Shown here: positions 1 through 1,192 of the stretch, piece after piece
Position numbering within the stretch: position 1 is the stretch's first letter
Layout: each line of letters opens with the position of its first letter
Program-made: the position numbers and the translations under genes
Notes under the pieces: generated by a model
Database searches by the model: none
The model's input: only the letters and a program-made list of their open reading frames with translations
Told to the model about the DNA's origin: nothing
Sequence record: OR846218.1
DNA: 1,192 nt
Direction: 5' to 3' (one strand)
Source of the DNA: a phage

Positions 1-77
1 AAATCTCCCGGAATAAGATTACACATCTTAGCTACAATATGAACTAACGTAGCATATGATGCAATATTAAATGGAAG
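1..77 (-). CDS. td: thymidylate synthase, exon 2 (5' portion only; CDS continues past window start)
   Basis: Minus-strand codons from 77 downward read CTT CCA TTT AAT ATT GCA TCA TAT GCT ACG TTA GTT CAT ATT GTA GCT AAG ATG TGT AAT CTT ATT CCG GGA GAT = LPFNIASYATLVHIVAKMCNLIPGD. This matches the conserved thymidylate synthase segment (E. coli ThyA ...LGLPFNIASYALLVHMMAQ...). The frame is continuous with exon 1 once 78..1093 is removed. No ORF-track entry because the fragment is short and lacks a start. Confidence 0.86.
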
Positions 78-224
78 CACTATGTTCAGATAAGGTCGTT
101 AATCTTACCCCGGAATTATATCCAGCTGCATGTCACCATGCAGATCAGACTATATCTCCAACTTGTTAAAGCAAGTTGTCTATCGTTTCGAGTCACTTGA
201 CCCTACTCCCCAAAGGGATAGTCG
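78..224 (-). ncRNA. 3' ribozyme segment of the group I intron (P6 3' strands, P7-P9 region, terminal G)
   Basis: Minus strand CGACTATCCCTTTGGGGAGTAGGGTCAAGTGACTCGAAACGATAGACAACTTGCTTTAACAAGTTGGAGATATAGTCTGATCTGCATGGTGACATGCAGCTGGATATAATTCCGGGGTAAGATTAACGACCTTATCTGAACATAGTG. It contains a 7-bp hairpin CAACTTG/CAAGTTG (159..178) and a 7-bp hairpin CTGCATG/CATGCAG with a GUGA tetraloop (126..143). It ends in G at position 78 immediately before exon 2. Confidence 0.8.
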
Positions 225-962
225 TTAGGCATTTATGTAGAACCAATTCCATTTATCAGATTTTACACGATAAGTAACTAATCCAGACGAAATTTTAAAA
301 TGTCTAGCTGCATCTGCTGCACAATCAAAAATAACCCCATCACATGAAATCTTTTTAATATTACTAGGCTTTTTACCTTTCATCTTTTCTGATATTTTAG
401 ATTTAGTTATGTCTGAATGCTTATGATTAAAGAATGAATTATTTTCACCTGAACGATTTCTGCATTTACTACAAGTATAAGCAGAAGTTTGTATGCGAAC
501 ACCGCACTTACAAAACTTATGGGTTTCTGGATTCCAACGCCCGTTTTTACTTCCGGGTTTACTGTAAAGAGCTTTCCGACCATCAGGTCCAAGTTTAAGC
601 ATCTTAGCTTTAACAGTTTCAGAACGTTTCTTAATAATTTCTTCTTTTAATGGATGCGTAGAACATGTATCACCAAACGTTGCATCAGCAATATTGTATC
701 CATTAATTTTAGAATTAAGCTCTTTAATCCAAAAATTTTCTCGTTCAATAATCAAATCTTTCTCATATGGAATTTCTTCCAAAATAGAACATTCAAACAC
801 ATTACCATGTTTGTTAAAAGACCTCTGAAGCTTTATAGAAGAATGGCATCCTTTTTCTAAATCTTTAAAATGCCTCTTCCATCTCTTTTCAAAATCTTTA
901 GCACTTCCTACATATACTTTATTGTTTAAAGTATTTTTAATCTGATAAATTCCGCTTTTCAT
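225..962 (-). CDS. I-TevI: Intron-encoded GIY-YIG homing endonuclease I-TevI (245 aa)
   Basis: ORF-track entry 225..962 (-), ATG at 962..960, TAA at 227..225. Protein starts MKSGIYQIKNTLNNKVYVGS (GIY at 4-6, YVG at 17-19) and has R27, E75 and N90 in the expected catalytic positions. A Cys4 zinc finger lies at C151/C153/C164/C167 (FCKCGVRIQTSAYTCSKC), followed by a C-terminal DNA-binding region. As far as I can recall, this matches phage T4 I-TevI over its full length. A GAGG Shine-Dalgarno lies 5 nt upstream of the ATG. Confidence 0.97.
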   Translation of the reverse strand: MKSGIYQIKNTLNNKVYVGSAKDFEKRWKRHFKDLEKGCHSSIKLQRSFNKHGNVFECSILEEIPYEKDLIIERENFWIKELNSKINGYNIADATFGDTCSTHPLKEEIIKKRSETVKAKMLKLGPDGRKALYSKPGSKNGRWNPETHKFCKCGVRIQTSAYTCSKCRNRSGENNSFFNHKHSDITKSKISEKMKGKKPSNIKKISCDGVIFDCAADAARHFKISSGLVTYRVKSDKWNWFYINA

Positions 963-990
963 AAATACCTCTTTAAATATAGAAGTATTT
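963..990 (-). promoter_or_regulatory. I-TevI translation-initiation region: Shine-Dalgarno (GAGG, 971..968) sequestered in a 10-bp hairpin
   Basis: Minus strand 990..963 is AAATACTTCT ATATTTAA AGAGGTATTT, followed by ATG. The two arms pair over 10 bp (9 Watson-Crick plus one U.G) around an 8-nt loop, burying the SD. This agrees with the published model in which I-TevI is translated only from late transcripts that start inside the intron and lack the 5' arm. Confidence 0.55.
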
Positions 991-1000
991 ATTAAAGGGC
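984..1000 (-). promoter_or_regulatory. T4 late-promoter-like element (AATAAATA, 993..986) and overlapping I-TevI operator-like sequence
   Basis: Minus strand 1000..984 is GCCCTTTAATAAATACT. AATAAATA is one mismatch from the T4 late promoter consensus TATAAATA. A start about 6-8 nt downstream would fall inside the hairpin, removing its 5' arm. The same stretch (CCCTTTAATA) resembles the exon-2 I-TevI binding sequence (CCATTTAATA, 74..65), as expected for the published autorepressor operator. Confidence 0.4.
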
Positions 1001-1093
1001 AGTCCTACAATTTAGCACGGGATTGTCTACTAGAGAGGTTCCCCGTTTAGATAGATTACAAGTATAAGTCACCTTATACTCAGGCCTCAATTA

Positions 1094-1192
1094 ACCCAAG
1101 AAAACATCTACTGATCGTTGATACCACTGCAAATCCAAATAGCCATTACGCACATTAAACTGATAGAACATATGACAAGGCGGTAATGCCAT
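1094..1192 (-). CDS. td: thymidylate synthase, exon 1 (3' portion only; CDS continues past window end)
   Basis: Minus strand from 1192 reads 33 in-frame codons: [37 protein letters not shown] holds the thymidylate synthase active-site cysteine (codon TGT at 1177..1175), and the segment aligns with E. coli ThyA DMALAPCHAFFQFYV...LYQRSCDVFLG. The exon ends at a codon boundary at 1094 and is followed immediately by intron TAA. Confidence 0.9.

Follow-up and report, generated by a model that had tools for sequence, protein, structure and literature searches.

The window (the whole stretch of phage DNA analysed, positions 1 to 1192) is filled completely by a single minus-strand unit, in which the gene td is split by a group I intron, predicted to be self-splicing, and the open reading frame (ORF) for I-TevI is nested within that intron. 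All features described below lie on the minus strand. An earlier note, made from the sequence alone, had proposed this order of exon, ribozyme, ORF, ribozyme, and exon, and the coordinates of the nested unit were all borne out. Both its anatomy and its homology to known genes are demonstrated in the window.

The 3' fragment of td exon 1 (1192..1094; 33 aa) ends in TTC TTG GGT and encodes the PPCH active-site cysteine motif, and the 5' fragment of td exon 2 (77..1; LPFNIASYATLVHIVAKMCNLIPGD) begins with CTT CCA TTT AAT ATT GCA TCA TAT. Translation of the spliced exons gave ...RSVDVFLG|LPFNIASYATLVHIVAKMCNLIPGD, a thymidylate synthase reading that continues over the junction. The joined 58-aa product matched profile positions 141-199 of Pfam Thymidylat_synt (PF00303) with 85.5 bits (cut-off 24.3; E 4e-24), in agreement with the thymidylate synthase homology expected beforehand, and all 58 residues are identical to those of the T4 enzyme. 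In the closest annotated genome td has frd and nrdA on either side, and T4 likewise has the order frd-td-nrdA. For annotation, td is one spliced gene here; many deposited records show two 'thymidylate synthase' CDSs instead.

Between the exons lies the intron (1093..78), assigned to group I on its match to the Rfam group I model (RF00028), on pairing, and on covariation, and carrying the extra helices P7.1 and P7.2. Its length is exactly 1016 nt and its removal restores FLG|LPFNIASY, both as the earlier note had claimed. The intron begins with TAATTGAGGCC, so that nucleotides 1-3 (window 1093..1091) form an in-frame UAA stop, and it ends in CATAGTG, with the terminal G at window 78.

The window contains 17 ORFs that encode 20 aa or more. 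Only one of them is long: the I-TevI ORF (962..225; 245 aa and a stop codon), identified by Pfam domains, T4 identity, and PDB matches. The encoded protein is identical to T4 I-TevI at 245 of 245 positions and has the domain order N-terminal GIY-YIG nuclease, linker with zinc finger, and DNA-binding domain at the C terminus. The predicted kinship with GIY-YIG endonucleases held, as Pfam GIY-YIG (PF01541) matched with 66.8 bits (cut-off 22.6); I-TevI_ZnF (PF22635) and I-TevI_DNA-bd (PF20987) matched with 73.4 and 110.5 bits, respectively (cut-off 27 for both). The GIY-YIG residues G4-I5-Y6, Y17-V18-G19, R27, E75, and N90 are present, as are the zinc-finger cysteines C151, C153, C164, and C167, and the protein matches solved I-TevI structures of the catalytic domain (1MK0 and 1LN0) and of the linker and DNA-binding region (1I3J and 1T2T).

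Fold and conservation of the ribozyme

Alignment to Rfam model positions 1-135, together with pairing, placed the 5' half of the ribozyme core at 1079..1015. It contains the P2 hairpin (1079..1062), the 5' strand of P3 (1055..1050), P4 (1045..1041 with 1022..1018), P5 (1036..1026), and the 5' strand of P6 (1016..1015), whose 3' strand is the GC at 230..229. P6a pairs UGUAG (1009..1005) with CUACA (240..236) and has the ORF in its loop. The 3' half (223..89; model positions 131-253, 33.5 bits) begins with the 5' strand of P7 (223..219), followed by P7.1 (218..207; UCCC with GGGA), P7.2 (203..190; GGGUC with GACUC), the 3' strand of P3 (184..179), P8 (178..159), J8/7 with the 3' strand of P7 (158..148), J7/9 (147..143), P9 (142..127), P9.1 (125..110), and P9.2 (109..89). 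Having P7.1 and P7.2 between P7 and the 3' strand of P3 is characteristic of the phage T4 intron subgroup. P6a and P6 have their 3' strands (240..229) within the final six codons of the ORF, an overlap of about 20 nt between ribozyme and coding sequence; the span of 78..224 previously given for the 3' part of the ribozyme therefore starts too late. The same overlap has been described for T4 (PMC2988022).

Searched as a whole against RF00028, the window scored 42.5 bits (E 3e-9). The expected match to the group I model was thus found, at a score under the curated cut-off of 50 because a 738-nt ORF is inserted in the P6a loop. When the halves were searched separately, 1103..955 matched model positions 1-135 with 14.8 bits and 236..126 matched positions 131-253 with 33.5 bits, a sum of about 48. 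Copies of this intron that naturally lack the ORF scored 72.7-73.8 bits, and the three shortest ORF-less td introns all exceed the curated threshold. In covariance-model scans, group I introns that bear ORFs may consequently drop below the curated Rfam threshold despite an intact ribozyme. Matches to snoR66 and other weak Rfam matches were dismissed as chance (E 0.32 to 7, far under their cut-offs).

For helices P1-P10 of the td-type fold, 75 base pairs were assigned, and every one of them forms in the window. In an alignment of 11 td introns, 98.8% of cells were paired, compared with 29-45% in slid controls, and compensatory double changes occurred in 10 pairs, compared with 2.9 in shuffles (none of the 500 reached the observed number). 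Support from covariation came from P7.2, P8, P9.2, and P10, including three doubly compensated P7.2 pairs in PspYZU05 (CAUCC with GGGUG). Helices P3, P4, P5, P6, and P7 show no variation among these 11 introns and are hence silent, and P1 varies on one side only. The fold and its covariation, like the gene anatomy, are demonstrated in the window.

At the 5' splice site, P1 (1099..1080) pairs the exon sequence UUGGGU (1099..1094) with the internal guide GCCUGA (1085..1080) at six of six positions. All 11 td introns have P1 fully paired (6/6) and share the U.G wobble at the splice site (1094 with 1085); three P1 pairs vary one-sidedly with pairing kept (UUAGGU with GCCUAA, GCCUAG, or GCCUGG). 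For P10, exon 2 CUU (77..75) can form three of three pairs with the guide GAG (1088..1086), and the third pair is variously G-U, U-A, A-U, or U-G in 8 of the 11 td introns compared. Guanosine-dependent self-splicing is documented for T4 td in the literature. If the window intron behaves as its family does, its RNA would fold into the P1-P10 ribozyme, exogenous guanosine would attack the 5' splice site, which the U.G pair marks in P1, and the freed exon 1 would then attack after the terminal G, yielding joined exons with an intact thymidylate synthase frame. Ribosomes reading into unspliced RNA would be halted by the UAA at intron nt 1-3.

Sequences for I-TevI expression and homing

Textbooks have covered this biology since the 1980s, from self-splicing and homing by I-TevI to autorepression and late translation under hairpin control. 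For the window, we infer catalysis, regulation, and homing from published T4 work. The late-promoter-like octamer AATAAATA (993..986) agrees at seven of eight positions with the T4 late-promoter consensus, TATAAATA, and lies within the 5' arm of a hairpin (992..961) that would sequester the ribosome-binding site. The hairpin pairs AUAAAUACUUCU (992..981) with AGAGGUAUUUAU (972..961) over 12 bp, as part of a -13.0 kcal/mol fold, and covers the Shine-Dalgarno sequence GAGG (971..968) as well as bases 1 and 2 of the I-TevI start codon. Overlapping the octamer is an operator-like sequence, TAGGACTGCCCTTTAATAAA (1007..988), which resembles the unit's own homing site, TGGGT|CTTCCATTTAATATT, at 14 of 20 positions. 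In the window taken singly, this likeness is within chance, since 46 of 500 shuffles reach it. However, the likeness recurs in the same register with 13-15/20 identity in nine td intron sequences from eight phages, and this recurrence, together with the published T4 experiments, led us to retain the site as a candidate operator.

The hairpin, octamer, and operator-like site are positioned as in the T4 literature, where the role of the late promoter, the function of the operator, and the hiding of the ribosome-binding site by the hairpin in read-through transcripts have been described (PMC2988022). If the T4 scheme applies, I-TevI would be translated late, from the late promoter inside the hairpin, and in longer read-through transcripts the hairpin would hide the ribosome-binding site; I-TevI would also repress its own synthesis by binding the homing-site-like operator that overlaps the promoter. 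Sigma-70 promoter-like sites in the window numbered 3, below the chance expectation of 5.2. The single 'terminator' called on the plus strand is simply the P8 hairpin in reverse complement.

Within exon 1, CAACG (1120..1116) is the predicted I-TevI cleavage motif (5'-CA^AC^G-3'), located at -27..-23 from the intron insertion site; motif and distance follow published descriptions (PMC5009752, PMC2988022), as does the definition of the motif as CNNNG (PMC5009752). Position -22 (window 1115), directly after CAACG, is A in the window and C in T4 (CGA versus CGC, both Arg). By analogy with T4, I-TevI would bind an intron-less td allele around its insertion site during mixed infection and make a double-strand break in it at CAACG, 23/25 nt upstream, after which repair off the intron-containing copy would carry over the intron together with flanking exon sequence.

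Source of the allele and the G at intron nucleotide 1014

The full-length element was found in 197 phage records, and the best matches were Tequatrovirus genomes one mismatch away, as expected from the previous proposal of a T4-like source. The td introns of Yersinia phage PYPS2T, fPS-90, ESCO58, a15, FL33, and other Tequatrovirus phages are identical to the window over 1192 nt except at window 80. The element can thus be assigned to Tequatrovirus, an assignment whose value is for annotation only.

We consider it virtually certain that the window holds a T4-type td group I intron carrying I-TevI that comes from a close relative of T4 rather than from T4 itself. The description 'classic T4 td homing intron' is right as to intron type and I-TevI; the allele is that of a T4 relative, with nine substitutions and one 1-nt indel relative to the T4 RefSeq (NC_000866). 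T4 td (M12742; NC_000866) shares with the window the host gene, the insertion site, the I-TevI protein, the arrangement of hairpin, late promoter, and operator, and, compared over the ORF-less core, the same P1-P10 helices. In favor of an origin from T4, as a laboratory strain or variant, the intron of the original 1986 T4 sequence M12742 is also 1016 nt long and differs from the window at only 3 of 1016 positions, and the I-TevI protein is identical. Yet the 176 exon nucleotides hold six synonymous differences from both T4 records, including the one at -22 beside the cleavage motif and, within the region bound by I-TevI, those at +3 and +6. All six are common to PYPS2T (exon haplotype CGA / CTTCCA / GCA / CCGGGA), whose exons are identical to the window at 176 of 176 positions, and at least 14 non-T4 phage records among the matches listed are one mismatch away. 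The intron has diverged from T4 significantly less than the exons have (Fisher p = 0.0006-0.001), a pattern that would be expected if the intron was shared across phage lineages. A T4 origin is accordingly highly improbable. Further differences from T4 include A instead of C in J7/9 (window 145), one synonymous change in the ORF (window 831), and one extra T in the RefSeq intron, which is therefore 1017 nt long (GGACTTGCCC).

We also weighed an engineered origin, in which the window would belong to a construct: a cloned td fragment, for example, or a td-intron marker of the kind used in group II intron retargeting vectors. Derivatives of the td intron are common in vectors, and one phage annotation cites 'intron of plasmid pMTL007C-E2'. 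However, the intron is flanked on both sides by natural td exons whose haplotype is the same as in wild phages. Both the complete I-TevI ORF and the regulatory region are undamaged, whereas td-intron marker constructs typically use ORF-deleted introns. The window is also free of vector sequence, and a search of complete E. coli genomes and the plasmids of those assemblies found no match, which likewise led us to reject an E. coli chromosome or such a plasmid as its source. With this evidence, we regard an engineered origin as extremely improbable, and the reading as a T4 relative's natural intron stands.

The td intron with I-TevI is an already known and ordinary element, and the earlier judgment that it is not novel is correct: the same allele occurs in Tequatrovirus phages, and only the G at window 80 is without precedent in the collections searched. 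This base (intron nt 1014) lies two nucleotides upstream of the terminal G (CAUAGUG), and A occupies its position in all records fetched and aligned, including those of the PYPS2T group, which for practical purposes carry the same allele. No perfect match was present among the full-length phage matches listed. Exact-pattern scans yielded no copies with G and three with A in metagenome contigs, neither the G form nor the A-form control in viral contigs, a collection that is therefore uninformative on this base, and neither form in genome contigs. The segment holding nt 1014 is otherwise invariant across the 11 td introns. The G could reflect either genuine variation or an error in sequencing.

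Its private nature, the metagenome counts, and its position 2 nt from the splice site in an otherwise invariant segment would suit a decaying copy, in which the A-to-G change impairs the choice of 3' splice site or provides a cryptic terminal G, compromising td expression. Against this, the helices are all intact, as are the terminal G and P10 (CUU with GAG), and the ORF is undamaged; were G1014 to serve as the terminal G, the mRNA would retain UG and P10 would be weakened, so that the normal site should stay preferred; and a sequencing or assembly error explains a single private base equally well. Folding of the two alleles gave no informative difference, as the 1.1 kcal/mol between the A and G forms of a mini-intron carries no weight because the minimum-energy fold misses the native pseudoknotted core. 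Decay of the copy is thus very unlikely. It is also very unlikely that G1014 is a real natural variant altering the choice or efficiency of the 3' splice site, for example through a competing terminal G or through changed pairing of the 3' tail; were it so, the base would adjust how much thymidylate synthase the phage expresses. Our literature search returned no usable defined P9.0 pairing for td, and a tentative pairing between A-U of J7/9 and the dinucleotide preceding the terminal G was dropped, having shown no covariation in the td intron alignment.

Related introns

Natural ORF-less td introns occupy the same insertion site in HMD-9 (254 nt), PD112 (262 nt), C2-3 (320 nt), e11/2 (445 nt), and Klebsiella phage EI (315 nt). 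In these the endonuclease gene is deleted or truncated, whereas the ORF in the window is full and intact. The shared ribozyme core is 97-98% identical to the window in the ORF-less introns of Escherichia phages, and the Klebsiella phage EI copy is about 80% identical. In HMD-9, P6a and the ORF are replaced by another short hairpin, GUUC-UUUU-GAAC.

The same kind of nesting and a related ribozyme core occur in the T4 nrdD (sunY)/I-TevII and nrdB/I-TevIII introns, and blastn similarity of the window to introns located in nrdD was about 72-75%. The two T4 introns follow the same logic of promoter, hairpin, and proposed operator (PMC2988022). They differ from the window in host gene and insertion site and in their endonucleases, I-TevIII being an HNH protein and I-TevII a distinct GIY-YIG protein. 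Outside phages, the GIY-YIG isoschizomer I-BmoI, from the group I intron of Bacillus mojavensis thyA, binds the homologous thymidylate synthase site and cuts there (PMC5009752); it differs from the I-TevI of the window in its bacterial host, its cleavage motif (GCCCG, with only G5 critical), and its diverged protein sequence.

The td gene, its intron and the I-TevI reading frame

The window carries the td intron/I-TevI system of T4-like phages, which is already known in all respects examined, as the earlier note had held in calling it not novel. On the minus strand, a 99-nt coding fragment of td exon 1 (1192..1094) ends TTC TTG GGT and is directly followed by TAATTGAGGCC, and a 77-nt fragment of exon 2 (77..1) begins CTT CCA TTT AAT ATT GCA TCA TAT. 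The intron between them (1093..78) is exactly 1016 nt long, with G as its last base. When the exons were joined, the exon-2 side of the splice junction translated as LPFNIASYATLVHIVAKMCNLIPGD, and the product aligned to positions 141-199 of Pfam Thymidylat_synt at 85.5 bits (cut-off 24.3), placing both exons in thymidylate synthase.

The sole long ORF in six frames (962..225, minus strand) encodes 245 amino acids and belongs to the I-TevI family. GIY-YIG, I-TevI zinc finger and I-TevI DNA-binding domains were all found well over the Pfam cut-offs, and the protein matched solved structures of the I-TevI catalytic (1MK0, 1LN0) and DNA-binding (1I3J, 1T2T) domains. It is identical to T4 I-TevI (245/245 aa, with one synonymous nucleotide change) and keeps all catalytic residues (G4-I5-Y6, Y17-V18-G19, R27, E75, N90) and zinc ligands (C151, C153, C164, C167). 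Because the exon ends, the 1016-nt span, the thymidylate synthase match and the sole long ORF agree, the exon, intron and ORF coordinates proposed from sequence alone proved exact to the base by minus-strand reading, ORF scan and alignments, and the two protein assignments made with them stand.

The main use of the finding is correct annotation. Many of the deposited phage genomes compared (L003, L004-L007, L009-L011) show td as two 'thymidylate synthase' CDSs rather than a spliced gene, and some label one td CDS 'hypothetical protein'. The annotated exon-2 CDS of PspYZU05 begins at an ATG made by the last three intron bases. The td CDS of Klebsiella phage EI carries the note 'with intron of plasmid pMTL007C-E2'; its annotators evidently recognised the intron via a cloning vector carrying a td-intron-derived marker.

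Ribozyme structure and covariation

Rfam Intron_gpI matched the whole window at E 3e-9 and 42.5 bits (curated cut-off 50), with the model's 5' half mis-threaded into the ORF. The untranslated parts, scored separately, each fell on the proper model half (1103..955 on positions 1-135, 14.8 bits; 236..126 on positions 131-253, 33.5 bits). The score falls short because the 738-nt ORF occupies a loop: copies of the same intron without it, in HMD-9 (254 nt), PD112 (262 nt) and C2-3 (320 nt), reached 72.7-73.8 bits, and the Escherichia phage ORF-less copies are 97-98% identical to the window over shared parts. ORF-bearing group I introns can thus fall below covariance-model thresholds.

Helices P1 to P10 were assigned from the Rfam alignments and complementarity, and all 75 assigned pairs are able to form in the window (75/75). 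Assignment to the group I family is supported by the P1 helix, which has a U.G wobble, by P10 and the terminal G, and by the core helices, P7.1/P7.2 and the covariation. The nested arrangement described earlier holds, but the 3' ribozyme part does not restart at 224, since the 3' strands of P6a (CUACA, 240..236, minus strand) and P6 (GC, 230..229, minus strand) lie within the last six I-TevI codons. The same overlap occurs in T4, where it has been tied to a need for delayed I-TevI translation that spares splicing (review of T4 mobile elements, PMC2988022).

Covariation was assessed on alignment A1 of 11 td introns (the window, T4, five ORF-less copies, two Mosigvirus, one Gelderlandvirus and one Jiangsuvirus), in which ORF loops were swapped for a five-base linker. 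Standard pairs filled 98.8% of cells for a structure partly derived from the window sequence itself, and control structures shifted by 1-3 columns gave just 29-45% pairing. Both sides had changed in 10 pairs, versus 2.9 in column shuffles (0/500 reached 10), with the double changes located in P7.2, P8, P9.2 and P10. Three P1 pairs vary one-sidedly yet remain paired in all 11 introns, the splice-site U.G wobble being retained; P3, P4, P5, P6 and P7 are invariant, and covariation is neutral for these helices. The third P10 pair joins the guide-sequence G at window 1088 to the third base of exon 2 at window 75 (A1 columns 16 and 280). It is G-U in the window, HMD-9 and C2-3, A-U in Melville, U-G in SQ17 and U-A in LF82-4, Klebsiella EI and PspYZU05, and is mismatched in T4, e11/2 and PD112. 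Given these four standard forms and an exon base at a synonymous third-codon position, intron and exon appear to have adapted to each other at this pair.

Relation to T4 and other td introns

Megablast against 50,697 phage records gave 658 with a match, 197 of them spanning at least 80% of the window. The best matches, with one mismatch, were Tequatrovirus (Yersinia phages PYPS2T and fPS-90; Escherichia phages ESCO58, a15, a48, FL33 and others). In the closest annotated genome td is flanked by frd and nrdA, like the frd-td-nrdA order of T4. An engineered construct is an unlikely source.

The window is also unlikely to be T4 itself. The intron length of 1016 nt given in the earlier note agrees with the original 1986 T4 entry M12742, whereas the T4 RefSeq intron has 1017 nt; the 1-nt indel is a T missing from GGACT(T)GCCC, also absent from M12742. 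Nine substitutions further separate the window from RefSeq: six synonymous exon changes (1115, 75, 72, 60, 9 and 6) and those at 831 (synonymous, in the ORF), 145 (J7/9) and 80. On these differences the source is a T4 relative, not T4. Identity to T4 is 96.6% in the exons but 99.6-99.7% in the intron (Fisher p about 0.001), and two Mosigvirus phages differ in the same direction (exons about 80%, intron about 90%). The lesser divergence of the intron is consistent with recent lateral spread, its movement between phages postdating the divergence of the gene around it.

The best matches differ from the window only at position 80 (intron nt 1014), which is G here and precedes the intron's terminal G by two nt. 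This base is A in T4, M12742, PYPS2T, fFiEco06, the other aligned td introns and three metagenome contigs; the metagenome contigs scanned held 0 copies of the G form and 3 of the A form. In scans of the viral contig collection the A-form control was also unmatched, so absence of the G form there carries no weight. No documented pairing involving nt 1014 was found in the literature. Either a private variant or an error in sequencing may account for the G. That the window's td intron is a decaying copy is unlikely, and no splicing loss is expected from the G, because every helix is intact, as are P10 and the terminal G.

The I-TevI gene is all or mostly lost from the td introns of HMD-9 (L004 301-554), PD112 (L005 301-562), C2-3 (L006 301-620) and Klebsiella phage EI (L012 201-515, 315 nt), and e11/2 (L007 301-745, 445 nt) keeps a 55-aa N-terminal fragment. 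The ribozyme is retained in all five, with P6a replaced by a new GUUC-UUUU-GAAC hairpin in HMD-9, and the three shortest exceed the Rfam threshold. The losses look independent because deletion end-points differ among the five introns.

In many unrelated phages (of Salmonella, Pseudomonas, Pectobacterium, Vibrio, Campylobacter, Staphylococcus and Bacillus), unannotated stretches resemble the 3' ribozyme core (P7-P3'-P8-P7'-P9) at 70-85% nucleotide similarity; they lie inside nrdD and the genes for DNA polymerase and terminase, among others. Many of these stretches are probably unannotated group I introns.

Regulatory elements and homing target

A 12-bp hairpin (992..981 with 972..961, minus strand) takes in the GAGG Shine-Dalgarno sequence and positions 1 and 2 of the start codon. 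Its 5' arm holds a late-promoter-like octamer, AATAAATA (993..986, minus strand), matching 7/8 bases of the T4 late-promoter consensus, TATAAATA. The operator-like site TAGGACTGCCCTTTAATAAA (1007..988, minus strand) matches the phage's own reconstituted homing site at 14/20, a likeness that alone is within chance (46/500 shuffles reach 14/20); the site recurs in the same register, at 13-15/20 identity, in nine td intron sequences from eight phages. Around window 1002, T4 RefSeq (L002) reads GGACTTGCCC, and M12742 (L016), the window and all other td introns examined are one base shorter; the extra T falls within the operator-like site.

In T4, late transcripts begin within the hairpin, so that the ribosome-binding site is exposed, and I-TevI autorepresses its promoter by binding the operator, a poor cleavage substrate for the enzyme since it lacks a suitably spaced CNNNG motif (PMC2988022). 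Carried over from the T4 work, the hairpin, late promoter and operator would function likewise in the window.

A consensus scan gave one plus-strand 'terminator-like' match (159..178), which is the reverse complement of the P8 hairpin plus a T-rich run; it was rejected as an artefact of ribozyme structure.

By sequence match, the predicted I-TevI cleavage motif is CAACG at 1120..1116 (minus strand; -27..-23 from the insertion site), a position consistent with the published site 5'-CA^AC^G-3' and its 23/25-nt distance (PMC5009752; PMC2988022).

Follow-up and report, generated by a model that had tools for sequence, protein, structure and literature searches.

The 1,192-nt stretch of DNA analysed here (the window) very probably represents an ordinary natural form of the td locus with its mobile I-TevI intron, from a T4-like (Tequatrovirus) phage; the T4 reference is the atypical sequence at the 3' splice junction, and the one unusual base of the window, a G at position 80, preserves a pairing. 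The biology of the locus is ordinary and already known, and alleles of this kind have already been deposited. The td intron, its homing by I-TevI, the co-conversion of flanking exons and the P9.0/P10 rules are all textbook matter.

The minus strand of the window carries, in the order of a T4-like phage, exon 1 of td (thymidylate synthase), a group I intron with I-TevI and exon 2; all gene and intron elements given below lie on this strand. Exon 1 is represented by its last 99 nt (1094..1192, 33 aa), 98 of which are identical to T4 td, the sole difference, at window 1115 (-22, CGC>CGA), being synonymous. The intron comprises 1016 nt (78..1093), with boundaries that restore the thymidylate synthase reading frame, and was found to differ from the intron of the T4 record NC_000866.4 by three substitutions and one indel. 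An intact open reading frame in the P6 loop (225..962) encodes the 245-aa GIY-YIG homing endonuclease I-TevI, whose protein sequence is identical to that of T4 I-TevI; the one difference within the ORF (window 831) is synonymous. Exon 2 contributes its first 77 nt (1..77) and departs from T4, always synonymously, at five positions: window 75 (+3), 72 (+6), 60 (+18), 9 (+69) and 6 (+72). With the terminal guanosine (omega G) of the 3' splice site at window 78, the junction restores ...FLG/LPFNIASYA, and the joined exons, ...DVFLG/LPFNIASYATLV (the slash marking the splice junction here and below), are identical to T4 thymidylate synthase.

At the 5' splice site, the exon-1 strand of P1 (UUGGGU, 1094..1099) pairs with the internal guide sequence GCCUGA, the 3' strand of P1 (intron nt 9-14, 1080..1085), with the U(-1).G9 wobble at the splice site itself. 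Intron nucleotides 1-16 read UAAUUGAGGCCUGAGU, and the GAG at nt 6-8 (1086..1088), directly 5' of the guide, is the intron strand of P10. Its exon strand consists of the exon-2 bases +1..+3 (CUU, 75..77), where window 75 (+3) is a T and T4 has an A, with pairs C+1-G8, U+2-A7 and U+3.G6. The P9 hairpin CUGCAUG-GUGA-CAUGCAG (126..143) was located by an Rfam match and local folding.

A megablast search against 50,697 phage records returned 197 that cover most of the window, all of them from T4-like phages, the best being 99.9% identical. The Rfam model RF00028 matched positions 126-356 with E = 3.2e-9 and 42.5 bits, a score under the gathering value of 50 because the ORF splits the core and the 5' part of the model was aligned into the ORF. 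The catalytic core (P3-P8, the G-binding site in P7, and P9) is kept, as judged by near-identity to the self-splicing T4 td intron, and the window intron agrees with a putatively self-splicing group I intron of the T4 td type.

A match to snoR66 (E = 0.32) and the short plus-strand ORFs of the window were dismissed as chance. One 32-aa plus-strand ORF (71..169), antisense to the 3' end of the intron, corresponds to the hypothetical protein a48_71 annotated in phage a48; it is almost certainly an artefact of annotation.

When the window was aligned to T4 NC_000866.4, 10 differences were observed in 1193 columns. The minus-strand junction reads ACATAGTG/CTTCCATTTAATATTGCATCATATG in the window and ACATAATG/CTACCGTTTAATATTGCGTCATATG in T4, with an intron A>G change at window 80 and three exon-2 changes, A>T at 75 (+3), G>A at 72 (+6) and G>A at 60 (+18). 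The T4 junction, which the initial annotation had quoted, proved exact against NC_000866.4, and the alignment confirmed its main observation: the window is not identical to T4 across the junction, all four differences exist, and the three in the exon are third-position and synonymous, leaving LPFNIASYA... unchanged. Two of its positions need correction, since the 33-nt string assigned to 83..53 truly spans 85..53, and the intron change placed 3 nt before the terminal G lies only 2 nt before it (omega G at window 78), being the third-from-last base of the intron.

Four of the 10 differences fall within 33 of the 1192 nt (binomial P about 1e-4), and exon 2 carries 5 differences in 77 nt versus 4 in 1016 for the intron (Fisher P = 1.5e-4). 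The clustering at the junction is therefore not due to chance with respect to T4, yet it depends on T4 being taken as the reference: against Yersinia phage PYPS2T, the nearest relative compared in full, the window shows a single difference in 1192 nt, at window 80.

The same caution applies to an apparent 1-nt deletion in the intron at window ~1002 (intron nt ~92, in the I-TevI operator/late-promoter region), where NC_000866.4 has an extra T, reading GGACTTGCCC with an intron of 1017 nt. The extra T is absent from the original T4 record, M12742, which reads GGACTGCCC (1016 nt) together with the window and every other full-length allele examined, so that the gap is a discrepancy between T4 records and not a feature of the phage.

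The distribution of the exon-2 bases among phages was evaluated with 34-nt queries, designed so that all variable sites fall within any possible 28-nt seed and a match denotes the exact haplotype. As counts of records, which include RefSeq/GenBank duplicates and laboratory strains and are not independent isolates, the window haplotype T-A-A at +3/+6/+18 was found next to the intron junction in 107 cases, A-A-A in 29, A-G-A in 14 and the T4 haplotype A-G-G in 16, all of the latter being T4 strains, RB55 or RB59. The combinations T-A-G and A-A-G occurred in 0 records each among the 50,697 phage records, and T with G at +3/+6 was seen only in three distant phages (Melville, Ursula and ABTNLPp2), which have an intron that is different upstream. 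A 46-nt degenerate junction pattern gave no match in IMG/VR, and a metagenome scan returned one junction, of the common type with A at window 80; the population counts thus rest on the isolate-phage collection.

The window bases also occur in phages that lack the intron. The td genes of the intron-less phages T2, PE37 and KIT06 read CTT CCA TTT AAT ATT GCA as in the window, with which they agree over the initial 27 nt of exon 2, T-A-A included; over all 77 nt, the exon-2 sequence of the window recurs unchanged in PYPS2T, a48, Shinka and the intron-less PE37. Among records without the intron junction, about 95-97 match the first 35-37 exon-2 bases of the window exactly, and at most 2 match those of T4. 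Since T-A-A is both the commonest haplotype and present in intron-less alleles, the T4 haplotype A-G-G is the atypical one and the window bases are not new. The comparison of td across phages that had been suggested thus upheld the differences as real, and the idea that they are derived in the window failed, as T2, PE37 and KIT06 carry T-A-A.

Moving away from the intron, the exon-2 haplotypes form the nested series A-G-G, A-G-A, A-A-A and T-A-A, which would fit either graded co-conversion or successive changes in the lineage of T4. The recognition site of I-TevI is 38 bp long; cleavage, which requires CXXXG, takes place 23 and 25 nt upstream of the point where the intron inserts, and the DNA-binding domain covers 20 bp centred on that point (PMC2988022). 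Homing of td is documented to include co-conversion of the exons on either side (PMC2988022). The enzyme persists on exon II, and conversion is biased to exon I (PMC2988022; PMC3984707 in general terms). Because the enzyme cuts exon 1 at 23/25 nt upstream and remains bound on the exon-2 side, conversion runs chiefly into exon 1, and exon-2 bases of the recipient can persist as far as the site of insertion. In exon 2, bases of the recipient type do extend to +3. The nested haplotypes could then be the outcome of co-conversion tracts of variable length from a T4-like donor, although stepwise mutation in the T4 lineage would equally give the series. The window itself lacks donor (T4-type) markers in exon 2, being of the intron-less type T-A-A from +3 outward; hence, if co-conversion acted, what the window shows is the absence of T4-type co-converted markers.

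Stepwise mutation toward T4 (+3 T>A, then +6 A>G, then +18 A>G), with no gene conversion involved, is an alternative of some probability, though less likely than not. A perfectly nested set is what a tree yields, and a four-gamete test on 10 full-length alleles was free of conflict; A-G-G is confined to T4 and near-identical siblings, and three sites would fall in the order of their distance with a 1-in-6 chance. That this order does match the distance from the intron nevertheless speaks for conversion, as does the shuffling of the markers -22, -19, +28 and +69 relative to +3/+6. Moreover, once the ORF-less intron alleles are added, the four-gamete test returns conflicts, between intron nt 949 and +3/+6 and between +3/+6 and +28. 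On these mixed results, exchange of sequence near the td junction is likely, whereas the direction of any gene conversion at td is what we infer, and the donor-to-recipient reading is not claimed as proven. The intron is nearly invariant between phages because of its spread by I-TevI-driven homing, and the exons carry the ordinary polymorphism of a host gene; such a contrast is what one expects of a homing element.

The end of exon 1 was then compared between alleles with and without the intron. On the guide-pairing strand it reads TTC TTG GGT in 16/16 intron-containing alleles examined, and TTT CTT GGT or TTC CTC GGT, encoding the same amino acids, in intron-less ones, which would mismatch the guide sequence at -4. 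The exon bases that pair in P1 therefore appear, from these alleles, to travel with the intron. The motif CAACG (1116..1120), which follows the CNNNG rule for I-TevI cleavage of an intron-less allele (PMC2988022), occupies -27..-23, at the required distance of 23-27 nt upstream of the insertion, both in the window and in T2, PE37 and KIT06, which lack the intron. Directly 3' of this motif, position -22 (window 1115, an Arg third base) is A, C or T according to the allele, and -19 (window 1112) is also variable among td alleles; the variants found at the two positions in intron-containing alleles each match a different intron-less type (T2-, PE37- or KIT06-like).

Of the three exon-2 positions, +3 and +6 belong to the 20 bp primarily bound by I-TevI, and +18 is outside them. 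The operator within the intron is bound by I-TevI with an affinity equal to that for the homing site (PMC2988022), and in our alignment its bases equivalent to +3/+6 match neither the T4 homing site nor the natural ones. Identity between operator and homing site amounted to 13-15/20 depending on the allele, versus the published 15/20, so this alignment is not an exact reproduction. It suggests that +3 and +6 may not be discriminating for I-TevI.

The U at +3 had also been proposed to extend P10 to 3 bp (C-G8, U-A7, U.G6). The geometry of this proposal is sound, and the benefit is not borne out. In the SIBR-Cas study (PMC8565351), which placed the ORF-less T4 td intron in lacZ and not in its native td context, replacement of the wild-type A at +296, described as a 'mismatch', by T (wobble) lowered reporter output by 8% and replacement by C (pair) by 29%. 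Position +296 should correspond to exon-2 +3 opposite G6, because the numbering starts at intron nt 1 (the -7:+15 pair matches G15) and because A is the only base of CUACCG whose partner could be G. As output falls with either the wobble or the full pair, a third P10 pair appears to give no gain in this reporter, and it is optional. At this position T4 has a G6 x A+3 mismatch, PD112 a U6 x U+3 mismatch and the td intron L048 a Watson-Crick U6-A+3 pair. Window 1088 (intron nt 6) is thus U instead of G in PD112 and in the divergent L048. In the Tetrahymena system, P9.0 and P10 are reported to be partly redundant (PMC11417360).

These data bear on the suggestion that the exon-2 bases were made at the junction by co-conversion into the window phage, and perhaps kept since U+3 lengthens P10 and aids splicing, which we judge to be very improbable. 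Exon co-conversion is indeed documented for td homing, U+3.G6 is geometrically possible, and L048 offers a Watson-Crick version of the same contact. T-A-A is however present in intron-less alleles, where selection on P10 is impossible, and this largely refutes the proposal; in addition, T-A-A is the commonest haplotype, the apparent +3 wobble and the full pair both reduced output of the T4 td reporter, and T4 and PD112 are mismatched at this very position. The original attribution of the changes to co-conversion or to divergence in a related phage holds in general terms, and only the notion that they arose at this junction has to be abandoned. We therefore retain the reading of the exon-2 bases as a widespread natural haplotype from which T4 departs.

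The only unusual base of the window is the G at position 80, which the initial annotation had placed one nucleotide away and had not connected with P9.0. This G was found in 1 of 186 phage records containing the 3' end of the intron (query from P9.2 to +2), namely Escherichia phage a48 (OQ067375), which also provided the only exact match to an 80-nt junction query. Phage a48 differs from the window by a single base at window 136, where a private G>A change in the P9 loop turns the GNRA-type tetraloop GUGA into AUGA.

The partner of this base was investigated by covariation on 86 IMG/VR loci that share a 31-nt J8/7-P7-P9 core and lie in many different genes, corresponding to 59 distinct introns. 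The omega G was defined as the earliest G located 3 nt or more beyond the conserved GAACA tail, a rule that is blind to the partner bases and assigns the site by sequence, not by experiment. The base following GUCUG (N, window 145) is Watson-Crick complementary to omega-1 in 36/59 introns, versus 22.6 expected, and the next one (N2, window 144) to omega-2 in 48/59, versus 32.3 expected; in both cases 0 of 10,000 shuffles reached the observed value. Compensatory classes were observed for the inner pair (N = A with U; N = G with C) and for the outer one (N2 = U with A; N2 = A with U in 6/6; N2 = G with C or U), and introns with N2 = C have tails ending in G-U-G. This covariation points to a td-family P9.0 formed by the J7/9 dinucleotide A-U (intron nt 949-950, 144..145) as 5' strand and by omega-2 and omega-1 (G-U, 79..80), which include the rare A>G change at window 80, as 3' strand. 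Such a helix matches the definition of P9.0 in group I introns (PMC10020454), and in the literature searched we found no structure, mutational test or direct description of the td P9.0 itself.

According to this assignment, the window would have an inner A145-U79 and an outer U144.G80 pair, the common type an inner A-U and an outer U-A, and T4 an inner C x U mismatch with an outer A-U. Window 145 is a C in T4, G2540, ECML-134 and PD112 and an A in most td introns, and with C x U at the inner pair the model intron, T4 td, would have the weaker P9.0. The A>G change at window 80, opposite a conserved U, would convert an A-U pair into a G.U wobble and so keep the pairing, and local folding of the 3' region with A or G at this position differed by 0.3 kcal/mol. 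Given the full inner A-U pair formed by A145 and a P10 that may reach 3 bp, splicing should still take place at the authentic 3' site and is expected to be unaffected by the G at window 80.

Local folding of window 53..85 also predicted a weak hairpin of marginal energy that joins the 3' splice site to exon-2 positions +16..+25, the bases from omega-2 to +1 pairing with +16..+19. These include the polymorphic +18, whose A pairs with the omega-1 U; the T4 G would form a wobble.

A sequencing or assembly error at window 80, the true allele being of the PYPS2T type, has little probability in our judgement. The rarity of the G, in 1 of 186 records, and the A in the single metagenome match would be in keeping with an error, but the independently deposited a48 has the same G together with a further private change at 136, and the change is a transition that preserves pairing. 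The series from the PYPS2T type through the window to a48 is a simple mutational path, which argues against a sequencing error.

The G at omega-2 might otherwise alter function, either as a competing terminal G located 2 nt upstream of the authentic one or by shifting the balance between P9.0 and P10; this we consider slightly less probable still. Related introns usually splice at the first G after the GAACA tail, and P9.0 and P10 are recognised determinants of the second-step site (PMC11417360, PMC10020454), so that some mis-splicing at the upstream G may be possible. Use of the alternative site UAG/UG/CUU would add two bases to the message, with a frameshift, a stop after 12 codons and a truncated thymidylate synthase. 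On the other hand, the authentic site is supported by both P9.0 and P10, and the upstream one would have neither, the bases concerned facing each other as A x A and U x U in P9.0 and as U.G and G x A in P10; among relatives, those with C at N2 naturally end in G-U-G and L050 ends in AGUG with N2 = U, and the variant persists in two sequences. Equally doubtful is the more specific proposal that the omega-2 G is a natural splicing-fidelity variant, which would be tolerated only in combination with A145 and the 3-bp P10 provided by U+3; if true, the competing splice site would yield td mRNA with its frame shifted by +2, and wild phages would display epistasis between P9.0 and P10. The G at window 80 is best regarded as a pairing-preserving substitution in P9.0.

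The base at window 80 has a bearing on annotation as well. In most phages the last intron bases (window 78..80) are AUG, in frame with exon 2, and annotation pipelines use this triplet as the start of a separate 'thymidylate synthase' CDS, as in PYPS2T (locus 3113-3427). In the window the triplet is GUG, and the a48 annotation starts its exon-2 CDS 51 nt later.

The exon haplotype of the window is already present in more than 100 deposited phage genomes and is of little importance in itself. What matters is that the T4 reference is atypical at this junction, at +3/+6/+18, at the inner P9.0 partner and in the 1-nt discrepancy between records, and therefore differences 'from T4' are not to be taken as derived changes. 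Furthermore, the natural targets of I-TevI differ at +3, +6 and the last codons of exon 1 from the intron-deleted T4 homing site employed in the laboratory, which bears on carrying I-TevI specificity data over to wild phages. The G.U variant of P9.0, as a naturally occurring allele, would lend itself to a modest experiment on splicing fidelity.

Natural ORF-less td introns occur in wild phages, with deletions in L075, L076, L077 and L097. Phages Shinka, C2-3, PYps55T, MLP2 and others have a 320-nt intron lacking nt 104-799 (window 295..990), with exons 100% identical to those of the window; PD112 and CE1 have a 262-nt intron lacking nt 94-847 (window 247..1000); FL18 and G28 have a 445-nt intron lacking nt 222-791 (window 303..872), in which a 55-aa remnant of I-TevI is annotated as 'homing endonuclease'. 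The 31-nt core GATATAGTCTG-NN-CTGCATGGTGACATGCAG, covering J8/7, the P7 3' strand and P9, occurs exactly in at least 86 uncultivated viral contigs of IMG/VR (L003-L072, L080-L095), in introns that interrupt many different host genes and have very different peripheral helices. Judged by this shared core, these introns are a large family of td-like phage introns.

Among known systems, the T4 td intron (NC_000866.4; original record M12742) shares with the window the gene, the insertion site, the intron, P1, the guide sequence, the omega G and the I-TevI protein, and it differs in having C instead of A at window 145, A instead of G at omega-2 and A-G-G instead of T-A-A, besides differences at +69, +72 and -22. 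By nucleotide identity, the closest relatives of the window allele are Yersinia phage PYPS2T (MH809535) and Escherichia phage a48 (OQ067375), each identical at 1191 of 1192 positions and alike in exon haplotype; the single difference is an A at window 80 in PYPS2T and an A at window 136 in a48, which shares the omega-2 G. The natural I-TevI targets T2, PE37 and KIT06, which lack the intron, share T-A-A in exon 2 and differ in the last codons of exon 1. Finally, in the Tetrahymena intron (PMC10020454, PMC11417360) a 2-bp P9.0 is formed by the bases 5' of the omega G with single-stranded bases beside P7, and P10 is formed by the start of exon 2 with the bases 5' of the P1 guide, as in the window; for the td family, P9.0 is deduced here from covariation.

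Follow-up and report, generated by a model that had tools for sequence, protein, structure and literature searches.

In the 1192-nt stretch of phage DNA analysed here (sequence record OR846218.1; "the window" below), two complementary segments on the minus strand stand directly before the start codon of I-TevI, a homing endonuclease encoded inside a group I intron of td. An earlier note, made from the sequence alone, had read them as an RNA hairpin that buries the ribosome-binding site of I-TevI. We were interested whether this hairpin controls translation in RNA, or whether the complementarity arises from the overlapping late promoter, from a DNA-binding site or from another structural role. 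Folding, comparison of related introns and published work on T4 make us highly confident that the hairpin is a translational control element of the intron-encoded I-TevI, in which the ribosome site would be occluded on long RNA and open on the short RNA made late. The element is already known, being the characterised I-TevI ribosome-site hairpin; only mildly new are the conservation of sense-strand pairing across five genera and an analogous, stronger hairpin before a free-standing gene (L224).

The td locus and its intron

As judged by sequence comparison, the window is a T4-type td gene with a group I intron and I-TevI. Over its full length it is 99.9% identical to Tequatrovirus and T4-like records annotated as td / I-TevI, and positions 900..1100 are 100% identical to T4 MT984581. 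Against T4 NC_000866.4, nine substitutions and one indel were counted over 1192 nt, none of them in the hairpin, and from the promoter box to the end of the ATG there is no difference from T4. The hairpin is framed by the following features:

1094..1192, minus strand: 3' part of exon 1 of td (thymidylate synthase); ORF 1091..1192, thymidylate synthase in matching records, boundary by comparison with T4
78..1093, minus strand: td group I intron, 1016 nt; boundaries by comparison with T4 NC_000866.4
225..962, minus strand: ORF of the GIY-YIG homing endonuclease I-TevI, 245 aa and a stop; start codon ATG at 962..960
1..77, minus strand: 5' portion of td exon 2 (CTTCCATTTAATATTGCATC...), where I-TevI has its primary binding region within the homing site; by T4 comparison and thymidylate synthase annotation

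Exon 1 ends in ...TTCTTGGGT and includes the I-TevI cleavage-site region; a TAA stop (1093..1091) stands directly at the 5' splice site of the td intron. GIY-YIG, I-TevI zinc-finger and I-TevI DNA-binding domains were detected in the I-TevI ORF (Pfam PF01541, PF22635 and PF20987; E 2e-18 to 3e-32), and the protein has a 100% identical counterpart in IMG/VR. Rfam RF00028 matched the 3' core of the intron (356..126, E = 3.2e-9) with 42.5 bits, short of the gathering score (50), since the ribozyme is interrupted by the ORF. The ORF sits in a peripheral loop of the intron; published work places both ORF and hairpin in the P6 loop, which is non-essential (PMC3073962; PMC3014915 also puts the hairpin there).

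Just inside the 5' end of the intron, the second-longest local stem of the window (10 bp, 1082..1059, minus strand, UGAGUAUAAG / CUUAUACUUG, 4-nt loop) presumably represents one of the ribozyme's peripheral helices, for instance P2. The substitutions relative to T4 NC_000866.4 fall at positions 1115, 80, 75, 72, 60, 831, 145, 9 and 6, and the first five cluster on the I-TevI homing site. Position 1115 changes the T4 cleavage motif CAACGC to CAACGA, position 80 changes AUAAUG to AUAGUG at the 3' end of the intron, and positions 75, 72 and 60 turn CTACCGTTTAATATTGCG of T4 into CTTCCATTTAATATTGCA in the exon 2 binding region. Co-conversion tracts may lie behind this cluster, or else drift of the target site in a lineage that carries the intron.

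Geometry of the hairpin and its expectation by chance

On the minus strand, AAAUACUUCU (990..981) pairs with AGAGGUAUUU (972..963) across an 8-nt loop. The coordinates given in the earlier note proved exact, with AAATACTTCT as 5' arm at 990..981, ATATTTAA as loop at 980..973 and AGAGGTATTT as 3' arm at 972..963, and the ATG follows the 3' arm directly (962..960, read on the minus strand). The pairing described there as a 10-bp stem is also present, with one G-U wobble (U984-G969), but the real stem is longer: two extra pairs, U991-A962 and A992-U961, extend it to 12 bp (992..981 / 972..961), and therefore the first two bases of the start codon are sequestered as well. The elements are thus delimited as follows:

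981..992, minus strand: hairpin 5' arm, AUAAAUACUUCU; from strand reading and folding
973..980, minus strand: loop, AUAUUUAA; from folding
961..972, minus strand: hairpin 3' arm, AGAGGUAUUUAU, with GAGG (971..968) as Shine-Dalgarno and with the first two bases of AUG; from strand reading and folding

Folding of 960..992 gave -11.2 kcal/mol (z = -5.39; 1 of 200 dinucleotide shuffles folded as well), and folding of 955..995 gave -11.6 kcal/mol (z = -4.33; 0 of 200). In DNA as AT-rich as this window, stems of 12 bp or more are not rare, since 263 of 2000 dinucleotide shuffles (13%) contained one. For a fixed 4-nt site, the probability of falling within the 3' arm is about 0.0012 with stems of this length and 0.006 once stems of 10 bp or more are admitted. 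What exceeds chance is the position of the stem on the ribosome site, not the existence of a stem.

Predicted occlusion on long RNA and release on short RNA

When the full 1192-nt transcript was folded by partition function, all 12 pairs had P of at least 0.96 and the GAGG bases an unpaired probability of at most 0.002. The Shine-Dalgarno is accordingly predicted to be occluded in read-through td pre-mRNA, as the earlier note had supposed, and ribozyme pairing does not outcompete the hairpin in this thermodynamic model of the full 1192 nt, which leaves out tertiary structure, co-transcriptional kinetics and the effects of ribosomes and helicases. In a computed scan of 5' ends, opening 972..960 cost 9.6-12.2 kcal/mol for transcripts starting at 992 to 1010 and 1.3-2.0 kcal/mol for those starting at 972 to 984; RNAs starting at 984 or 980 folded as essentially unstructured. 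Loss of the 5' arm is thus predicted to free the ribosome site, the opening cost dropping from 10-12 to at most 2 kcal/mol, in line with what had been claimed. A high opening cost is not diagnostic without a promoter box in the 5' arm, because AT-rich leaders, sampled as 83 upstream regions of I-TevI-like genes, already have a median of 6.4 kcal/mol.

Such a box, and a further segment overlapping it, were located upstream of the start codon:

986..993, minus strand: T4 late-promoter-like box AATAAATA, inside the hairpin 5' arm; 7/8 match to TATAAATA
991..1010, minus strand: segment resembling the I-TevI homing site, candidate autorepression operator; 14/20 ungapped match to the exon-junction homing site

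The box is the only one of its kind on the sense strand just upstream of the ORF for I-TevI. It is one mismatch off the consensus, and matches of this quality are equally common in shuffles, the motif alone being not significant in AT-rich DNA. The sequence ATAAATAC is invariant in all eight td-intron variants described below, and Proteus phage phiP4-3 carries the exact TATAAATA. In T4 the promoter was mapped by primer extension (PMC2988022), and a T4 late promoter is an 8-bp TATA box at -10, about one helical turn upstream of the start (PMC2988020). From this promoter-to-start distance we infer for the present phage that the 5' end of the late transcript is expected near 980, at the boundary of arm and loop. 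Because the box itself occupies the 5' arm (993..986), late transcripts should begin roughly where the arm gives way to the loop, on its final bases or on the loop's opening ones, and not deep inside the arm. The earlier note had let transcripts begin inside the 5' arm and thereby free the site. A literature search for genome-wide T4 transcription-start maps covering this site returned nothing usable.

The homing-site similarity at 1010..991, matched as well by 75 of 2000 shuffles (about 4%), shares positions with the late-promoter box and with the top of the 5' arm. It agrees with the published I-TevI operator, which has 15/20 identity, overlaps the late promoter and is bound by I-TevI (PMC2988022). 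The single indel relative to T4 falls inside this operator-like segment, at 1002/1001, where the T4 RefSeq has an extra T (GGACTTGCCC vs GGACTGCCC); MT984581 and about 200 other phages agree with the window, and the extra T either distinguishes strains or is a mistake in the old reference.

Proposed mechanism and published work

The elements can be joined into the following scheme. Transcription of td from upstream early and middle promoters would give long pre-mRNAs that carry both arms, and in these the 12-bp stem would bury the Shine-Dalgarno and the first two AUG bases, so that I-TevI would not be initiated. Late in infection the T4 late RNA polymerase would use AATAAATA, which in DNA is the 5' arm, and would start some 6 nt further downstream, close to where the arm ends or the loop begins. 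The resulting short transcripts would lack the 5' arm, leave the ribosome site single-stranded and allow I-TevI to be made. According to the published rationale, keeping ribosomes off the intron in td pre-mRNA would permit the ribozyme (P6, P6a, P7) to fold and splice, and thymidylate synthase to be made. The same DNA segment overlaps an I-TevI operator, which would in addition give transcriptional autorepression.

The published basis on which the earlier note had relied does exist and describes the same mechanism (PMC2988022, PMC3014915, PMC3073962). For promoter mapping, de-repression on deletion of the hairpin and the splicing defect we draw on these three reviews of T4 experiments. The structure is described as forming only on early and middle transcripts, the late ones being without the sequence needed (PMC2988022; PMC3014915 and PMC3073962 agree), with a late promoter immediately upstream that is positioned so that late transcripts cannot form the hairpin (PMC2988022). 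T4 hairpin mutants showed less td splicing, accumulation of pre-mRNA and thymidine dependence (PMC2988022), and in a T4 phage deleted for the hairpin (Gibb & Edgell 2010) I-TevI was translated at early and middle times and splicing was poor (reviewed in PMC3014915 and PMC2988022). The primary sources named in the reviews are Gott et al. 1988 Genes Dev 2:1791, Edgell et al. 2004 Nat Struct Mol Biol 11:936 and Gibb & Edgell 2010 Mol Microbiol 78:35.

The locus is a textbook case of a selfish gene in a self-splicing intron that times its own expression and spares the host gene, and one 32-nt segment would serve three uses, as late promoter and repressor-binding site in DNA and as translational off-switch in RNA. 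Its confirmation here adds no new biology; it shows that a real, experimentally validated regulatory structure is recognisable from raw sequence, and it slightly extends the comparative picture by more genera, by strand-specific conservation and by a free-standing relative of the same design.

Conservation among td-intron variants and alternative explanations

Eight distinct td-intron variants were compared: the T4-type, a metagenomic one (89%-identical protein), Mosigvirus LF82-4, Gelderlandvirus Melville and CGG4-1, Karamvirus EnC07, a contig with a 67%-identical protein, and Bragavirus phiP4-3. The hairpin occluding the ribosome site is kept in 8/8, which cover the genera Tequatrovirus, Mosigvirus, Gelderlandvirus, Karamvirus and Bragavirus, and 99% of the cells in their alignment form standard pairs. 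Six of the 12 pairs are invariant, four vary on one side (U-A to U-G type) and one is compensatory (U983-A970 to C-G), so that 5/12 vary with pairing kept; one sequence has a bulge. The loop is free to vary in both length and sequence (about 4-9 nt in folds of the variants). The most altered arms were seen in L214, with four stem substitutions in three adjacent pairs, none of them pair-breaking and one pair going from U-A to C-G.

Further homologues were sought by two scans. That of genome contigs gave one distant, irrelevant locus, and that of metagenomes gave mostly distant GIY-YIG genes with non-homologous upstream regions, td-type loci being L131-L133 only. The 18-nt upstream motif GACAATCCCGTGCTAAAT (1037..1020, minus strand) occurs exactly in more than 120 IMG/VR contigs (loci L011-L130), of which a handful are td/I-TevI introns; the loop just downstream of it holds many unrelated cargo ORFs, or none. 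Sharing of the motif amid unrelated cargo points to a phage group I intron family with a highly conserved core and swapped endonuclease cargo, and GACAATCCCGTGCTAAAT, as a general intron-core element, was dropped as a marker for homologous hairpins. The divergent variants L214 and L218 have AGGAG as Shine-Dalgarno where the T4-type has AGAGG (window 972..968); AGGAG includes GGAG, the motif of the T4 RegB endoribonuclease.

Conservation of the arms by itself is confounded, as each has a second role, the 5' one as promoter box and the 3' one as Shine-Dalgarno and start codon. One could accordingly suppose that the late-promoter box (T/A)ATAAATA happens to complement an A/U-rich ribosome site (...UAUUUAUG) and that the stem is a by-product without regulatory role. 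In the outer 8 bp (AUAAAUAC / GUAUUUAU) it is indeed essentially the promoter box that pairs with spacer and start codon, the 5' arm varies at two positions only, and promoter-like motifs are common in this AT-rich DNA. Covariation gives little help: a single pair is changed on both sides, and the observed score was reached in 66/500 shuffles, a weak result given how little variation the arms show. The inner pairs CUUCU / AGAGG, however, lie outside the promoter box and yet co-vary, being CUCUU / AGGAG in L214 with all pairs kept. Every change in the 3' arm keeps pairing via G-U, sense stability staying constant while antisense stability decays. Together with the positional chance of about 0.001 and the published hairpin-deletion phage, which translates I-TevI early and splices poorly (PMC2988022, PMC3014915), this makes an accidental stem improbable.

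The behaviour of the two strands also bears on whether the inverted repeat acts in DNA, as a palindromic protein site or a cruciform serving I-TevI autorepression or promoter control, instead of as RNA structure. Folded as RNA, the variants gave -10.3 to -13.4 kcal/mol for the sense strand and -2.1 to -9.0 kcal/mol for the antisense strand, where stability falls because the accepted changes are G-U wobbles. A palindrome needs Watson-Crick symmetry, but the wobbles gained by the variants correspond to C-A mismatches once read as DNA or on the opposite strand, and antisense folds weaken to -2.1 and -3.8 kcal/mol. Since I-TevI is a monomer when it binds its site, no dyad symmetry is needed there. 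A role in DNA would draw support from the operator-like similarity at 1010..991, which overlaps the segment, and from the published I-TevI operator overlapping the late promoter (PMC2988022); that similarity, however, comprises the top two positions of the 5' arm and upstream sequence, not both arms. We regard a purely DNA-level function of the repeat as very improbable. The strand asymmetry fits selection on the sense RNA and, as far as the variant sequences tell, argues against a DNA palindrome; it is a cleaner and more informative discriminator than the covariation statistics.

That a stable stem-loop within an intron should be an intrinsic terminator or attenuator, or a ribozyme part required for splicing, is scarcely credible, as a scan gave no terminator-like site at the hairpin, no U-tract follows it and its stem has 2 G-C pairs only, while natural ORF-less td introns lack it (L010, phage C2-3, with 990..295 cleanly deleted and both td exons intact) and it lies outside the Rfam intron core, in a loop that the literature calls non-essential (P6; PMC3073962).

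Comparison with known systems

The translational control element proposed here is the same as the T4 td-intron I-TevI hairpin in sequence, gene context and predicted behaviour (PMC2988022, PMC3014915, PMC3073962); the host genome is that of a T4 relative, and its nine substitutions and one indel bring no functional difference. The hairpins of I-TevII, I-TevIII, segB and Aeh1 mobE (PMC2988022, Figure 5) likewise hold the Shine-Dalgarno in a stem when the transcript is long and of early or middle origin, and a promoter of the late or middle class gives shorter transcripts without the 5' arm, as here. Their sequences are unrelated to the present one and their host genes are others, and mobE and segB are free-standing, not intron-encoded. 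In the T4 genes e (lysozyme), soc and 49 a helix also covers the Shine-Dalgarno, the AUG or both on read-through early transcripts and is absent from those of the late promoter (PMC3014915). For gene e the rationale is to avoid premature lysis, whereas for I-TevI the published one is to shield intron folding and splicing from ribosomes. Entry of ribosomes to a structured intron is similarly limited in the autoregulation of LtrA in the group II intron Ll.LtrB, where the Shine-Dalgarno of the intron ORF is occluded (PMC3073962); there a protein bound to the RNA is responsible, in contrast to the cis hairpin and promoter switch of I-TevI.

A free-standing relative and deletion variants

In L224, an uninterrupted thymidylate-synthase-like ORF is followed directly by an ORF (401..1195) for a 264-aa I-TevI-like protein with 39% identity; no intron was detected in this locus. 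Its leader folds into a hairpin (355..400, -19.3 kcal/mol) whose 5' arm includes the exact TATAAATA and whose 3' arm includes AGGA; with a transcription start 6 nt after the box, the predicted opening cost would be 1.8 instead of 22.2 kcal/mol. Tentatively, and with rather less than even confidence, the hairpin with a promoter in its 5' arm and a Shine-Dalgarno in its 3' arm might be viewed as a portable cassette that travels with I-TevI-family genes or is re-invented by them time and again. Should the case of L224 hold, protection of splicing would not be the sole selective reason for the design, because L224 has no intron to protect.

ORF-less td introns occur in several phages (matches H87-H92). 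Escherichia phage vB_EcoM_C2-3 (L010, 509..1004) has a clean 696-nt deletion, by which the 5' arm from 990, with it the whole hairpin, and most of I-TevI were lost. The deletion (window 990..295) spares the last ~70 nt of the ORF, which according to the literature contribute to the intron core. A different arrangement was found in the IMG/VR locus L092 (2802..3170), where td exon 1, the 5' part of the intron and an intact hairpin are followed by the first 6 I-TevI codons, fused in frame to apparent C-terminal codons of td (...SDFVLKNYESHPAIKAKMAV*), and then by nrdA; this locus is either a td deletion mutant or a misassembly.

Follow-up and report, generated by a model that had tools for sequence, protein, structure and literature searches.

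The closest described system is the td intron of phage T4, in which a sequence resembling the homing site overlaps the late promoter of the homing endonuclease I-TevI. This T4 operator is bound by I-TevI at homing-site affinity, mediates the down-regulation of a late-promoter lacZ fusion during infection, and is cleaved ~100-fold less, having no CXXXG motif at the right distance (PMC2988022, citing Edgell et al., 2004). The primary binding region of I-TevI is 20 bp long and centred on the intron insertion site, the cleavage motif is 5'-CXXXG-3', and the two cuts fall 23 and 25 nt upstream of where the intron inserts (PMC2988022). Expression in T4 is additionally controlled by the combination of a late promoter and a hairpin at the ribosome-binding site (Gott et al., 1988, cited in PMC2988022): a 12-bp hairpin covers the Shine-Dalgarno sequence and the AUG, and late transcripts escape it because its 5' arm reaches into the late promoter. 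The 5' end of the late transcript has been mapped in T4 by primer extension (cited in PMC2988022).

Other systems differ in their components. The putative operators of I-TevII and I-TevIII (PMC2988022, Figure 4B) involve different endonucleases, different targets (nrdD and nrdB) and different promoters, and they lack experimental demonstration. I-BmoI, from the thyA intron of Bacillus mojavensis, has a DNA-binding domain that is unrelated in sequence, and an operator goes unmentioned in the part of that source considered here (PMC2853131).

The DNA analysed here is a stretch of 1,192 nt from sequence record OR846218.1, referred to below as the window. The feature flagged in its first-pass annotation is the published T4 operator, so the call was correct and the element was already known. 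We put the probability that 1010..986 on the minus strand serves as both I-TevI operator and late promoter in the td intron at roughly 0.85; the present analysis supplies the anatomy, the hairpin, the lack of a cleavage motif and the sequence identity with the T4 element, and binding, repression and reduced cleavage are taken from published work on T4. The window shares with the T4 td operator (Edgell et al., 2004; PMC2988022) the DNA-binding domain, 91 nt of sequence around the site, the overlap with the promoter and the lack of CNNNG at the cleavage distance, and it shares with the T4 hairpin the 12 bp that cover the Shine-Dalgarno sequence and the start codon.

A T4-type td intron encoding I-TevI

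Read on the minus strand, the window comprises the end of exon 1, the intron with I-TevI and the start of exon 2 of a T4-type thymidylate synthase gene (td). Alignment to T4 td places the 3' part of exon 1 (its last 99 nt) at 1094..1192, the 5' splice site between 1094 and 1093, a group I intron of 1016 nt, with both splice sites located, at 78..1093, and the first 77 nt of exon 2 at 1..77. The exon-2 half of the I-TevI primary binding region, CTTCCATTTAATAT, occupies 77..64. The joined exons translate in frame across the splice junction, with |LPFNIASYA following it. The Rfam model RF00028 matched the window intron in its 3' half with 42.5 bits, which is below the gathering score of 50 bits because the 738-nt ORF splits the intron fold; the intron of PD112, a natural ORF-less relative, reached 73.8 bits. 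A further Rfam match, to snoR66 at 422..496, was rejected as a chance hit (E = 0.32, 20 bits against a threshold of 43 bits, inside the ORF and antisense).

The ORF at 225..962 on the minus strand encodes 245 aa plus a stop and was identified through Pfam and through identity to PDB chains. Its product contains the Pfam domains GIY-YIG, I-TevI_ZnF and I-TevI_DNA-bd; residues 130–245 show 100% identity to the DNA-binding domain solved by crystallography (PDB: 1I3J, 1T2T), and residues 1–97 equal the catalytic domain except for engineered active-site substitutions. PDB entry 1T2T is attributed to the autorepressor paper of Edgell (2004), and its protein chain is identical to that of the window. 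Judged by these identities, the product of the ORF is I-TevI.

Several Tequatrovirus genomes are 99.9% identical to the window, and T4 td is ~99% identical, with a handful of positions that differ from the T4 reference. Across the site itself the agreement is complete: 160 phage records share all 91 nt at 1040..950 with the window, T4T, other T4 isolates, T6, RB5 and RB55 being examples. The T4 reference (AF158101/NC_000866) is different in one respect, an extra T at window 1002/1003 (GGACTTGCCC) that gives an intron of 1017 nt, whereas the window and 160 other records, four other T4 isolates among them, have GGACTGCCC and an intron of 1016 nt. At full length, the extra T was present in only the two reference records, AF158101 and NC_000866.

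Several smaller sequence differences were recorded elsewhere in the window. In exon 1, at 1115, the window has CAACGA and T4 has CAACGC, directly 3' of the cleavage motif. Exon 2 differs at 75, 72 and 60 (CTtCCaTTTAATATTGCa in the window, CTaCCgTTTAATATTGCg in T4), and these three synonymous differences lie inside the I-TevI binding region. At window 80 (a G on the minus strand), which is position -3 of the intron from the 3' splice site, the intron ends in ACATAGTG instead of the ACATAATG seen in all other sampled phages; Escherichia phage a48 gave the only exact match to a 71-nt stretch covering this position, which is thus a rare polymorphism beside the 3' splice site. Finally, several phages (e.g. 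JK45) carry the 31 nt at 1040..1010, CTCTCTAGTAGACAATCCCGTGCTAAATTGT, with 100% identity within their nrdD (I-TevII) intron, which shows that different T4-type introns have core sequence in common.

Operator, putative late promoter and hairpin on shared bases

The starting observation of the first-pass annotation was that CCCTTTAATA in the intron (999..990) shares nine of ten bases with CCATTTAATA in exon 2 (74..65). Strings and coordinates are exact on the minus strand, and 999..990 is the single other site in the window, on either strand, that matches the exon-2 10-mer with at most one mismatch. The accompanying idea that the intron mimics the exon-2 contact region holds for this 10-mer but is too narrow, as the whole 20-bp region, with its exon 1 and exon 2 parts, is mimicked at ~1010..989; in the same way, the proposed interval of 984..1000 falls on the site but covers only its right-hand two thirds, the site running upstream to ~1010. 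To make this comparison, the homing site was rebuilt by joining the exons, and its 20-bp primary binding region (-8..+12) served as the query. The segment 1010..991 matched it at 14 of 20 positions (15 of 22 for 1010..989), the top score in the intron on either strand; these ungapped identities are slightly off the quoted 15/20. The operator TTGTAGGACTGCCCTTTAATAA (989..1010, minus strand) mimics the homing-site primary binding region TCTTGGGTCTTCCATTTAATAT (-8..+14), and its function is taken from PMC2988022. Within the window alone, this resemblance is not significant: shuffled introns scored as well somewhere in 246 of 2000 cases with the 20-mer and in 71 of 500 with the 22-mer, i.e. in 12–14%.

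The operator and the homing site part ways at the cleavage motif. In the homing site, the CNNNG motif is CAACG at 1116..1120 on the minus strand, corresponding to -27..-23 from the intron insertion site. With operator and homing site both anchored on TTTAAT, the equivalent of -27..-23 upstream of the operator (1029..1025) holds no CNNNG and reads TAGAC. The closest CNNNG upstream of the operator is CCGTG (1016..1020, minus strand), which lies at -18..-14 and is thus 9 bp nearer than normal cleavage requires; the sole further CNNNG in the vicinity is CGGGG at -43. The minus-strand scan for CNNNG that had been suggested alongside the original call accordingly returned no motif at the cleavage distance, in agreement with the published reason for poor cleavage. 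The extra T of the T4 reference moves CCGTG by 1 bp, to -19..-15 compared with -18..-14 in the window, and this explains the numbering used in PMC2988022 (-15..-19). Taken with the I-TevI protein and the 91-nt identity to 160 records, the absence of CNNNG at the right distance upholds the earlier view that the site fits the published autorepression by I-TevI.

T4 late promoters carry TATAAATA some 6–8 nt ahead of the start and have no -35 element. A putative -10-type element of this kind, AATAAATA (986..993, minus strand), was called from its motif, its position and the literature. It had been described as near the T4 late promoter consensus, which is accurate in so far as seven of its eight bases agree with TATAAATA, although it is not a full consensus. 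AATAAATA (993..986) lies partly within the operator at 1010..989 and 23 nt ahead of the ATG at 962. In the AT-rich window, matches to TATAAATA with at most one mismatch are not enriched (4 found, 4.72 expected). The identical 8-mer is annotated as “promoter” in the record of phage Lutter, and a perfect TATAAATA occurs at the homologous position in the distant homologs Aes508 and phiP4-3.

The same bases also take part in RNA structure. A 12-bp RNA hairpin spans 961..992 on the minus strand, with its 5' arm at 992..981, its loop at 980..973 and its 3' arm at 972..961, the latter covering the Shine-Dalgarno sequence GAGG (971..968) and the AU of the start codon. The hairpin has a dG of -12.6 kcal/mol (z = -5.25) and is absent from an RNA that starts at 984. 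The 12 pairs persist without exception in nine lineages, two of them by compensatory changes in both partners, and the variants in TuIa and other phages retain the pairing. At the opposite end, the Rfam structural alignment of the ORF-less PD112 intron identifies TTGTAGG (1004..1010, minus strand) as the 5' strand of the intron helix P6a, which overlaps the left edge of the operator. Four functions therefore overlap within 1010..981, and only the middle, ~CTGCCCTT, is free of constraint besides the operator; the constraints from P6a on the left edge and from promoter and hairpin on the right part could explain conservation there.

The mechanism that we consider best supported is the published one. 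In it, the T4 late transcription machinery would start, late in infection, at the promoter with AATAAATA (993..986). The start of transcription is predicted near 980, inside the 5' arm of the hairpin, and because of this position late transcripts would form no hairpin and their ribosome-binding site would be exposed, whereas the longer early and middle td transcripts would fold the hairpin and stay untranslated. I-TevI made from late transcripts would then bind TTGTAGGACTGCCCTTTAATAA (1010..989) through its C-terminal DNA-binding domain, the operator imitating the 20-bp region that is recognised around the exon junction of intronless td. As the operator overlaps the promoter, this binding would block further late transcription and so amount to autorepression. 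The linker and zinc finger would hold the catalytic domain at a fixed distance, and since TAGAC rather than CNNNG lies at -27..-23, the intron would not be cut efficiently. We count phage G28 in favour of this mechanism, as its truncated ORF goes together with a 1-nt deletion in the promoter.

The site and its target in other lineages

The comparative set consisted of the annotated phage collection, and a scan of IMG/VR with the start sequence of I-TevI gave four loci. In IMGVR_UViG_3300047476_000075, the first 20 nt of the I-TevI ORF (5714..5733) stand behind wholly unrelated upstream sequence, which points to an I-TevI-like gene in another setting. With most intron copies >99% identical, simple conservation is a test of little power. 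TTTAATAAATAC does not vary among the td introns that contain the ORF (Tequatrovirus, Gelderlandvirus, a Klebsiella phage and a Pseudomonas phage), but the five bases upstream of it do (TGCCC, TACCC, TACCA, CGCCC and AAGCA); the operator-specific middle, TGCCC in the window, is the most variable part of the site. No co-variation of operator and exon 2 was found within genomes, where exon 2 wobbles (TTTAAT to TTCAAC) and the TTTAAT of the operator is invariant. This is as expected, because the target of the enzyme is the intronless allele of other phages.

Comparison between lineages gave a different picture. For the window, PspYZU05, Aes508 and phiP4-3, pairing each site with its own target yields the highest total of all 24 permutations; the td-intron endonucleases of the latter three phages are ~47–67% identical to I-TevI. 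Target and site share a change of CC to AA in phiP4-3 and of T to A in PspYZU05, and have a matching C in Aes508. The site ranks first as a match to its own td target in HMGUkp2 (17/22, equalled in 1 of 500 shuffles), Aes508 (16/22, 8 of 500) and Melville, and is not the top match in PspYZU05, phiP4-3 and CGG4-1. On these alignments, changes in the promoter-overlapping site seem to follow those in the td target of its own lineage, including in lineages whose intron lies 21 nt further upstream, and the support that this co-variation lends is modest, being post hoc and drawn from few lineages with shared ancestry. That autorepression through a target mimic is ancestral and actively maintained across the whole lineage of intron-encoded I-TevI, and not a peculiarity of T4, is therefore offered tentatively, as a reading to which we give somewhat less than an even chance.

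The td intron of the Aeromonas phage Aes508 (at ~1250 and 2300) and of the Proteus phage phiP4-3 is located 21 nt upstream of the T4 site (...QR|SVD...), in a position that adjoins the I-TevI cut position in T4 td, and the whole presumed binding region is therefore intact in exon 2. This placement is similar to that of I-BmoI, whose insertion site is near its cleavage site.

Three other accounts of the site have to be weighed against this evidence. The first-mentioned statistics, with an equal score in 12–14% of shuffles and a promoter motif at chance frequency, would suit a by-product, in which an AT-rich late promoter, a hairpin arm and a P6a strand come to resemble the homing site by chance and I-TevI is inactive here, and so would the overlapping RNA-structure constraints on the site. 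We consider this extremely unlikely: the published binding, repression and co-crystal data were obtained on the identical sequence, which makes pure coincidence improbable, and the top match in the intron falls exactly on the promoter, co-varies across lineages with the td target, and is significant in HMGUkp2 and Aes508. The site might instead be the relic of a pseudo-homing site in an ancestral ORF-less intron, into which the endonuclease cassette was inserted and which has been kept by descent and not for regulation; such an origin was reportedly proposed by Loizos et al. in 1994 for another T4 intron, sunY/nrdD. The location of the site, in loop L6a where the ORF insertion has its 5' boundary, fits this idea, as do natural ORF-less derivatives that break at or beside the site. 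However, the entire mimic lies on one side of the ORF and is not split around it, and the ORF is downstream of the binding site, whereas the I-TevI cut falls ~25 bp upstream of it. The site also shifts with the td target in diverged lineages, which suggests continuing selection. Persistence by descent in place of regulation is thus very unlikely, while a relic origin and an operator function are not exclusive.

The remaining account accepts that binding is real and assigns it little role in fitness: the late promoter and the hairpin at the ribosome-binding site would dominate, and the operator would be a side effect of a tolerant DNA-binding domain. Replacing the operator in T4 with a middle promoter had no noticeable effect on viability, and the tight control of I-TevI has been linked mainly to splicing efficiency, through the hairpin (PMC2988022); the operator-specific bases, moreover, differ among phages. 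Against this, the lacZ fusion is repressed during infection (PMC2988022), and the similarity is kept across genera with endonucleases that are only ~47% identical to I-TevI, so that we regard a dispensable operator as unlikely. An operator combined with a late promoter remains our preferred reading, and it would make the locus a textbook case of a selfish endonuclease that reuses its sequence-tolerant DNA-binding domain as a repressor, where self-limited expression and the sparing of its own intron would help the element to persist in its host. The feature in this phage only confirms that it carries the standard T4-type element; mildly new are the hint of co-variation between operator and target across genera, the deletion derivatives that break at the site, and the 1-nt difference of the T4 reference sequence, which accounts for the offset in the published numbering.

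Free-standing homologs and degenerate introns

Free-standing homologs of I-TevI with 38–48% identity were found in Octan, Acj133, BRC001, Roth17 and Ac42. They are convergent with an uninterrupted td, and all but the Ac42 homolog overlap the 3' end of that gene. Near the promoters of Octan, BRC001 and Roth17 there is no convincing td-like site, the best candidates within 90 nt matching at 11–13 of 22 positions, and for this reason the operator is not claimed for free-standing homologs; Acj133 and Ac42 are without the td motif that was used as an anchor. A perfect TATAAATA lies upstream of the ORF in Octan, BRC001 and Roth17, and versions with one mismatch are present in Acj133 (CATAAATA) and Ac42 (AATAAATA).

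Degenerate td introns, finally, were seen in four phages. Most of the ORF is deleted in MLP2 and Elenatom, whose left junction falls within the late promoter (CCCTTTAATAA|TTTCATCAGG) and connects it to the 3' end of the ORF. PD112 has lost everything from GGACT through the last base of the ORF. In G28, the 1-nt deletion leaves the promoter as TTTAAT-AATAC, and the ORF is truncated to 168 nt.

Follow-up and report, generated by a model that had tools for sequence, protein, structure and literature searches.

A silent variant beside the I-TevI cleavage motif in the intron-split td homing site of a T4-related phage

Introduction

The locus described here raises the question of whether a phage sequence closely resembling the upstream half of the I-TevI homing site is still a target of that endonuclease, why it is kept, and whether the single base by which it departs from the T4 site matters to the enzyme. 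As a monomer, I-TevI recognizes a site of 38 bp: the DNA-binding domain is wrapped around 20 bp centered on the intron insertion site, and cleavage by the catalytic domain falls 23 and 25 bases upstream of that site, where CNNNG is preferred (PMC2988022). The role of the CNNNG motif in cleavage has been addressed in several studies (PMC2988022, PMC4065259, PMC5009752).

The DNA analyzed, hereafter the window, is a stretch of 1,192 nucleotides from phage record OR846218.1, and all coordinates refer to it unless stated otherwise. An earlier note on this DNA had described the end of exon 1 as a retained I-TevI cleavage-site region carrying an apparent silent difference from the T4 target.

Organization of the td locus

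The window comprises the following features, all of them on the minus strand:

1094..1192 (-): 3' end of td exon 1, 33 codons (Pfam PF00303, E = 7e-12; aligned to T4 td 451-549)
1116..1120 (-): CAACG at -27..-23, cleavage motif (CNNNG) of the I-TevI homing site (direct reading; same as T4)
1115 (-): position -22, A here and C in T4; wobble base of an Arg codon and first base of the 'DNA spacer'
1094..1100 (-): exon bases -7..-1, CTTGGGT, P1 partner of the guide sequence GGCCTGAG (fold and Rfam alignment)
78..1093 (-): td group I intron, 1016 nt (3 substitutions and a 1-base indel relative to the T4 intron)
225..962 (-): I-TevI homing endonuclease gene, 245 aa plus stop, inside the intron (Pfam domains; protein identical to that of T4)
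1..77 (-): start of td exon 2, 77 bases, LPFNIASYATLVHIVAKMCNLIPGD (alignment with T4)

Exon 1 ends at 1094 (position -1) and the intron begins at 1093 with TAATTGAGGCC, which places -22 at 1115, the G of the motif (-23) at 1116 and its C (-27) at 1120. Read on the minus strand from 1120 to 1094, the last 27 bases of exon 1 are CAACGATCAGTAGATGTTTTCTTGGGT, exactly as they had been transcribed before, and the CNNNG motif is intact, with C1120 and G1116 at the same positions as in T4.

The translation of the spliced exons is identical at 58/58 residues to T4 thymidylate synthase (1TIS residues 151-208) and contains the active-site segment of the enzyme, including the catalytic cysteine and the YQRS arginine (PF00303; 1TIS identity). 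It aligns with residues 141-198 of the E. coli enzyme, so that C6 and R26 of the translation fall on residues 146 and 166; we take C146 to be the catalytic cysteine and R166, the Arg of YQRS, to be the dUMP-binding arginine. Around the cleavage motif the reading frame is TGG TAT CAA CGA TCA GTA GAT (W Y Q R S V D): CAACG takes in the whole Gln codon plus bases 1 and 2 of the Arg codon, the critical C(-27) being base 1 of the Gln codon and the critical G(-23) base 2 of the Arg codon. The base right after the motif, A at 1115, is the third base of that Arg codon; CGA in the window and CGC in T4 both encode arginine, in agreement with the synonymous change proposed earlier.

The open reading frame within the intron encodes a protein identical to T4 I-TevI, with a GIY-YIG domain (PF01541), a zinc finger (PF22635) and a C-terminal DNA-binding domain (PF20987) in Pfam, and matches to PDB entries 1I3J, 1T2T, 1MK0 and 1LN0. 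An Rfam hit to the plant snoRNA R66 (snoR66) at 422-496 on the plus strand, antisense within this frame, scored 20 bits against a gathering threshold of 43 (E = 0.32) and was dismissed as a chance match.

The intron has the hallmarks of the T4-type td intron: insertion after the GGT (Gly) of ...VDVFLG, U at the 5' splice site and a terminal G. With a slash marking each junction, it is bounded, as in T4, by GGGT/TAATTGAGG and ...ATAGTG/CTTCC. Against the Rfam group I model RF00028 its 3' half scores 42.5 bits and stays short of the gathering score of 50, since the match is interrupted by the 738-nt ORF in the P6 loop; the otherwise near-identical ORF-less intron of phage Shinka reaches 66.9 bits. 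In both the minimum-energy fold and the Rfam alignment of the near-identical Shinka intron, CUUGGGUU pairs with the guide sequence GGCCUGAG to form P1, to which the exon contributes -7..-1 (CUUGGGU). The folded segment (1068-1104) has an energy of -7.3 kcal/mol and z = -1.25, weakly better than shuffles, and the case for the predicted P1 pairing comes mainly from homology to the T4 intron.

Natural ORF-less td introns share the insertion site and ribozyme core of the window and, unlike the window, have the I-TevI gene deleted or truncated. They were found in three lengths, with deletions given in window coordinates on the minus strand:

320 nt: Shinka (1600-1919 of the Shinka locus), C2-3, PYps55T, MLP2, UPWr_E2, 101112UKE3-1; deletion relative to window 203-898 (-)
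262 nt: PD112, CE1, 215Ecol030PP; deletion relative to window 193-946 (-)
445 nt: FL18, G28; deletion relative to window 321-890 (-)

Shinka-type exons are identical to those of the window at 176/176 bases. Loss of the endonuclease gene from the intron is a known decay stage of the homing-endonuclease cycle.

A homing site in two halves

The CNNNG motif lies at the position expected of an I-TevI homing site, and the 27-base segment matches the T4 site at 26/27 bases; the start of exon 2 carries the downstream half of the primary binding region. An uninterrupted primary binding region of ~20 bp is absent, however, as 1016 nt of intron (1093..78) lie between the exons. Judged by its sequence, the window thus holds the two halves of a homing site and would be no live target, because the intron separates the two halves of the primary binding region. 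The description of the cleavage-site region as retained holds for the motif and the surrounding sequence, which are present, but does not extend to a preserved target.

The motif by itself is uninformative: the window contains 25 CNNNG matches, compared with 33 expected from shuffles. What stands above chance is the near-identity (26/27) to the characterized T4 site, which reflects homology.

Comparison with T4 and the nearest relatives

The T4 reference (NC_000866) was fetched and aligned with the window. It reads CAACGCTCAG at this point, as the earlier note had given it, and within the 27 bases the only difference is A in place of C at 1115, inside the endonuclease footprint as defined by the 38-bp homing site (PMC2988022). 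The T4 td locus, with the CAACGCTCAGTAGATG substrate known from I-TevI and Tev-nuclease publications, has the same gene, the same intron insertion point and the same CAACG at -27..-23, and its I-TevI protein and thymidylate synthase residues are those of the window; it differs in having C at -22, silent differences at +3, +6 and +18 of exon 2, and an intron of 1017 nt.

Over the whole window, nine substitutions and one 1-base indel separate the two phages, which bears out the assignment of the source to a relative of T4 and excludes the T4 reference itself. Besides 1115, the substitutions lie at 831 in I-TevI (silent), at 145 and 80 in the intron, and at 75, 72, 60, 9 and 6 in exon 2; those in exon 2 are all silent, since the exon protein is identical to that of T4. 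Three of them, 75, 72 and 60 (+3, +6 and +18), fall within the primary binding region of I-TevI, in its downstream half; there the window agrees with the intronless phage T2H, and the silent changes of T4 are private to it.

The indel is an extra T in T4 at about window 1001-1002, upstream of the I-TevI start (GGACTTGCCC in T4, GGACTGCCC in the window). The intron length of 1016 nt is shared by six other full-length introns, namely those of a48, PYPS2T, T6, U5, ECML-134 and one IMG/VR contig. The site of the extra T lies just upstream of the TTTAATAAATAC region, which we take, following the literature, to be the I-TevI late promoter and operator. At 145, in the intron between P7 and P9, the A of the window is C in T4, ECML-134 and PD112; the Rfam consensus near this point (uaauc) fits the GAUC of the window, against GCUC in T4. 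A td-specific description of the P9.0 and P10 pairings was looked for in the literature and none was found, and positions 80 and 145 were assigned no structural role.

Among 50,697 phage records (August 2025 phage collection), the best matches to the window are 99.9% identical, none is completely identical, and all come from Tequatrovirus phages. The td locus of Escherichia phage a48 (OQ067375) is identical at 1191/1192 bases, the sole difference being at 136 in the P9 loop (G here, A in a48), and that of the Yersinia phage PYPS2T / fPS-90 group is likewise identical at 1191/1192, differing only at 80, the third-from-last intron base. Both a48 and the PYPS2T group agree with the window in having A at -22, at the end of exon 1 as a whole and throughout exon 2.

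At position 80 the minus strand of the window reads ...ACATAGTG/CTT, as opposed to ACATAATG/CTT in other full-length and ORF-less introns, and only a48 has the same G among the 50,697 phage records. This G turns an in-frame ATG at the end of the intron into GTG; the annotated start of the exon 2 CDS is later in a48 than in PYPS2T. A scan of IMG/VR for the 19-mer around G80 gave no match, and its four matches in metagenomes all lay in unrelated sequence and were discarded as chance hits.

In ECML-134 and U5, the central part of the I-TevI ORF (equivalent to window 543-624) contains a shared block of ~20 substitutions, and both phages have C at -22. The block suggests a distinct I-TevI variant that may have been recombined into otherwise similar introns.

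Allele survey at position -22

The base at -22 was surveyed in other phage td exon 1 sequences. A scan of IMG/VR for TATCAACGNTCAGTAGATGT yielded just 4 contigs and could not serve as a survey, and a variant-specific megablast was employed instead: 49-mers were searched against the 50,697 phage records, with every 28-base seed forced to include -22. The search returned 179 records with A, 63 with T, 24 with C and none with G; these counts cover only records with an exact 28-mer around -22, include duplicates (GenBank and RefSeq copies, many T4 laboratory stocks) and do not represent natural frequencies. Some fifteen alleles were read in their entirety. The intronless T2H locus was compared by anchored extraction, and a gapped local alignment with a cheap gap-extension penalty was discarded as a meaningless scatter of blocks.

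The alleles are distributed among intron-bearing and intronless td genes as follows:

A, intron-bearing: T6, RB3, RB7, RB10, PST, ACG-C40, PYPS2T, a48; intronless: T2, T2H, SV76
T, intron-bearing: SG1, Lutter, PD112, CE1; intronless: SH7, UFV05, PP01
C, intron-bearing: T4 and its laboratory stocks, RB55, RB59, FL18, 215Ecol030PP, VEc20, U5, ECML-134, SCS4; intronless: none among the records checked

Most of the C records are T4 stocks. Among the records found, A appears as the common allele and the C of T4 as the rare one, and exon 2 follows the same pattern, with the bases of the window common and those of T4 at +3, +6 and +18 unusual. By these counts, A at -22 would show merely that the source is not T4 or its closest kin, because the window has the majority allele and T4 the minority one.

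Intronless T2 and T2H (AY262132) represent a natural unoccupied homing site and carry CAACGA at -27..-22, as the window does. The first 27 bases of exon 2 in T2H are identical to those of the window; T2H differs in having no intron and in synonymous changes at -7..-3, reading TTTTTCTTGGT where the window has TTTTCTTGGGT. This contrast between allele kinds is general among the alleles read: -8..-1 (window 1094-1101) is TTCTTGGGT and invariant in every intron-bearing allele, whereas intronless alleles show synonymous changes at -7..-3 (TTTCTTGGT, TTCCTCGGT, TTTCTCGGC). The pattern fits a constraint from P1 pairing, co-conversion with the intron, or both.

Interpretation of the segment and of the -22 base

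The reading that we favor is that the 27 bases are the end of td exon 1 in a Tequatrovirus carrying the td group I intron and the I-TevI gene. In an intronless copy of td, the same bases would form the upstream half of the I-TevI homing site and be cut at CAACG; in the window they would be part of a split site that is no longer a target. The segment would be kept for coding, as it encodes a 10-residue stretch of the thymidylate synthase active site with the Arg aligned to E. coli R166, and for splicing, as its last seven bases are predicted to pair with the intron guide sequence and form P1. The A at -22 would be neutral, occupying the wobble position of the Arg codon and representing the most frequent allele in close relatives. 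On the double-strand-break repair model, each homing event should also transfer bases -22..-1 from the donor, as they are located between the cut site and the intron. We put the probability of this explanation as a whole, that of a split non-target site at the end of td exon 1 kept for coding and P1 and bearing a neutral A at -22, at roughly 0.93.

Whether -22 matters to I-TevI can be judged from published substitution and mapping data. In a Tev-TALE fusion, all 45 single substitutions of the 15-bp spacer were assayed and mean activity was lowered only at positions 2, 6 and 8; the list does not include spacer position 1, which corresponds to -22, and cleavage of natural phage td sites was also observed (PMC4065259). 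Cleavage mapping with Tev fusions found T or A to be preferred two bases after the G, with no preference reported for the base in between (PMC12663268). In the window, the former of these two bases is T and is conserved. The results on tolerance were obtained with I-TevI fusion nucleases, in yeast and in vitro, as opposed to the native enzyme acting on the modified DNA of phages. Mutational analysis of the homing site reportedly goes back to Bryk et al. 1993.

The C at -22 in T4 creates a second, overlapping CNNNG motif, CTCAG (-22..-18; window 1111-1115), which is also a DdeI site and is missing from the A allele. CTCAG has been named as a possible alternative cleavage site (PMC5009752), and as a DdeI site it serves in Tev-nuclease editing assays (Tev-nuclease literature). 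With -22 inside the 38-bp homing site and adjoining the critical G(-23), the loss of this motif could be taken to mean that A at -22 is an adaptive change that lowers cleavage, a resistance or immunity mutation in the target. We rejected this reading as very unlikely: the allele in the window is already occupied by the intron, its binding site is split and protection would be unneeded; A occurs in intron-bearing and intronless alleles alike; the substitution scan recorded no loss at spacer position 1 and the mapping no base preference directly after the G (PMC4065259, PMC12663268); and the primary CAACG motif is intact. That the source is really T4 and the A at 1115 a sequencing or assembly error is less credible still, and we consider it negligible. 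It could draw on there being only a single differing base within the 27-nt segment, but eight more substitutions and one indel distinguish the same 1192 bases from T4, and A at -22 recurs in the 179 other records, T6, RB3 and T2 among them.

A reading with more in its favor, although it remains improbable, is that the -22 base marks the lineage of the intron: A, C and T would have been co-converted at homing and would denote separately spreading td-intron lineages in place of drift in the host gene. The donor copying of -22..-1 expected under the repair model would predict this (PMC2988022), C was found only in intron-bearing alleles among the records, and -8..-1 is invariant with the intron and variable without it. 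Yet A and T are also common in intronless alleles, which makes -22 indistinguishable from ordinary exon polymorphism, and the haplotypes are mosaic: C at -22 is combined in U5 with the bases of the window at 145, +3 and +6, and in FL18 with A at 145. The comparison on which this lineage reading draws comprises the fifteen or so fully read alleles. If it were true, the laboratory allele of T4 would represent a rare lineage, and decades of I-TevI biochemistry would have relied on a substrate (C at -22, CTCAG and the T4-specific bases at +3, +6 and +18) that is unrepresentative of natural sites. An ordinary polymorphism in the host gene remains our preferred account of the -22 base.

Conclusions

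What the earlier note observed and how it interpreted the change are correct, and the feature is a textbook td intron / I-TevI locus in a relative of T4. The A at -22 is a common, silent and probably neutral polymorphism; the variant is ordinary and belongs to already known biology. Its value is mainly one of bookkeeping, in that it identifies the window as coming from a T4 relative with the classic td intron and I-TevI. For work on the endonuclease, it implies that the 'native' T4 site of the I-TevI and Tev-nuclease studies represents a minority allele, both at -22 and over the first 18 bases of exon 2. The absence of the adjacent CTCAG from the common natural allele is relevant wherever the T4 site is used as a model of the natural target, or DdeI-loss assays are applied to other phages.
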